DNA from: an uncultured Verrucomicrobiae bacterium
GTDB taxonomy: Bacteria; Verrucomicrobiota; Verrucomicrobiia; Palsa-1439
Direction of reading: 5' to 3'
Length of the DNA: 64,000 nucleotides
Assembly (NCBI GenBank): GCA_963712025.1
Contig: CAVQGJ010000011.1
Span: 135,929 to 199,928 of the forward strand
Below are positions 1-64,000 of this stretch, piece after piece; within the stretch, counting starts at the first letter, position 1; every line of letters begins with the position of its first letter. The position numbers and the translations under genes were made by a program. Under the pieces are notes generated by a model, which was not told where the DNA came from, did no database searches, and worked only from the letters and a program-made list of their open reading frames with translations.

Positions 1-633
1 ACACCAGCGCTCCATGCGCTCGTCCAGCGGTTTGAGGTAGACCGCCGCCATCAGCGGCGAGAGGGGACAGCCCATCGGGATGCCCCGCGTTACGTCCTCA
101 TACAGTCCGTCGTTATAGATGCGGCGGTGCATGTATTGCCACAGCAAGTCGAGAACCTTGGCGTCGGCGATGTATTCCTGTAGCTGGGCATACAGGATCT
201 CGTGGTCAACGCTGGAGTAATACCATTTCACGTCGGTGCGAAAGACGAAGTGCTGTCCGTGCAGCCGACTGGCGACCAGCCGCACCGCCGCTTTGGAGCC
301 GCCGTTGTTGATCACATGGCAGCAACTCTTGGGCAGCAGCGGCCCCAGGTGGCGCGTCAGCACGAGGGCGAGGGCTTTCAGCACCAGCGCATCCCGCGAC
401 GACCACAGCGCCACCTGATCCTCGCTGGCAGGTATCATGTCCATCGCGTCAAACCGATACTGGCCGGTCAAGAGGAGGGTTTGCACTTGCGCTTTGACCT
501 GCGCCCAGCGCCAGCGCAGTGTCCAGACATCGTTGTTGGGCGCGTAGCGTTGGCGGCGCACGCACAGCCACTCGTAGGCCTCCTCCAGCACGGCGTCGGA
601 GGCAATCTCGGCCATCAAGTTGGCCGTCAGCAT
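1..633 (-). CDS. Reverse transcriptase (RVT_1-type, free-standing, group-II-intron-like or unclassified); N-terminal ~211 aa only, rest runs off the left edge
   Basis: My own translation of the minus strand from ATG at 633: MLTANLMAEIASDAVLEEAYEWLCVRRQRYAPNNDVWTLRWRWAQVKAQVQTLLLTGQYRF... It contains FRTDVKWYYSSVDHEIL (RT motif 2-like) and RGIPMGCPLSPLMAAVYLKPLD (GxPxGxxxSPxL, RT motif 4). The YxDD motif would lie beyond position 1. The ORF is absent from the track because the window edge truncates it. Confidence 0.75.
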   Translation of the reverse strand, partial: MLTANLMAEIASDAVLEEAYEWLCVRRQRYAPNNDVWTLRWRWAQVKAQVQTLLLTGQYRFDAMDMIPASEDQVALWSSRDALVLKALALVLTRHLGPLLPKSCCHVINNGGSKAAVRLVASRLHGQHFVFRTDVKWYYSSVDHEILYAQLQEYIADAKVLDLLWQYMHRRIYNDGLYEDVTRGIPMGCPLSPLMAAVYLKPLDERMERWC

Positions 634-759
634 GACGGTTGGCCATGGTATCACTTCCACTCGGGCCGGCAAGCGCGCCGCGATCACACCGGTGCTGAGG
701 GAGTGGTGGAGGCTCCGGCGAAGACCGGAATCGGGCGGCGCGTCAAATCCGGTTGGTCA

Positions 760-1572
760 CTAGTGAGCCAGTGTGACGGCGCTGGCTGACTGGGGGACGA
801 CGGTCAGTTTCCCGTCAACCAGCTTCACCGGGCCGGTAATTGTCACCACGCGTCCCAGCAGCCATTCATTGACGGGTAGGCTGGTCAACTCGCTTTCGCC
901 CAGCACGACCTGAATTGCACCGGTGGCGTCTTGAACGCTCAACCGACGGGTCTTGTTGCCGTTATCGCTGTCAGAGATGGTCCCGGAAATAACCACTGCC
1001 CGTCCCACCCAATCCTCCTTGATCTTACCAATAACGGTTTGCACTGGCGGGGAAGACGGAGTGGCGTCCACAACAGGGGCCGGAGGAGGTGTGGCTGCCG
1101 CGGGTGAGTTGGTGGAACCATCGGTGGGAGAGGCTGCACTCACGAGGTCGATGGCGTCGGGCCCGGAAATCTGCAATTCGGGATGATCCCGATAGAGTTT
1201 CACCGTGACCTTGGCATGGATCAGGTTGCCGACTTTTACTTTCGCGGCGAGTTGGGGCTGCATGTCGGACCAGTAGACCAGCGGGACCGTGGCCTTGTCC
1301 TCCGTGAGGCTGACGATATAGGGAGCACGCTCGCTGGACGGCTCGCGTATCGCCGAGATGACGGCTTGAACGGCAATAGCATGATTCGTCAACGACAGGT
1401 TAATGCTCGCAATCGCGGTGAGGGTTTCTCCTGCCGAAATGGCGGGGACGACGCCAACCAAATTCGTCCAGGTGATGGCGACAAAAATGGGCAACAGCCA
1501 GCGTGAATGCAAGTTTTCCGCGGAGGTAATCTTGTCGTGGGAGCGGCGGCAATCGAGGGTTGGTTTCATCAT
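760..1572 (-). CDS. Exported or membrane-anchored hypothetical protein with two OB-fold-like repeats joined by a Pro/Ala/Ser linker
   Basis: ORF 760..1674. The likely start is MMKPT at 1572, with GGAGG about 10 nt upstream. N-terminal hydrophobic segment WLLPIFVAITWTNLVGVVPAISA. Two repeats follow an OB-like pattern (e.g. GRAVVISGTISDSD...RRLSVQDATGAIQVVLGE...GRVVTITGPVKLVDGKLTVV). Confidence 0.5.
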   Translation of the reverse strand: MMKPTLDCRRSHDKITSAENLHSRWLLPIFVAITWTNLVGVVPAISAGETLTAIASINLSLTNHAIAVQAVISAIREPSSERAPYIVSLTEDKATVPLVYWSDMQPQLAAKVKVGNLIHAKVTVKLYRDHPELQISGPDAIDLVSAASPTDGSTNSPAAATPPPAPVVDATPSSPPVQTVIGKIKEDWVGRAVVISGTISDSDNGNKTRRLSVQDATGAIQVVLGESELTSLPVNEWLLGRVVTITGPVKLVDGKLTVVPQSASAVTLAH

Positions 1573-1688
1573 TTCTTGCGTTCCTCCAGCCTGCGCGAGG
1601 GGAATTCCTGGTGCAAGCCTGATGAATTGTTTCAGTGAATAAGCGACGCCGCAAGAAAAAACTTGACCCCCCATCTTATCCGTCGCGG

Positions 1689-1704
1689 TGGCATGTTAGC
1701 TGCT
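1689..1704 (+). promoter_or_regulatory. sigma54 (-24/-12) promoter upstream of pilC
   Basis: TGGCATgttagcTGCT has exact GG-N10-GC spacing. It ends 53 nt upstream of ATG 1757. Confidence 0.6.
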
Positions 1705-1756
1705 CGATACAGAGCAGGATTTTGTTCGATGGCAACAAGGAACTGACGAGCGGGCG

Positions 1757-2968
1757 ATGGCGAGGTTCATATATCAAGCGCGCGATGCCTCCGGGCGTCC
1801 GATCAATGGCGACATCGAGGCGGTGGACGCACAACGGGCGGCGTCATCGCTGATGGATCGCGGCCTGATGGTCGTTTCCATACGCGCGGGGGGGGCGGGA
1901 CGCAAGACGGGACGAAAGCGCCGTCAGGGCAAGGTGAAGGCCCAGGATTTGGTCGTGTTCACCCGGCAGTTGGCGACGATGATCGACGCGGGATTGCCGC
2001 TCGTGCAGTCGTTGAACGCGCTGGAAGAACAGACGGAGAGCCCGACATTCAAGCCCGTGCTGCGCCAGGCGACCGAACAAGTGGAGCAAGGGCATGCGTT
2101 CTCGGAGGCGTTGGCAGAGCATCCCAAAGTGTTCAACCGGTTGTACGTGAGCATGGTGGAAGCCGGGGAAACGGGCGGCCTACTGGCGGAAATCCTCGAT
2201 CGGCTCGCGAGTTACCTTGAGTCGACTTCTCGCCTGAAGAAAAAGGTGAAATCGGCGATGACCTATCCGGTGATCGTGTGTTTCATCTCCCTGAGCATCG
2301 CCCTGTTTCTGATCATCAAAGTGATCCCGATTTTCGGCAACATCTACAAGGACTTCGGCGCCCAATTGCCGGGTCCCACGCAACTCCTCATCGATCTCAG
2401 CGATTTCATCCGAACGTACTTCATTCTCGCGGCGGGCACGATGGCGGGGCTCGTCTTTGGCGTTGTCAAATTCAAACGCACCCGCCGAGGAACCGCGCTG
2501 TGGGACCGCACAAAGCTGCGGTTGCCCGTGATTGGGAAACTCGTCCACAAGATCTGCATCTCGCGGTTTTCACGGACGTTTGCCGCCCTGCTGCGCAGCG
2601 GCGTGCCGATTTTGGAGACCCTGCACATTGTCGGTCAATCTTCGGGCAACACCGTTGTGGAAACCGCGGTCGCCAAGGCCGCCACCAGCATCGAGCATGG
2701 AGACAATCTGGCCGCGGCCCTGGGACAGCATTCGATTTTTCCGCCCATGTTGGTGAGGATGATTTCCGCGGGTGAGCAAACCGGCAAGGTGGACGTCATG
2801 CTGGAAAAAATTTCGGATTTCTATGACGAAGAAATCGAAGCGACGTTGGCGGGGTTGACGTCGTTGATCGAGCCCTTACTGATCGTCTTTCTCGGCGTGG
2901 TGGTCGGCAGCATCGTCATTTGCATGTTTCTGCCGATATTCAAACTGAGCCAAGCCGTTCAATTTTAG
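1757..2968 (+). CDS. pilC: Type IV pilus assembly platform protein PilC (GspF family)
   Basis: 403-aa ORF with a typical GspF/PilC pattern: N-terminal FIYQARDASGRPINGDIEA, a duplicated T2SSF domain, and three TM segments. Confidence 0.9.
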   Translation: MARFIYQARDASGRPINGDIEAVDAQRAASSLMDRGLMVVSIRAGGAGRKTGRKRRQGKVKAQDLVVFTRQLATMIDAGLPLVQSLNALEEQTESPTFKPVLRQATEQVEQGHAFSEALAEHPKVFNRLYVSMVEAGETGGLLAEILDRLASYLESTSRLKKKVKSAMTYPVIVCFISLSIALFLIIKVIPIFGNIYKDFGAQLPGPTQLLIDLSDFIRTYFILAAGTMAGLVFGVVKFKRTRRGTALWDRTKLRLPVIGKLVHKICISRFSRTFAALLRSGVPILETLHIVGQSSGNTVVETAVAKAATSIEHGDNLAAALGQHSIFPPMLVRMISAGEQTGKVDVMLEKISDFYDEEIEATLAGLTSLIEPLLIVFLGVVVGSIVICMFLPIFKLSQAVQF

Positions 2969-3045
2969 AACCCGGCAGCCTGGAGCGGCCGGAGGGCGCG
3001 CGAAACGGGTGAATGACTGCGCGGGAAAGTGACTGGAGGAATCAG

Positions 3046-4569
<1,524 letters not shown>

Positions 4570-4726
4570 GGATGCGCTCCGCGCCCACGCGACGGCCCGG
4601 GGACGACCCGTTTTGGGAGTGTGCGCCCTTGCTGACAGGACCTTGTGCGGTGCTGGAGGCCGCGAACAGGCTTGTTCACGCATCGGCACAATTGTGTATG
4701 GGCACAGGCTGTATACCCGGCCGAGA

Positions 4727-4742
4727 CTTGCAGAACTGCAAG
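4727..4742. promoter_or_regulatory. Perfect 16-bp palindrome CTTGCAGAACTGCAAG, candidate enhancer-binding-protein site (UAS)
   Basis: 7-bp arms with a 2-bp spacer, read directly from the sequence. It sits about 85-100 bp upstream of the -24/-12 element of the pilin gene. Confidence 0.4.
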
Positions 4743-4824
4743 AATTCTCAGGTCTGGGTAGGAAAAACCGCCAAGCTTCAAAAATGAGCGGGCGAGAACG
4801 GGCGTCCGCGCTCAACGCACCGGC

Positions 4825-4840
4825 TGGCACCAATGCTGCT
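4825..4840 (+). promoter_or_regulatory. sigma54 (-24/-12) promoter upstream of the pilin gene
   Basis: TGGCACcaatgcTGCT with GG-N10-GC spacing. It ends 52 nt upstream of ATG 4892. Confidence 0.65.
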
Positions 4841-4891
4841 GGAAAAGCATGGCGTGGAAGCAGAAATCACCAAAAAAGGGAGGTGAATCAG

Positions 4892-5278
4892 ATGATCAAC
4901 AAGATCCGCAATGACCGTTCGGCGTTCACCCTGGTTGAAATCATGATAGTGGTTGCCATCATTGGGTTGCTCGCCGCTCTCGCGGTCCCGGGCTTCGTCA
5001 AAGCCCGCAAACAGTCTCAAGGTCGCCGCACGCTCAATGACTGCCGTCAACAGGACGCCGCCATTGATCAGTGGGCTCTCGAGACAGGCCAGACGGACGG
5101 TGCTACGGTTAACACGACTGGCGCGGCCTCGTACTTGAAGACAGCGTGGAAGACGCAGGACTTGCTCGGGAACGCCTTCGGGCCGACCACCATGCTGGTG
5201 GGAACCGGGCAAATCCTCATTTCCACCGCGACCAAGAGTTCGTTGGCCAACGTTGGTATTGACTGGGGTCCGTACTAA
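4892..5278 (+). CDS. Type IV pilin (prepilin-type N-terminal cleavage/methylation domain), candidate major pilin
   Basis: MINKIRNDRSAFTLVEIMIVVAIIGLLAALAVPGF is a class III signal plus conserved hydrophobic helix. GGGAGG RBS precedes ATG 4892. The track ORF 4538..5278 starts too far upstream. Confidence 0.85.
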   Translation: MINKIRNDRSAFTLVEIMIVVAIIGLLAALAVPGFVKARKQSQGRRTLNDCRQQDAAIDQWALETGQTDGATVNTTGAASYLKTAWKTQDLLGNAFGPTTMLVGTGQILISTATKSSLANVGIDWGPY

Positions 5279-5327
5279 GTCGGAGCCCCAGGCACGAGCG
5301 CACGCGCGCTTGATGTTTGAGCTTGCC

Positions 5328-5357
5328 AGAGGCAGGAGGGCCATCCCTCCTGCCTCT
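5328..5357 (+). terminator. Perfect 13-bp stem / 4-nt loop hairpin downstream of the pilin gene
   Basis: AGAGGCAGGAGGG-CCAT-CCCTCCTGCCTCT lies 50 nt after the pilin stop. No clear U-tract follows, so its terminator function is inferred. Confidence 0.5.
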
Positions 5358-5362
5358 CTCCT

Positions 5363-5613
5363 ATGTCGCGAGGGCGATACATCGTGAACGACGCCGGTGT
5401 CAATGGTTGGGCGTTGGAGGCCGGAGCAGTAAGCGGCACCCCCCTGTGGATCTCACGGCAACCGGCCAGTACGCATAGCAGGGTACCATCAGCGCCACGG
5501 ATCTGCTGGGGAGCCCGTACGCTATCGGCCCGGTTGGGAGCAACCAATTGGAGGTCTCCACGGGGATAGAATTCGCTCTCGCCGCAGTGAATATCAACTG
5601 GGGATCGTGCTAG
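5363..5613 (+). pseudogene. 5'-truncated pilin paralogue (C-terminal domain only, frame change plus in-frame TAG)
   Basis: My own translation gives SRGRYIVNDAGVNGWALEAGAVSGTP in one frame. After the C-run at about 5437-5445 it continues in another frame as PVDLTATGQYA*QGTISATDLLGSPYAIGPVGSNQLEVSTGIEFALAAVNINWGSC*. This aligns with pilin residues SQGRRTLND..IDQWALETGQTDGATVNTTGAASYLK..QDLLGNAFGP...ANVGIDWGPY*. It has no signal or helix region and no promoter. Confidence 0.6.
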
Positions 5614-5659
5614 ATCTGGGGGTTTTGCCCGTCAGTCTTGGGGGGAGGGAGACAAGTGA

Positions 5660-5675
5660 TGGCACATCAGATGCT
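5660..5675 (+). promoter_or_regulatory. sigma54 (-24/-12) promoter upstream of pilM
   Basis: TGGCACatcagaTGCT with GG-N10-GC spacing. It ends 39 nt upstream of ATG 5714. Confidence 0.6.
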
Positions 5676-5713
5676 AGTTGATAGTGCTAGATAACGGAGG
5701 GTGGTAGAAGACC

Positions 5714-6859
5714 ATGTTTTTTCACGTCAATAAACGGCGCAAGCCCGATTTGGCGCTCGGGATCGACATCGGAGCGAGCCAGATAAAGGCGGCGCTGATT
5801 CGGCGGCAACGAGACACGTTTGAGCTCTTGGAGTACGCGGTGCATGCCCTGCCCACCACGCCAGCCAAGGCGTACCGTGGGCCGGAATTCGTGGCCGAAC
5901 TCCAGAAGACCGTCGACACTCTCAAGACTTCCGAGCGGCGCGCCTATGTGACGATCAGCTGCAGTTCGGCGATGGTCTGTCAGGCCGAGTTTCCGCCGGT
6001 TCCGATCGAGGAAATCAAGAGCGCGCTCAAACTCAACAGCGCGGGATATCTGCGGCGTGATTTTTCGTCCTACTATCTCGACGCATTCGAATTGAAAAAA
6101 GGATCGCAGGATCCCAAAGCCAAAGCAAAAGGTGCGGCCAAGCCTGCCGAACCGTCCAAGACCAAGGACGCGGCCAAGACGAAGGACAAAGAGGACAAGC
6201 CGAATGACAAGGGCAAGGATGGCGCCAAGACAATCATCCTGGTCGGCGGCGCGAACAAGGAAGAAGTGGACGCGTGCCGGGAAGCGCTCACCGCGGCCAA
6301 GATCAAACCCCAGGTGATCGAGTTGGCGGCGGTCTCCGTCATCAATGCCTTTCACTTCAGCCACCCCGAGATCAAGGACGATGTCGTGGTGCTGGTGGAC
6401 ATTGGCGCGCGAATGACGAGCGTCAATTTTCTACAGGGCGGCCTGCCGTTGATCACGCGCATCATGCATTTTGGCGGCGCGCAAATCAGCGAATACATCG
6501 GCCAGGTTCTCATGCTCAAACCCCAGGAAGCGGAGGAGGAAAAGCGCAAGATGTCCCCGCCCGTTCAGGAATTGGTGAAGACGGCGATCTCGCCGCTCGC
6601 CCGGGAGATTCGCTCCTCCATCGATTTCTTCGAGCGGCAGAATGATTTGCACGTCCAGCGAATCTACGCGTGCGGAGGCTCGGCCAGTTCCCCCCAGATG
6701 CTGGCAATCCTCGGCGAAGCGGTCGGCACGCCGGTGGAATGCTGGAACGCGGTGGAGAGTCTGGATGTGAGCCAGTTCAACGGAGGAACGCGGCGGGTCC
6801 TTTCCATCGGGCCATCGCTCGCCGCCGTCGTGGGAGTGGCGGCAGGCCGTTTGTCCTGA
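5714..6859 (+). CDS. pilM: Type IV pilus assembly protein PilM (actin-like ATPase fold)
   Basis: LALGIDIGASQIKAALI N-terminal phosphate-1 motif, VDIGARMTSVNF, ACGGSA; gene order pilMNOPQ. It carries a Lys-rich insertion at about 6095-6229. Confidence 0.85.
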   Translation: MFFHVNKRRKPDLALGIDIGASQIKAALIRRQRDTFELLEYAVHALPTTPAKAYRGPEFVAELQKTVDTLKTSERRAYVTISCSSAMVCQAEFPPVPIEEIKSALKLNSAGYLRRDFSSYYLDAFELKKGSQDPKAKAKGAAKPAEPSKTKDAAKTKDKEDKPNDKGKDGAKTIILVGGANKEEVDACREALTAAKIKPQVIELAAVSVINAFHFSHPEIKDDVVVLVDIGARMTSVNFLQGGLPLITRIMHFGGAQISEYIGQVLMLKPQEAEEEKRKMSPPVQELVKTAISPLAREIRSSIDFFERQNDLHVQRIYACGGSASSPQMLAILGEAVGTPVECWNAVESLDVSQFNGGTRRVLSIGPSLAAVVGVAAGRLS

Positions 6860-6866
6860 CCGGCAA

Positions 6867-7541
6867 GTGAGAACGATGACGGCGATTACCCTCAACCTAC
6901 TGGCCGAAGAGCAATTGGCGCAAGAGGCGCGCGCTCGGGACCCGGTCAAACTGTTCATTGCCGTTGGTCTGGGAGTATTAACCATCGTGGTGGCATTGGG
7001 CGGCACCCTATCGGCGATCCTGATGCAAAAACGCTCCGAGTTGGCAGGGCTCCAATCGAAGTGGGACAAGATGAACGACGGGGGGGCGGAAGAAAGCGAT
7101 TTTCAAAAACTCAACAACGCCGCCAGTGAGATCGTGGCGCTGAATCACTCACGGGTGTTGATTGCCCCGCAGATCGCCCTGGTGAAAGACCTCATTCCCT
7201 CATCGGTCGAGTTAACGCAGCTTGCGTTCGCCATGAGTGAGGATAGTCCGGGCGCGGACGGCGGAGGCAATGACGGCGGGGAGGGCCAGCACGGTCGGCA
7301 TCCCAAGAAGTCCCAGCGGCTCGTCGTGCGATTGGATGGAAAGGCCTTTGGCGGCCAGCCGGAGCTGGAGGTGGACCGATTTCTCCAGTTGCTGCGAAGC
7401 GACGCACGCTTCAGCGCGCTGGTCGAGGACATCCAATTGCGCTCGATCGGCCGTGTGGCGGAGACTGACAAAGCCGGCGCCACGAGGGATGCGGCCAGTT
7501 TTTCCATCGAATGTTGGTTCAAGGAGAAGTCAACAAAGTGA
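6867..7541 (+). CDS. pilN: PilN-like fimbrial assembly protein
   Basis: N-terminal ITLNLLAEEQ followed by a single TM (LFIAVGLGVLTIVVALGG); position after pilM. The start is an alternative codon per the track; ATG 6876 is also possible. Confidence 0.7.
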   Translation: MRTMTAITLNLLAEEQLAQEARARDPVKLFIAVGLGVLTIVVALGGTLSAILMQKRSELAGLQSKWDKMNDGGAEESDFQKLNNAASEIVALNHSRVLIAPQIALVKDLIPSSVELTQLAFAMSEDSPGADGGGNDGGEGQHGRHPKKSQRLVVRLDGKAFGGQPELEVDRFLQLLRSDARFSALVEDIQLRSIGRVAETDKAGATRDAASFSIECWFKEKSTK

Positions 7542-8143
7542 AGATCGCTTTCCTGAAAAAGATGCCGAAGGATAAGTTGCAAAAGGTGGTGTTCGTCTGC
7601 ATTGTCACATTGGCGGCCGTCGTCGGTGCGGTGGAGTTCTACGTGCTGAAAAACTGGGCCGCGCTGACCGAGGCCGACGCCAGTATTGCCAAGCTCACCG
7701 ACCAAATCCGTGAGGGCGAGAAGCAGGCCCGTGGAGCGCAGCAGGACGTCGCTCATCGTGCGGAGGTAAAAGCGTTTGTGGAAGCACAACACGCGGCCAT
7801 GATTTCCGGTGATCCGTTTGCCTGGGTGGTGCGTGAGGTCAGCCTGTTGGCCGAACAACATCCTGTACGGATCACGGCGCTGCATCCCGGCATCAAATCG
7901 GAAGCAGCCGGGGAATCCAAAGGTCGTACCTACACGTCCGGCATTGAGGTCTCGGGTACGTACGACCAGTTGGGTGCATTTGTTCGGGACCTGGAGAATA
8001 AATTTTCCACGGCCGAGATTCGATCCTTCTTGATGGGCGGCAACGCGGATGACAAGGGCCAGCACGGGGCGACGCTGACCATCACCCTGCGCGTGCTCCC
8101 GCCGGAACCGTCCAAGAAAACGGAGGCCAAGAAGTCAACATGA
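7538..8143 (+). CDS. pilO: PilO-like pilus assembly protein
   Basis: Single TM (VVFVCIVTLAAVVGAV), a coiled-coil region, then an alpha/beta domain. GTG 7538 overlaps the pilN stop (GTGA). The track ORF starts at 7511. Confidence 0.6.
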   Translation: MKIAFLKKMPKDKLQKVVFVCIVTLAAVVGAVEFYVLKNWAALTEADASIAKLTDQIREGEKQARGAQQDVAHRAEVKAFVEAQHAAMISGDPFAWVVREVSLLAEQHPVRITALHPGIKSEAAGESKGRTYTSGIEVSGTYDQLGAFVRDLENKFSTAEIRSFLMGGNADDKGQHGATLTITLRVLPPEPSKKTEAKKST

Positions 8144-8754
8144 AATCTCACGCTCATTCCGTCCCCTGGATACACCGCGCCAGCTCGAATGGCGGTGTCG
8201 TGATCGATACGGGCACGGCCGTCCGTGAGCCGGGCCGTGCTCGGCCGGCCCAGGCCCGGTTAGCGGATTGTCGCCCATCACTGAGTCCTGATCTGTCCGC
8301 GCCCATGAGGGTGGTCGGGGTACTGGCGTTTTGCCAGGCGATTATTTTCCTCGTGCTGTTTCTGTTTCTCTGCGCGCGAGCTGGGGCGGCGACGGAGAGC
8401 AAGTCCGGACACAGCCTTGAGTTGACCCCCTCGATATATGCGACGCAAAACTCACGCGATCCGTTTGGAGCGCAACTGCCTGGTTCGGCGGAAACGAATC
8501 GCGCCGGGACGGTCGCGTCCGTTGATGCCGGCGCGTTGAAATTAATGGGCATTTTGTACGACGCGGCGCATCCCGCTGCTCTGGTCAATGACCAACTCCT
8601 GGAGTTAAACCAGCCGGTGAAAATGCAAACCGCGCAAGGGGAAGTGGACGTCAAGGCGCTGAAGATCACGCGCGAGCTGGTGGTGCTGCAGGTGGGGGGA
8701 CAAACGATGGAATTGCGGCTCGGTGGCGCCGCGCACGATCAGGAAGCCAGGTAA
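8140..8754 (+). CDS. PilP-like pilus assembly protein (membrane-anchored)
   Basis: ATG 8140 overlaps the pilO stop (ATGA). TM VVGVLAFCQAIIFLVLFLFL, an RDPF motif, and a C-terminal beta domain (LKLMGILYDAAHPAALVNDQLLELNQPV). An alternative start is ATG 8305. Confidence 0.5.
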   Translation: MKSHAHSVPWIHRASSNGGVVIDTGTAVREPGRARPAQARLADCRPSLSPDLSAPMRVVGVLAFCQAIIFLVLFLFLCARAGAATESKSGHSLELTPSIYATQNSRDPFGAQLPGSAETNRAGTVASVDAGALKLMGILYDAAHPAALVNDQLLELNQPVKMQTAQGEVDVKALKITRELVVLQVGGQTMELRLGGAAHDQEAR

Positions 8755-8835
8755 TCCAACAAGGACGCCGGTCCCGAACGTGCTCGGGCTGGCCCAGATG
8801 CTGCTGTTTCGTAGGAAGATAAGTAGGAGGATAAC

Positions 8836-10581
8836 ATGAAGACGCGACGACTGCTGACCCTTTGCCTGTCGGGCGCCCTGCTCTGCTCCGTGGTTTATGC
8901 GGCAGGGCCGGTGCCATCGACCGCCATTGAGGTGGCAACAGCACCGGTGGCCGTCGCGGCGCCGACGACGGCAGCGGTGACGGCTCCCGCCGTCGCCACG
9001 GTGACGAACGCGCCCCAACCGCTGGCCGATGAGCCGATCGAAATTGGCTACATCGAAGCGGACATCCAGAACGTGCTGCGCACCCTTGCCGCCAAGGCTG
9101 GTGTCAATTTGATACTGGGCGACGAAGTGACCGGCAAGGTCACGGTCAATTTGAAGGGGATCTCCTACGAGCAGGCGATGCAGTTGATCGCCGAATCCAA
9201 GGGCTACGCGTACGTTAAGGACAATAACGTGGTCAAGATCAAGTCGCGAGAATCGCTGGACGTGGAGCCGATCGAGTTGCGAGTGTGCACCCTGGCGTAT
9301 GCCAAGGCGGAAGATGTGAAGAAGACGCTCGATCCGGTACTGACCAAACAGGGCAAGATCGAGGTGGACGCCCGGAGCAACACGCTGGTGCTTTCGGATA
9401 CACCGTCCAGCTTGTCGAAGCTTGTCCCGCTGATCAAATCGCTCGACACGGAAACGCCGCAGGTATTGATCGAAGCGAAATTCGTCGAGACGCAAAAAAA
9501 TCCGACAAAAAATCTGGGGATCGATTGGAGCGGCACGCTGCTCTCGCATTCGTTATCGGCGACGGGTTTTCGTACCGCCCCGGGCACCGACCCGACACAA
9601 CCAACGTCCTACGCCACCGATCCGGTGAGCGGCGGCAACCTGACCGGCTTCAGCATGGAAAAGAGTCTCAGCGGCGGGGCATGGTCCGCACCGTACGCCT
9701 TGCTGAACCCGGGCAACGCGGCGATTGTCTTTAACTACCTCAACCAGGATACGGACTCGGAATTGCTCGCCAACCCGCGCGTGGTCGCGACGGACAATGT
9801 CAAGACCCGCATCTCCATCGCTGAGCAATATCCGATTCCGAACTTTTCCTTCAGCGAGCAAACGGCGTCGTTGCAAATATCCGGGTTCGAGTACAAGGAT
9901 ATCGGCATCATCTTGACGGTAACGCCCCGCGTCAATCGGAACGACTACGTGACGTTGGACGTACAGCCGGAGGCGAGCAGCTCGTCGGCAAACGCGACGT
10001 TGCAGAGCGGTGGTGGCAATGCGGTGTTGATTCCCATCATCCAGACGCGCACGGCGCAGACAACCGTTGTCATCAAGAGTGGCAATACCCTGGCCATCGG
10101 CGGGTTGATGCGCGTAGACGTCAGCGACAACTACAACAAGGTGCCCCTGATGGGCGATGCGCCCCTGCTCGGGCCGTTGTTCCGCAACAAGAGTCTGAGC
10201 AAGACCAGGCGCGAGTTGTTGATTTTCCTGACGCCAACGATCGTGCATCCGGACCAGCAGACAGGCTACGAGAAGTACGCCAACGGCTTGCCGAACGAAC
10301 CCGTGTACACGAACGACAAGTGGATGCCGAAAGACAACTGCGGAGCCTCGAAGCTTTTTTGGATTGGGTGGCCACGCGAGAGCCAAGACCACCGGGGTCA
10401 CGACCAACAACGTCGTGGCAACCACAGGGTTTCGGGTCGAACTAATCGGCCCGCTGAAGATCCATGCTCCCGAGAGGTGAGGGCGGGAGCGCGGGGTGGG
10501 GAGGGGCGTCCCCCGCGGGACGCCCCTCGCACCGTTGCGAATGATTCTCAGCTTCTGCATGGGCGACAGGTGAAGGCGTGA
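8836..10581 (+). CDS. pilQ: Type IV pilus secretin PilQ; the 3' tail after about 10355 is probably a frameshift artefact
   Basis: Signal peptide MKTRRLLTLCLSGALLCSVVYA, secretin N-domains, and secretin core ...VPLMGDAPLLGPLFRNKSLSKTRRELLIFLTPTIV. After the T6 run (10355-10360) the -1 frame reads ...KLFGLGGHARAKTTGVTTNNVVATTGFRVELIGPLKIHAPER and stops at 10478-10480, just before a hairpin. Confidence 0.9.
   Translation: MKTRRLLTLCLSGALLCSVVYAAGPVPSTAIEVATAPVAVAAPTTAAVTAPAVATVTNAPQPLADEPIEIGYIEADIQNVLRTLAAKAGVNLILGDEVTGKVTVNLKGISYEQAMQLIAESKGYAYVKDNNVVKIKSRESLDVEPIELRVCTLAYAKAEDVKKTLDPVLTKQGKIEVDARSNTLVLSDTPSSLSKLVPLIKSLDTETPQVLIEAKFVETQKNPTKNLGIDWSGTLLSHSLSATGFRTAPGTDPTQPTSYATDPVSGGNLTGFSMEKSLSGGAWSAPYALLNPGNAAIVFNYLNQDTDSELLANPRVVATDNVKTRISIAEQYPIPNFSFSEQTASLQISGFEYKDIGIILTVTPRVNRNDYVTLDVQPEASSSSANATLQSGGGNAVLIPIIQTRTAQTTVVIKSGNTLAIGGLMRVDVSDNYNKVPLMGDAPLLGPLFRNKSLSKTRRELLIFLTPTIVHPDQQTGYEKYANGLPNEPVYTNDKWMPKDNCGASKLFWIGWPRESQDHRGHDQQRRGNHRVSGRTNRPAEDPCSREVRAGARGGEGRPPRDAPRTVANDSQLLHGRQVKA
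10501..10528 (+). terminator. Perfect 12-bp stem / 4-nt loop GC hairpin after pilQ
   Basis: GAGGGGCGTCCC-CCGC-GGGACGCCCCTC. No U-tract follows. It lies inside the dubious tail of the track ORF. Confidence 0.4.
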
Positions 10582-10637
10582 TTGGCAATCCCAGCAGAAC
10601 CGCAGGTCTTTGCCATCGTTCCCTCGGAAGGCGTTAC

Positions 10638-10654
10638 CGGTATGTCACTTGCTG
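10638..10654 (+). promoter_or_regulatory. Probable sigma54 (-24/-12) promoter upstream of the minor pilin genes
   Basis: CGGTATgtcacTTGCT with GG-N10-GC spacing. The -12 TTGCT is good and the -24 is weaker. It lies about 40 nt upstream of ATG 10693. Confidence 0.45.
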
Positions 10655-10692
10655 CATGGAAGGTGAGCAGTGTGCCGTCGAGCACAGGAGAA

Positions 10693-11100
10693 ATGATGAG
10701 TAGGAAGCCATGTCAGGGGGATGCGGGGTTCACGCTGGTGGAGTCGGTGCTCGCCATCATGATCCTCGGCTTCTCCCTCAGCGCCTGCGTCATCAGTTTC
10801 ACCATGTCGATGCAGGCGGTCAAGACGGCGGCCAATCAAATGGCCGCATTGCACTCCGTCCGCTACGAACTGGAAACCTTGCGGACGTTGAGTCTGACCA
10901 ATTCCTCCTCACTGAACTCGGGCACGCATTCGTTTACAAACAACGGCATCGTCGGCACGTACACGGTGACCAATCTCAATTCCTGTACGAAGAATCTGAC
11001 CGTGAACGTCACGTACATGAACTACATCAACCATGGCCTTACCAACAATATCGCCACGAATACGTTGGTGACGACACTGGCGTCGACACTGCACCCATGA
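10693..11100 (+). CDS. Minor pilin / pseudopilin (prepilin-type N-terminal domain)
   Basis: MMSRKPCQGDAGFTLVESVLAIMILGFSLSA contains the G/FTLxE cleavage-methylation motif. Confidence 0.75.
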   Translation: MMSRKPCQGDAGFTLVESVLAIMILGFSLSACVISFTMSMQAVKTAANQMAALHSVRYELETLRTLSLTNSSSLNSGTHSFTNNGIVGTYTVTNLNSCTKNLTVNVTYMNYINHGLTNNIATNTLVTTLASTLHP

Positions 11101-11585
11101 ACGTCCGCAAGACAACGGCACGCCGATCGGCTGGCGGTTTCACGCTCGTCGAAATGTCCATGTCGATGGCCATCCTGACCCTTCTTACCGTCGGCATTTT
11201 CAACGTGTTCTGGCAGGTCCTCAAGACCTATAACGAGACGAGTTTGATGAGCACTACCGCCGTGCAGGCGAGCTTTGCACTGGATCGCATGGTGATCGGT
11301 ATCGGCACAAACGCCGGGCTGCGGGAAGCGCAAGCCAGCACCGTCACCACGACGTCCACGAGCAGCAATTGGGTGTTTTCGTATGACAGCGGGCTCTCGT
11401 TCACCTACTCCGCAACCAACCACACCATCGTTGACCAATCCGGCGACCTTGTTGTCTCGAATCTGGTTGCCTCGACGCTGACGAACACGACGAACGGCGT
11501 TCAGATTTCTGTCTCCGTCGCGCAGAGTTGTGGCGGGCGGACGTTGACGAACACGATGGCGACATTTGTGGAATTCAGGAACTAG
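11097..11585 (+). CDS. Minor pilin / pseudopilin (prepilin-type N-terminal domain)
   Basis: MNVRKTTARRSAGGFTLVEMSMSMAILTLLTVG. The ATG overlaps the previous stop (ATGA). Confidence 0.75.
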   Translation: MNVRKTTARRSAGGFTLVEMSMSMAILTLLTVGIFNVFWQVLKTYNETSLMSTTAVQASFALDRMVIGIGTNAGLREAQASTVTTTSTSSNWVFSYDSGLSFTYSATNHTIVDQSGDLVVSNLVASTLTNTTNGVQISVSVAQSCGGRTLTNTMATFVEFRN

Positions 11586-11631
11586 CCGTGAACACGAGCA
11601 TCGACGAAATCATTTATAAGGAAGTTGGCGT

Positions 11632-12937
11632 ATGAATAGAGCCAAACAAAGTCGCGAAGATCTGAAGGGGTCGGTCCTCATTGTAACGTTGTGCCTGCTG
11701 TTTATCGTGGTCGGTTTGGTGATCACCATTCTCGACGTCGCCAGTGACCATCGGGCGATTTCGGTGCGGCAGGTCAATCTGGATCAGGCCATGTACGTGG
11801 CCGAGGCCGGGGTCGAAGTTGGCGCTCGGTTCATGGAGTCGAATCTCACCGTCATGGTCAATTCGTCCACCGGCAAGACCAACGGCAGCGGGAGCGTGGG
11901 ATCGGGAACCTACAACTATTTCATTTATCGGACCAACACCAGCACGTACTGCATTATCTCGACGGGAACGGTCAGTGGCGTTTCCAATGGAAGCGGGTCG
12001 AACCAGCCCATCGCGCGGGTCGTCAGTCTGTTGGACGTGTACCAGCCGACGTACGCGTCGTTCGCCCTCTGGAGCAGTAACAACAACGCCGTCTCCTTCG
12101 CCACGGGGGACGTGCTTTACGGGCCCGTTTACTCCTATACAGAACTGTACTTTGACGGCGACCCGGTATTCTATTCTACGCTTGAGTCCGACGCTGGAAC
12201 GTATTCCGGGAGCATCTCCGGAGCCACCCTGGCAGATGGTCTGACATTGAATACGTCTGAGGGGTCGATGGCCGACGTGAACTTCAACACAGGCTCCTTG
12301 TCGCTGAAAAGCATCGCCACCAGCAGTGGCCTGGAAGTCAGCGGTACCACGACGCTCACGTTCAACGGCGGTACGGTCACGGTCAAAAGATCGAGCGGCA
12401 CCCAGACGTACACAATCCCTGCCAGCGGCGGGATAATTTATGTGGCGAACAACGGAACCCGTCTCCGGCACGATCTATCTGGAAGGCGGGAAGGTGACCG
12501 GACCGCTGACGGTTGCCAGCGAGGCCAGCATGTACATCGAGAACAACATCACGTATACGCACAACCCGGTGACCACCCCGACAACCACCGATGCGCTGGG
12601 ATTGATTTCGCAGGACAATATTTGGGTGGACACGGGTGCGCCCGCTGCGCTGACGATTGACGCGGCGATGATCGCCGCTGGCACCAGCAGTGGAGGTACC
12701 GGCAGCTTTGGCGTGATCAATTACGCCACGATGAACCCCACCGGCACGCTCACGGTGTACGGCGGGATTGTGCAGGCGGTACGCGGCCCAGTGGGCACGG
12801 CTAACCAGTGGGGAGGCGTCGAAACCGGCTACGCCAAGAGTTACAATTTCGACTCGCGGTTCCTGACGAAACCGCCGCCGGACTACCCGGTGATTTCCGG
12901 CCAGGTCAATTTCAGTCAATGGCAGGAGGGACACTAG
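11632..12937 (+). CDS. PilX-like large minor pilin / tip-associated protein, split by an apparent +1 frame change near 12440-12470
   Basis: PilX_N-like start GSVLIVTLCLLFIVVGLVITILD...AMYVAEAGVEVG. ORF 11632..12660 (...GGIIYVANNG) continues in ORF 12440..12937 (...EPVSGTIYLEGGKVTGPLTV...). Confidence 0.65.
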
Positions 12938-13391
12938 TTGGATATGAACGCGATTCCTCGGTCGATAGATAATGGTTCGAAACGCTGGCTCGCGGTTCTG
13001 GCGGCGACGGCTGCCGCTTCGGTCATTTTCGTGGCCTACTCGGTCGTCCAGACGCTGTCGCCATCGGAACCGAGCGTGGTGGCGCCACAGAAACCGACCC
13101 CGGCACCCACCGAGGAACCGGTGACGAGGAGTGAGCCGGATTGGGGTGCCGCCCAAGCGGGACAGAGGCTCTGAAGCTGCGGCTACCCGAGTGGACCCGT
13201 TCGCTGCCCAGGAGGCTGCGGCCGCGAGGGCCGCCGCGGCCCACGATCCGGTTGAGCGTCAGAAAGACGTTCACCGCCAGGCGGAATACCTCCGCAACCT
13301 CATTTCTCAAGGCAAGCTTCCGGGGTGCTTTGGGAAACTGACGAAGGAACAAGTTGACGAGATGGAGCGAAAGGGCATCACGATCCAGTAA
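12938..13391 (+). CDS. Hypothetical membrane-anchored protein at the end of the pilus cluster, probably one gene split by a frame change near 13140-13170
   Basis: ORF 12938..13174 has the TM WLAVLAATAAASVIFVAYSVV and a Pro-rich linker. ORF 13131..13391 supplies ...RVDPFAAQEAAAARAAAAHDPVERQKD... Confidence 0.35.
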
Positions 13392-13490
13392 CTCGTAGCT
13401 GGCGTGAGCCACGTTGTGGCAACGCCACTCACGTGGCCGTGACCGTCGCGTGACCGCGTTGGGCGCGGAACGCGACCTCACGCAGTGGTT

Positions 13491-14919
13491 TCAGGACACT
13501 TCCAGCCGCTTGGCGATGCGGAATTTTTCGATGCGCTTGCGCAACGTCGCGCGGGTGATCCCCAGCAGCTTGGCGGCCTGCACTTGGTTTCCGTTGGTTT
13601 CAATCAGGGCTCGCGCGATCAATTCGCGTTCCACCAGCGCCATGATTTTCAGGCTCGGGTCTTTCTTGGCCAACGCGTAGAGCGGACGAACCGCCGCATC
13701 AATGGCCGCCGTCAGGTCCTCCGCCGGAACCGCGACCGCCCGCGATTCGCGCACTTCCGCGGGCAAATCCTTGGGCAGGATCGAATCGCCGCGGGCGACG
13801 ACTGCCGACCTCTCGATCACGTTTTCCAGTTCGCGCACGTTGCCGGGCCACGGAGACCGATCCAGTATCTTCAGTGCCTCCGAGGAAATCTTGGTGACCC
13901 GGCCGGCCGTCGTGCCTGATTTGGCCAGTCGTTGCAGGAAGTAATGCACCAGCAGGCGCACGTCCTCGCGGCGTTCGCGGAGCGGCGGGAGGTGAATGCG
14001 GACCACGTTGAGCCGGTAATACAGGTCTTCGCGAAACTTCTTGGCGGACACGAGTTGTTCGGGGGCCTTATTGGTCGCGGCGATCACCCGCACGTCCACG
14101 TGGAACGTCTGGTTGCCGCCGACGCGCTGGAATTCGCCGTTCTGCAGCACGCGGAGGATTTTCGTTTGCGTCGACAGGGGCATGTCGCCGATTTCGTCGA
14201 GGAAAATCGTCCCCTGGTCGCATTGCTCGAACTTGCCGATCCGCCGGTCGGCCGCGCCGGTGAACGCGCCTTTCTCGTGACCGAACAGTTCGCTCTCCAG
14301 AAGATTCTCGGGAATCGCGGCGCAGTTGATCGCCAGGAAGGCCTTCTCGGCGCGGCGGCTGTGGTGATAAATCGCGCGGGCCACCAGCTCCTTGCCCGGT
14401 CCCGCTTTCACCGGTGATCAGCACCGTGGCCTCGGATTGTGATACCTGGCCGATGAGCTTGAAGACCTGTTGCATCGCCTCGCTTTTGCCGACGATGCCC
14501 TCGGCATGGTCTTCACTGCTCAACAACGGCTGATAGCTGACCACCTCGCGCATGTCGCGCGCGGCCTTGAGGGCGGACTCGATCAGTGTCTTGAGCTTGG
14601 GCACTTCAAGGGGTTTGAGCACGTAGTCATACGCGCCCAACTTCATGGCCTCGATCGCTGTCTGGGTCGTGCCGTAGGCGGTCATCATGATGATGAGGAG
14701 TTTCGGGTCGAGTTCGCGCAGCTTCCGCAACGTATCGAGCCCGCTGGTGGCGCCCATGCGAATGTCCATCACCACCAGGTTCGGGCGCTCTTTGGCGACC
14801 ATGCGGATCGCCTCTTCGCCGTTGGCCGCATCCACGACCTGCAACGAATCGCTGGCGAGGTTACGGTGGAACGCGCGCCGGATGTCCGCCTCGTCATCGA
14901 CAACCAGGATCTTGTCCAT
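13491..14919 (-). CDS. Sigma54-dependent response regulator (NtrC family), split by a 1-nt frame change in the Walker A region
   Basis: [17 protein letters not shown] receiver domain. ...[12 protein letters not shown]|[12 protein letters not shown] is interrupted at the CCC run 14395-14397. GAFTGA motif (HEKGAFTGA) and C-terminal [20 protein letters not shown] are present. Confidence 0.85.
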
Positions 14920-15030
14920 AGGGTTCGCATCATAGTCACACCGTCCCCACAGGGCAAGCCCGCCTGTGGCAAACAATCGGCCGGGGATCACTACTTGCGG
15001 CACTCGCCCTTCAGTGTTAGGGATACAACA

Positions 15031-16245
15031 ATGAAATGGTCGCTTCCAATCGGGCGTGTATTCGGCATCAGCCTGCGGCTGCATTTTACATTTCTTCTAT
15101 TTCTTGCCTTCATTGCCTACGGAGGCTTCGTGGATGCAGGCCTCAACGGCGCCGGTTGGGCCGTAGCAATGTTCGGCTCGGTATTTGCCTGTATCGCCCT
15201 CCACGAGCTTGGGCATAGTGTTGTAGCCCAACAACTTGGCGTCCAAGTGAGAAGCATTACACTTCTGCCAATCGGTGGCGTGGCGGCGCTCCGGAGCATC
15301 CCGGAAAATCCCTGGCACGAGATCGCCATCACCGTGGCGGGGCCGATGGTCAATGCCGCCATCGCGTGCGCGTTGATCCCATTCACAGGCACGCCGTCAC
15401 ATTGGCTGATCGTGGCCATGCCCCAGGACATTCATGGTCTGTTGCTGAGTCTCACCCAGGCGAATATCACGCTCTTCGTGTTTAACTTTATTCCCGCGTT
15501 TCCGATGGACGGCGGGCGGCTGCTGCGCGCAGTGTTGGCCCTTGTCCTCCCGTACCGGCAAGCCACGACGATCGCCGCCATGGTGGGGCAGGGGTTGGCC
15601 ATCCTGTTCGTGGTGGCCGGATTGAAATTCTCTATCTGGCTCGTCCTGATCGGCGTGTTTATCTTCCTGGGCGCCGAAGGCGAGGAACGTGTCGTGCGGA
15701 TGCGAAGCGTATTGCGTAAACTGGCTGTGGAAGATGTGATGAGCCGGCCGGTCGCGACGCTTTCGCCATCGGATCCCGTGTGGCGCGGGATCGAGTTGAT
15801 CTATCAAACCGGGCAGGACGATTTTCCCGTGCTCCAAGAAGAAAGGCTCGTGGGCATCGTGACGCGGCCGGACCTCGTCGAAGCGATGAATGCGCAGGGA
15901 GCCAACACGCCGGTGGTGACGATTATGCAGGCCAGGGTGACGCTGGCGTCGCCGCGAGACGGGTTGGCGCAGGCGTGCGAAGAGATTATCAACGGCACAA
16001 ACACGAACGCCGTCCTCGTCGTGGATGACGGGCAGCTGGTCGGCATGGTTTCGCCCGAAAATATCAATCGCTACCTGTTGCTGCAATCGAGTCTCAAGTC
16101 GCCGCGCCGTCGCCGGGTGAGGGGAGTGCCGCCGTTACTCGTGACTTCGCAAAGTCCAGTGCCTCCGCGCGTGATTTCAGGCGGTCCTCCAATTGCAGTT
16201 CCTCCACCTCGCGCAGGATCTGTCCCACCATCGGGCCTGGTGTAA
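15031..16245 (+). CDS. Site-2 protease family (peptidase M50) with CBS pair; 3' end uncertain
   Basis: MKWSLPIGRVFGISLRLHFTF..., the HELGH zinc motif, FNFIPAFPMDGGRLLRA, and CBS-like VEDVMSRPVATLSP / LVGIVTRPDL. The tail overlaps cca by about 150 nt. Confidence 0.8.
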   Translation: MKWSLPIGRVFGISLRLHFTFLLFLAFIAYGGFVDAGLNGAGWAVAMFGSVFACIALHELGHSVVAQQLGVQVRSITLLPIGGVAALRSIPENPWHEIAITVAGPMVNAAIACALIPFTGTPSHWLIVAMPQDIHGLLLSLTQANITLFVFNFIPAFPMDGGRLLRAVLALVLPYRQATTIAAMVGQGLAILFVVAGLKFSIWLVLIGVFIFLGAEGEERVVRMRSVLRKLAVEDVMSRPVATLSPSDPVWRGIELIYQTGQDDFPVLQEERLVGIVTRPDLVEAMNAQGANTPVVTIMQARVTLASPRDGLAQACEEIINGTNTNAVLVVDDGQLVGMVSPENINRYLLLQSSLKSPRRRRVRGVPPLLVTSQSPVPPRVISGGPPIAVPPPRAGSVPPSGLV

Positions 16246-17581
16246 GCCCGAGAGCCAGCAAATCGTTGCCGTTCAAGAGCGGCGCGGGTTTGACTGCTTC
16301 CGGTGGCAACTCCGCGGCCTTGGCTTTGAGGAATTCGTAGTTCTCCAGGTTCCGGTGGCTCGATGCGCAATCGATCCGATGGAGTTCAAGTTCTTCGGGA
16401 AACGTGTCGCGGGCGAGGATGCGCTTGAGTTTCGCCGGACGCATTTCCCTGACGAATTGAAATCGCATGTGTTCGCGAACGCAAAGGACGATCTTGTCGA
16501 TCTCCTCGTTGGGGAAGCGGAGCCGGCGCAGAATCGTTTCCGCCATCTCCGCGCCGATACGGTCATGGTCGTTGAACCGGATCCGGTCCGGGGCGCGCTG
16601 GAACGTGGGCGGCTTGCCCACGTCGTGCAACAGGACGGCGAACGCGAGCACCACCGGGTTGTGGTAGGGCGCGCTCGCCGAGCACGCCGTTTCACTCATC
16701 GTCTCCAGCATCAGTCTCGTATGTTGGAACACATCCCCTTCGGGGTGAAACTCGGGTGGTTGCTCGACCCCTTTCATCGCGGCGATTTCGGGCAGAATTT
16801 CCGGCAACAACCCGCTGGCATCAAGCAATTCCAGGCCGCGACCCGCGTGCGGCCGCGTGAGAATCTTGATCAACTCGTCTCGGACACGCTCCGCGCTGAC
16901 AACGTTGATTTGGGACGCCATCTCCTTGACCGCGTCGAACGTCGCGGGGTCGATGGCAAATTCCAAATTTGCTGCAAATCGGACGGCGCGCAGCATTCGC
17001 AGTTTGTCTTCAGCGAACCGCTGCCGCGGATCGCCAATTGTGCGCACCAGCTTTCGCTCGATGTCGGCCCGACCACCAACATAATCAATTATCCCCGGTA
17101 GGGCATCTGTTGCCGTGGGTAGGGCACGCTGGCCTGTCCTGAGCGGAGTCGAAGGGCTCAACGCGCCGTCCGTCTGTTGAGGTAGGGCGCTCGCGCCGCG
17201 AGCGCCGTTTTGTGTCTCAGATGCCAACGGATCATAAAACAATCCGTTGACCGTGAAATCACGGCGCTGGGCGTCTTCTTGTGGCGATCCGTAATGAACG
17301 CCCGTGGGACGCCGCCCATCGATATAGGCGTCGTCGCTGCGAAAGGTGGCGACCTCGAATTGGTGTTCGCCGTCCAGGACCAACACGACGCCGAACGCGG
17401 CGCCGACGGGGACGGTCCTGGCAAAGAGCGCCTGGACATCCTCCGGCGTGGCGCTCGTGGCGATATCGAAGTCATGCGGCTCGATGCCCTGCACCATGTC
17501 GCGCACGCATCCGCCGACAAAATACGCCGTGTGGCCCGCCTTCCGCAGCCGTTGGACAATGTTCGTCGCGGTTTCCTTCAT
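16094..17581 (-). CDS. cca: CCA-adding tRNA nucleotidyltransferase (PolyA_pol head + HD domain) with an in-frame insertion of about 44 aa
   Basis: AYFVGGCVRDMV, DFDIAT, RRDFTVNGLFYDP...IIDYVGG...EDKLRMLRAVRFA, and HD motif LLHDVGKP. Confidence 0.85.
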   Translation of the reverse strand: MKETATNIVQRLRKAGHTAYFVGGCVRDMVQGIEPHDFDIATSATPEDVQALFARTVPVGAAFGVVLVLDGEHQFEVATFRSDDAYIDGRRPTGVHYGSPQEDAQRRDFTVNGLFYDPLASETQNGARGASALPQQTDGALSPSTPLRTGQRALPTATDALPGIIDYVGGRADIERKLVRTIGDPRQRFAEDKLRMLRAVRFAANLEFAIDPATFDAVKEMASQINVVSAERVRDELIKILTRPHAGRGLELLDASGLLPEILPEIAAMKGVEQPPEFHPEGDVFQHTRLMLETMSETACSASAPYHNPVVLAFAVLLHDVGKPPTFQRAPDRIRFNDHDRIGAEMAETILRRLRFPNEEIDKIVLCVREHMRFQFVREMRPAKLKRILARDTFPEELELHRIDCASSHRNLENYEFLKAKAAELPPEAVKPAPLLNGNDLLALGLTPGPMVGQILREVEELQLEDRLKSRAEALDFAKSRVTAALPSPGDGAAT

Positions 17582-17827
17582 CCCGAACAGACACTACTGG
17601 AGCACGTCGGTGCGTGCAAGCAGGGGAATGATTAGTTCGTTCGGCTCGGGGAACAAATGTGCGCCAACGGCGAAATCGTCAAGAGTCAGGTGTTGATCCG
17701 GCGTACTAGTGGTTCACTAGCGACTGAATGGGTGAAACTAATACAACAGATCCGTGAGAAAGGTCGAGAGTGAGCTTGTCAGTTAAGGGGAATCGTGGTT
17801 GGATTCCCTGAAATAGGAGGGTGTCCA

Positions 17828-18457
17828 ATGGCTCTGTCCAATGCATATTTGATGACGACGAAGAACCTCGAAAAGATGTTGGCGTCAATTCGTAACGCGC
17901 AAGCACCTGAAAAGTTCACCATTAAATTCTTGGAATCGTTGGGGTTCACGAGTACTAGCGACAGACTGATCATCGGAGTGTTGAAAGCGATGGGTTTTCT
18001 GGACGAGGCGAGCGTCCCGACGCAACGGTATTTTGAGTTCCTCGATGAAACACAGTATAAAGTGGTACTTGCCCAGGGCATCCGTGAGGCGTATGCCGAC
18101 TTATTTCGCGTGAATAACAAGGCGGAACAATTGGAGCAGAAGGAGGTAAAGAATAAGTTAAAGACCCTGACCCAGGGAGCGAAGAGCGACAAGGTGCTGG
18201 CTTTGATGGCGATGACTTTCGACGCACTTTGCGGTCTCGCAGATTTTTCGAAGGTCGCTGGGACGGCGAAACAGGAGAAGGCAACCGTAGCTGAGCAGAC
18301 GCAAACGAATGCTGACGGGGGTGAGCAACCCAAGGAGAAGAAGGCACGCGAGCACGGTTTTGATCTCGCATACAACATTCATATCGAATTGCCAGCGACT
18401 AGAGATCAGGCAATTTACGATGCGATTTTTCGCTCCCTGAAGGATCATCTTCTATGA
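17828..18457 (+). CDS. DUF5343-like protein (first gene of the AT-richer two-gene cassette)
   Basis: GGAGG lies 8 nt before ATG 17828. The N-terminal pattern NLEKMLASIRNAQAPEKFTIKFLESLGFTSTSDRLIIGVLKAMGFLDEASVPTQRYFEF matches my recollection of DUF5343. A charged linker follows, then the tail NIHIELPATRDQAIYDAIFRSLKDHL. Confidence 0.7.
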   Translation: MALSNAYLMTTKNLEKMLASIRNAQAPEKFTIKFLESLGFTSTSDRLIIGVLKAMGFLDEASVPTQRYFEFLDETQYKVVLAQGIREAYADLFRVNNKAEQLEQKEVKNKLKTLTQGAKSDKVLALMAMTFDALCGLADFSKVAGTAKQEKATVAEQTQTNADGGEQPKEKKAREHGFDLAYNIHIELPATRDQAIYDAIFRSLKDHLL

Positions 18458-19047
18458 ATATCCTTAACCGAGAGGACACAAAGCTCGCGGGCTTCATAAT
18501 GCGTGGTCTCTTGGCGTCAGAGTCTCTGGACCTGCTTCACGTGACCAAGGACAGGGCGGACGGGTTGGGTTTCAATGATATAGCAAACAAGGTGTCAATG
18601 AAGCTGCTTGATGAGGAAGCCGTGAATGACGCCACTAAGATGTCCGCCGTATATATCGCGATCGCGAGTTTTGAAAATGCTGTTAGGGAACTCATCTCAA
18701 GTCGATTGTTGGAAGACAAAGGCGCGGATTGGTGGAGTGCATGTGTGTCGGCGGATATCCGTCGGCGCGCGGACCTGAAAATTAAAGAGGAGCAGCAAAT
18801 TCGTTGGCATCAAGCGAGAGGGCTAAGCCCGATCTATTTTACAGAACTCAAGGATTTGACCTCAATAATTCAACAGAATTGGCCTTCGTTCGAGGCACTC
18901 CTTCGTGATGTGGACTGGGTGCGACATTTGATTCGGACAATTGAGCGGTCAAGAAATGTCATCATGCATAGTGGTCAGTTGGCTGTCGATGACATTGAAC
19001 GAGTCGGGATGAGTATTCGAGACTGGATCCGACAGGTTGGCGGTTGA
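18454..19047 (+). CDS. Swt1-like HEPN domain protein (predicted RNase)
   Basis: The start overlaps the upstream stop (ATGA). Motifs are FENAVRELI...GADWW...LKDLTSIIQQNW...IERSRNVIMHSGQL, with an R-x4-H HEPN motif (RNVIMH). Confidence 0.75.
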   Translation: MNILNREDTKLAGFIMRGLLASESLDLLHVTKDRADGLGFNDIANKVSMKLLDEEAVNDATKMSAVYIAIASFENAVRELISSRLLEDKGADWWSACVSADIRRRADLKIKEEQQIRWHQARGLSPIYFTELKDLTSIIQQNWPSFEALLRDVDWVRHLIRTIERSRNVIMHSGQLAVDDIERVGMSIRDWIRQVGG

Positions 19048-19206
19048 GCACAGTTGCTTGTCGTGCACCAAGAGGGGAGTGGTGGGCGGGCGGGCACTCG
19101 TATGAGGTGGGGCAAAGCGCGCGATGGGTCGCCAAATTCCAGAGCGAGAACGGCACTAAATGGACTGTATGGCTTTGGGGGCGGGGTTCTGCTATCCTTG
19201 GCCCGC

Positions 19207-21649
19207 GTGAGAACGAAGCCGGAGTTGATCGCCCCTGCGGGGAACATGGAATGCGCGCGCGCGGCTGTGGCCAACGGCGCGGACGCGGTGTATTTCGGTC
19301 TGCCGCGCTTCAACGCCCGGATGCGGGCGGACAATTTTACGGAGGAGCAGTTGCCGGAGTTGGTTCGGTTTCTGCACGCGCATCGTGTCCGGGCATTTTG
19401 CACGGTCAACACGCTCATTTTCACCGACGAACTCACCGACGCCGAACGCGAGTTGATGCTGCTCGACGCGGCGGGCGTGGATGTGGTGATCGTCCAGGAC
19501 CTCGGATTGGCGGTGCTCGCGCGCGAATTGGGCACGAAGATGGATGTTCATGCGTCGACGCAAATGACGATCACGTCACCGGAGGGCGCGAAGTTTGCGG
19601 CCCGGCTTGGCATCAAGCGGGTCGTGTTGGCGCGCGAGGCATCGATGCCGGAGATGGCGAAGTTTGGCGGAGCCGCCGAGGGTCTGCCGTCACTGGAGGT
19701 GTTTGTGCACGGCGCGTTGTGCGTGGCGTATTCGGGCCAGTGCCTGACGAGTGAGGCGTTGGGGCAACGGAGCGCCAACCGCGGGGAGTGCGCGCAGGCG
19801 TGCCGGTTGCCGTACGAACTGATCGTCGACGGCGTCGTGAAAGAGTTGGGCGACCGTCGATACCTGCTGTCGCCGCAGGACCTGATGGCGGTGCAGGAGA
19901 TTCCGGAACTGATTCGTCTCGGCGTGAGCGGTTTCAAGATCGAGGGGCGGCTAAAATCTCCCGAGTACGTGGCGGCGACGTGCCAGGTGTACCGCAAGGC
20001 GATTGACGCGGCGCTCGCGGAGCAATCCGCTGCCGTTGACGGCGCCGACAAGTACAAGCTGGAGATGACCTTCTCTCGCGGTCTGTATTCCGGTTGGTTG
20101 CATGGCGTGAACCATCAGGAATTGGTGCGGGCACGGTTCGGCAAGAAACGCGGGCCGTTTGTCGGAGCGATCCGACAGGTCGGGGCGGATCACGTCGAGG
20201 TGGACGCGCAGACGCCGTTGTCCGCCGGCGACGGCGTGGTGTTCGACACGGGTGGCGATCCGGACCACGAACAAGGCGGACGCATCTGGCAGGTGCGCGA
20301 GAATTGCCTGTTTTTCGAGCGTGGCCATGTGGACTTTGGCCGGTTGAAGCCGGGTGACCGGGTGTGGAAGACGAGCGACCCGCAACTCGAACGCGAGTTG
20401 AGGCGAACGTACAAGGGCGACATTCCGTTGCCGAAGACGAGGATCGACCTCGCGGTGAGTGGAGCCGTCGGCACACTCCTGACGGTGGAAGCGAATGGGG
20501 TGCGCGTCAATTCGTCGATGCCATTGCAGACGGCGTTCAAGCGGCCGCTGACGGAGAAAGCGTTGCGGGACCAACTCGGCCGTCTCGGGGAAACGGATTT
20601 CGTGTTGGGGGAGATCCATAACAAGCTCGTTGGACAAACCATTCTGCCCGTAAGCGAATTGAACCGGTTGCGTCGAGAACTCGTCGAGAAGATTCATTCA
20701 CCACGACAGGATGGGAATAATGAGGCGCAACCGTCACCCGCTGTTACGTCGGTTCTTTCGGAGTTGTTGGCGAACGTTCCGAGAGAAACGGTTGATCGTC
20801 CCCGGCAACTGGTTGCGCTCTGTCGAACGATGGATCAGCTCTCCGCCGCGCTGGAATCCGGTTGCGCCACCGTCTACGTGGATTTCGAGGACATCCGGCG
20901 GTATCACGAGGCTGTCGCGCAGGTGCGAGAGCGGGGCGGGGCAGAAATCTATCTGGCCACGCCGCGAATTCAAAAAGCCGGCGAGCAGGGGTTCTTCAAG
21001 CTGATCGAATCGGCCAAGCCGGATGGAGTTCTCATTCGCAACCTCGGCGGTCTGGATTATTTCCGGAGCAGTACGCTGCGAAAGGTCGGCGATTTTTCGC
21101 TCAATGTGGCCAATCCGTTGTCCGCCGAGCTTCTGATGCGGCGAGGGATTGGAACGCCTGACGGTTTCCTACGACCTGAACGCGCAGCAGGTGATCGATT
21201 TGTTACACGCGGCGCCGCCGCATTGGTTCGAGTTGACGGTCCACCAGCACATGCCGATGTTTCACATGGAGCACTGCGTGTTTGCAGCGTTTATGTCCAA
21301 TGGGACTGATGCCACGAATTGCGGGCGACCCTGCGACCGCCATAACGTGAAATTGCGCGATCGCGTGGGCGCGGAACATCCCCTCAAAGCGGACGTGGGC
21401 TGCCGCAACACCGTGTACCACGCAAAGGCCCAGAGCGGCGGTGATTTCGTGCGATCATTTGTCGAGGCCGGCACCCGCATCTTTCGCGTGGAATTGCTCG
21501 ACGAAGACGCCGCGAAAACGCGCGCGATCCTGCAGGCATACCGGGATTTGATCGAGGGAACCACGGCCGATTCATCCACTCGATTCCGCGGCTTAAATGT
21601 GGTGAAACAGTTGGGCGTTACCAGCGGGACATTGACCGTTTTGTCGTGA
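19207..21649 (+). CDS. Peptidase U32 family protein (long form), split by a frame change near 21145-21152
   Basis: VRTKPELIAPAGNMECARAAVANGADAVYFG, SGFKIEGRLKSPEYV. ORF 19054..21309 (...AELLMRRGI) continues in ORF 21149..21649 (ERLTVSYDLNAQQVIDLL...). GTG 19207 is chosen as the start. Confidence 0.8.
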
Positions 21650-21659
21650 CGGCCGCGGC

Positions 21660-22749
21660 TTACTCGGTTTCGCCCGAGGCCATCTGGTCAGTTGGTGGAA
21701 GTTCCTTGCGATGGGTGAGGAAGAACCCGCCACCGATAATGCTCCAGAACAGCGCGGCGAGGTAGCCCACCAGTGACATGACCAGCGCGACCGACCCGGC
21801 CACGCCGACTTCATGGAACATCTTGACGTACATCCCTTCGCGGACGCCAAAGCCCGAGATGGTGATGGGCACGGATGTCACCGAGTTGATGATCGGCAGG
21901 TACAGAAAATAATCCAAGAACGTCGCGGAACGAACCGCCAATCCCATCCCGACGCACCAGATGCTGAACATCGCGAAGAAGTGAACGGCAAATGAAATCA
22001 ACATCGTTTTGGTCAGGATCACGGGATGAGAGGCGTAGACCCGGTAGGCTTCCACCATCCGTCGCAAGGCGTCGTACTTCGGCATCCGTTGGAGCCAGGG
22101 GCGCAGGCCAGGAAATTTGTCGACAAAGCCCCGCCACAAGCCAACGAACGTCCCCACGATGGTGAAGACGATCACCGCGAGCGTCGCCATCGAAAACCAG
22201 AACAACTTGGGGTCGCGCAGGACACGGGTGTGATAGATCGCCATCATGACCAGGGCGATGATGAACAACGCCAGCAGACCGATCAAGCGATCCACGACGA
22301 CCGTGGCGATGGCCTCGGCCTTTTTGTGATGCGTCTCCTGCGCCACGTACAACGCCTTCATAACGTCTCCGCCGGTTGACCCGAGCATGAACGCGTTAAA
22401 AAACAGGCCAATGAAGGAAATCGAAAAGAGCCGCGAGATATTTTACGTCCAATCCCTGGACATGCAGAATCCACCGCCAGCGGGTGATTCCGAGAATGGC
22501 CGGTATGCCGGCGGAAAGGACGGCGGCGACGAGCCAGGTCGCGTCAATTTTCTGAAATTCGTGCCATAACGTCTGCGGGCCCACGCTCCACACGATCCGC
22601 GCGCGCGCCGCCCAGTCCAAAGCATCGGGGTCGATGTTGTGGGCCTGAAAGTACTCCAGCGCCTCCTTGTGAAAAATGCCGTTGAACAAGTAAGCCAGGA
22701 GGCCCACGCTAACGAGTACCCGCAATAACGCGCCCAGGTGTTTTTTCAT
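21660..22749 (-). CDS. Flippase-like / lysylphosphatidylglycerol-synthase TM-region family membrane protein, split by a frame change near 22437-22446
   Basis: N-terminal part RVLVSVGLLAYLF...ITRWRWILHVQGLDVK, then in the other frame ISRLFSISFIGLFFNAFMLGSTGGDVMKALYVA. Confidence 0.7.
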
Positions 22750-23670
22750 ACCGCGACCGTCTTCCGTAGCAGGTCGTGCACCCGTTTTGCGCCGTCGATG
22801 ATTTCCTCGGCCTTCCAGTGGGGATGAATTTCCCAGGCGAGCACCATGCTGTCCGTGATAAACGGCGCCAGCCGCCCAAAGTCGTACGTCCCAAGACCCG
22901 GCGGGAGGTGATCCCGAGCGGGCGGCTTAAAATCCTGCAGATGCATTCCGGCGGTGCGGCCGCGAAATCGATTCAAGATGCCGTCGACGCTCATCAGTCC
23001 GAGAACTTCTTTCACGGCGGCATGGCCGACGTCGTGCCAATACATGATCGTCTCCGTCCCGAAATGCGTGAGAATCTGCTCGGCCTCCTCCTCGTTGGGG
23101 ATCTCTTCGATGCTGAGACGCGTCTCCATCCCGATCTTCACGCCCATTTCCTTCGCCCGGGGCAGCACCTCATCCAGTGTGCGGTACACCTGATCGAGAG
23201 GCCGTCTGGCGTTTCTTGTCGCGGACGGCGATGGCTTTCTCGGCTAGCCGGTGGTATTTGGGGCTGTCAGCGCGCTCTTCAAATTGAAGATCCAACAGAC
23301 GCGCTGTGTAATGGCGCATCGGGACCTGCCCGAGATGCATCACCACGGCCTTCGCGCCGAGCGCCGCCGCGCAATCGATCGTCCGCAACGTGTGGCGCAC
23401 GGCATATTTGCGCTCCTCTTCATCCCGCGAACTGGGCAGGTAGTAATTGGGGGCCGGGCCCATGACCCCGATGGGAGTCGGGCAAAAATTGTGGAGCGAA
23501 CTGATCTTAATCTCACCGGCGGCCACGGCTTCCTGCACTCCCGTCATGAGGGACAATCGCGTGCCGTGACCCAGCTCCACGTACTCGAAGCCGAGCGCGC
23601 GCACCTCATTGACCATCGCGCGCCCGTCGATGTGGCGCTCCGAATTCCAGCAGGTCGAGAATGCAAACAT
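22746..23670 (-). CDS. Sugar phosphate isomerase/epimerase (xylose isomerase-like TIM barrel), split by a frame change near 23195-23210
   Basis: MFAFSTCWNSERH...FEYVELGHG...AVVMHLG, then ...VKIGMETR...MYWHDVGHA... in the second ORF. Confidence 0.7.
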
Positions 23671-23750
23671 GAAAACGGGGGTCAGCCCCGAATGCGTTCG
23701 GGGCCAGCGCCGCAACGCGACCGCTGGCCCCGGGATTGGTTCGTGCGTGT

Positions 23751-23927
23751 TTAGAAACCTATGAAGGTACGCGGTCCTCGCGCCTTCCGCCGTCGCTTTT
23801 CGCTCGGCTTTTCGTAGTGGCGATGCGCCCGCGCTTCGCGCAATGTGCCTTCGCGATCCAGCTTCTTCTTCAGCCGGCGCAATGCTTTTTCCACGGGCTC
23901 ACCTTTTTTCAGTCTGACTTCCGACAA
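23751..23927 (-). CDS. rpsU: 30S ribosomal protein S21
   Basis: Not in the track (58 aa). My own translation from TTG gives (M)[57 protein letters not shown]. Confidence 0.85.
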
Positions 23928-24016
23928 TCTCGATTCACACCCCTCTCATACGCTTCTCACCCCGATCTCCGGAAGACGGGGAATGAAAACTCTCAGCGTC
24001 CCTGCAATAGCCACGC

Positions 24017-24045
24017 ATCATACCAGCTGTGGCGGTTCGTGTCAA
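24017..24045 (-). promoter_or_regulatory. sigma70-type promoter for rpsU
   Basis: On the minus strand: TTGACA, 17 nt, TATGAT. It lies about 90 nt upstream of the rpsU start. Confidence 0.6.
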
Positions 24046-24114
24046 TGCGCTGGCCGGGCTGGGAGGCTCGTGTCGGCAGGTTGAGCGTACGTGGTGCGCC
24101 GTATGCGGCGTCTC

Positions 24115-25563
24115 TCAGCGGTTGGCGAGGAATTCTTGTAACGCCGCGGCCATTTTCGGCCCGATGCCGGGGACATTCGCAATGGCCTCGGCGCCGGCCT
24201 CGCGAAGCCGCTGGATGGAACCGAAATGCTGCAACAGGGCCAACTTGCGCTTCTCGCCGAGGCCGGGGAATTCGTCGAGGACGGATTCCTGGACGCGACG
24301 CTTCCGGAGCTTTTGGTGATAGGCGTTGGCAAAACGATGGGCTTCGTCCCGCAGCCGTTGAATCAGATGCAGAGCAGGGGAATTGCGCGGCAGGCGGATC
24401 GGCAAAGTCTGGTCGGGAACGTGAATCTCTTCCATCTGTTTGGCGAGTCCGATCACGGGCAGATCGCGGATCTCCAGTTTCCAGAGCGCCCGTAGCGCCG
24501 CCATGAGCTGGCCTTTGCCGCCATCCACCATCACCAGATCGGGCAGCGCGCCGCCTTCCGCGCGAACGCGGGCGTACCGGCGACCGACCACCTCGGCCAT
24601 CGACGCAAAGTCGTCGCTGCCCTCGACGGTCTTGATCCGATAGTGACGGTAATGCTCCTTGTGGGGTCTGCCGTCTCGAAAGCAAACGGCTGAGGCGACC
24701 GACAGCGTCCCGCTGATGTTCGAGATGTCGAAGCCTTCGACGTGCCGGGGTGATTGCAGCAGTCCGAGCACTTGCTGGAGTTCGTCCATTTCCTGTTGGG
24801 GTGCGAGATTCGGGGCGAAATCACGGGCAAACTTCCGCTCGTGCGCGGCCCGCCCGATCTCGCGGAGGCTGTTGATGACATCGCGGAACCCGGCAGCGGC
24901 CTCGAATTTCATCGCCTTCGCCGCGTCGCGCATCGCCTCCTCGAGTTGTTGGATGGCCTCCTTGCTTCGGCCTTCGAGGAATTCGCAGGCCATCTCGACC
25001 CGGCGCAGGTACTCGTCGTGCGACATCTCGGCGAGCGGGACTGGCACCAGATAGGTCGAGTACTTGAGGTCCTTCTCCTTCGGCTCGCCGGTGCCCTGCA
25101 CGAGCACGCCGTATTTCTTGCGCATCCATTGCATGACCTGACGCACCGCACCGGCGTGCGCGAACGGGCCAAAATAGCGCGCGCCATCGTCCTTCTTCAG
25201 GCGGGCGAACTTGAAACGCGGGTAGGTCTCGTTCAAGCTGATCTTCACCATGAGGAACCGTTTGTCGTCCTTGAACATTGCGTTGTAACGCGGCTTGTAT
25301 TCCTTGATCAGCTTGCCTTCGAGAAGCAGCGCCTCGGGTTCGCTCTTGACGACGAACGTCTCGAAATCCGCGATGGACTCGATGAGCGCGCGGGTCTTCG
25401 GGTCCCACCGCATCGCGCGCGACGGATGAAAATACTGGCCCACGCGTTTGCGCAACGACCGGGCCTTGCCGACGTAGATCACCCGCCCGAGCTGGTCGCG
25501 CATCAAATACACGCCCGGCTTGTTCGGCAGGTCGCGGACTTTGGCTTTGAGATTGGTATTCAT
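24115..25563 (-). CDS. uvrC: Excinuclease ABC subunit C
   Basis: MNTNLKAKVRDLPNKPGVYLMRDQLGRVIYVGKARSLRKRV (GIY-YIG), a UVR domain, and C-terminal (HhH)2 FGSIQRLREAGAEAIANVPGIGPKMA. The track ORF extends spuriously to 25932. Confidence 0.9.
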   Translation of the reverse strand: MNTNLKAKVRDLPNKPGVYLMRDQLGRVIYVGKARSLRKRVGQYFHPSRAMRWDPKTRALIESIADFETFVVKSEPEALLLEGKLIKEYKPRYNAMFKDDKRFLMVKISLNETYPRFKFARLKKDDGARYFGPFAHAGAVRQVMQWMRKKYGVLVQGTGEPKEKDLKYSTYLVPVPLAEMSHDEYLRRVEMACEFLEGRSKEAIQQLEEAMRDAAKAMKFEAAAGFRDVINSLREIGRAAHERKFARDFAPNLAPQQEMDELQQVLGLLQSPRHVEGFDISNISGTLSVASAVCFRDGRPHKEHYRHYRIKTVEGSDDFASMAEVVGRRYARVRAEGGALPDLVMVDGGKGQLMAALRALWKLEIRDLPVIGLAKQMEEIHVPDQTLPIRLPRNSPALHLIQRLRDEAHRFANAYHQKLRKRRVQESVLDEFPGLGEKRKLALLQHFGSIQRLREAGAEAIANVPGIGPKMAAALQEFLANR

Positions 25564-25586
25564 CCCATGCGGGCGACGGTTGATCT

Positions 25587-27190
25587 CTACACCGAACTGT
25601 CGGGGACGGTACGCGAGCCAAACTTCAACACGGCGAGCAGTTCGGCAAGTTCCTCCACACCCAATACCTGACACGCGGCGCCGAAGATGATCACCGCGAC
25701 GGTCATGGAAGCGGCCATGTCGAGGTAGCGATTGAACTCGCAGAACCGATGGGTGCCGTACGCGGCCGCAGTCATGATCCCCGACGCGAGGGCCACTCTC
25801 AGGAAGGACCGCAGGAGCGTGCTGGCTTCGATACGTCCGATCTTGCGTCGCATCAGGGCGAGTAACAGGAAGAAGTTGAAGAGCGCGACCGTCGACGTTG
25901 AGAGCGCCAGCCCGGCGGTCTTCATGTGACACACGATTGCAAAGAGGTAGTCCGTGCTGGCATTGACGACAACGGACACGAACCCGACGTACATCGGGGT
26001 CCGCGAGTCACCCAACGCATAAAACGTCGGCGCGATAATTTTGATCGCGGCATAGGCGACCAGGCCGGCGGAGAACGCGCGCACGCATGCGACGGTCTGT
26101 TCCGTGGCGAACGCGTCGAATTTCCCGTGCTGGTAAATCGTCGAGATGATGGGCATCGCCAGTACCGACAGCCCGCAGGCGGCGGGGACGCACAGGAAGA
26201 ACGCGAGACGGATCGGACCGGGCGAGGATCTTGCGGAACGCGACCATGTCTCCGCGCCCGGCATGGGCGCTGACGCTGGGCAGAGTCGCCACGCCAATGG
26301 CGACGCCGAACAGGCCGATGGGGAATTGCATCAGCCGGAACGCGCAATTGAGCCAGGTGACGGCGCCATTCCCGAAAAATGAGGCGAACCACTGGTCAAC
26401 AAAGATGTTGATGGGTACCACGGCGGTGCCGATGACGGATGGCCCGAGCAACCGCAAGACCTGACGAAACCCCGGATCGTGCCAATCGAGAATGGGTTGG
26501 TAATGATAACCGACGCCGCGCAGGCTCGGAATCTGGATCATCCATTGCATCGCGCCGCCGATGAGGGTGCCGATGCTCATGCCGATCATGGCGCGCCCGG
26601 CGAGGGATGGATTGTGAAGAAACCCCGGCGCGAGCAGGAACGCAAAGGCCAGTCCGCCGACGATCGACCCGACATTGAACATCATCGAGGCGCTGGCCGG
26701 AACGCCGAACCGATGTTTGGCATTCAACATCCCCATCGCCAGCGCCGCCAGGGCGACCATGGGTAGGAACGGGAACATAATCCGCGTCAGGGTGGTGGTG
26801 AGTTCGGTTTTGCCCGGGGATTTGGGCGAACCCGGGCGCAATGATTCGCACCAACCACGGCGAGAGGAGGACACCGGCGATCGTGATGAGTCCGAGGACG
26901 ATAATCAACGCGTTCAGGACGAGATTCGCCAGGCGCCAGGCCGCCTGATCGCCTTCCTTGGAAAGCTTCTGGGACAGCGTGGTGACGAACGCCGCCGACA
27001 AGGCGCCTTCGGCGAAGAGATCGCGCAACAGATTGGGGATACGGAACGCTGTGACAAACGCGTCGAATTCGCGGTTGGCGCCAAAGAGAGCTGCCAGCAC
27101 CTGTTCGCGGACGAGCCCGAGGACACGGCTCCCCAATACCGCGAGGCTGACCGTGCGCGCCGAGCGGGTGACGCTGTAACGCTCGCTCAT
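25587..27190 (-). CDS. murJ: Lipid II flippase MurJ (MviN), split into three frames by two frame changes (about 26813-26819 and about 26225-26235)
   Basis: ORFs 26396..27190, 26008..26874 and 25587..26297 read consecutively as MurJ: ...LGLVREQVLAALFGANREFDAFVTAFRIPNLLRDLFAEGALSAAF... / ...IPG|KTELTTTLTRIMFPFLP... / ...PIRLAFFLCVPAACGL... Confidence 0.85.
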
Positions 27191-28302
27191 GGTTTCAGGG
27201 CGGTCTTGTCCTCCACGCCCAACTGTTTCAGGACCGCCTTGACGACCGCGCCCACCTGAATGCGGTCCATGCAGCGAAAATCAATCGGACACTTCCGCAG
27301 GAAGCACGGGCTGCATTCCACCGGCTCGCGGACGATGACGCTGCGTGGAGACAGCGGCCCCGTGAGTTCCGGTGAGGTCGAACCCCAAATACTGACGGTG
27401 GGCGTACCCAACGCGGCGCCCAGGTGCATCGGACCCGTGTCGTTGGTCAGGAGCACCTTGCAGAACCGCAGGAGCGCGCACAAGTCGAGCAACGTGGTCT
27501 GGCCGACGACGTTGACCACGGAACTCTCGGCCAATTGGGCCTCGCGCAGACGGGTTTCGATCTCACGCGAGATGTCAACGTCGTCACGGCCGCCAACAAT
27601 GAGCCAGCGGACATCGGTAAGTTCGGTGACCTTGATGGCGGCCTGGGCGAAGCGTTCCGCGGGCCAGCGTTTGGCGGGGCCGTATTCGGCGCCAGCGTTG
27701 ATGGCGACAACGGGCCGGCCGTCATCGCGGAGGAATTTATTGAGCGCCGGCATCTCTTCGATGGCCAGACGGACACGCGGCGGGGCGGGGTCACGATTGC
27801 CGCCGAGATAAGCGACGATGTCGAGGTACCGCTCCGACTGATGTCGGGTCGAGCGAAACACTTTCACCCGGAAAGTCTTGCCGTCCACCGACCGGTTCTC
27901 GTACCGGGCACGCTCGGCGCGGGGTTCGTGGACGATATCCGTGAGCAGGAACCGGCGCCAGTGCCCGCCGAAACCGATCCGGCGGGGGATACCGGCGCGT
28001 TTGCATTCCCAGGCCGAGCGGAACGAATTGGGGAAAATGACGGCCAAATCGAACTGGCGTCGGCGCAACCCGTCGAGGTCGAGCTTGCGGCCAAACGGGA
28101 TCAGGTCGTTGAGGTAGGGATTGTGACGCCAGAGATCGGTGAGTTTGCCGGGGCAGAGCATGGCGATGTAGGCGGTCGGCGCGAGTTCGCGAAGGCGCTG
28201 AACGGCCGGCATGGTCATGACTGAATCGCCAATCCAGTTGGTCGCGCGGATGAGGATGCGCGTGTTCTGGTTATCCGTGACAAATGTTGGCGACTGCGTC
28301 AT
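27187..28302 (-). CDS. Glycosyltransferase family 9 (LPS heptosyltransferase, WaaF-like)
   Basis: RILIRATNWIGDSVMTMPAVQRL..., LVTNDTGPMHLGAALGTPTVSIWG. The start chosen is MTQSPTF at 28302. Confidence 0.8.
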   Translation of the reverse strand: MTQSPTFVTDNQNTRILIRATNWIGDSVMTMPAVQRLRELAPTAYIAMLCPGKLTDLWRHNPYLNDLIPFGRKLDLDGLRRRQFDLAVIFPNSFRSAWECKRAGIPRRIGFGGHWRRFLLTDIVHEPRAERARYENRSVDGKTFRVKVFRSTRHQSERYLDIVAYLGGNRDPAPPRVRLAIEEMPALNKFLRDDGRPVVAINAGAEYGPAKRWPAERFAQAAIKVTELTDVRWLIVGGRDDVDISREIETRLREAQLAESSVVNVVGQTTLLDLCALLRFCKVLLTNDTGPMHLGAALGTPTVSIWGSTSPELTGPLSPRSVIVREPVECSPCFLRKCPIDFRCMDRIQVGAVVKAVLKQLGVEDKTALKP

Positions 28303-29431
28303 CAAAGTCCTTGGCGCCGGAGATGATCCGAATTTCAACCCGCAAGTAGTAGACGGGAATGTCGCGGCGGTCAATCTTGGGGAAGCGCACGGCATCCTTT
28401 TCCGTGGTGAGGATGGCTGCGGCCCCGCGTTTGAGGCTGCGGTTGATCATATTGATGATTTCCTGCTGGCTGTAGCGGTGATGATCGGCATACCGCTTGG
28501 CGTAGACGAGGTTGGCGCCCAGGCCCTGGAGCCCTTCCTCAAAACTCTCGGGAACCGCGATGCCGGAGATGGCGGCGATGGGCATGTCCCGCAGTGTTTC
28601 CAACGGATGGCGTTCCCCGGTGAATACGTCCTGCAAGTACAGCGGCTGGTGTGCGCACTCGATGATCTCGGCCTGCTGGTTGAACTGGCGGATGGCCTTG
28701 CGGAGTTTCTTGGCCCCGAGTTCGCTCGATTTCGTGATGAAAATGTAATGGGCGCGCTTGAGGTTGCGGATCGGCTCGCGAAGGGTGCCCCGGGGAAGGA
28801 GATAATGATTGCCAAACGGGTTGTTGCGGTCGATGAGGCAGATATCGAGGCGGCTCTTCAGGGCGAGGTACTGAAACCCGTCATCGAGGAGAAGTGTATC
28901 GCAGCCGAATTTCGAAATGGCGTAGCGGCCGCTCTTGACACGGTCTTTGTCGACGAGGACGACGACATCCCGGAGATTGGAAGCGAGCATGTAGGGTTCA
29001 TCGCCGGCTTGCTCGCTATCGAGCAACAAGGACCGGCCGTCGGACACAATCTTGGGTGGAACCTTGTCTTCGCGGAAGGCGAGTTTGGAGAGCAACCGTT
29101 GCCAGAGCGGTCGCGGCACGCTCTTGTAGCCCCGCGAGAGGATGGCCACGCGACGGCCGCGCTGTTGGAGGGCGCGAGCAAAGACTTCCACCACGGGAGT
29201 CTTGCCGGTTCCGCCGACACTGAGGTTGCCGATGCTGACGACCTGGCAGCCAAGGGTGTGGTCGCGGAAGATGCGGTGTTGCCAGAGGCGCAAGCGGATT
29301 TGGACGCACAGTTGGTAAATCTTGGAGAGGCCGAGTAAAATCGCGCTGGTGATGCGCGCAGACAGGTCCCGGCGGCGCTCAAAAATGACATCGAGAACGT
29401 ATTGCTCGACGCTTTCAGTCCATTGCCACAT
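28271..29431 (-). CDS. lpxK: Tetraacyldisaccharide 4'-kinase
   Basis: [41 protein letters not shown]. Confidence 0.85.
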
Positions 29432-29510
29432 GTGCTCGTATACTGCCGCAGGCGGCGGTGGGGGTCAAGCCAACCGCAGGCGTGGCTCTCGCGGATGAAG
29501 AGTGATTGCC

Positions 29511-29545
29511 AGAAACGAAACACCCGGCCAACGTGATTGGCCGGG
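29511..29545 (-). terminator. Rho-independent-like terminator after the PEP-CTERM gene
   Basis: On the minus strand: CCCGGCCAA-tcacg-TTGGCCGGG followed by tgTTTcgTTTc. It lies 24 nt after the stop at 29569. Confidence 0.55.
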
Positions 29546-29568
29546 CGTCGATAAGAAGTCGTGCCGGT

Positions 29569-30327
29569 CTATTTGCGGCGTCTCAAGATCACGAGTCCCG
29601 CCATTGCCGCTCCCAAAAGGGCCATCGTGCTGGGTTCGGGAATCTGGGCGAAGGATTGGTCGACGATTGAAAGAAACGCGTAATTGGACGCCGGATTGCC
29701 GCAAGCAATCCCACCAGGATCACCAGAAACCGACAAATCTTTCTCGATCCAGATCATGGACTGAGGCGTGCTGAACGTCACGAAGTCCTCAAGATTGGTG
29801 GCAGTGCTGGCATTGATGGTGGCGAATAGATTCGCGATGGATCCAACTCCAAATCCGTTCGTGTAGATATTCTCCGAAACGGACGCTTCTCCCATCCCGG
29901 TGGCGCCCCCGTTGATGGTCAGGTCCACACCCGATATCAAGTTGAAGGGGTTGTTGACCTGAACACTGAAGCTCAGTTTGATGTCATTCGAGTCCAGGTT
30001 CTGAGCAGAGAAACCCGCCAACTGGAAGGAAAGGCCATATCCGACCCCATTGTTGAGCCCAGACAGCACAAGATCAGAGGCAGTAAGATAACTGTTGGTA
30101 TTTCCGCTTGTACTAATGTACTGGAACCCAAACTTCCCGAAGAGCTTGTCGCCGACCAGGACGTGGAGCGTGCTGGGGGCAACAACATTAGAGAAATTAA
30201 TCGAGCCGCCGTCGGTGAGATTGGTGACTGCAACGATCGCTTGAACGGAAGGGGATAGTGCTCCCAGCAGCACAACCAACACGATCCTGCCCAATTGTTT
30301 GCTCGCCGTGCCCCTGATTGCGCCCAT
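29569..30327 (-). CDS. PEP-CTERM sorting-domain secreted protein
   Basis: Signal peptide ...LVVLLGALSPSVQA and C-terminal IPEPSTMALLGAAMAGLVILRRRK (PEP motif, TM, basic tail). Confidence 0.8.
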   Translation of the reverse strand: MGAIRGTASKQLGRIVLVVLLGALSPSVQAIVAVTNLTDGGSINFSNVVAPSTLHVLVGDKLFGKFGFQYISTSGNTNSYLTASDLVLSGLNNGVGYGLSFQLAGFSAQNLDSNDIKLSFSVQVNNPFNLISGVDLTINGGATGMGEASVSENIYTNGFGVGSIANLFATINASTATNLEDFVTFSTPQSMIWIEKDLSVSGDPGGIACGNPASNYAFLSIVDQSFAQIPEPSTMALLGAAMAGLVILRRRK

Positions 30328-30418
30328 AAATTATCACCTTCCGCAGAAATCTACTCGCCCACTACGTCAAAATCCCACTCGCTACCCCTACATGAGGGTT
30401 AGTTCACACCGTGCGTAC

Positions 30419-30447
30419 ATTCTAGTAAGCCGCACACTTGAAGTCAA
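30419..30447 (-). promoter_or_regulatory. sigma70-type promoter for the PEP-CTERM gene
   Basis: On the minus strand: TTGACT, 17 nt, TAGAAT, in an AT-richer intergenic stretch. Confidence 0.6.
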
Positions 30448-30539
30448 GTACTTAGTTGCAAATAGTACCGATTGCAAGTCAGCCACTTCCGTCGAGAACG
30501 CCGCACACGAAGACAGCCAGAAAGGGCCGGGAAGCACGG

Positions 30540-32678
30540 TTACCGCCTCGGAACGACCCGAAAATCGATTTGTCTTTTGATGAGGTCGACACGTTCGAGT
30601 TGGACGACAAGTCGGTCGCCGACCTTGATCACACGCTTGTTGCGGCGGCCAACAAGGCATTCCCGACGCTCGTCGTAGGTGTAAAAATCGTCCCCGAGCC
30701 TGGAGATGTGGACGAGCCCCTGCATCAGGCTTTCGGGGAGTTCCACGAAGAACCCGAAGTTCCTCACGGTGCAAACCACGGCCTCCATGTCTTCCGCTTC
30801 CCCGCGCGCGAGCTTCAACTGGAAATACTCCAGCTTCTTGAGTTCGACCGATTCCTTTTCCGCGTCGGCGGCGACCCGTTCGGTCTTCGAAATGTGGTCG
30901 GCGACGCTGGTCAACTCCTGGATGCTGTAGCGGCGAGGATTGGCCCCGCCCGACTGCATCAGGGAGAACAACGTTCGGTGCACCATCAAGTCCGCATAGC
31001 GGCGGATGGGTGACGTGAAATGCGTATAGAATTTCTTGGCCAGGCCGTAGTGTCCGACGGGTTTGACGGAGTACCGAGCCTGCTTCAACGACCGCAGCAG
31101 GTTGAGGTTGATGGCGTACTCTTCCGGTTTGCCTTCGACCTGCTTCAGGATCTTCTGGAGTTCCTGGCGATGCGTCACGTCCCCGACCTTGTAGCCGAAA
31201 CTCTGGGCGTACACGCGGAAGTCGCGCAGTTTCTCCAGATCGGGGTCCTCATGGATCCGATACACGCACGGGACCTGCAACTGGCAGATATGGCGGGCGA
31301 CAGCCTCGTTGGCGGCGAGCATGAACTCCTCGATGAGCTGATGGGAAATATCGTAATAAATTTTCTCGATATGCGTGGGCCGGCCGTGCTTGTCGAGGCG
31401 GACCTTCACCTCCGGGAACTCCAGGTTCAGCGAACCATGGGCGAACCGTTGCTGACGCAACTGCGACGCCAGCCGCCACATCTTCTTCAACTCGCGCGTC
31501 AGCTCGTCCTTGTCATCTTTCGATTGCAGGTGGGCGAACGCTTCCTTGTACGTCAGCCGATGGCGCGAGCGAATGACGCTGAGCGCGAACTCGGTCTTGC
31601 GCGTGACCAGTTTGGGAGTGAATTCGATAAAGACCGACTGGGTGAGACGATCCTCGTCGGGCCGCAGGCTGCACAGGTTGTTGGACAACTTTTCCGGCAA
31701 CATCGGCAGCACCCGATCCACGAGGTAGACGCTGTTGCCGCGGGCGCGCGCTTCGCGGTCGAGGGCGCCGTCGGGCTGGACGTAGTGCGAAGCATCGGCA
31801 ATGTGCACCCCGAGCCGCCAACCGCCGCCGGGCAATTCCTCGACGCTCACCGCGTCATCGAAATCCTTCGCGTCGTCGGGATCGATGGTGACGACGAACG
31901 ACTTGCGCAGGTCGAGGCGGTGCTGATACTCCGTCGCGGAGATCTTCTCGGGGATGCGGGTGGCTTCCGCCACCGTCGCGTCGGAAAACTTCGTTGGCAG
32001 GTGGTAGGTGCGGATGATGGCGAGGATATCCACGCCGGGGGCGTCGGCTTTGCCGAGGACTTCGACGATTTCGCCTTCGGGGTTGATGTGGCGCGAGGTC
32101 CATTCGGCCAGTTTGACGACGACTTTGTCGCCGATCTGGGCGTTGCGCGCGGGCTTGGTGTACACGTCGTGCGGCATGCGCGGATCGTCGGGAATGACGT
32201 AGTGGACGTGGCGGCCCTTTTGCAGGGTGCCGACAATCGTGTCGCTGGCCCGCTCCAGAATCCGGATCACCTGGCCCGACGGCTTGTCGACCGACTTGAA
32301 CTTCCTGCGGTCGCGGTGGAGGCGGACGACGACCTTGTCGTTGTTCAAGGCCACCGAGGTGTCTTCACCCGCGACGTACACGTCGGGCGGCGGCTCGGCG
32401 TCCGGCGCCGCGTCGGCGCGGGGTTCGGGCCGCACAAACGCAAACCCGTTCGGATGAAACTCGATTGTGCCCACGACGAGATCGGCATCCTGTGGGAGGA
32501 CAAACCGGTCGGTGCGGACGCGGACGACTTCGCCTTTTTCCAGCATTTCGGCGAGCACGCGCCGGAAATCGCGCCGTTCGGCGGCGTTCAGGCGGAGTTT
32601 GGCGGCGAGTTCATCGCGGCGGAGCGGATGATAGTTCGGCGTGGCGAGAAGCGTCTGGATTTTCTGGCGGATGTCCAT
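30540..32678 (-). CDS. rnr: Ribonuclease R
   Basis: MDIRQKIQTLL... HTH/cold-shock-like N-terminus, RNB domain ([28 protein letters not shown]), and C-terminal S1 domain. Confidence 0.9.
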   Translation of the reverse strand: MDIRQKIQTLLATPNYHPLRRDELAAKLRLNAAERRDFRRVLAEMLEKGEVVRVRTDRFVLPQDADLVVGTIEFHPNGFAFVRPEPRADAAPDAEPPPDVYVAGEDTSVALNNDKVVVRLHRDRRKFKSVDKPSGQVIRILERASDTIVGTLQKGRHVHYVIPDDPRMPHDVYTKPARNAQIGDKVVVKLAEWTSRHINPEGEIVEVLGKADAPGVDILAIIRTYHLPTKFSDATVAEATRIPEKISATEYQHRLDLRKSFVVTIDPDDAKDFDDAVSVEELPGGGWRLGVHIADASHYVQPDGALDREARARGNSVYLVDRVLPMLPEKLSNNLCSLRPDEDRLTQSVFIEFTPKLVTRKTEFALSVIRSRHRLTYKEAFAHLQSKDDKDELTRELKKMWRLASQLRQQRFAHGSLNLEFPEVKVRLDKHGRPTHIEKIYYDISHQLIEEFMLAANEAVARHICQLQVPCVYRIHEDPDLEKLRDFRVYAQSFGYKVGDVTHRQELQKILKQVEGKPEEYAINLNLLRSLKQARYSVKPVGHYGLAKKFYTHFTSPIRRYADLMVHRTLFSLMQSGGANPRRYSIQELTSVADHISKTERVAADAEKESVELKKLEYFQLKLARGEAEDMEAVVCTVRNFGFFVELPESLMQGLVHISRLGDDFYTYDERRECLVGRRNKRVIKVGDRLVVQLERVDLIKRQIDFRVVPRR

Positions 32679-32719
32679 TATTGTTCGCGGCACGGTACCA
32701 TGGGCCGGTTGGCCCACCA

Positions 32720-34033
32720 ATGAAAAAGTCTTTTCCCACGCTGATATTCCTGGCGTCGCTCGTCGCGCTCGGTCTGGCTGGTTGGGACAATTTCCGGTTG
32801 CGGCAGAACGAGGCCGAGTTGCGCGGTGAGATTGCGCAACTCGAACAACAGCGGCGCGACCTGCAGCGCCAGGTGTCGTCCACCCAACGCGGCTCGAAAC
32901 CCGAAGAGGGCACGGTGGACCGCCAGCAGATCGAGCGGCAGACCAGCGAATTGCGCGGTCTGTCGTTCAAAAGCCCCGTGACCTACAAGATCATCGAGCG
33001 CCGCGAACTGCGGCAGGTCCTCGCCGGCAAGGTCAAGGAGCAATACACCGAGCAGCAATTGCGCGACTACAGCCGGTCGCTGGCGGCATTCGGATTGATC
33101 CCCGAGGGGACGGACCTGCTGAAGGTGCTGGTGAGTTTGTACGGCGAACAGGTGGCGGCGTTCTACGTGCCGGAAGAGCGGGCGCTGTACACGTTCAAGG
33201 ACCTCGTGTTTTCCAGCAATCTCGACAAGATGCTGCTCTCGCATGAATTGACCCACGCGCTCCAGGACCAGAACTTCGATCTCCAGAAGTTTCCGCTCAA
33301 GATCAAGGACAACGACGATCTGGCGCTGGCCACGTCGGCGCTCGTCGAGGGCGACGCGACGGTGCTGATGACGCGGTGGTACGTCGAGAACATCGACCCG
33401 AGCAAGATGCTCGGCGATCTGGGGGCGATGCTCGGCCAGAACACCATCGCGCTGCGCGCCGCGCCGCCGTATTTGCAGGAATTGCTGATGTTCCCGTACC
33501 AGCAGGGGCAACAGTTTGCCATGTCGCTGTATGAGTCCGGCGGGACGGCGGCCATCGACGCGGCGTTTCGCAATCCGCCGACGACCACGAAGGACATTCT
33601 TCATCCCGAACTCTTCCTGCAACATCGCGCCACGCCCGAGCACATCGAGCCGCCGGCGTGGGAGTCGAAGGATTGGCGGTTGATCGGCAGCAACAACCTC
33701 GGCGAATTCGGCACGGGCTTCCTGTTGAAGCAGGGGATGGGCGCGTACGACGCCCAGGTCCTGGCGCAGGGTTGGAACGGCGACCGCTATCACGTGTACG
33801 AGCAGGGGACGAACGGGCCCACCGCGCTGGTCTGGGCGACCGCATGGGCGGACGAACAACAGGCGGGCGAGTTCGCCGACGCGTACAAGAAGGCGGAGGA
33901 AGCGCGGGGCGGACCGTTCGCGGCGAACCTGCGCATCCATCGCGACGGCAAGCACGTCACGATTGTGCAATCTTCGGAGCCGTCGTTTCTCGACCTCTGG
34001 GAGTCGGGTCAGGCCGCCCACAAGAGCAACTAG
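32720..34033 (+). CDS. Membrane-anchored putative zinc metallopeptidase (HExxH) with coiled-coil N-terminus
   Basis: [22 protein letters not shown] anchor, [11 protein letters not shown] (HExxH), and downstream VEGDATVLM. The family is not identified with certainty. Confidence 0.55.
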
Positions 34034-35153
34034 TCTGGCACGCCGGCGTCGTCACTTCGACTGACTCACCGAAATAGCGTCGCTGGAAGTAGAGGGCGAC
34101 GTTCACCAATACGATGAGCGCGGGCACCTCGATCAACGGGCCGATCACCGCCGCGAACGCCACGCCGGAATTGATCCCAAACACGGCCACGGCCACGGCG
34201 ATGGCCAGTTCGAAGTTGTTGCTGGCGGCGGTGAAGGACAAGGTGGCGGTCTTGGAATAATCGGCGCCGATCTTCTTACCGAGCCAGAAGCTCACGAGAA
34301 ACATCACGACGAAGTAAATCAGGAGCGGCACGGCGATGCGCAGCACGTCGAGCGGGATGCGGACAATCCGATCACCTTTGAGGCTGAACATCACGAGGAT
34401 GGTGAACAGCAGCGCGATGAGCGTGATGGGGCTGATGCGGGGGATGAACGATTTCTCGTACCATTCGCGGCCTTTGGTGTTCAGGCCGACGAACCGGCTG
34501 ATCATGCCGGCCAGGAACGGTATGCCGAGATAGACGAAGACGCTACGGGCGATCTGGCCCATGCTCACATCGACCACGCTGCCGTGCAGGCCAAACAGCG
34601 GCGGCAGTTTGGTGATGAATACCCACGCGAACAAACTGTAGAACAGCACCTGAAACACGCTGTTGAACGCGACCAGCCCGGCGCAGTATTCGGTGTCGCC
34701 TTTGGCGAGTTCGTTCCAGACGATGACCATCGCGATGCACCGGGCGAGACCGATCAGGATCAGGCCGACCATGTACTCGGGGTAATTGTGGAGGAAGAGG
34801 ATCGCCAGCGCGAACATCAGCACGGGGCCGATCACCCAATTCTGCACCAGCGACAGACCGAGGATTTTCCAGTTGCGAAACACGTCGCCGAGTTCCTCGT
34901 ATTTCACTTTCGCTAACGGCGGGTACATCATCAGGATCAGGCCGACGGCGATGGGGATGTTGGTCGTGCCGACTTGGAATTTGTTGATGAACGACTGCGT
35001 CCCCGGGACGGAATACCCGAGCGCCACGCCCGTGCCCATCGCCAGAAAAATCCACAGCGTCAGGTAGCGGTCCAGAAATGAAAGTTTGCCGGTGATTCCC
35101 TTGGTCATAGTCGTCATTCCTTCTTCAGTTGAATCGTTGTCGTTGAGGCTCAT
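33957..35153 (-). CDS. acr3: ACR3-family arsenite efflux transporter; the last ~25 codons overlap the convergent gene and may be spurious
   Basis: [42 protein letters not shown]. The ATG overlaps the arsC stop (ATGA). Confidence 0.85.
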
Positions 35154-35593
35154 CCGACGCAGGGTGTTCCGCAGGTTTCCTCGCACCAAGCGGTGATCTT
35201 ATCGCGAATCGAATCGCGGATGGTGCGCACTTTCGCCAACCGTTCCTCCTCGGTACCGGTCACCGCGGCCGGATCGGGAAATCCCCAATGCAGCCGTGTC
35301 GTGATGCCCGGGAAAATCGGGCACCGTTCCGCGCTGGTCTCATCGCATACCGTGATGACGTAGGCGAACATCTCACCGCTCTTGAATACGTCGAAGACGC
35401 TCCGTGTCTGTTTGCGGGAGATATCGATTCCCACCTCGCGCATCACGGCGACCGCCAGAGGATTGAGTTTGCCCGGTTCCAATCCGGCACTTTCGGCCTC
35501 GAAACTTTCTCCGCACAAATGGTTCAGCCACGCCTCGGCCATCTGGCTGCGGGCGCTGTTGTGAATGCAAATGAACAACATTTTCTTTTTCAT
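35150..35593 (-). CDS. arsC: Arsenate reductase, LMW-PTP / thioredoxin-coupled type
   Basis: [22 protein letters not shown] (CX5R-S P-loop) and [14 protein letters not shown] (Cys82/Cys89 equivalents). Confidence 0.85.
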
Positions 35594-35640
35594 CAGTTCA
35601 TCCTCGATTTCGGTAATCCGAACCGGAGCCATCCCCCGGT

Positions 35641-35988
35641 TCAGCAACGGTTCTCCTTGCAGACGATCGGCTTGGTTTTCTTGTGACGCTCGACGTCGCG
35701 TTGAAGGAAATCAATCTTCTGGAAACAGCCGCGCACACACCGTAGCAGCGCCGCATGAACCTCGTTGGCGGGTTCGGCGAGCGAGTACATGATCATCTTG
35801 CCATGCCGTTCCACCTCGACCAAGCCGCTCCGGCGCAGGTAGGCGAGGTGACGCGAAATCCGTGGCTGCGGCACGCGCAGGATCGCCTGGAACTCGCACA
35901 CGCAATGGTCGCGTTGCGCCAGCAGGTTCAGGATGCGGAGGCGAGTCTCGTCGGAGAAGGCTTTGAAGAGTTGGTTGGGTTTATCCAT
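35641..35988 (-). CDS. arsR: ArsR-family metalloregulator
   Basis: [57 protein letters not shown] (CVC metal site plus wHTH). Confidence 0.85.
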
Positions 35989-36412
35989 GTTTCCTCTGAA
36001 CGGAGAGAAACAGACGAATTCGGTTTTGAATTTCATCGCGGACGCGGCGAAACACGCGGCGTTTCTCGTCATCGGTGCCCGGCGCGTGGGCGGGATCGTC
36101 GAACCCCCAATGCAACTGGTGTGCGGCGCCCGGAAAGGCCGGGCAGGCGTCCCGGGCGTTGTCGCACACGGTGATGACGTAATCGAACGTTTTGCCCGTG
36201 AATTCGTCGAGCGACTTCGACCGGTGCTTGGAGATGTCCACACCGACTTCCTGCATGGCTTCGATGGCCAGCGGATGCACGTAACCGGCGGGCTTCGAGC
36301 CGGCGCTGAAGACATCGAAGTCAACGCCACCCAGCTTTCGAAGCCATCCCTCGGCCATGTGACTCCGGCAGGAATTGCCGGTGCACAGGAACAGGACGCG
36401 TTGCTTGTTCAT
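35981..36412 (-). CDS. arsC: Second arsenate reductase paralogue, LMW-PTP type
   Basis: MNKQRVLFLCTGNSCRSHMAEGW and VITVCDNARDACP. Confidence 0.85.
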   Translation of the reverse strand: MNKQRVLFLCTGNSCRSHMAEGWLRKLGGVDFDVFSAGSKPAGYVHPLAIEAMQEVGVDISKHRSKSLDEFTGKTFDYVITVCDNARDACPAFPGAAHQLHWGFDDPAHAPGTDDEKRRVFRRVRDEIQNRIRLFLSVQRKHG

Positions 36413-36441
36413 GGTTCACTCGGTTGCAAATTCACGGAGGC

Positions 36442-36469
36442 AATATATTCGCTTAGGCGAATATGTAAA
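36442..36469 (-). promoter_or_regulatory. sigma70-type promoter of the ars operon with an overlapping palindromic operator
   Basis: On the minus strand: TTTACA, 16 nt, TATATT. The palindrome ATATTCGC-ttag-GCGAATAT (36445..36464) overlaps the spacer and the -10. Confidence 0.55.
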
Positions 36470-36590
36470 GAGAAATGAGTGGGGAGGTCAGCGAGGGGAG
36501 GGCGCTTGCGGGTGCAGCATCGGGTTGAAAGTTGCGGTGTCGGGGCCTTACGGCCATGCGGCCGCACGAGCCGTGAATCGCCCACTCCGA

Positions 36591-37834
36591 CTAGAAGAAT
36601 AGGTCACCGTCCTTTTCAATGGCGTCGGAAAAATGCTGAAAAGTTCCGCCGGCTATCGGACTAGACATCCAATGCCAACGAGGCTGGAACTCGATCAGCT
36701 TTTGAAATTGCGGGGCGAAGCATTCGCCGTATCGTCTCTTCATATCCTCAGCGTCTGCGTCCTCGCGAAAGAGGACAGGGTTAAATACAACGACCTTCCT
36801 AAGATCACGGTTGGGACCGAGCGCCGTCTTAAAAAAGTACTGCATGTAGACGTCGGTACGCGGGAGACTGTAGCCAACGATGAAGATTTTCTTTGCGGTT
36901 CGGAGCCTTGAGAGAGCGGTCCTCCACATTGATGCAGCGTCTGTCATGGAGAGCTTGTTGAATATCGGAGGGAGTATATATGGATCGGCAACCGGGTTGG
37001 TTGGATGATCGAGGTTGCTAAGTTGTTGTGCTGGCGCATTGGTGGGGCTTCTTGATGGGGTGGGGAAATTCAGAGAGCCATGAAGCTTGAGTATTTCTAT
37101 CTCCAGAGGCTTCTTCACCTGATCGAATCTGGCAGTGACAAGGGCGGTCCCCAGAACAGGATTGGAGTAGCCCATATGCTGGTAGGTCCGAGATTGGACC
37201 AGATAAGCATAATCCTGAATGCCCTCGTAATGATATTTCAGTTTGATTCCCTCGAAGGGAAAGTTGCCTCTACGCTCGGTCCATATTCACAACTGTTCAG
37301 GAGTTGGAACAATGTGCGTTCCAACACAAGGTCGTAGTTGAAGTTGATAATCGTGGGCAGCGTGCCAACGGGGGCGGACTTCTGAAACAGTCGTGCCCAA
37401 AACTCTGTGTAGGGAACGAGGCCGAGGCCGGCTTTCTCTGGAATGGTGCCGTCGTGCTTCGCAACGCAAGTGAGTTCGATTGTCCGAGCGATCGCCTTAA
37501 TGATCGCGTTCCACTTGGTGCGTTGCGCCTCCTCGCCACCCATCACGTCAAATGACAGAATCGAGAGTATGTCTTCGATGTTTCTGTCGTCAAACGCGGC
37601 GCGTCCGTGATAACCGTCTAGCTCATTGATTACATCTATCGCGCTCTGAAAAATCGCCCTATCGTCCTCGGACAATGGTTTGAGCCTGTTGGTTCCTCGC
37701 TGGTGAAAATCCAACATCTTCTCGACAAACTCCGCGAGTAGCGGAATGCCAGCGTCCCTTGAGGCCCCGGCACCGAAGATGATGACGTTGTCGCTCACAG
37801 GCTGGATTGTAGTGACGGCGAAGCGCTTCGACAA
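36591..37834 (-). CDS. SIR2-like (SIR2_2 family) protein, about 414 aa, split by one frame change located within 37241-37286
   Basis: VIIFGAGASRDAGIP, INFNYDLVLE, LKLHGSLNF, IFIVGYSLPRTD. The frame upstream of ORF 36591..37175 reads GNFPFEGIKLKYHYEGIQDYAYLVQSRTYQHMGYSN and joins it to ORF 37238..37834. Confidence 0.7.
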
Positions 37835-37875
37835 GCCCCGAAGGTCTTAGGGGACACGCTGCGGTTGAATGTACG

Positions 37876-37909
37876 CGGCTCGCCGGGAGGCTCGCCCTCC
37901 CATGCGGAA
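37876..37909 (-). repeat. 34-nt GC-rich repeat, copy 1 (reverse orientation)
   Basis: The reverse complement TTCCGCATGGGAGGGCGAGCCTCCCGGCGAGCCG matches 53330..53363 at 32 of 34 positions. It contains a GGGAGG/CCTCCC hairpin. Confidence 0.6.
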
Positions 37910-37958
37910 AGACGCCGCGTGAGGGCACGCGGCCTACAATCCTCGGTTTGTACGCGCA

Positions 37959-37987
37959 TTGACCAATCCCCGTGCGTGGGCTATGCT
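37959..37987 (+). promoter_or_regulatory. sigma70-type promoter for folE
   Basis: TTGACC, 17 nt, TATGCT. It lies about 22 nt upstream of ATG 38010. Confidence 0.5.
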
Positions 37988-38009
37988 CGCGGAGGCTAAA
38001 GAGGTCGCG

Positions 38010-38597
38010 ATGGCAGATCATCATCCAATAATTAACAAGAAGAAGATTCGGGAAGCGGTGCGGCTGTTGCTCGAAGGGATCGGGGAGGACCCCGACCGCG
38101 AGGGATTGATCGAGACGCCGGATCGCGTGGCGCGGATGTACGAGGAGATTTTCGGGCACGGCGAGCAGGAACCGCACGCGGCGCTGAGCAAGAAATTTGA
38201 CGAGCAACACCACGAGGTCGTGCTCGTCAAGGACATCCCGTTTTTCTCGATGTGCGAGCATCATCTGATGCCGTTCTTCGGCCAGGCGCACGTCGCCTAC
38301 ATTCCCAACGGCGCTATCGTCGGCATCTCGAAGCTGGCGCGGGTGGTGGAATCGTTCGCGCGTCGGCCGCAGGTGCAGGAGCGGATGACCAGCCAGATTG
38401 CGGACATCATCAATGCCGAACTCCAACCGAAGGGCGTGGCGGTCGTGTGCGAGGCCGTGCACACGTGCATGACCATGCGCGGGGTGAAGAAGCCGGGGTC
38501 GTCGGTGATTACCTCGGCGATGCGGGGGGCGTTCGAGAAGAACGTCACCAGCCGCACGGAGATCATGGCCCTGATTTGTGGCCGGCCGAACGTCTGA
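38010..38597 (+). CDS. folE: GTP cyclohydrolase I
   Basis: [59 protein letters not shown]. Confidence 0.9.
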
Positions 38598-39950
38598 TGA
38601 AACGCGTCTACATCAAGACCTACGGTTGCCAGATGAACGAGCGCGACAGCGAAGCGGTGGCGGCCATGCTGCGGGCGCGCGGGTACGACATTGCGCCATC
38701 GGAGCGCGACGCGGACGTGGTGCTGCTGAACACGTGCAGCGTGCGCGATCTGGCTGAACGGAAAGCGGTCGGCAAGATGGACCTGCTCGGGCATCTCAAG
38801 AAGCGCAAGCCCGAACTCGTGCTGGGATACATGGGTTGCATGGCGCAAAGCCGGGGCGCGTCGCTCGCCGAGAAACAATCGGCGGTCAATCTCGTGGTCG
38901 GCACCCAGCGATTTCATCGCGTGCCGGAATACCTCGATGAGATTTTCGCGCGGGACGGTGGCGATGCGATTGTAGACATCGCGGAGGAATCTGGTAGCGA
39001 ATCGACGATCAAGGACCACGTGTTGGGGACGAATGGCGACCGGCAGGTGGCGGGATTCGTCAGCATCATGCAGGGATGCGAGATGTATTGCACGTTTTGC
39101 ATCGTGCCGTACACGCGCGGGAGCGAACGGAGCCGGCCCATCGCGGAAATCGTCGAGGAAGTCGGGCGATTGGTCGAGGACGGCGTGAAGGAAGTGACGT
39201 TGCTCGGGCAGATCGTCACCAGCTACGGGCGGAAGGAGATTCGCAAGAAGAACGGGAAATCGGCGTTCGTGCAACTCCTCGAAGCGGTGCATGAGGTGGA
39301 GGGGTTGGAGCGGATCCGGTTCACCGCGCCGCACCCGAAGGGGTTTGGGGACGATCTCGTGCGGGCGTATGCGGACTTGCCGAAACTGTGCGAGCACGCG
39401 CATTTGCCCGTGCAGAGCGGGTCGAATCGCATCTTGAAGGCGATGAACCGCGGGTATACGCGCGAGTGGTATTTGCGCATCGTGGACAAGCTGCGCGCGG
39501 CGCAACCCGAGGATCGCCATCAGCACGGACATCATCGCGGGTTTCCCCGGTGAGATGGAAGAAGATTTCGAGGAGACAGCGTCGCTGATGCGGGACGTGC
39601 AATTCGACCAGGCGTACATTTTCAAGTATTCGAAGCGACAGGATACGCCCGCGGCGGATATGGCGGAGCAAGTGACCGAAAAGGAAAAGGAACGCCGCAA
39701 CCAGGCACTGCTGGAGATACTCAATACGGGCATGGCGCGGATGCACCAGAGACTCGTCGGCCAGACGGTCGAGATTCTCGTCGAAGGCCGCAGCGAGAAG
39801 GCCGGCAAACGGATGTTCGGACGAACGCGCACCAACAAGATTGTTTTTTTTGACGGCAACGAGCGTCACAAGGGCGAACTGCTGCCCGTGCGCATTGAGC
39901 GCGCGACCACGATCACACTGTACGGCGACATTGCCATTCACAATTTATGA
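38597..39950 (+). CDS. miaB: tRNA-2-methylthio-N6-dimethylallyladenosine synthase MiaB, split by a frame change near 39505-39515
   Basis: [19 protein letters not shown], radical-SAM CEMYCTFCIVPYTRG. ...AAQP|(G)IAISTDIIAGFPGEMEEDFEET continues in ORF 39555..39950 (TRAM end). The ATG overlaps the folE stop. Confidence 0.9.
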
Positions 39951-40489
39951 CACGACTAGCCATCACATCGACCATCATCGGCGTGGCGAGCATTGCCGGG
40001 CGGGTGCCCGGCATTGTGGCGCCGGAAAAATTCGGCGAATGCGCGCGGAAATTCCCCCGCTCGGTGTTGTGGGGGCGGATCCTCATGGGCGTGTGCGCCG
40101 TGTGGGCGGGAATCGTCATGTTCAACGCCGCGACGGACGACTGGGCGTGGGCGCGGCCGCTGGTGGTGATCGGCGTGCCGATTGCGTATTTCCTGGTGAT
40201 TCAATTTGCCGACCAATTCCTGGCGTTGCGCGGCCTGGCGGCGCTGATGCTCCTGATCGCCAAGCTCATGGTGGACGCGGCCGACCAGAGCGAGCAGCCG
40301 ATGCGGCTGATCGTCACCGTGCTGGCGTACCTCTGGGTCTGCGTGGCCGTGTGGATGGCGAGCGCGCCACATCAGGTGCGTGACTTGGTCGGTTTCATCA
40401 CCGCCAACAACACCCGCTGCCGCGCCGCGTGTTTTCTGGGGAGTCTCGTCGGCGCGCTGCTGGTCGTGCTGGGGCTGTGCGTGTATTGA
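39947..40489 (+). CDS. Hypothetical multi-pass membrane protein
   Basis: 180-aa ORF with about 5 hydrophobic segments. Its start overlaps the miaB stop. Confidence 0.5.
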   Translation: MTRLAITSTIIGVASIAGRVPGIVAPEKFGECARKFPRSVLWGRILMGVCAVWAGIVMFNAATDDWAWARPLVVIGVPIAYFLVIQFADQFLALRGLAALMLLIAKLMVDAADQSEQPMRLIVTVLAYLWVCVAVWMASAPHQVRDLVGFITANNTRCRAACFLGSLVGALLVVLGLCVY

Positions 40490-40500
40490 GCGAGGTGCTG

Positions 40501-40782
40501 ATGGATATTGTCGACGCGATGTGGCTCGCTGTTGCGGGGTACTTCGTGGCGCAGGTGTATATGCTGGTGCGCTGGAAGGGAGGCTGGAGAATCGCCGCGG
40601 CAGTGCCACTACTACTGATGATCCCCGTGTTCGGCTTGACAGCCTACGGATTCGTTCAGCAGAGCAACATTTGGCCGATCTGCTTGCTCTTCGCTGCGCC
40701 CGTTGCGCTGCTCTACATGCTGATACTGATGGCAGCCCGTCGGTTTACGAGGACTGGATGCAAGGGACAGATGTTGAGATGA
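40501..40782 (+). CDS. Hypothetical small membrane protein
   Basis: MDIVDAMWLAVAGYFVAQVYMLVRW... has three hydrophobic segments. The ATG at 40501 lies within track ORF 40429..40782. Confidence 0.35.
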   Translation: MDIVDAMWLAVAGYFVAQVYMLVRWKGGWRIAAAVPLLLMIPVFGLTAYGFVQQSNIWPICLLFAAPVALLYMLILMAARRFTRTGCKGQMLR

Positions 40783-41717
40783 AGACGCCGCGAATACTGG
40801 TGGTGCGGGGCGGGGCGATTGGGGATTTCATCATGACGTTGCCTGCGGTCGGGGCGCTACGGGAGCACTGGCCGGACGCGCGGATCGAGATCCTTGGGTA
40901 TCCGCACATTATCGAGCTGGCGCGGGGACGGTATTACGCGGATGCGACCCGGTCGATTGACGCCAAGGCGATGGCGGGCTTTTTCATTCCCAACTCGGTG
41001 CTTGATCCCGACCTGATGGAGTATTTCGGCAGTTTCAATGTGGTGATTTCGTATTTGTTCGATCCCGACAGTTTGTTCGCCAACAACGTGCGACGGTGCG
41101 GGGTCAAACAGGTGATCGAGGCCTCGCCGCGACCCAAGGACATGCACGCGGCGAAACATTATTGCCGGCCGCTGGAGGCGCTGGCGATTTACGTGGAGGA
41201 GCCGCGGGCGAAGATTCATCCGAGCGACTCGGACCGCGAGATGGCGTCGAGATTTTTGAAGATGGTGGGGCGCGAGCCGATCGTGGCGATCCATCCCGGC
41301 AGCGGCAGCGAGAAGAAGAACTGGCCGGTGGAAAATTTTGCGGCGGTGGCGCGGTGGGTATCCGACGAGTGGGCGGCGCAACTGCTCGTGGTCGAGGGCG
41401 AGGCGGATGAACGCGCGGTGGGGAAGCTGACGAGGCTGCTGGAGCCGCGCCCGGTTACGGTGGCCAGCCGGTTGAAGTTGGTGGAGCTGGCGGCGGTATT
41501 GGAGCGGTGTGCATTGTTTCTGGGGAACGATTCCGGCATCACGCACGTCGCCGCGGCGGTGGGAGTTCCTGTGGTGGCGATGTTTGGGAGTGAGTCGCCG
41601 CCGATCTGGGAACCGCATGGCGAACGTGTGCGCGTGGTGCGGTTTTGCGACAATGACGTGGCCGGAGTGCTGGGTGCAATTGAGGAATTTTGGGGCAATC
41701 GGCGCGGTAATTGCTGA
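40779..41717 (+). CDS. Glycosyltransferase family 9 (heptosyltransferase-like)
   Basis: MKTPRILVVRGGAIGDFIMTLPAVGALRE... and LFLGNDSGITHVAAAVGVPVVAMFG. Confidence 0.75.
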   Translation: MKTPRILVVRGGAIGDFIMTLPAVGALREHWPDARIEILGYPHIIELARGRYYADATRSIDAKAMAGFFIPNSVLDPDLMEYFGSFNVVISYLFDPDSLFANNVRRCGVKQVIEASPRPKDMHAAKHYCRPLEALAIYVEEPRAKIHPSDSDREMASRFLKMVGREPIVAIHPGSGSEKKNWPVENFAAVARWVSDEWAAQLLVVEGEADERAVGKLTRLLEPRPVTVASRLKLVELAAVLERCALFLGNDSGITHVAAAVGVPVVAMFGSESPPIWEPHGERVRVVRFCDNDVAGVLGAIEEFWGNRRGNC

Positions 41718-41743
41718 AGTCGTTGGTACACAAGCCATTTGGC

Positions 41744-41772
41744 TTGACGGCAGGCAAGTCTGACACTAGATT
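41744..41772 (+). promoter_or_regulatory. Candidate sigma70 promoter
   Basis: TTGACG, 17 nt, TAGATT. It lies about 70 nt upstream of ATG 41843. Confidence 0.4.
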
Positions 41773-41842
41773 GACACGGAAAGGTGTCGGAGAGGAAAGA
41801 CTCGTAAGCAATTGCGGGCAAGGAAGGTAAAGAAGAAGATCG

Positions 41843-42364
41843 ATGCGCGACCGGAATCTGGAGAGAAACATTCAGAGAGTCGAGGCATTCGTGGAGTCGT
41901 GGAAGCGGTTGAGCCAGTTCCTGGATCGGGGGTTCAAGGGCGACCCGTTTACGGGTGAGGAGGAGGGGGCGTTTCTGGACCTGAAAAGCCAGATCGCGCA
42001 AGAGTATGAGGCGTTGATGGTTATGCTGGCATCGGAAGCGGAGCGGGACGATCGGGCGTTGCGGCTGCTGAACGGCGTGCCGAGCTTGTCGTCGTTCAAG
42101 GAACTGCCGGAGGGCATGTCCAAGAAGCTGGCAACGGAGTGGCACGGGACGTACATGGGGCTGCAGGCGCTGCTGGGACGGCTCCGGGGGCGGCAGGCGC
42201 AGTTGCGGAGCATCAGCACGTTTGCCGTCGCGGTGCGAAACGTGTTCGCCAACCCGATTGTGATTTTGCTGGTCATGATCGCCGCGGCGTACGGGGTGTA
42301 CCGATTTGCGGAAGAGTGGATTCCAAAATTGACGCAGCTAAAGGAACAAATGGAGAAGAGATAA
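41843..42364 (+). CDS. Hypothetical protein with C-terminal TM helix
   Basis: 173-aa ORF, helical, with C-terminal anchor IVILLVMIAAAYGVY. Its stop abuts the HU start. Confidence 0.5.
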   Translation: MRDRNLERNIQRVEAFVESWKRLSQFLDRGFKGDPFTGEEEGAFLDLKSQIAQEYEALMVMLASEAERDDRALRLLNGVPSLSSFKELPEGMSKKLATEWHGTYMGLQALLGRLRGRQAQLRSISTFAVAVRNVFANPIVILLVMIAAAYGVYRFAEEWIPKLTQLKEQMEKR

Positions 42365-42687
42365 TGACGAAGCGAGACCTGGTGATTCGGATCAGCAATG
42401 ACACGAACCTCATCCAACAGGACGTGCTGACGGTTGTGCAAAAGACGCTCGACTACATTACGGAGGCGCTCATCAAGGGCGAGACCGTCGAGCTGCGCAA
42501 CTTCGGCGTCTTCGAGGTCAAATTGCGCAAGCCACGCGTGGGCCGCAATCCGAACGACCCCGGCAAGGACGTGGAGATTCCCGCGCGCGCCGTCGTCAAG
42601 TTCAAGCCCGGCAAGGAAATGCGCGAGCAGGTGTTGCGGCTGACCGAAAAATACAACGGCCCGCAGAGCGCACCGCCACAGGCCTGA
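42364..42687 (+). CDS. HU/IHF-family DNA-binding protein
   Basis: MTKRDLVIRISNDTNL...VELRNFGVFEVKLRKPRVGRNPNDPGKDVEIPARAVVKFKPGKEM. Confidence 0.85.
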   Translation: MTKRDLVIRISNDTNLIQQDVLTVVQKTLDYITEALIKGETVELRNFGVFEVKLRKPRVGRNPNDPGKDVEIPARAVVKFKPGKEMREQVLRLTEKYNGPQSAPPQA

Positions 42688-42785
42688 ACCGCTTGCCAGG
42701 CGGGCTCCCGGAGGGTTCCCGCCAATGATATCGACGGCGCGAACCGCAACGGGCCTCGCGTCTGGCGATTTTTGGAACGAATCCG

Positions 42786-44024
42786 ATGAATCCGTTACCC
42801 GGTTTTCGCGATTTTTATCCCGAGACGCTCGCCGTTCGCCGCTATATCTTCGAGAAATGGCGTGATGTCGCGCGGCGTTACGGCTTTCGGGAGTACGACG
42901 GCCCGCCGCTGGAACCGCTCGAATTGTTCACCAAGAAGAGTGGCGACGAGATCGTCGGACAACTTTTCAATTTCGTGGATAAAGGCGAACGGGCCGTGGC
43001 ATTGAGGCCGGAAATGACGCCGACACTGGCCCGGATGGTGGGTGCGCATCACCGCGACTACAAAAAACCGATCAAGTGGTTTGCCATCCCGCAACTGTTC
43101 CGCTACGAAAAGCAGCAGCGCGGGCGTTTGCGCGAGCACTTTCAATTCAATGCTGACATTATCGGTGAGAGCGACGTCAGCGCCGATGCGGAATTGATCG
43201 CGCTGGCGATTGACACGCTGCGGAGCTTTGGACTGACTGAAAAAGATTTCGTGGTGCGCGTCTCGGATCGTCGGGCATGGCAACGGTACCTGTCGGCGGC
43301 GGGTCTCGCTGAGGACAAACAATACGCAACATTCCAAGCGATTGATAAGTTGGAGCGCGAGTCACTGGAGAAGACGAAAGAGAAACTGTCGGCAACCGGA
43401 TTTTCTGCGGAAAGGGTCGAAGAGATTCTGGCGATCGCCGAGGGAAAATCCAAAGCCGACGCGCCCGAACTGCAAGAGGCGCTTGCGGAGCTTGGTGATT
43501 TGGCGGCGTATTGCCAGGCGGATTTCAAAATTGTGCGCGGCCTGGCGTATTACACCGGGATCGTTTGGGAGATCCACGATCGGAAGGGCGAGCTACGCGC
43601 CATAGCGGGCGGCGGTCGTTACGACAGTCTGCTGAAGCAAGTCAGCGGGGTCGATTTGCCCGCGCTGGGGTTCGGCATGGGCGATGTTGTGTTGGGAGAG
43701 TTGTTGAAAGATCGCGGGCTGCTTCCGAAAGTTGATTGGGGACTGGATTGCTACGTTGTGATTGCCGACGAGGCGTTGCGGGCGGAGGCGCTCCAGCTGA
43801 TTCACCAGTTGCGCGACGCGGGAATTGCGGTAGACTACGCGCTCACTGAAACGAAGGTGGGCAAGCAGTTCCAGTCGGCTTCGGCGGCCGGAGCGCGTTA
43901 CGCGCTTGTGATCGGACCGGACGAGTGGAAATCCGGCGAAGTGAAGCTTAAGAACCTCATGGCGGAAACGGAAGAGCGCGTCAGTATTTCGATGGCGACG
44001 GAGATTTTGCGGAAGGTTTCATGA
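42786..44024 (+). CDS. hisS: Histidine--tRNA ligase
   Basis: PGFRDFYPE, ALRPEMTPTLARMV, FRYEKQQRGRLREHFQFNADIIG, GGGRYDSL. Confidence 0.95.
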   Translation: MNPLPGFRDFYPETLAVRRYIFEKWRDVARRYGFREYDGPPLEPLELFTKKSGDEIVGQLFNFVDKGERAVALRPEMTPTLARMVGAHHRDYKKPIKWFAIPQLFRYEKQQRGRLREHFQFNADIIGESDVSADAELIALAIDTLRSFGLTEKDFVVRVSDRRAWQRYLSAAGLAEDKQYATFQAIDKLERESLEKTKEKLSATGFSAERVEEILAIAEGKSKADAPELQEALAELGDLAAYCQADFKIVRGLAYYTGIVWEIHDRKGELRAIAGGGRYDSLLKQVSGVDLPALGFGMGDVVLGELLKDRGLLPKVDWGLDCYVVIADEALRAEALQLIHQLRDAGIAVDYALTETKVGKQFQSASAAGARYALVIGPDEWKSGEVKLKNLMAETEERVSISMATEILRKVS

Positions 44025-45814
44025 AACGTACACATCATTGCGGGGAATTGCGCGCGGCGCAGGTTGGACAAAGCGTCACGCTGACGGGTTGGGTGCACGT
44101 ACGGCGTGATCTGGGCGGCATTGTTTTCATCGAGCTGCGCGATCGCGGCGGCAACACGCAGGTTGTGTTCGACCCGCAGCACAACAAGCCGTCGTGGGAA
44201 CTGGCCCAGTCACTGCGGAGTGAATTCGTCGTCGCCGTCGAAGGCACAGTGCGGCAACGTCCCGCCGGCACCGAAAACCCGAAGATGGTGACGGGCGAGG
44301 TCGAGGTATTGGTCCATCACCTGGAAATTCTCAACCCCAGCGAAACGCCGCCATTCCAGATCGACGAATCAGGCGGCGCGCAGGCGGGTGAAGATTTGCG
44401 ATTGCAGTATCGCTACCTCGACTTGCGCCGGCCGTCGATGGCGCGCAACCTCGTGCTGCGGCATCGCATTGCCAAAGGTGTACGCGATTATTTCGACGCC
44501 AACGGCTTTCTGGAAGTCGAGACGCCGATCTTGTTCAAGAGTACACCCGAAGGGGCGCGCGAGTATCTCGTGCCGTCGCGGGTGAACCCGGGGAAGTTTT
44601 ACGCGTTGCCGCAATCACCCCAACAATTCAAGCAAATGCTCATGGTGGCTGGCGTGGACCGCTATTTCCAAATCGCAAGATGTTTCCGTGACGAAGACTT
44701 GCGGGCGGACCGGCAGCCGGAGTTCACGCAGATCGACGTGGAGATGTCGTTCGTCACGCGCGAAGACGTGCTGACGATGATCGAGGGACTCGTGGCGCAC
44801 ATCTGGAAAGTGGCGCGCAACGAGACCTTGCCGACACCCTTTCCCCGGATGGCCTACCCGGAAGCCATGGAGCGATTCGGTAGCGACAAGCCGGATACTC
44901 GATTTGGGGTCGAGTTGGTTGATCTGACAAATGATTTCGCGCAGAGCAAGTTCAAGGTGTTTCGCGGGGCCGTCGACTCTGGTGGCGTGGTCAAGGCGAT
45001 TAACGCGAAGGGACTGGCCTCGGTCACACAGGGCCAAATCGAGACATTAACGGAGACGGCAAAGAGCTTTGGCGCGAAGGGACTGGCGTACATCAAGGTC
45101 GAAGGCGGTGAATGGAAATCGCCGATTGTGAAGTTCTTTAGCGATGCCGAGAAGAAGGCCCTCGTCGAGAAACTGAAGATTGACGAGGGCGACCTGATTC
45201 TGTTTGGCGCGGACAAGCGGGAGACAGTGTGGGAAGTGCTGGGCCGGTTGCGGCTTATCGTCGCGGACATTCTCAAGAAGGACGGCAAACTCACGGTGCG
45301 TGACGACCAGTGGAATTTCCTTTGGGTGATCGATTTCCCGTTGCTGGAATACCGCGCGGAGGACCAGAAATATTTCGCGCGGCAACATCCGTTCACGGCG
45401 GCGGTGCCTGAAGATGTGCCGATGCTGGAAACGGAACCATTGAAGGTTCGTGGACTCCAATACGACCTCGTGTTGAACGGCCAGGAGATGGCCGGCGGCT
45501 CGATTCGTATCCATCAGCCAGCGGTGCAGAAGAAGATGTTCCACGACGTTCTCAAGATACCCGCGGAAGTCGCGGAATCGCGATTTGGCTACATGCTCCA
45601 GGCGTTCAAGTACGGCGCGCCCCCGCACGGCGGCATCGCATTGGGCTTCGATCGTTTGTGCGCGATCCTGTGCGGCTCTGCCAATATTCGCGACGTGATT
45701 GCATTCCCGAAGACGGCGAAAGCGGTGGACTTGATGACGAGTTCACCGAGTGAGGTCGAATCGAAGCAGTTGCGCGACCTGCACATCAAGCTGGACGTTG
45801 AAGACGCCGGTTGA
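44021..45814 (+). CDS. aspS: Aspartate--tRNA ligase
   Basis: RTHHCGELR, WVHVRRDLGGIVFIELRDRGG, FRDEDLRADRQPEFTQID, GGSIRIH, GAPPHGGIALGFDR. The start overlaps the hisS stop. Confidence 0.95.
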   Translation: MKRTHHCGELRAAQVGQSVTLTGWVHVRRDLGGIVFIELRDRGGNTQVVFDPQHNKPSWELAQSLRSEFVVAVEGTVRQRPAGTENPKMVTGEVEVLVHHLEILNPSETPPFQIDESGGAQAGEDLRLQYRYLDLRRPSMARNLVLRHRIAKGVRDYFDANGFLEVETPILFKSTPEGAREYLVPSRVNPGKFYALPQSPQQFKQMLMVAGVDRYFQIARCFRDEDLRADRQPEFTQIDVEMSFVTREDVLTMIEGLVAHIWKVARNETLPTPFPRMAYPEAMERFGSDKPDTRFGVELVDLTNDFAQSKFKVFRGAVDSGGVVKAINAKGLASVTQGQIETLTETAKSFGAKGLAYIKVEGGEWKSPIVKFFSDAEKKALVEKLKIDEGDLILFGADKRETVWEVLGRLRLIVADILKKDGKLTVRDDQWNFLWVIDFPLLEYRAEDQKYFARQHPFTAAVPEDVPMLETEPLKVRGLQYDLVLNGQEMAGGSIRIHQPAVQKKMFHDVLKIPAEVAESRFGYMLQAFKYGAPPHGGIALGFDRLCAILCGSANIRDVIAFPKTAKAVDLMTSSPSEVESKQLRDLHIKLDVEDAG

Positions 45815-46476
45815 CCGCAGCGATCAGAAGCCACCGACCAATCTACCGCCTTGTCGCTATTGAGCCGACGGAGTCGCCGCGGAGCCGGAGTTGGAGCAGG
45901 GGCAGGCGCTGTGGAATCTGTCTTGGGAGGCTCGGTAGCCGGGGCCGGTGTCGCAGTAGCAGGAGGCGCTTCCACCGGCGGTGTTGCCACGATCGGCGCC
46001 GCTTTGGGGTGCGATGGCAATCCGGATGGCGCGTCACTCGTCCAACGAATGGCCAGGACATTGACGTCGGTCGCGAACGAATCGGGGTTGAACGTGTTGA
46101 CGGTTGTCAAGGTCGGCACCTTCTGTTCTCCGTTGTCCTGCCCCGCACCACTGCGCGGGCCATAATTGGTGCTGAAGAAGATCTTGCCCTGGACAAATAA
46201 CAATGCATCGGCCCCGAGTTGCTTCGCCTTCTGCACGAGCAATGGCAGGTGGTGTTCTTCGGGTTGGGCGTAGAACGGGCTGCTGATGCGCAGCTCGGCA
46301 AGCACATCGTAGGAAACCGGTGGCAGGGATGTGAATACAGGCAGACTGTAGTTGGTGCTGACGATGCTGCCGCTGCCTGTGGGCCACGCCTGTTGATCGC
46401 CAATGTAGGGACGGACGACTGCGGACGCACAACCGAGGGACAGCGCCAATCCGATCACACACAGCCATCGTTTCAT
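45589..46476 (-). CDS. Hypothetical lipoprotein with Pro/Ala/Thr-rich C-terminus; the 3' tail running antisense into aspS is doubtful
   Basis: MKRWLCVIGLALSLGCAS lipobox. An alternative frame ends ...AATPSAQ* near 45860. Confidence 0.5.
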   Translation of the reverse strand: MKRWLCVIGLALSLGCASAVVRPYIGDQQAWPTGSGSIVSTNYSLPVFTSLPPVSYDVLAELRISSPFYAQPEEHHLPLLVQKAKQLGADALLFVQGKIFFSTNYGPRSGAGQDNGEQKVPTLTTVNTFNPDSFATDVNVLAIRWTSDAPSGLPSHPKAAPIVATPPVEAPPATATPAPATEPPKTDSTAPAPAPTPAPRRLRRLNSDKAVDWSVASDRCGQPASSTSSLMCRSRNCFDSTSLGELVIKSTAFAVFGNAITSRILAEPHRIAHKRSKPNAMPPCGGAPYLNAWSM

Positions 46477-46608
46477 GTATTCTCCCCTAAGATTTGGTGG
46501 CGCGTGTTTACCGCCAACGTTACGCGCACCGTATGCCGAGTCTGTAACACAAGCCGACGCGGCTTGGGAAGCAGAAAGTGGTTGCGCGTGAGCGGCGCGG
46601 TTACCATT

Positions 46609-47634
46609 TCAAGCGGTGGTCGGAGCGGGAGTGACCACGACCGCATCCTTCTTGGTACGTCCTCGCTTCTTCGGTTCGACACGGGTGAAGACGCCCATCC
46701 GGCGGAATTTCTTGTACCGCGCTTCGAGCAAATCCGATATCTTCATTTCCCAAAGCTTGTCGAGGTTCTTCAGAATCGCTTTCTTAAGCGAGGCGGCGGT
46801 TTCATCGTATTCCTTGTGCGCGCCCCCCAGCGGTTCGGGAATGACCTCATCGACGACATCCAATTCCAGCAGGTCCTTGGCCGTGAGTTTGAGGGCCGCG
46901 GCAGCCTGGGCGGCGTTGGCGCGGTCCTTCCAGAGGATCGCGGCGCAACCTTCGGGTGAGATCACCGAGTAGTAGGCGTTTTCGAGAATGAGGATGCGGT
47001 CGCACACACCGATGCCGAGCGCGCCGCCCGATCCGCCCTCGCCGATGACCACCGCCAGCAACGGTGTCTTGAGTGTCATCATTTCCCGCAAGTTGACGGC
47101 AATCGCCTCCGCAATGTGGCGTTCCTCGGCGCCGACGCCCGGATAAGCGCCCGGCGTATCAATGAAGCAGATGACCGGTACGTCGAACTTTTCGGCCAGT
47201 TGCATGAGTCGCAGCGCTTTGCGGTAGCCTTCGGGATGCGGGCTGCCGAAGTTGCGCATCAAATTCTCCTTGGTGTCGCGGCCTTTTTGCTGGCCAATGA
47301 CCATCACCCGCCGCTCATCGATCTCCGCCAGCCCGCCGACGATCGCGTGGTCGTCGGCAAAACGGCGGTCGCCGTGCAGTTCGATAAAATTGGTGGCAAT
47401 GCGCTGCAGGTAATCCAGCATGTAGGGCCGTTTCGGATGCCGGGCGAGTTGGACACGCTGCCACGGATTCAGATTGGTGAAGACCTCCTTCTTGGTGGCT
47501 TCGAGCTTTTCCTCAATCGCATGAATCTGCGCCGAGAGATCGATCTTCTGTTCCGCCGCCTGTTTCCGCAGGGCCTCGAGCGTTTGCTCGAGCTCGGTGA
47601 TCGGCTTCTCGAATTCCAGTGTATAGATTTTCAT
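46609..47634 (-). CDS. accA: Acetyl-CoA carboxylase carboxyltransferase subunit alpha
   Basis: ARHPKRPYMLDY, FIDTPGAYPGVGAEERHIAEAIA, VIGEGGSGGALG. Confidence 0.95.
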   Translation of the reverse strand: MKIYTLEFEKPITELEQTLEALRKQAAEQKIDLSAQIHAIEEKLEATKKEVFTNLNPWQRVQLARHPKRPYMLDYLQRIATNFIELHGDRRFADDHAIVGGLAEIDERRVMVIGQQKGRDTKENLMRNFGSPHPEGYRKALRLMQLAEKFDVPVICFIDTPGAYPGVGAEERHIAEAIAVNLREMMTLKTPLLAVVIGEGGSGGALGIGVCDRILILENAYYSVISPEGCAAILWKDRANAAQAAAALKLTAKDLLELDVVDEVIPEPLGGAHKEYDETAASLKKAILKNLDKLWEMKISDLLEARYKKFRRMGVFTRVEPKKRGRTKKDAVVVTPAPTTA

Positions 47635-47652
47635 CCGTGATCCGGCTCCTTC

Positions 47653-48516
47653 CTACTCGTGAATGACCACCGTGGTGCCGACCGGCAAGATTGTGTACAA
47701 CTCCCCAATATCATCGTTCAGGAGGCGAATGCAACCCGCGGTGGCTTGTTTGCCGATCGAGTTGGTGTCCCAGGTGCCATGGATGCCATAGCCGGGCACA
47801 TTCAGCCCGAGCCAGTGGGTGCCCAGAATATTTTCGGGATCGCCGAAGGGAATCGTCTTGCCATCGGGCCGCCACCATGGCGGGTTCGGGATCCGCGTCG
47901 TGATTTTGAATTCACCGACGGGCGTTTTGCTGTATTGGCCCGTGCCGACGTGGTACCGCTTGAAAAACTTGCCGTTGTCGGTCAATCGAAGCTCATTCGT
48001 GGTTTTGTTGACATTGACGGCAAAATGGCCCTGATAAATGCGTAGTCGGTCGCCCACGCGGATCAGGTCGCGGGACAGGTTGTTAGACTTCTTGATCATG
48101 TCGACGGTCGTGCCGAACCGCTGGGCGAGTTTGCCGAGCGAATCTCCGGCCACAATCGTGTAATCGGTTTTTCCGTCCGCCGGTGCGGGTGTGAGCAGGA
48201 TCTTCGTGTCAATCTCGCCCAACAAATCCAGGGTTTTGTCCGAGGCGCTGCCGTCGTCCGCCAACGGCTGCAACAATGCGCGAGCATCGGACAGCTTGCC
48301 TTCGCCCTGGAGTACCTGTGCGTGCTGGTATTGGTCAACGTCGGTTTCGGCGGGCGCCGGCGGGCGACTGACTGCGGCCACAGTGTCCGTGAGTGGAGCG
48401 GCGGCGACAGTCGAGGTTGACGATCCGGCTGCGGGCGCGGACGGCGACGAACTTGGGAGTCGGTCACAACCCGCAAGCCAGAATGTCAGCACGACCAAAC
48501 TGAGCCAAAGTTTCAT
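47653..48516 (-). CDS. L,D-transpeptidase (YkuD) with LysM domain, lipoprotein
   Basis: LVVLTFWLAGC lipobox, LysM YTIVAGDSLGKLAQRFGTTVDMIKKSNNL, YkuD HGTWDTNSIGKQATAGCIRL. Confidence 0.85.
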   Translation of the reverse strand: MKLWLSLVVLTFWLAGCDRLPSSSPSAPAAGSSTSTVAAAPLTDTVAAVSRPPAPAETDVDQYQHAQVLQGEGKLSDARALLQPLADDGSASDKTLDLLGEIDTKILLTPAPADGKTDYTIVAGDSLGKLAQRFGTTVDMIKKSNNLSRDLIRVGDRLRIYQGHFAVNVNKTTNELRLTDNGKFFKRYHVGTGQYSKTPVGEFKITTRIPNPPWWRPDGKTIPFGDPENILGTHWLGLNVPGYGIHGTWDTNSIGKQATAGCIRLLNDDIGELYTILPVGTTVVIHE

Positions 48517-49316
48517 GTCTGCAAGTCGCGAACCACCAGACTCATGGCAGGGTACCGGGCGGCTGGCTCCCTTTCAAGACATTTAAGAATGACCCGCTCG
48601 ATGGAATGGGGGATGTCCGGGACCAACGTGCGCGGCGGTCGCAGGTGCTCGTTGAAGTCCGAGTACTTCTGCAGGATTTCTTCGCGAGTGTTTCCCGCAA
48701 TCGGCTTCTTGCCGGTGATCATCTCGTACGCGGTAACGCCAAACGAAAAGATGTCCGCGCGCTCATCGACGGGCTGGCGCGCGATCTGTTCGGGCGCCAG
48801 ATACAAGGGCGTACCGGACAGTTTCGGTTCCCGCCTTGGCCTTGCGGGCCGCGGGACCGAGAGATCAAAATCGATCAGCTTCGAGTCGTATGACTTGGGC
48901 ACCAGCACGTTTTCCGGCTTGAAGTCGAGATGGAGAAACCCGCGCTCGTGGACGTGGGCCAGGGCCAAGGCCATGCCGGTCAACATCTTGAGCTGATTCA
49001 ATCGCAGGTTTGGGTCGTTGCGCACGATGGCTTCCTTCAGGTTCGGTCCTTCCACGTATTCAATGATCGCGTAGCGCAGGCCGTTGAACTTCCCGCTCCC
49101 GAAATATCGCGCGATATTTGGGTGGTCGAGATGTTCCATGACCTTGCAGCCCCATTTGAATTGCCGGAGGCGGGTCCAATGAAAGCGGTGCTCGGGAAGC
49201 AACATGCGCAGGATAAGCCGCTGACCTTGTCGATCCGCCACCAGGAAAATGGTCGCCATTCCACCGTGGTTGATCTTATCCAGCACGGTGAAATCCGCAA
49301 AAGTCGAGCCAATCAT
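48513..49316 (-). CDS. Ser/Thr protein kinase-like protein (kinase domain only, atypical catalytic motifs)
   Basis: HLDFKPENVL (HRD-like), LIDFDLS (DFG to DFD), GTPLYLAPEQ (APE). The stop overlaps the LDT start by 4 nt. Confidence 0.8.
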   Translation of the reverse strand: MIGSTFADFTVLDKINHGGMATIFLVADRQGQRLILRMLLPEHRFHWTRLRQFKWGCKVMEHLDHPNIARYFGSGKFNGLRYAIIEYVEGPNLKEAIVRNDPNLRLNQLKMLTGMALALAHVHERGFLHLDFKPENVLVPKSYDSKLIDFDLSVPRPARPRREPKLSGTPLYLAPEQIARQPVDERADIFSFGVTAYEMITGKKPIAGNTREEILQKYSDFNEHLRPPRTLVPDIPHSIERVILKCLEREPAARYPAMSLVVRDLQT

Positions 49317-49429
49317 CTGGCCGCAACGGTAACGAACCCCGCGCCGCTTTGCAAACGCAAACCCGGCTCGCTCCTTCCGTCGCGCGGATTCGCGCGCCCG
49401 GGAAGGTGAATCGCTCCGGGGAGAGTGTC

Positions 49430-50065
49430 CTACCGATCGACGGCGCTTACCTCGGGCGGCTCCTGGGTGAGCAGATTGGCCAGCTCCTTCAGCGCGTCCG
49501 TGGCCTGGGAGCCGGTGGCGATAAACTCCAACGCGTCACCCATCAGTGCCCCCACGGACAACAGCCCAAGAATGGATCGCACGTTCATGTACGGGCGTCC
49601 GTCCAACAGGAAGTTGTAGTACGTCATGCCGTCCTTGTGCACGTAGATATCGCAGTCAAACTGGGCCGCCAGGCCGGCAACCGCCGAAACCGGTCGCAGA
49701 TGCAGTCCATCCTTGTTGCGGACCGTCACGAGGATCTTCTGGAAACCGTTTCGTTCGAGTGACTCGCGTTCCGTGCGCCAGATGTGGGCATATTTCTGGC
49801 ACCATTCCTCCGCAGCAGACGACCCGCCAATGTCCCGGCCCTCCGCCAGGGAACGAAGGTACTTGTGTTTCTCGATTTCGTCGCGCTGCTCGAGGTTGTC
49901 CCGTCTCAACTTCTCTCGGCGCCAGTCCTCGGCGACGTGCTGGACAAAATCATCGATGGCCTCGTCGATGCTCACTTCGGCGCCGCGCTGTTGCGAGAGA
50001 TAGTACTTGTGCTCCTCGATTGCCTTGAGCTCGGCTGCGGTGAGGTTGGTTGACTGACCCTTCAT
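49430..50065 (-). CDS. HPr-family phosphocarrier domain fused to an N-terminal duplicated EHKYxLS helical module
   Basis: C-terminal ILVTVRNKDGLHLRPVSAVA...NVRSILGLLSVGA retains the HPr His15 and Ser46 contexts. N-terminal IEEHKYYLSQQRGAEVSIDEAIDDF and IEKHKYLRSLAEGRDIG. The start chosen is MKGQS at 50065. Confidence 0.7.
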   Translation of the reverse strand: MKGQSTNLTAAELKAIEEHKYYLSQQRGAEVSIDEAIDDFVQHVAEDWRREKLRRDNLEQRDEIEKHKYLRSLAEGRDIGGSSAAEEWCQKYAHIWRTERESLERNGFQKILVTVRNKDGLHLRPVSAVAGLAAQFDCDIYVHKDGMTYYNFLLDGRPYMNVRSILGLLSVGALMGDALEFIATGSQATDALKELANLLTQEPPEVSAVDR

Positions 50066-50231
50066 CCTTAAAGACCCGTGGACGCATGGTACCCGGTCCA
50101 TCACCGCTTGGCGAGATTTCTTTTTTGCCGGGACGCCAGCCGGTCCGGCATGTCAGTTGAAACTGGGACAACGCCCGGAAAGGGAATGACAACGGCGCCT
50201 GGCTCTGGTATAGGAACACTCCAACTTACCC

Positions 50232-51353
50232 ATGAAAATTGGAATTCCAAAAGAAATTGTGCCGAACGAACGTCGCGTCAGCCTCACGCCGGACTCTCTG
50301 GGCGCGCTCACCAAGGCCGGCCTGGAAGTGCTTGTCGAGGACGGCGCCGGTGAGGGCGCCTTCTTCTCCAACGCTGATTATGAGCGGGCGAAAGCCAGGA
50401 TCGTCAACGCGAACGTTCTGTTCAGCGAATCTGACATCGTCGTCAAAATCCACAAGCCGCTCGATCATCCGCGGCTCGGCAAGCATGAGGCCGACGCGTT
50501 GCGTGAAGGCGCGGTGTTGATTGCGTTCCTCTACGCAGCGGTCAATCCTGACCTCGTGAAACGTCTGGCGGCGCGACGGATTACGGCCTTCAGCATGGAC
50601 GCCATTCCGCGCATCAGCCGCGCGCAAAGCATGGACGCGCTTTCCTCCCAGGCGAACGTGGCGGGCTACAAGGCCGTGTTGATTGCTGCCGCCGCCCTCG
50701 GCAAGTATTTGCCGATGATGACGACGGCCGCGGGCACGATCCGGCCCGCCAAACTGCTCGTGCTCGGCGCGGGTGTGGCGGGATTGCAGGCCATCGCGAC
50801 GGCGCGACGGCTCGGCGCGGTTGTGTGGGGCTACGACGTGCGGCCGGTCGTAAAGGAGCAGGTCGAAAGTCTCGGCGCGAAATTTCTGGAATTCGATCTC
50901 GGCGTCCAGGACACGCAAGACAAGGGCGGTTACGCGAAGGAGTTGGCCGACGAAGCGAAACGCAAGCAGCAGCAGATGCTCGCCGACAAGACCAAAGAGT
51001 TCGACGTGGTCATCACCACGGCATTGATTCCCGGCCGGCCCGCGCCTCGCCTGATCACCAAGGAAACGGTCGCCGCCATGAAGCCGGGTTCCGTCATCGT
51101 CGATCTTGCGGCCGAGACCGGCGGCAATTGCGAATTGACAGAGGCCGACAAAGAAGTCGTCAAACACGGCGTCACGATCATCGGGCCAACCAATCTGCCC
51201 AGCACCTTGCCGGTGCACGCGAGCCAATTGTACGGGCGGAACGTCGTCGAGTTGCTCAAGCTGCTCGTCAAAGACGGCAAGCTCAACCTCGATTTCACCG
51301 ACGAGATCATCAAGGGCGCGTGCGTCACCCACAACGGAAGCAAGCCGGCGTAG
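50232..51353 (+). CDS. pntAA: NAD(P) transhydrogenase subunit alpha part 1
   Basis: MKIGIPKEIVPNERRVSLTPD..., VLGAGVAGLQAIATARRLGA. Confidence 0.9.
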   Translation: MKIGIPKEIVPNERRVSLTPDSLGALTKAGLEVLVEDGAGEGAFFSNADYERAKARIVNANVLFSESDIVVKIHKPLDHPRLGKHEADALREGAVLIAFLYAAVNPDLVKRLAARRITAFSMDAIPRISRAQSMDALSSQANVAGYKAVLIAAAALGKYLPMMTTAAGTIRPAKLLVLGAGVAGLQAIATARRLGAVVWGYDVRPVVKEQVESLGAKFLEFDLGVQDTQDKGGYAKELADEAKRKQQQMLADKTKEFDVVITTALIPGRPAPRLITKETVAAMKPGSVIVDLAAETGGNCELTEADKEVVKHGVTIIGPTNLPSTLPVHASQLYGRNVVELLKLLVKDGKLNLDFTDEIIKGACVTHNGSKPA

Positions 51354-51371
51354 GCCGGTCCGGTCCGCTCC

Positions 51372-52781
51372 TCAGTGCATGCCGCCGCCGTTGGCGCTGG
51401 TCAGATTCTTCAGGATCTGCGCCGTGAAACTCTTGGCGTCGCCAAACAGCATGAGAGTCTTGTCCTGGTAATAGAGCTCATTGTCGATGCCCGCGAACCC
51501 GGGGTTCATGCTGCGCTTGATGACCATGACCGTGCGCGCCTTGTCCACGTCGAGGATCGGCATCCCATAGATCGGGCTGGCCTTGTTCGTGCGTGCCGCG
51601 GGGTTGGTCACGTCGTTGGCGCCGATGACCAGCGCGACATCGGTCTGCGGCATCTCGGAGTTCGCTTCGTCCATATCCAGCAATTTGTCGTACGGAATGT
51701 CGGCTTCGGCCAGCAACACGTTCATGTGACCGGGCATCCGCCCCGCCACGGGATGGATCGCGAACCGGACGTTCACACCCTGCTTGGTTAACGCGTCAAA
51801 CAGATCGCGGACGCTGTGCTGGGCCTGCGCGACAGCCATGCCGTAACCGGGCACGATCATCACCGCGTTCGCTGATTCCAGCAACGCCGCCGCTTCCTCG
51901 GGCGCGGCGCTGCGCACGGGGCGTTTTTCCGTGGCCGCCGCGGCAACCTGCACCTGTCCGAACGCGCCGAACAGGACGTTGGTGAACGAGCGGTTCATGG
52001 CTTTGCACATGATGACCGAAAGGATGAAGCCCGAAGAACCGTCGAGCGCGCCGGCGATGATGAGCAGTTTGTTGTTGAGCACGAAGCCCATCGCGCAGGC
52101 CGACAGCCCGGCGTAGGAGTTCAACAGCGAAATCACCGTCGGCATGTCCGCGCCGCCGATCGGGATGATCAGCGATACGCCGAAGATGAGCGCCAACACC
52201 GCCATGACGGGAAACAAAAACGATTTGGACGGATCCACGATGAGCAGAACGGTGACCAGGGCCGCGACGCCAATAAGCAAGAAGTTCACGAAATTCTGCC
52301 CGCGGTAGGTGATGGGACGAGTGGGAAGAATTTCCTGAAGCTTTCCGGTGGCCATCAAGCTCGCCGTGAACGTCAGATACCCAAGCAACACTTCCACGCC
52401 GAGAGCCGTCATCGTGAAATGGGTGAGACTGGCCCCACGCAGGTAATACTCTGCCGTGCCGACCAATGCGGCCGCCAGCGCGCCGAAGGCGTGCGACAAC
52501 GCGGTTCGTTGCGGCACAGCCGTCATCGGCATCATCGCCATGGGCACGCCGATGATCGCGCCGACCACGAACGCGACCAAAATCCAGCGGTACGTTTCGA
52601 ACCAGCCGTGGGCGTGCGCTTCGGGTCCCAGCAGCAGTAACGTGCCGCCGACGGCGAGCGTCATTCCGAGGATGCCGGTGATGACCCCGCGCCGGGCCGT
52701 GGGCACCGCGCTCATCCATTTCAGGGCGAGTATGAAACACGCCGCGGACGCCATGTACACAAATTGAATCAGGTGTTCCAT
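51372..52781 (-). CDS. pntB: NAD(P) transhydrogenase subunit beta
   Basis: 469-aa ORF with an N-terminal multi-TM region and C-terminal dIII (VPGYGMAVAQAQH, FAIHPVAGRMPGHMNVLLAEA). Confidence 0.9.
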   Translation of the reverse strand: MEHLIQFVYMASAACFILALKWMSAVPTARRGVITGILGMTLAVGGTLLLLGPEAHAHGWFETYRWILVAFVVGAIIGVPMAMMPMTAVPQRTALSHAFGALAAALVGTAEYYLRGASLTHFTMTALGVEVLLGYLTFTASLMATGKLQEILPTRPITYRGQNFVNFLLIGVAALVTVLLIVDPSKSFLFPVMAVLALIFGVSLIIPIGGADMPTVISLLNSYAGLSACAMGFVLNNKLLIIAGALDGSSGFILSVIMCKAMNRSFTNVLFGAFGQVQVAAAATEKRPVRSAAPEEAAALLESANAVMIVPGYGMAVAQAQHSVRDLFDALTKQGVNVRFAIHPVAGRMPGHMNVLLAEADIPYDKLLDMDEANSEMPQTDVALVIGANDVTNPAARTNKASPIYGMPILDVDKARTVMVIKRSMNPGFAGIDNELYYQDKTLMLFGDAKSFTAQILKNLTSANGGGMH

Positions 52782-53077
52782 TAGGATTTCTTGGGTTCGC
52801 GTTTCTTGAACATCACCAGCATGCGGTAGGTAATCATGTAACCGCCGACGATGTTGGTCATCGAGGCGGCGACGGCGACCGTTCCGAGCACGGCGCTCAA
52901 GGTCGTCTTCTGTTCGCCGGCAATGACGATCGAGCCCACCACGGCAATCGCCGAGATGGCGTTGGTCAGCGACATCAACGGCGTATGCAACATCGGCGAC
53001 ACGCGCCGGATGATTTCCAGCCCCAGAAACGTCGCCAGCAAAAACACGTAGAGATTCTGTAGTATGTCCGATTCCAT
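52781..53077 (-). CDS. pntAB: NAD(P) transhydrogenase subunit alpha part 2 (membrane part)
   Basis: 98 aa, LYVFLLATFLGLEIIRRVSPMLHTPLMSLTNAISAIAVVG. Confidence 0.85.
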   Translation of the reverse strand: MESDILQNLYVFLLATFLGLEIIRRVSPMLHTPLMSLTNAISAIAVVGSIVIAGEQKTTLSAVLGTVAVAASMTNIVGGYMITYRMLVMFKKREPKKS

Positions 53078-53159
53078 CTGATGAATGCTCCCCTTTCAGC
53101 TTTCAGGAGCCAGTTTCCTAAACCAGCCCCGTCGCGAATGCAAGCCCGCTTGTGAAGGA

Positions 53160-53237
53160 TGGGGTGACCGACGGGATTTGAACCCGCGACAGCCAGATCC
53201 ACAATCTGGAGCTCTACCAGGCTGAGCTACGGCCACC
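53160..53237 (-). tRNA. tRNA-His (GTG anticodon), with G-1 and encoded CCA
   Basis: I folded the reverse complement by hand: G-GTGGCCG-TA-GCTC-AGCCTGGTA-GAGC-T-CCAGA-TTGTGGA-TCTGG-CTGTC-GCGGG-TTCAAAT-CCCGT-CGGTCAC-C-CCA. Confidence 0.9.
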
Positions 53238-53329
53238 GTCCATAGATGCATCTGTCACATCGGAAGCGTGCGAATGTAGCATTGCCGCGCCGCGAGGGTC
53301 AAGAGATCGTGCGCCAGGTGCGGGCGCCG

Positions 53330-53363
53330 TTCCGCATGGGAGGGCGAACCTCCCGGTGAGCCG
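53330..53363 (+). repeat. 34-nt GC-rich repeat, copy 2
   Basis: TTCCGCATGGGAGGGCGAACCTCCCGGTGAGCCG; see 37876..37909. Confidence 0.6.
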
Positions 53364-53664
53364 TCCTTCCGTTGGTAGCGCGAGCGTCCCTGCTTGCGGT
53401 CGTTTCTGGCCCCGCCCCCCTGCCTGCCCTGTTTACCCTGCTCGCCCTGAGCCTCGAAGGGAGCTTGCCCGCGGTGCCTGCGGTGAGCCTGTCGAACCGA
53501 GCGAAGTCGAATCCGTCGAAGGGCCTGCCCCGAACGTTTACGACGTTTCACGTGGCTTTCGGGCTGAATCGGCGCGCTCCGGGCCGTCCCCACGCCCTCC
53601 CTCTTCCAAGGATCGACAAAACCAGAACTAAAAACTAACATGAACCCAGTCCTTGGACTAACGC

Positions 53665-54687
53665 GTGAAGTGGTACAGAAAAGTGAACCCGCCCGCACGG
53701 GTCAAAAAATCAATCGTCAGGGCTATCTTTATGCTGGCGCTGCTCGTCGGGTTGGTGATGGGGACCGCATCGGGGGCCGCATTCCGGCTGAGTTTTCTGG
53801 ATCAGGAGCCGGTGCTCACGGACACTTGCCAACTATTGAGGCAAAGCGGATTTTCGGAAGATTCGGTAGCCACGTTCAAGAAGCTCGTCGAGCACCACAA
53901 CAAGAAGGGCAATGGTGTTGACAGAACGAAGTTCCCGGCTCCACAAGCGGGCTATTATGAATTCCGTGATCTCGGTGATTTCGCCAACCGCCTGCAGACC
54001 CTGCTTTACTTGACCCCGCGCGATTATTCGCTGGGCCAGGAGAATACATTCACGTGTTTCGACGCGGCCTGTCTTTTACTGCGAGGCGCGGGTTGTGAAT
54101 CCCCTGATTTTGAGAAAGACCTCAATTCGAAAGGCATAGTTTCCGCGAATTGGCCTTTCCAGCTTTTCTCGAAAGACGACCTCAAGACGTTTCGTTCAGA
54201 TTATCACTGGGCACTGTTCCCTGAACGGGCATACGAGCGCCTCGTTGGCAGGCCGAGGAGCGAAAAGGAAACCCAATTGGTGCTTAGTGTGAGAGCGGGG
54301 CGCCACGTCCCCGGCCCTGACCCGACGAACGAAATGGCTTGGCGTGCGGCGTTTGCGACATTTGTCAACGGTCTGAAGGAAAGCGGCTTCGTCTTTCCAC
54401 GAAACTTCAAGCTCGGCCTGGGATTTTTCGTGGACAGGGACAGGCTCTTTGCAGACCATGCCTTCATCTGCATTCCCAAGAGCGACCGATTGGTTTGCTT
54501 GGAGAAGAATGGCAGCCCCGGTCCCTACGTGCGCGCGGAGTTTGAGTCCGAGGCGGAGGTCGCCCGCTACATTAGCTGGACAATGCTGCAGATCGCGAAG
54601 AATCCCAAAAACCCGACTTACGGTTCCCCTATACTTGTGTCACTCAATGACCAGTTGATCGGAGTTTACCCATCTGGGGTTCAGTGA
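53665..54687 (+). CDS. Hypothetical membrane-anchored protein with a possible Cys/His thiol-enzyme signature
   Basis: N-terminal anchor IVRAIFMLALLVGLVMG. Conserved-looking TCFDAACLLL and ADHAFICIP...CLEKNG. Visibly lower GC than the flanks. No family recognised with certainty. Confidence 0.55.
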   Translation: MKWYRKVNPPARVKKSIVRAIFMLALLVGLVMGTASGAAFRLSFLDQEPVLTDTCQLLRQSGFSEDSVATFKKLVEHHNKKGNGVDRTKFPAPQAGYYEFRDLGDFANRLQTLLYLTPRDYSLGQENTFTCFDAACLLLRGAGCESPDFEKDLNSKGIVSANWPFQLFSKDDLKTFRSDYHWALFPERAYERLVGRPRSEKETQLVLSVRAGRHVPGPDPTNEMAWRAAFATFVNGLKESGFVFPRNFKLGLGFFVDRDRLFADHAFICIPKSDRLVCLEKNGSPGPYVRAEFESEAEVARYISWTMLQIAKNPKNPTYGSPILVSLNDQLIGVYPSGVQ

Positions 54688-54895
54688 TGAAATAATGAAG
54701 CCGGATATCCGAGCCCAGCACGGTTCGCGGCCGGCCGGTCACACAAGACGCTGCTCACCAGCAAGCGTCACGCACAACGCCAGATGATATGTCGCCTAGC
54801 GATATATCAGGAAAACAGCCCCCCCGCCGCGATCACGGTAGCGTCCAACCAAAGAAACGCTTGTGCGGACTCCAAAACCCGGTATCCTTCCACTC

Positions 54896-55222
54896 ATGAC
54901 CCAAACCCGGTGGCATCATTTCATCGCCTACTTCTTCGGCGGCGCATTCCTGATGAACAGCGTTCCGCACCTCGTCGCCGGTGTCTCGGGGAGCCCGTTC
55001 CAAACACCGTTCGCGTCGCCTCCGGGCCAGGGGCTGTCGTCGTCCACGGTCAACGCGCTTTGGGGGATGTTTAATCTCCTGGTGGCCTACCTGCTAGTGG
55101 TGCGCACGGGGAAATTCGAGCTGCGGCAGACCCGGCACGTGGTCCCCTTCGGCCTCGGCGCGCTCATCATGGCCATCCTGCTCGCTCGCGCCTTCGGACG
55201 CTTCCATGGCGGCCTCCTCTGA
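54896..55222 (+). CDS. Hypothetical small membrane protein
   Basis: MTQTRWHHFIAYFFGGAFLMNSVPHLVAG... has three hydrophobic segments. Confidence 0.45.
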   Translation: MTQTRWHHFIAYFFGGAFLMNSVPHLVAGVSGSPFQTPFASPPGQGLSSSTVNALWGMFNLLVAYLLVVRTGKFELRQTRHVVPFGLGALIMAILLARAFGRFHGGLL

Positions 55223-55415
55223 CGACCTCGCAATCCCGAAAGACGGGCCGCCGCAGCATTGCGTCGGCGGACGCCCATCCGTGTGAATCTGTGGCTCACC
55301 GCTTTCCTCCTGTCTCCTGAATTCTGACTCCTGAATTCCGTCCTCATGCCCATCTGACACTTGAACTATTCTCCATCGGGAGTAGTCTAATACGTCAGCA
55401 GATTTGGAGTGTGCC

Positions 55416-56150
55416 ATGAAACAGGCGGTCAAATTCCTCGTCATGGTGGCGGCGGTCGCCGTCACCACCAGCGTTTGTGTATCCACAAGCTTCGCCGGAT
55501 CGTATCGCATGGGGAGCGCTGGATCCCATATCAGTTCCCTCGACGCTCGTTATCACGGCGGCGGCGGCGGATACCATGGCGGGGGATATTACGGTGGACA
55601 CTGGGGAGGCGGTTGGGGCCGGGGTTGGGGCTGGGGCTGGGGTGGCTGGTACTACCCGTATTGGGGGTTCTCCTACGCCTACGCGCCCTACCCGTACTAC
55701 TATAACGGCTATTATAACGGCGGCTACTACTACAATGGGTACTATTACCCGCCCAGCGCCTACTACTACCCGCCTCCGACGGTCTACAGCTCACAATCAA
55801 CTTACGACTACAATTCACCGCCTCCGTCATCCGCGACGCAGAGCCCGCAACAACAGTCGGTTGACCGTCCGCTGTCACCGACAGCCGTGGACCGGGATGA
55901 TAATTCGTCTTCGCCTCCGCCGCTACCGCCGCCTCCGCCACCGCCCGCTGGCCGGGATCAATCGATTGCGGTCGCGGATATAAAGGCGCTCGCAGCCGCG
56001 GGCCTCAGCGACGACGTTATTCTCAGCCACATCCGCAATTCCCAGGCGGTGTTCCACTTGACCACCGCCGAGATCATCGACCTCAAGAAAAGCGGCGTCA
56101 ACGAGAAGGTCATCGACTACATGATCAACACGGCCAGCGAGCGCCGCTGA
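55416..56150 (+). CDS. Secreted Gly/Tyr/Trp-rich low-complexity protein with a Pro-rich linker and conserved C-terminal helical repeat
   Basis: GGAG lies 7 nt before ATG 55416. Signal MKQAVKFLVMVAAVAVTTSVCVSTSFA, then GGGYHGGGYYGGHWGGGWGRGWGWGWGGWYYPYWGF...YYNGYYNGGYYYNGYYYPP, then PPPLPPPPPPP. C-terminal IKALAAAGLSDDVILSHIRNS...LTTAEIIDLKKSGVNEKVIDYMI. Confidence 0.7.
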   Translation: MKQAVKFLVMVAAVAVTTSVCVSTSFAGSYRMGSAGSHISSLDARYHGGGGGYHGGGYYGGHWGGGWGRGWGWGWGGWYYPYWGFSYAYAPYPYYYNGYYNGGYYYNGYYYPPSAYYYPPPTVYSSQSTYDYNSPPPSSATQSPQQQSVDRPLSPTAVDRDDNSSSPPPLPPPPPPPAGRDQSIAVADIKALAAAGLSDDVILSHIRNSQAVFHLTTAEIIDLKKSGVNEKVIDYMINTASERR

Positions 56151-56262
56151 CCACCGCGTTCGGTTTGTTGCTCGCCGAATCGGACGTTGGCCATCTCGGG
56201 TCATCGACGGCCACACCCGTTTTCCCGCTTTCACCGGCTCCGCCGTCCGCTATAATCCGTCC

Positions 56263-58047
56263 GTGAACCGGATTCGTCTCCTGTCCGAGCAGGTCGCCAA
56301 CCAGATCGCCGCCGGCGAAGTGATCGAGCGGCCCGCCTCCGTCGTGAAGGAGTTGGTCGAGAACTCCCTCGACGCCGAAGCCCGCCGCGTCACGGTCACG
56401 ATCAAAAACGGCGGACGTTCGCTCGTCAATGTCGCCGACGACGGTTTTGGCATGAGCCGCGACGACGCGCTTCTCGCCCTCGAACGTCATGCCACCAGCA
56501 AAATTTCCCGGGCCGAAGACCTGCACAGCATCACTTCGCTCGGGTTTCGCGGCGAAGCCATTCCCAGCATCGCCGCCGTCTCGCGATTCACGCTCACCAG
56601 CCGCGAACGGGGCACCCTGAGCGGGACGCAAATCGAAATCGCCGGCGGGAAAATCCTGTCCGTCGCCGATATCGGCGCGGCGGAGGGGACCGTTGTCGAG
56701 GTGCGCAACCTGTTCTTCAATCTGCCCGCCCGCCGCAAATTCCTCCGCTCGATCCCGACCGAGACCGCGCACATCGAGCACATCGTGACCCTCTGCGCGC
56801 TGGCGCATCCCAACGTGGCGTTCACGCTCGTCGTCGATGGCCGCGAAGTCTTCAATCTCGCGCCGACCAACGATCTCGCCGGTCGTCTCCGGGAACTCTA
56901 CGGAGCGCAACTCGTCGAGGAACTTCTTGCCGTCGAGTTGTCCCAGGGCGATGTCCGCGTCACGGGTTTCATCGGCAAACCCGGCGTCAGCCGCGCGGAT
57001 CGCCGTCAACAGCATCTCTTCGTCAATCAGCGCCCCGTCGAAAGCAAGGGCATCAATTACGCGCTGCTCGAAGGCTATCACACCGCCCTGATGAAAGGGA
57101 AATTCCCGGTGACGTTCCTGTTCATCGACATCAACCCCGAGCTGGTGGACGTCAATATTCATCCCGCCAAACGCGAAGTGCGCTTTCGGGATGAATCCGC
57201 CGTGCGCCAGTGCGTGATCGATGCCGCCCGCGCCGCCCTCGAACCGGAAACGGCGGGACTCCATCCCGTCCAGCGCGAAGGCTGGCCCCAGTTCCAGCAG
57301 CGCATTGTCGGCCCGCGCCCGCATTGGTCGCCCGCGCCGCCATTGGCATTGCGCGGCGAACCGCCATCGTCGCCGTCCGCGCAACAATCCAAGCTGCTGG
57401 ACGTGCCCCGGGATCGCGTGGAGGGCGAGGCTCCCGCCGAGCCACAGGTCGAGGTCCGCACCGAGGAGGGCACCTGGCGCATTCTCGGCGTGATCGGTCA
57501 ACTCTACGTGCTCATCGAATCGCCCGAAGGTTTGGTCTTGATGGATCAACACGCAGCGCATGAACGCGTCTTGTTCGAGAAGATGCTGCACGAACTCCAG
57601 ACCGATTCCGCCCCCGCGCAAAAACTTCTGCTGCCCCTCACGCTCGAACTCGACGCCCGCGATGCGGCCTTCCTTCACGCGAATCAGAAGACGTTGCACA
57701 AACTCGGCATCGGCGTCAGCGAATTCGGCGAGAAAACGTTCCTGGTCGACGCGCTCCCGCCGTATTTTCCGACCGCCAACCTCGCCCAGACGTTTCGCAA
57801 CATCATCGACGAGTTGCGCCAGACGGGAGAGGAGGTCCACGCCCGGCGATTGAGCGAGGACAGGATCGCCACCACCGTCTGCCGTCACGCGGTGAAAGCC
57901 CACGACCCATTGCGCGGCGAGGAGTTGCGCGCGTTGCTCCAGCAACTTCACCAGTGCGAGCTGCCCTACACCTGCCCGCACGGTCGCCCGACCATGATCC
58001 AAATGTCCTACGCCGAGTTGGAGAAGAAATTCGGCAGGAAAGCATGA
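56263..58047 (+). CDS. mutL: DNA mismatch repair protein MutL
   Basis: IAAGEVIERPASVVKELVENSLDA, DDGFGM, C-terminal CPHGRPT. Confidence 0.95.
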   Translation: MNRIRLLSEQVANQIAAGEVIERPASVVKELVENSLDAEARRVTVTIKNGGRSLVNVADDGFGMSRDDALLALERHATSKISRAEDLHSITSLGFRGEAIPSIAAVSRFTLTSRERGTLSGTQIEIAGGKILSVADIGAAEGTVVEVRNLFFNLPARRKFLRSIPTETAHIEHIVTLCALAHPNVAFTLVVDGREVFNLAPTNDLAGRLRELYGAQLVEELLAVELSQGDVRVTGFIGKPGVSRADRRQQHLFVNQRPVESKGINYALLEGYHTALMKGKFPVTFLFIDINPELVDVNIHPAKREVRFRDESAVRQCVIDAARAALEPETAGLHPVQREGWPQFQQRIVGPRPHWSPAPPLALRGEPPSSPSAQQSKLLDVPRDRVEGEAPAEPQVEVRTEEGTWRILGVIGQLYVLIESPEGLVLMDQHAAHERVLFEKMLHELQTDSAPAQKLLLPLTLELDARDAAFLHANQKTLHKLGIGVSEFGEKTFLVDALPPYFPTANLAQTFRNIIDELRQTGEEVHARRLSEDRIATTVCRHAVKAHDPLRGEELRALLQQLHQCELPYTCPHGRPTMIQMSYAELEKKFGRKA

Positions 58048-58574
58048 GCGCGAACTGTCCCCGCTGCTCGAAACCGCTCGAAGACCAGCAACTGGACGAA
58101 GTGGCCTTCCGCTGTTGCCGCGACTGCAAAGGGATGCTCATCGGGCATACCGATCTGATTGGCATTCTCGAAAACAGTTGGCATGCGGTGTCGCAAGAGG
58201 CCGCTGAGGCCACGGCGTTCCGCGCGCCCGACGGTTGGCAGAACCAGCCGACACTGCGCTGCCCCGATTGCCATCAGACGATGGACAAGTACGGGTATAT
58301 GGGCATCGCCGCGATCCAGATCAATCGCTGCGATCCCTGCGCCGAGCTCTGGCTCGACGCCGACGAGTTGCAAAACATGGTGCTGGCCCTCGCAAAATCC
58401 AATTACCGCAGCGAATCTGCATGGGAAAAATCAAAGCGCGAGAGTCTTGACATTGCGGAGACGGGAGTTCAAGGAGCCAGGACGGTGGGGGCAGGCAGAT
58501 ACGGATGGCTGTTTCCGGGCGGGCGCTCCGCCATTGTTCCAGCCATCAACCTCCTTCGCTTGCTCGTGCCGTAG
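58044..58574 (+). CDS. Zinc-ribbon protein (two TFIIB-type CxxC...CxxC ribbons)
   Basis: MSANCPRCSKPL...FRCCRDCKGMLI and RCPDCHQTMDKY...INRCDPCAELWLDADEL. The ATG overlaps the mutL stop (ATGA). Confidence 0.6.
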   Translation: MSANCPRCSKPLEDQQLDEVAFRCCRDCKGMLIGHTDLIGILENSWHAVSQEAAEATAFRAPDGWQNQPTLRCPDCHQTMDKYGYMGIAAIQINRCDPCAELWLDADELQNMVLALAKSNYRSESAWEKSKRESLDIAETGVQGARTVGAGRYGWLFPGGRSAIVPAINLLRLLVP

Positions 58575-58593
58575 CAGGGTTCTTGTGTCAGAG

Positions 58594-59523
58594 CTACGAA
58601 GTAAGGGTTTTGCGCGCGGCTTCAATATCCGCCGTGATTTGTTTCCGCAACGCGTCCACCGAGACGAACTTCTGCTCGTCACGCAATTTCGACAGGAAAC
58701 AGACCTCGATGTCCTGCGCGTACAGGTCGCGGGCAAAATCCAGGATGTGGACCTCCAGCACGCGCCGGGGTTGCGCTCCTACGAACGTGGGGCGGAAGCC
58801 GATGTTCACCACGCCGCCGAGTTGTTCCGCGCCGATGATCACCCGCACGGCATAGACGCCGTCGGGGGGCAACACCTCGTCGCGCGGATCCAGATTGGCG
58901 GTTGGGAAACCGAGTTGGCGGCCGCGATGGTCGCCCGGCTCGACCGTCCCGAGAATCGAGAACGGCCGTCCCAGCATCGCCGCGGCGCGGTCCAGATGGC
59001 CGCGCAAGACATGTTGCCGAATCGCCGTCGAACTGATCATCTCGTCGCCCAGCTTGACCGATTTGATTTCCTTCGCCACGAACGCGTACTTCGGGGCCAG
59101 CGCTTCCATGAGCCGCACGTCACCGGCGCGATCGCGCCCGAACCGGAACCGGGTGCCGACGCAGATCTCCTGGAGCGGATGGGTGTGGCGCGCGACCATG
59201 TCGATAAACTGTTCGGCCGGCGTCAGCGAGAATGCCTTGTCAAACTTGACCAGCAGGCAGGCATCGACCCCGAGTTTTCCCATCAGCGCGAGTTTATGCT
59301 CGGTGGATGTCAGCAACAGCGGCGCCTTCTGCGGCTGGAGCACGCGCATCGGGTGCGGATCGAACGTCAACACCACCGACATGCCGCCACCGGCCCGGGC
59401 ATCGTCTCGCGCCTGCCCAATCACCTGTTGATGCCCGAGATGGACACCGTCGAATACACCGATTGCCAGGCAAACCTTTTGGGGATGCCCGGCGAATTCT
59501 TCAAATGTGCGGAATACCTGCAT
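58594..59523 (-). CDS. ribF: Bifunctional riboflavin kinase / FAD synthetase (read in frame with truB in this assembly)
   Basis: MQVFRTFEEF...CLAIGVFDGVHLGHQ, GFPTANL, and a riboflavin kinase C-terminus. Part of track ORF 58594..60249. Confidence 0.85.
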   Translation of the reverse strand: MQVFRTFEEFAGHPQKVCLAIGVFDGVHLGHQQVIGQARDDARAGGGMSVVLTFDPHPMRVLQPQKAPLLLTSTEHKLALMGKLGVDACLLVKFDKAFSLTPAEQFIDMVARHTHPLQEICVGTRFRFGRDRAGDVRLMEALAPKYAFVAKEIKSVKLGDEMISSTAIRQHVLRGHLDRAAAMLGRPFSILGTVEPGDHRGRQLGFPTANLDPRDEVLPPDGVYAVRVIIGAEQLGGVVNIGFRPTFVGAQPRRVLEVHILDFARDLYAQDIEVCFLSKLRDEQKFVSVDALRKQITADIEAARKTLTS

Positions 59524-60249
59524 TACGCCGCATCGGAGCCGAGGAACTTCAAGATGGGAATGATGAACGTCTGTCAACTGTTCGCGCGTTTGTTTCAACA
59601 CGTCGTCGAGGGAATGCGCCTCGTTGACGTCAAATTTGCCCGATCGCGTTCGCCGCAAGTCGTGGAGGTGCGCGCCGCAGCCAAGGAGGTCCCCGATCTC
59701 CGAGCACAACGTCCGCACATACGTCCCCTTCGTGCAGGCGACGCGGAACTGGATGCGCGGGAGGTCGAGCGCGATCACCCGCAGGTCGTAGATGTGCACC
59801 AGCCGCGGTTCGCGCTCCACCGTCTTGCCCTTGCGCGCCAGCTTGTACAGCGGCGTGCCCTGATGTTTGACGGCGCTGACCATCGGCGGCACCTGTTGAA
59901 TATCGCCCCGGAATTTCGCGAATACCTCCTCGATGTCGTTCTCCGTAAGAGGCGGCACCGGCTTCTCGGCAATGACTTGCCCGTCGGCATCCTGCGAATC
60001 CGTGGAAACCCCCAGCAGCATCGTCCCTTCGTACGCCTTGTCGTCGGACATGAGCCGGTCCTGCAGCTTGGTGGCGCGTTCCAGCACGAGGATCAGCAGG
60101 CCCGTCGCGGCGGGGTCCAACGTGCCGCAATGGCCGACCTTCCGGAACCCGAAATGGCGTCGCACCCGGTCCACCACGTCGTGGGAGGTCATCCCCGGTG
60201 GTTTGTCCACCAACAGGACGCCATCGAACGGTGTCAGTTGCGATTGCAT
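59521..60249 (-). CDS. truB: tRNA pseudouridine(55) synthase TruB (no PUA domain; no in-frame stop before ribF)
   Basis: GVLLVDKPPGMTSHDVV, VGHCGTLDPAATGLL (catalytic Asp), PPMVSAVKHQGTPLY. Confidence 0.85.
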
Positions 60250-60257
60250 GAGGGAAC

Positions 60258-61241
60258 CTACAACTTCGCCGCCGCCAACGCTTCGCTCACGGCCGCCAGC
60301 ACTTTGCGCTCGATCTCATGCGGCTCGCCGGAAAGGCGCGCGCCCGCAGCCTCGCGGTGGCCACCGCCACCGAAACGGCGGGCGACGGAGTTGACATCGA
60401 TCTTCGGATGTTTGGAGCGAAGGCTGATGCGGAACTTGCCCGGCTCGGTCAACTCCTCGAACAGCACGGCCACCACGACGCCCTCGATGGCGCGGGCATA
60501 ATCGATCAAGCCTTCCGTGTCTTCGCGTTTGGCCCCCGATTCCTCGAACATTTCCGTGGTGACCCACGTGTACGCGATGCGTTTGTGGTCGGCCAACTGG
60601 AGTTGCGCCAGGGCTTTCTGCAGCAGCATCAGCCGCGCGTATGGATAGCTCTCGTACACATGCCGGCAGATTTCGCCGACGTTGATCCCCGTGTCGACCA
60701 ATTCGGCAGCCACGCGCAGTGATTCGGCCGTCGTGCTGCTGTAACTGAACGAACCCGTGTCGGTCGAGATCGCCGCAAACAGGCAGGTGGCAATGTCCCG
60801 CGTGAGTGTGAACCCGCCCCGCTTCAACAAATCGAAGGCGATCTGTCCGGACGCCGGAGCTTCCGGGACGATCCAGTTGATCTCGGCAAATTTCTCATTG
60901 CTGACGTGGTGGTCGATGTTGATGAAGTGCTTTCGCTTGCCAATCCGCTGGGCGGCAGTGCCAACTCGTTGCCACGTGGAGATGTCGATGGCGATGACCA
61001 CATCGAAGTCCTTCGGCTCGGCCGGTGGTCGGGTGATGAGTTCGCTGGAGGGGAGAAAACGAAACTTCGTCGGCACCTCATCGTCATTCCAGGCTTCGAC
61101 CGTCTTGCCCAAATCTTTCAACATCAACAGCAGCGCCAGTTGCGAACCCACGGCGTCGCCATCGGGCCGGTAGTGGGTCAGCACCAGAAACGTATTCTGG
61201 CTGCGTAACAGTTCGCTGATCTGTTGGAGGACATCACTCAT
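60258..61241 (-). CDS. nrnA: DHH-family phosphoesterase, NrnA-like (oligoribonuclease / pAp phosphatase)
   Basis: LVLTHYRPDGDAVGS, INIDHHVSN, DTGSF, FGGGGHREAAG. Confidence 0.8.
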   Translation of the reverse strand: MSDVLQQISELLRSQNTFLVLTHYRPDGDAVGSQLALLLMLKDLGKTVEAWNDDEVPTKFRFLPSSELITRPPAEPKDFDVVIAIDISTWQRVGTAAQRIGKRKHFINIDHHVSNEKFAEINWIVPEAPASGQIAFDLLKRGGFTLTRDIATCLFAAISTDTGSFSYSSTTAESLRVAAELVDTGINVGEICRHVYESYPYARLMLLQKALAQLQLADHKRIAYTWVTTEMFEESGAKREDTEGLIDYARAIEGVVVAVLFEELTEPGKFRISLRSKHPKIDVNSVARRFGGGGHREAAGARLSGEPHEIERKVLAAVSEALAAAKL

Positions 61242-61587
61242 CGAGCGGTTCGCCTTCGATTTCGTCGAGCAAATGCTCGATGTGACTGGCCCGCGCCTCG
61301 GTTTCATCCAGAACAAACTTCAACCGCGGCGTATATTTCAGCACGATGCGGTGCGCCAATTCGTATTGGATGTGGCCGTGCTGGCGTTCGAGCACGTCCA
61401 GGGCGCGCTGCTTCTGCTCCGCCGAACCGATCACGCTCAGGTAGATCCGGCCATCCTTGAGGTCGGGGCTGATCTCCGCCGACGTGATGGTAATAAAACC
61501 ACAGTCGGTCAGGTTTAATCCCAGCACGACCTCGCTGACCTCGCGCTTGACCAATTCTGATACTCGTTCCATTCGATGGCTGCTCAT
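61234..61587 (-). CDS. rbfA: Ribosome-binding factor A
   Basis: MSSHRMERVSELVKREVSEVV...ITITSAEISPDLKDGRIYLSV... Confidence 0.9.
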   Translation of the reverse strand: MSSHRMERVSELVKREVSEVVLGLNLTDCGFITITSAEISPDLKDGRIYLSVIGSAEQKQRALDVLERQHGHIQYELAHRIVLKYTPRLKFVLDETEARASHIEHLLDEIEGEPLDE

Positions 61588-61679
61588 GGTGATGATGGCC
61601 CAGGGGAAGAATAGAAAGGGCGGCACGTCCGAAATCATTCCGTGTTTCGTCCTCCGCGTTGGGCGGTTGAGTTATTGGG

Positions 61680-63989
61680 TTACAAACTCGCTGCGACCTT
61701 CTCGACCGTATAGCACTCCAGAACATCGCCTTCCTGGATTCCCGGAAAATTCTCCAGACGCAACCCGCATTCAGAGCCGGCCTTGACCTCGCGCACGTCA
61801 TCCTGGAAATGTTTGAGGCTGGCGATGCGGCCCTCATACTGGACAGCTTTGCGTCGTAACAACCTCACCCGGGCGCTGCGCGCGATGCGTCCGTCCGTGA
61901 CCAGACAGCCGGCCACCGGCGGCCCCTTGGAAAGTTCGAAGACCTTGCGGACTTCGGCATGACCGACGACGGCCTCCTTCGATTCAGGCTCCAGCAGGCC
62001 TTCCATCGATTCTTCCACCTGTTCGATCAATTCGTAGATGATGGTGTACAACCGGATCTGCACGTTCGCGTTCTTGGCTGCGTCGGTGACTCCACTCTCG
62101 GTCTTGACCCGGAACCCGATGATGACGGCTTCCGAGGCGCTGGCGAGCAGGACGTCGTTTTCCGTGATGCTGCCGACCGCGCCATGGATAATGTCGAGTT
62201 CGATCTTCTCGCTCTTCAGCTTGCGGAGGGAATCCGCGATGGCTTCGAGTGAACCTTGCACATCGGCCTTGAGCACGATATGCAGTTTCTTCATCTCGCC
62301 ATCCTTAAGCTGGCTCAGGATGTCCTCGAGCCGTGAACCGCGCGGTTGCGCAGTGGCCGATCCGCGGGCGTCCTGCTGGCGTTGTTCGCCGAGGGCGCGC
62401 GCCTCTTTGTCGGTCTTCATCACATTGAACTCGAGACCGGCCTCGGGCAGACCGGAGAGCCCGACGATCTTGACGGGGGTCGAGGGGGGCGCTTCCTTGA
62501 TGCGTTGCCCTTTGTCGTTGACCAATGCCCGAATCTTTGCCCAGAAGGCCCCGCACACGATGCCGTCCCCCACGTGGAGTGTTCCCTTGCGCACCAGTAC
62601 CGTGGCCGTTGGTCCCATGCCGGGCTCGATTTGCGCCTCGATCACGTTGCCCTTTGCCGGCACCTTCGGGCTCGCTTTCAATTCCATGATCTCCGCTTGC
62701 AGCAAAATCATCTCCAGCAGCGTATCGACGCCCTTCTTCGTGGTCGCCGAAACGTCGACGGTGATCGTGTCGCCACCCCACGATTCCGCGCTCAAACCGT
62801 GTTCCTGCAATTGTTTCTTGACGCGGTCCGGGTTCGCCGTCGGCAGGTCGCACTTGTTAATCGCGACGATAATCGGGACCTGTGCCGCCTTGGCGTGGCT
62901 GATGGCTTCGAGCGTCTGGGGCATGATGCCGTCGTCCGCGGCCACGACCAGTACGGCAATGTCCGTGACGTTGGCGCCCCGCGCCCGCATCTTCGTGAAT
63001 GCCTCGTGGCCGGGGGTGTCCAGAAACGTGATGGTCTTGCCGCCCGGAAGCGATACCACGCTGGCGCCAATATGCTGGGTGATGCCCCCGCTTTCGTGGG
63101 CGGCAACATCCGTCTTGCGAATCGCGTCGAGCAGCGAGGTCTTGCCATGGTCGACGTGGCCCATCACCGTGACCACGGGCGGGCGCGGCATCAAATCAGT
63201 CGCTTGTTCGCCGACTTCCAGGGGTTCGACCTTCCGCGGCGGGGCGTGAACGGTGCCGGCCCCGCGTTCGCGTTTCTCCAGCTCGAACAGGAACCCGTGC
63301 CGCTCGCAGATCTTGCGGGCGATGTCCTCCCCGATGGTCTCGGTGAGATTGGCGAAGACGCTCATCGCCATCATTTCGGCCAACAGCACGTGCGGCCTTA
63401 TGCCAATGCGCTGCGCCAGGTCGCGCACCACCACCGGCGGTTTCATCTGGATAACTTTGTTGCCTTTATCATCAACAATGAAGGCGGGCTGTGCCGGTCC
63501 CACTGGCGCCACGGCGGGCTTGGGGGCCGGCGCAAGCGGCGCTGTTGGACGTGGGGCCGTCGTAATCTTCACCGTTGGCTGCGGCAGGGGCGCGGAAACC
63601 AACCTCGGTGGCGGAGTCTTGGGCGTAACGACTGGTGGTGGCGGCAGAGCCACCGCGCTTGTCGCAACCTTCGCCACCGCCGGTTTGGGAGTTTCGACAA
63701 CCGCCTTGGGCGGTTCGATAACCACGGGCGGAGGTGGCAAAGTGGCCACCGCAGTCGCCGCCCCCGTCTTTTCGGCAGTCTCAGGCGCCGCGGAAGCCGG
63801 CGCTACGAGTGGTTCGGGTGCCGGCGGCGGCGGAACATACCCGTACTCCTTCTCGATCGATTCGGCGGTGATCTTGTCCACCGTACTCGAGTGGCTCTTG
63901 ACTGGATAATTCATGGTGTGCAGCTTGTCGATCATTTCCTTGTTCGACAGGCCGCAACGCTTGGCCAGATCGTGTACCCGAATACTCAT
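61680..63989 (-). CDS. infB: Translation initiation factor IF-2
   Basis: [23 protein letters not shown], Pro/Ala-rich linker, G domain [28 protein letters not shown]. Confidence 0.95.
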
Positions 63990-64000
63990 GAGGCTGGTTT

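Follow-up and report, generated by a model that had tools for sequence, protein, structure and literature searches.

A two-gene DUF5343-HEPN insert between cca and U32 is placed by profile matches in the catalogued defence candidate family PDC-M34

HEPN RNases dimerise to build their active site, and their control takes the form of AMPylation by MNT, cyclic-oligoadenylate binding by CARF or crRNA guidance in Cas13. In RnlA-RnlB and LsoA-LsoB, a HEPN RNase is checked by a directly binding protein and is freed on phage infection. In HEPN-MNT (HepT-MntA), a type VII toxin-antitoxin system, a small HEPN RNase gene with an Rx4-6H motif lies directly downstream of, and overlaps, the gene of its partner, a minimal nucleotidyltransferase. 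The AbiD/AbiF (Abi2) proteins are defence-associated predicted RNases. Anantharaman et al. 2013 classify Abi2 and Swt1 in one HEPN clade (PMC3710099), and active bacterial versions are the presumed origin of the HEPN domain of eukaryotic Swt1 (PMC3710099). In addition, the PADLOC database lists PDC-x entries, which are unpublished, untested phage defence candidates (PMC11811056). Our search of the literature on PDC-M34, DUF5343, PF17278, PF18731 and HEPN_Swt1 returned nothing beyond the 2013 HEPN survey.

The DNA analysed here is a single stretch of 64 kb, referred to as the window. It carries a cassette of two overlapping plus-strand genes between the housekeeping genes cca and U32. The features of the locus, with the evidence for each, are as follows.

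16094-17581, minus strand: cca, housekeeping flank confirmed by Pfam.
17604-19186 (~1.58 kb), no strand: horizontally acquired insert (empty site in the related contig L155, low GC).
17604-17827, plus strand: 5' non-coding leader (sequence reading and inverted-repeat scan).
17828-18457, plus strand: ORF1, 209 aa, DUF5343 / PDC-M34A protein (Pfam, PADLOC, homologue alignment).
17828-18253, plus strand: N-terminal globular domain of ORF1, residues 1-142, winged-helix-like (AF2, profile match).
18254-18361, plus strand: variable charged linker of ORF1, residues ~143-178, predicted to be disordered (AF2, conservation).
18362-18454, plus strand: conserved C-terminal tail of ORF1, residues 179-209 (conservation, AF2).
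18454-18457, plus strand: ATGA stop/start overlap, read as translational coupling (sequence reading).
18454-19047, plus strand: ORF2, 197 aa, Swt1-like HEPN / PDC-M34B, predicted endoribonuclease effector (Pfam, PADLOC, AF2).
18952-18969, plus strand: codons of the HEPN catalytic motif R167-N-V-I-M-H172, Rx4H (conservation).
19048-19186, plus strand: 3' non-coding tail of the insert (comparison with other cassettes, terminator scan).
From ~19207, plus strand: U32, housekeeping flank confirmed by Pfam.

The stretch between the flanks is a clean insertion, since in a related metagenome contig (L155) cca and U32 stand only ~100 nt apart, i.e., the site is empty. The proteins of this contig share 74% (cca), 86% (U32) and 70% (M50) amino acid identity with those of the window, and homology between the two ends at 17603 and restarts at 19187. 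The left edge of the insert is at ~17604, possibly as far right as ~17640, and the right edge at 19186. A sequence-only reading of the locus had described an AT-richer stretch over 17640-19100; we confirmed the bias within slightly wider limits, with a GC content of 0.511 for the insert vs. 0.600 for the window. This is the lowest value among all 1.58-kb windows of the 64 kb (mean 0.5996, sd 0.0225; insert at about -3.9 sd). Likewise, GC3 is 0.60 and 0.55 in the two cassette genes vs. 0.72-0.73 in cca and U32. The cassette DNA is foreign and was acquired horizontally. On re-scanning the insertion site we found, as had been noted before, neither an integrase nor a flanking direct repeat, and also no tRNA, target-site duplication or terminal inverted repeats; the repeats detected were short and at chance level, and the sole tRNA of the window lies at 53.2 kb. 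The suspicion that the adjacency to cca may be coincidental proved right, because the pair has different neighbours at all other loci; a functional link between the cassette and cca was ruled out, as cca stands beside the pair at no other locus. With housekeeping genes on both sides, the pair is a lone insert in this window, with no defence island around it.

Both open reading frames were recovered with the lengths originally given (209 and 197 aa), with the peptide strings quoted for them and with the ATGA overlap of stop and start. ORF1 starts at ATG 17828, preceded at a distance of 7 nt by the reported GGAGG (17816-17820). A GTG at 17795 was unsupported as an alternative start, as the homologues begin with MAL. 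Searches with Pfam profiles upheld both family assignments that had been proposed from the letters of the sequence. ORF1 matched DUF5343 (PF17278; E 1.7e-46, 158.4 bits vs. a cut-off of 27), with residues 7-142 on model positions 2-137 of 140; DUF5343 was its only Pfam match and NCBIfam gave nothing relevant. ORF2 matched HEPN_Swt1 (PF18731; E 5.1e-10, 40.1 bits vs. a cut-off of 27.5) over residues 71-196. Homologues fell into 1042 clusters for ORF1 and 541 clusters for ORF2, the latter carrying the NCBI name 'Swt1 family HEPN domain-containing protein'. In GTDB, DUF5343 matches amount to 2605 representative clusters. A strongly basic or acidic character was seen in neither of the two proteins.

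The claim that no named defence system fits the pair did not survive: models PDC-M34A and PDC-M34B of PADLOC-DB v2 match both proteins end to end. For ORF1 (PDLC04589, PDC-M34A) the match has an E of 1.1e-80, with residues 1-208 on positions 1-207 of 208, and for ORF2 (PDLC04592, PDC-M34B) an E of 3.2e-68, with residues 9-196 on positions 4-191 of 192. An absence of PADLOC matches had been named as what would back novelty, and these two matches speak the other way. Judged by these profiles, the cassette is a new member of the already catalogued candidate family PDC-M34. It has the same gene order, strand, adjacency and two-gene make-up and shows no structural difference from that family; PDC-M34 itself is a computational candidate only, and the present copy is a lone insert outside a defence island.

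ORF1 shows a three-part layout. In the AF2 model, the N-terminal domain has block means of pLDDT of ~82-94 and consists of helices at residues 14-23, 32-37 and 45-54, two short strands and then five helices. The sequence profile of ORF1 gave a weak match in the PDB to the winged-helix protein MJ0223 (1ku9; E 3.8e-4). A Foldseek search of the model against the PDB returned nothing at E <0.2, with GntR/FadR/MarR regulators among the weak matches. Mean conservation across 64 genomes is 0.66 in this domain, 0.19 in the linker (pLDDT <50 at residues 145-180) and 0.78 in the C-terminal tail, the highest of the protein. The tail consists of a strand-like YNIHIELP followed by the helix TRDQAIYDAIFRSLKDHLL (helix 194-208 in the AF2 model), and in the same 64 genomes conservation reaches at least 97% at its residues Y182, L188, P189, Y197, D198, A199 and F201. 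DUF5343 genes with this domain-linker-tail layout also occur solo, without a HEPN gene; these are vertically inherited in conserved housekeeping synteny. The solo proteins retain the C-terminal tail, and their linker is extended to 150-420 residues rich in Pro/Ala. Among long members of the DUF5343 family we found no Rosetta-stone fusion to HEPN; these members comprise forms with a long linker, one fusion to TPR and what may be an artefact of gene calling that includes an AAA_21 fragment.

ORF2 was modelled by AF2 as an all-helical protein (pLDDT 81). The Rx4H motif that had been pointed out in its last helices (R167-NVIM-H172) is at least 97% conserved across 64 genomes; this holds for E164, S166, R167, N168, M171, H172 and G174, and for F73, E74, N75 and R78 of the first core helix. 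All intact HEPN copies inspected carry [SA]RNxxMH. Its sequence profile had no match in the PDB, and Foldseek found nothing at E <0.2 either in the PDB, where the HEPN chains 6m6w, 6m6u and 4nqf appeared at E ~2-3, or in the viral BFVD. As Foldseek yielded no match at E <0.2, it is sequence profiles and topology that underlie both the HEPN and the winged-helix call. By these profiles, ORF2 is placed in the Swt1/Abi2 HEPN clade, and its assignment as a predicted HEPN endoribonuclease effector is well supported.

The association of DUF5343 with HEPN in other genomes, which had been suggested for a check, was strict. A HEPN gene lies directly downstream on the same strand in 80 of 80 GTDB species genomes from >15 phyla, and the two genes most often overlap by 4 nt (-4; 32 of the 72 scored genomes). 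With the patterns used, 163 matches were found among 185,579 species genomes, an extremely patchy distribution. Mean pairwise identity across phyla is ~50%, and the HEPN proteins share 56-79% identity among the best 120 matches. Pairwise identities in the two families correlate (r = 0.87, Mantel p = 0.001), which indicates that the two proteins co-evolve. No conserved third gene emerged from all-against-all clustering of 560 neighbour ORFs. In two of the 80 genomes (L003 and L040, both metagenome bins), the DUF5343 gene carries nonsense codons and the HEPN gene is intact; the reverse case is equally frequent (L024 and L076). Decay of the two genes is thus not asymmetric in these small numbers.

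Across 170 loci, DNA similarity to other copies is restricted to 17828-19043. At the DNA level, the leader resembles neither its counterparts in the closest homologous cassettes nor any of the 170 loci. It contains two inverted repeats, CTAGTG-GTT-CACTAG at 17706-17720 and GGGAATC-N7-GATTCCC at 17788-17808. A scan of 17400-19400 revealed no sigma-70-like promoter upstream of ORF1, and the 3' tail (19048-19186) showed no similarity to other cassettes and no terminator-like site. In a search for a shared operator, 79-80 leaders gave only the Shine-Dalgarno sequence, TTGAC (a -35 element) and a weak GTTAG(C) signal, found by k-mer enrichment in 15 of 80 leaders vs. 5.9 expected. Inverted repeats were only mildly enriched across the leaders, and many of them resemble upstream terminators. 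Rfam gave nothing over 17000-19600 except one chance-level match.

The proposed preference of the pair for a setting among defence genes was borne out by its surroundings in other genomes: 150 immediate neighbours match 282 PADLOC families, compared with 49 families (mostly generic AAA/Lon and one kinase) for 145 neighbours of cca used as a control. The neighbours include HaeIII, XamI, MmeI-type, type I and type IV restriction enzymes, and the restriction-modification types represented are I, II, IIG and IV. GmrSD, Drt2, Fic/SoFic, several PDC/HEC candidates and integrases were found as well. Closely related copies adjoin an N6/N4 methyltransferase with IS110, DUF4145, a MazE-PIN pair with transposases, or an integrase. 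Searches of mobile-element collections returned no matches in 50,697 phage genomes, two distant HEPN-only matches in 72,556 plasmids and two matches in the 2.9 million contigs of IMG/VR. A phage-borne or plasmid-addiction origin is unsupported given this near absence.

When set beside the described systems, the pair shares with HEPN-MNT the order and overlap of the two genes as well as a widespread, horizontally mobile distribution. However, the partner is DUF5343 instead of a minimal nucleotidyltransferase; the lack of an MNT protein, already remarked on, was corroborated, as no nucleotidyltransferase family matched. Neutralisation by AMPylation was excluded for this reason. Moreover, HepT belongs to the HepT/DUF86 clade and ORF2 to the Swt1/Abi2 clade, and HepT chains were insignificant in Foldseek. 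The AbiD/AbiF proteins share the clade of ORF2, but the partner here is a protein, with no Rfam RNA and no Abi_2 Pfam match; an AbiF-like ncRNA partner was rejected, since Rfam was empty and the leader is not conserved. Eukaryotic Swt1, whose HEPN domain gave its name to the family that ORF2 matches (PF18731), has this domain fused to PIN and inferred to be catalytically inactive, whereas ORF2 stands alone and retains its Rx4H motif intact. The pair resembles type II toxin-antitoxin systems in that a small upstream gene overlaps a downstream toxin-like gene, but it lacks the asymmetry of decay associated with them. RnlA-RnlB and LsoA-LsoB offer, by analogy, the same concept as the model preferred below, although no sequence relationship to either component was detected, the toxin comes first in rnlAB, opposite to the order here, and RnlA is a multi-domain protein.

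We consider it about an even bet (probability roughly 0.5) that the pair is a self-contained conflict module, in which a HEPN endoRNase effector is kept latent by its DUF5343 partner and freed upon a phage-dependent event. By analogy with HEPN RNases, ORF2 would be an endoribonuclease that works without metal and has to form a dimer for its active site. ORF1 would bind it stoichiometrically through coupled translation and hold it latent, with the flexible linker bringing both the globular domain and the conserved tail into contact with the RNase. The enzyme would then be freed by a phage-dependent event, such as loss or titration of ORF1; alternatively, the trigger may be the binding of phage nucleic acid or protein by the winged-helix domain. 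The freed RNase would cut cellular and/or phage RNA, leading to growth arrest of the abortive infection, toxin-antitoxin-like kind. The lone position of the cassette outside a defence island in this window and its near absence from phage and plasmid collections count against this model. Its weakest step is the putative role of ORF1 as an inhibitor, or antitoxin, rather than an activator. Its anatomy is antitoxin-like by virtue of the upstream gene, winged-helix-like domain, disordered linker and conserved tail. On the other hand, the lack of a shared operator motif, of a conserved leader and of a strongly basic or acidic character in either protein counts against a simple antitoxin, and so do the solo DUF5343 clades and the partner-null copies with an intact RNase.

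These same observations bear on a tentative alternative, possible but on balance unlikely, in which the HEPN protein is inactive alone and DUF5343 senses invader nucleic acid or protein and activates or targets the RNase, so that the system serves defence and is not a toxin-antitoxin. Solo, syntenic and vertically inherited DUF5343 genes imply a biochemical activity of their own, and the globular domain is conserved beyond what is expected of an antitoxin binding only its own non-conserved promoter. The disrupted-partner copies with an intact RNase point in the same direction, yet both genomes are metagenome bins, in which the disruptions may stem from sequencing errors, or the copies may be silent through polarity. 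The defence-rich context fits this alternative equally well, but the gene order, 4-nt overlap, small sizes and disordered-linker-plus-tail represent a classic inhibitor-effector anatomy, and no ligand or target is on record. In a more elaborate version, which we regard as doubtful, DUF5343 would be a tethered sensor, not an antitoxin, whose winged-helix-like domain, extensible disordered linker and strand-helix tail switch on the HEPN RNase at the invader; a protein with a housekeeping role in some lineages would here have been recruited to a Swt1-clade HEPN RNase.

It is improbable that the cassette is a plain toxin-antitoxin of the addiction or stress type without a role in phage defence, comprising a labile, autoregulating ORF1 and the RNase toxin ORF2, selfishly persisting and stabilising host DNA. 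The antitoxin-toxin-like anatomy, copies located beside other toxin-antitoxin pairs, transposases and integrases, and the lone insert between housekeeping genes in this window would all suit such an element. Yet, it is nearly absent from plasmids, where addiction modules thrive, its neighbours are mostly restriction and other defence genes and not mobile-element backbones, the two genes decay without asymmetry, and no palindromic operator is shared. Least credible of all is a non-conflict pair for RNA processing or regulation (e.g., tRNA or rRNA maturation or turnover), mobile by chance and with solo DUF5343 retaining an ancestral housekeeping role: the conservation unusually high for a defence or toxin-antitoxin pair, the solo syntenic clade and the action of eukaryotic Swt1 and Las1 HEPN proteins in RNA surveillance and processing (PMC3710099) speak for it, but the extreme patchiness, the foreign composition with an empty site in a close relative, a context that differs in every genome (cca adjacency being unique to this window) and the enrichment of defence genes among the neighbours speak against it.

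As one of many catalogued, untested defence candidates, the present instance adds no new category. Together, the insertion and its empty-site counterpart indicate that the transferable unit consists of nothing but the two coding sequences. What is added to the family is the strict pairing and co-evolution over >15 phyla at unusually high conservation, the three-part DUF5343 architecture, the solo, vertically inherited DUF5343 and the partner-disrupted copies with an intact RNase. The question is thereby sharpened from a HEPN toxin with an unknown antitoxin to whether the partner acts on the RNase as an inhibitor or as an activator. Should PDC-M34 turn out to work in defence or as a toxin system, it would combine a compact RNase module of 1.2 kb with a regulator of a new type. 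If DUF5343 indeed acts as a tethered sensor, the pair would represent a fourth mode of HEPN RNase control and would, for the first time, make an active bacterial relative of eukaryotic Swt1 accessible to experiment.

The two genes between cca and the U32 peptidase gene belong, judging by profile matches, to PDC-M34, a candidate defence system of PADLOC. The locus is arranged as follows:

16094-17581, - strand: cca, CCA-adding enzyme (Pfam PolyA_pol, PolyA_pol_RNAbd and HD)
17828-18457, + strand: ORF1, 209 aa
18454-19047, + strand: ORF2, 197 aa
from about 19207, + strand: U32 peptidase (Pfam)

ORF1 and ORF2 share an ATGA at 18454-18457, and a GGAGG (17816-17820) is located 7 nt upstream of the ORF1 ATG; the features described in the sequence-only reading (the ORFs, ATGA, GGAGG and an AT-rich patch) were all present. 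A longer ORF1 from GTG 17795 was rejected, since every homologue begins with the MAL... of the ATG. ORF1 matched Pfam DUF5343 (PF17278; E 1.7e-46) and ORF2 matched HEPN_Swt1 (PF18731; E 5.1e-10, 40.1 bits vs. a gathering score of 27.5), as that reading had predicted for both families. Its claim that no named system fits was wrong: in PADLOC-DB v2, ORF1 corresponds to PDC-M34A (E 1.1e-80) and ORF2 to PDC-M34B (E 3.2e-68), with the whole model covered in each case. We assign the pair to PDC-M34 because all three testable features were found. PDC entries are unpublished "phage defence candidates" of PADLOC (PMC11811056). PDC-M34 is not among the eight PDC candidates tested in one study, and no mention of PDC-M34, DUF5343 or their Pfam accessions was found in the literature searched; NCBIfam and PHROGs searches of ORF1 and ORF2 gave nothing useful. 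The pair is an additional member of a catalogued candidate system, recognisable at once with PADLOC.

The AT-richness of the patch was confirmed by GC scans. Values of ~0.49–0.53 were obtained for 17600-19200 vs. ~0.61 in the flanks (400-nt windows), and 17604-19186, with a GC of 0.511 vs. 0.600 for the whole window, is the minimum for any 1.58-kb window (mean 0.5996, sd 0.0225). At third codon positions, GC is 0.60 in ORF1 and 0.55 in ORF2 vs. 0.72–0.73 in cca and U32. By scanning metagenome contigs with the window's cca protein, we found a related contig, L155, of identical arrangement (amino acid identity 74% for cca, 86% for U32 and 70% for the M50 protease), in which only ~100 nt separate cca from U32. 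In the DNA alignment homology ends at 17603, with residual weak similarity that may reach ~17640, and restarts at 19187; thus, ~1.58 kb of the window is absent from L155. The empty site together with the GC and third-position GC deficit points to gain by horizontal transfer, not loss in L155. We found neither a target-site duplication nor a terminal inverted repeat at the insert, and no integrase or tRNA close to it, in line with the earlier failure to see an integrase or direct repeat. In the closest other copies DNA similarity (70–73% identity) spans exactly 17828-19043, covering ORF1 and ORF2 from start to end, while no counterpart of the 224-nt leader or the 139-nt trailer was found among 170 loci or in the rest of the window. 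By this alignment, the two coding sequences alone make up the conserved, transferable unit.

Farther flanking genes (M50/CBS protease, sigma-54 regulator, secretin, LPG-synthase-like protein) are all housekeeping according to Pfam. The U32 gene (19207-21649, +) consists of two overlapping ORFs, one with U32 and DUF3656 domains up to 21309 and one with a partial second U32 domain (21149-21649), possibly a frameshift in a two-domain protein. The sigma-54-dependent response regulator (13491-15084, -) is likewise split into overlapping ORFs, with the receiver domain and the initial 35 residues of the sigma-54 interaction domain in 14068-15084 (-) and the remainder of that domain, AAA_lid_14 and HTH_8 in 13491-14411 (-); this is a frameshift, pseudogene or sequencing error. 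A second AT-rich islet (36591-37834, -; GC ~0.54, the sole other dip below 0.55 in 1.58-kb windows) lies between LMW-phosphatase/ArsC-like genes and folE. Its consecutive ORFs, 37238-37834 and 36591-37175, have no Pfam match and are weakly similar to PADLOC SIR2/Aga_SIR2 models, in their N- and C-terminal halves, respectively (E 9e-7 and 3.5e-4). The islet resembles a SIR2-like defence gene that has been split or frameshifted.

Homologues form 541 (ORF2) and 1042 (ORF1) clusters at 90% identity. Scanning a single genome for each GTDB species with sequence patterns revealed an ORF1 relative in 163 genomes, and 80 were kept, from Verrucomicrobiota, Bacteroidota, Bacillota, Patescibacteria, Acidobacteriota, Actinomycetota, Pseudomonadota, Chloroflexota, Spirochaetota, Planctomycetota, Ignavibacteriota, Gemmatimonadota, Nitrospirota and other phyla. 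The adjacency of the two families, which had been put forward for testing, held throughout this set: the HEPN gene directly follows the DUF5343 gene on the same strand in 80/80, most commonly with a 4-nt overlap (32 of 72 junctions scored). Pairwise identities of the two families correlate (r = 0.87, Mantel p = 0.001), indicating that both proteins are transferred and diverge together; mean pairwise identity across phyla is ~50%, high for a conflict system. Clustering of 560 neighbouring ORFs gave no third conserved gene, and adjacency to cca is therefore coincidental, as had been thought possible.

Immediate neighbours of the pair (n = 150) include HaeIII and XamI restriction enzymes, a C5 methylase, an MmeI-type IIG enzyme, a type I specificity subunit, type IV/GmrSD enzymes, ResIII helicases, Drt2, Fic/SoFic, several PDC and HEC candidates and integrases, along with ordinary metabolic genes. 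Defence-gene enrichment, proposed earlier as a check, was clear even in a crude comparison: at E ≤1e-5 the 150 neighbours matched 282 PADLOC families vs. 49 for 145 cca neighbours called identically in 71 metagenome loci, nearly all of the latter being generic AAA/Lon similarities, plus one kinase. Close copies (75–79% identical) occupy very different sites: one lies behind a DUF4145 gene, one adjoins an integrase, and that of Dehalobacter is found where the leu/ilv operon ends, in a variable region that also has transposases and a MazE-PIN pair. At two further loci (L081 7737-13133, L082 262-5658) copies 77% identical to the window's pair are preceded, at a distance of 70 nt, by a co-oriented gene for a 522-aa N6/N4 DNA methyltransferase and followed ~1.2 kb downstream by an IS110-family transposase; as this trio recurs in two differing contexts, it may move together. 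The pair was absent from 50,697 phage genomes and close to absent from plasmids, with two distant HEPN-only matches, and from IMG/VR, with two contigs.

In ORF2, conservation of at least 97% (27 aligned homologues, repeated on 64 genome-derived sequences) was found for the Rx4H motif (E164, S166, R167, N168, M171, H172 and G174) and for F73, E74, N75 and R78 of the first core helix. AlphaFold2 predicts an all-helical protein (pLDDT 81, core >90), with lower confidence for the N-terminal 50 residues, which contain the conserved A12-G13-F14. Foldseek gave no significant match in PDB or BFVD (solved HEPN chains only at E 2–3) and a profile search of PDB gave none, so the HEPN assignment is based on the motif and the Pfam profile rather than on any structural match. 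Anantharaman et al. (2013) placed bacterial Swt1-like proteins in an Abi2/Swt1 clade that includes catalytically active, restriction-modification-associated members, and did not describe a DUF5343 partner (PMC3710099). ORF2 has its HEPN clade in common with AbiD/AbiF; unlike these, ORF2 has a protein partner and no associated RNA. Nor is the pair HEPN-MNT, since the partner is a DUF5343 protein and not a nucleotidyltransferase, as the sequence-only reading had stated. A 249-aa protein on Sphaerospermopsis kisseleviana plasmid AP018315.1 (L161 3719-4468) matches PDC-M34B (E 2.6e-41) and HEPN_Swt1; with its own 100-residue N-terminal extension, a lipoprotein-like gene upstream and no DUF5343 neighbour, it is a solo form of the HEPN component, carried by a cyanobacterial conjugative plasmid.

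ORF1 was modelled as a globular domain (residues 1–142, pLDDT block means ~82–94) of three helices, two short strands and five more helices, the predicted order of a winged helix-turn-helix with a helical extension. A charged, predicted disordered linker (145–180, pLDDT <50) leads to YNIHIELP and a modelled C-terminal helix; conservation scores for domain, linker and tail are 0.66, 0.19 and 0.78, respectively. Searching PDB with a profile gave a match to the winged-helix protein MJ0223 (1ku9, E 3.8e-4) over the helix-turn-helix, wing and subsequent helices, while Foldseek gave nothing significant (GntR, FadR and MarR regulators among weak matches). The N-domain is probably winged-helix-like.

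We are confident that the pair forms a mobile conflict-type module, with a predicted HEPN endoribonuclease as its effector. HEPN superfamily enzymes are metal-independent and build their active site across a dimer; by analogy, we infer the same for ORF2. With moderate confidence, we prefer a model in which the co-translated DUF5343 protein would bind the RNase and hold it latent until infection or partner loss frees it, leading to RNA cleavage and growth arrest.

Three results complicate a simple antitoxin role. First, DUF5343 (2605 representative clusters at 50% identity) also occurs alone. Members of 318–606 aa retain the N-domain and tail around a linker grown to 150–420 Pro/Ala/Glu-rich residues. 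Two solo genes from different clusters (L162 5001-6731, 576 aa; L171 4001-4957, 318 aa), with huge, disordered, Pro/Ala-rich linkers between the conserved N-domain and tail, have no HEPN gene and share the order FAD oxidase, DUF5343, purine-nucleoside phosphorylase (PNP_UDP_1) and phosphoribosyltransferase; they represent a vertically inherited clade in housekeeping synteny. One TPR fusion is likewise solo. It follows that DUF5343, including its tail, has its own function. Second, a strict antitoxin is not expected to disappear before its toxin, yet among the 80 genomes L003 (10001-10615) has a nonsense mutation at codon 25 and L040 (10001-10630) a stop at conserved Tyr182, removing the tail, with the HEPN gene apparently intact in both. 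Both genomes are metagenome bins, and the stops are either sequencing errors or signs that cells tolerate an unpartnered RNase; polarity could also keep the HEPN gene silent. The reverse, a frameshifted HEPN gene, was seen in L024 and L076, and both genes are damaged in L038. Third, leaders have no common operator-like motif (only Shine-Dalgarno, TTGAC and a weak GTTAG(C) were enriched) and inverted repeats are only mildly over-represented, which fits poorly with a highly conserved DNA-binding domain serving only autoregulation. GTTAG occurs within 100 nt upstream in 15/80 leaders vs. 5.9 expected from shuffles (z about 4), often as GCGTTAGCC and mainly in high-GC hosts; the window's own leader has only GTCAGTTAAGG.

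Nearly as likely as restraint of a latent RNase is that DUF5343 acts as a sensor or targeting subunit, the RNase being inert without it. A pure addiction module or a non-conflict RNA-processing role is less likely given the near-absence from plasmids, defence-rich neighbourhoods, patchy distribution and insertion at an empty site. For this uncharacterised system, our analysis sharpens a testable question: how is its HEPN RNase controlled?
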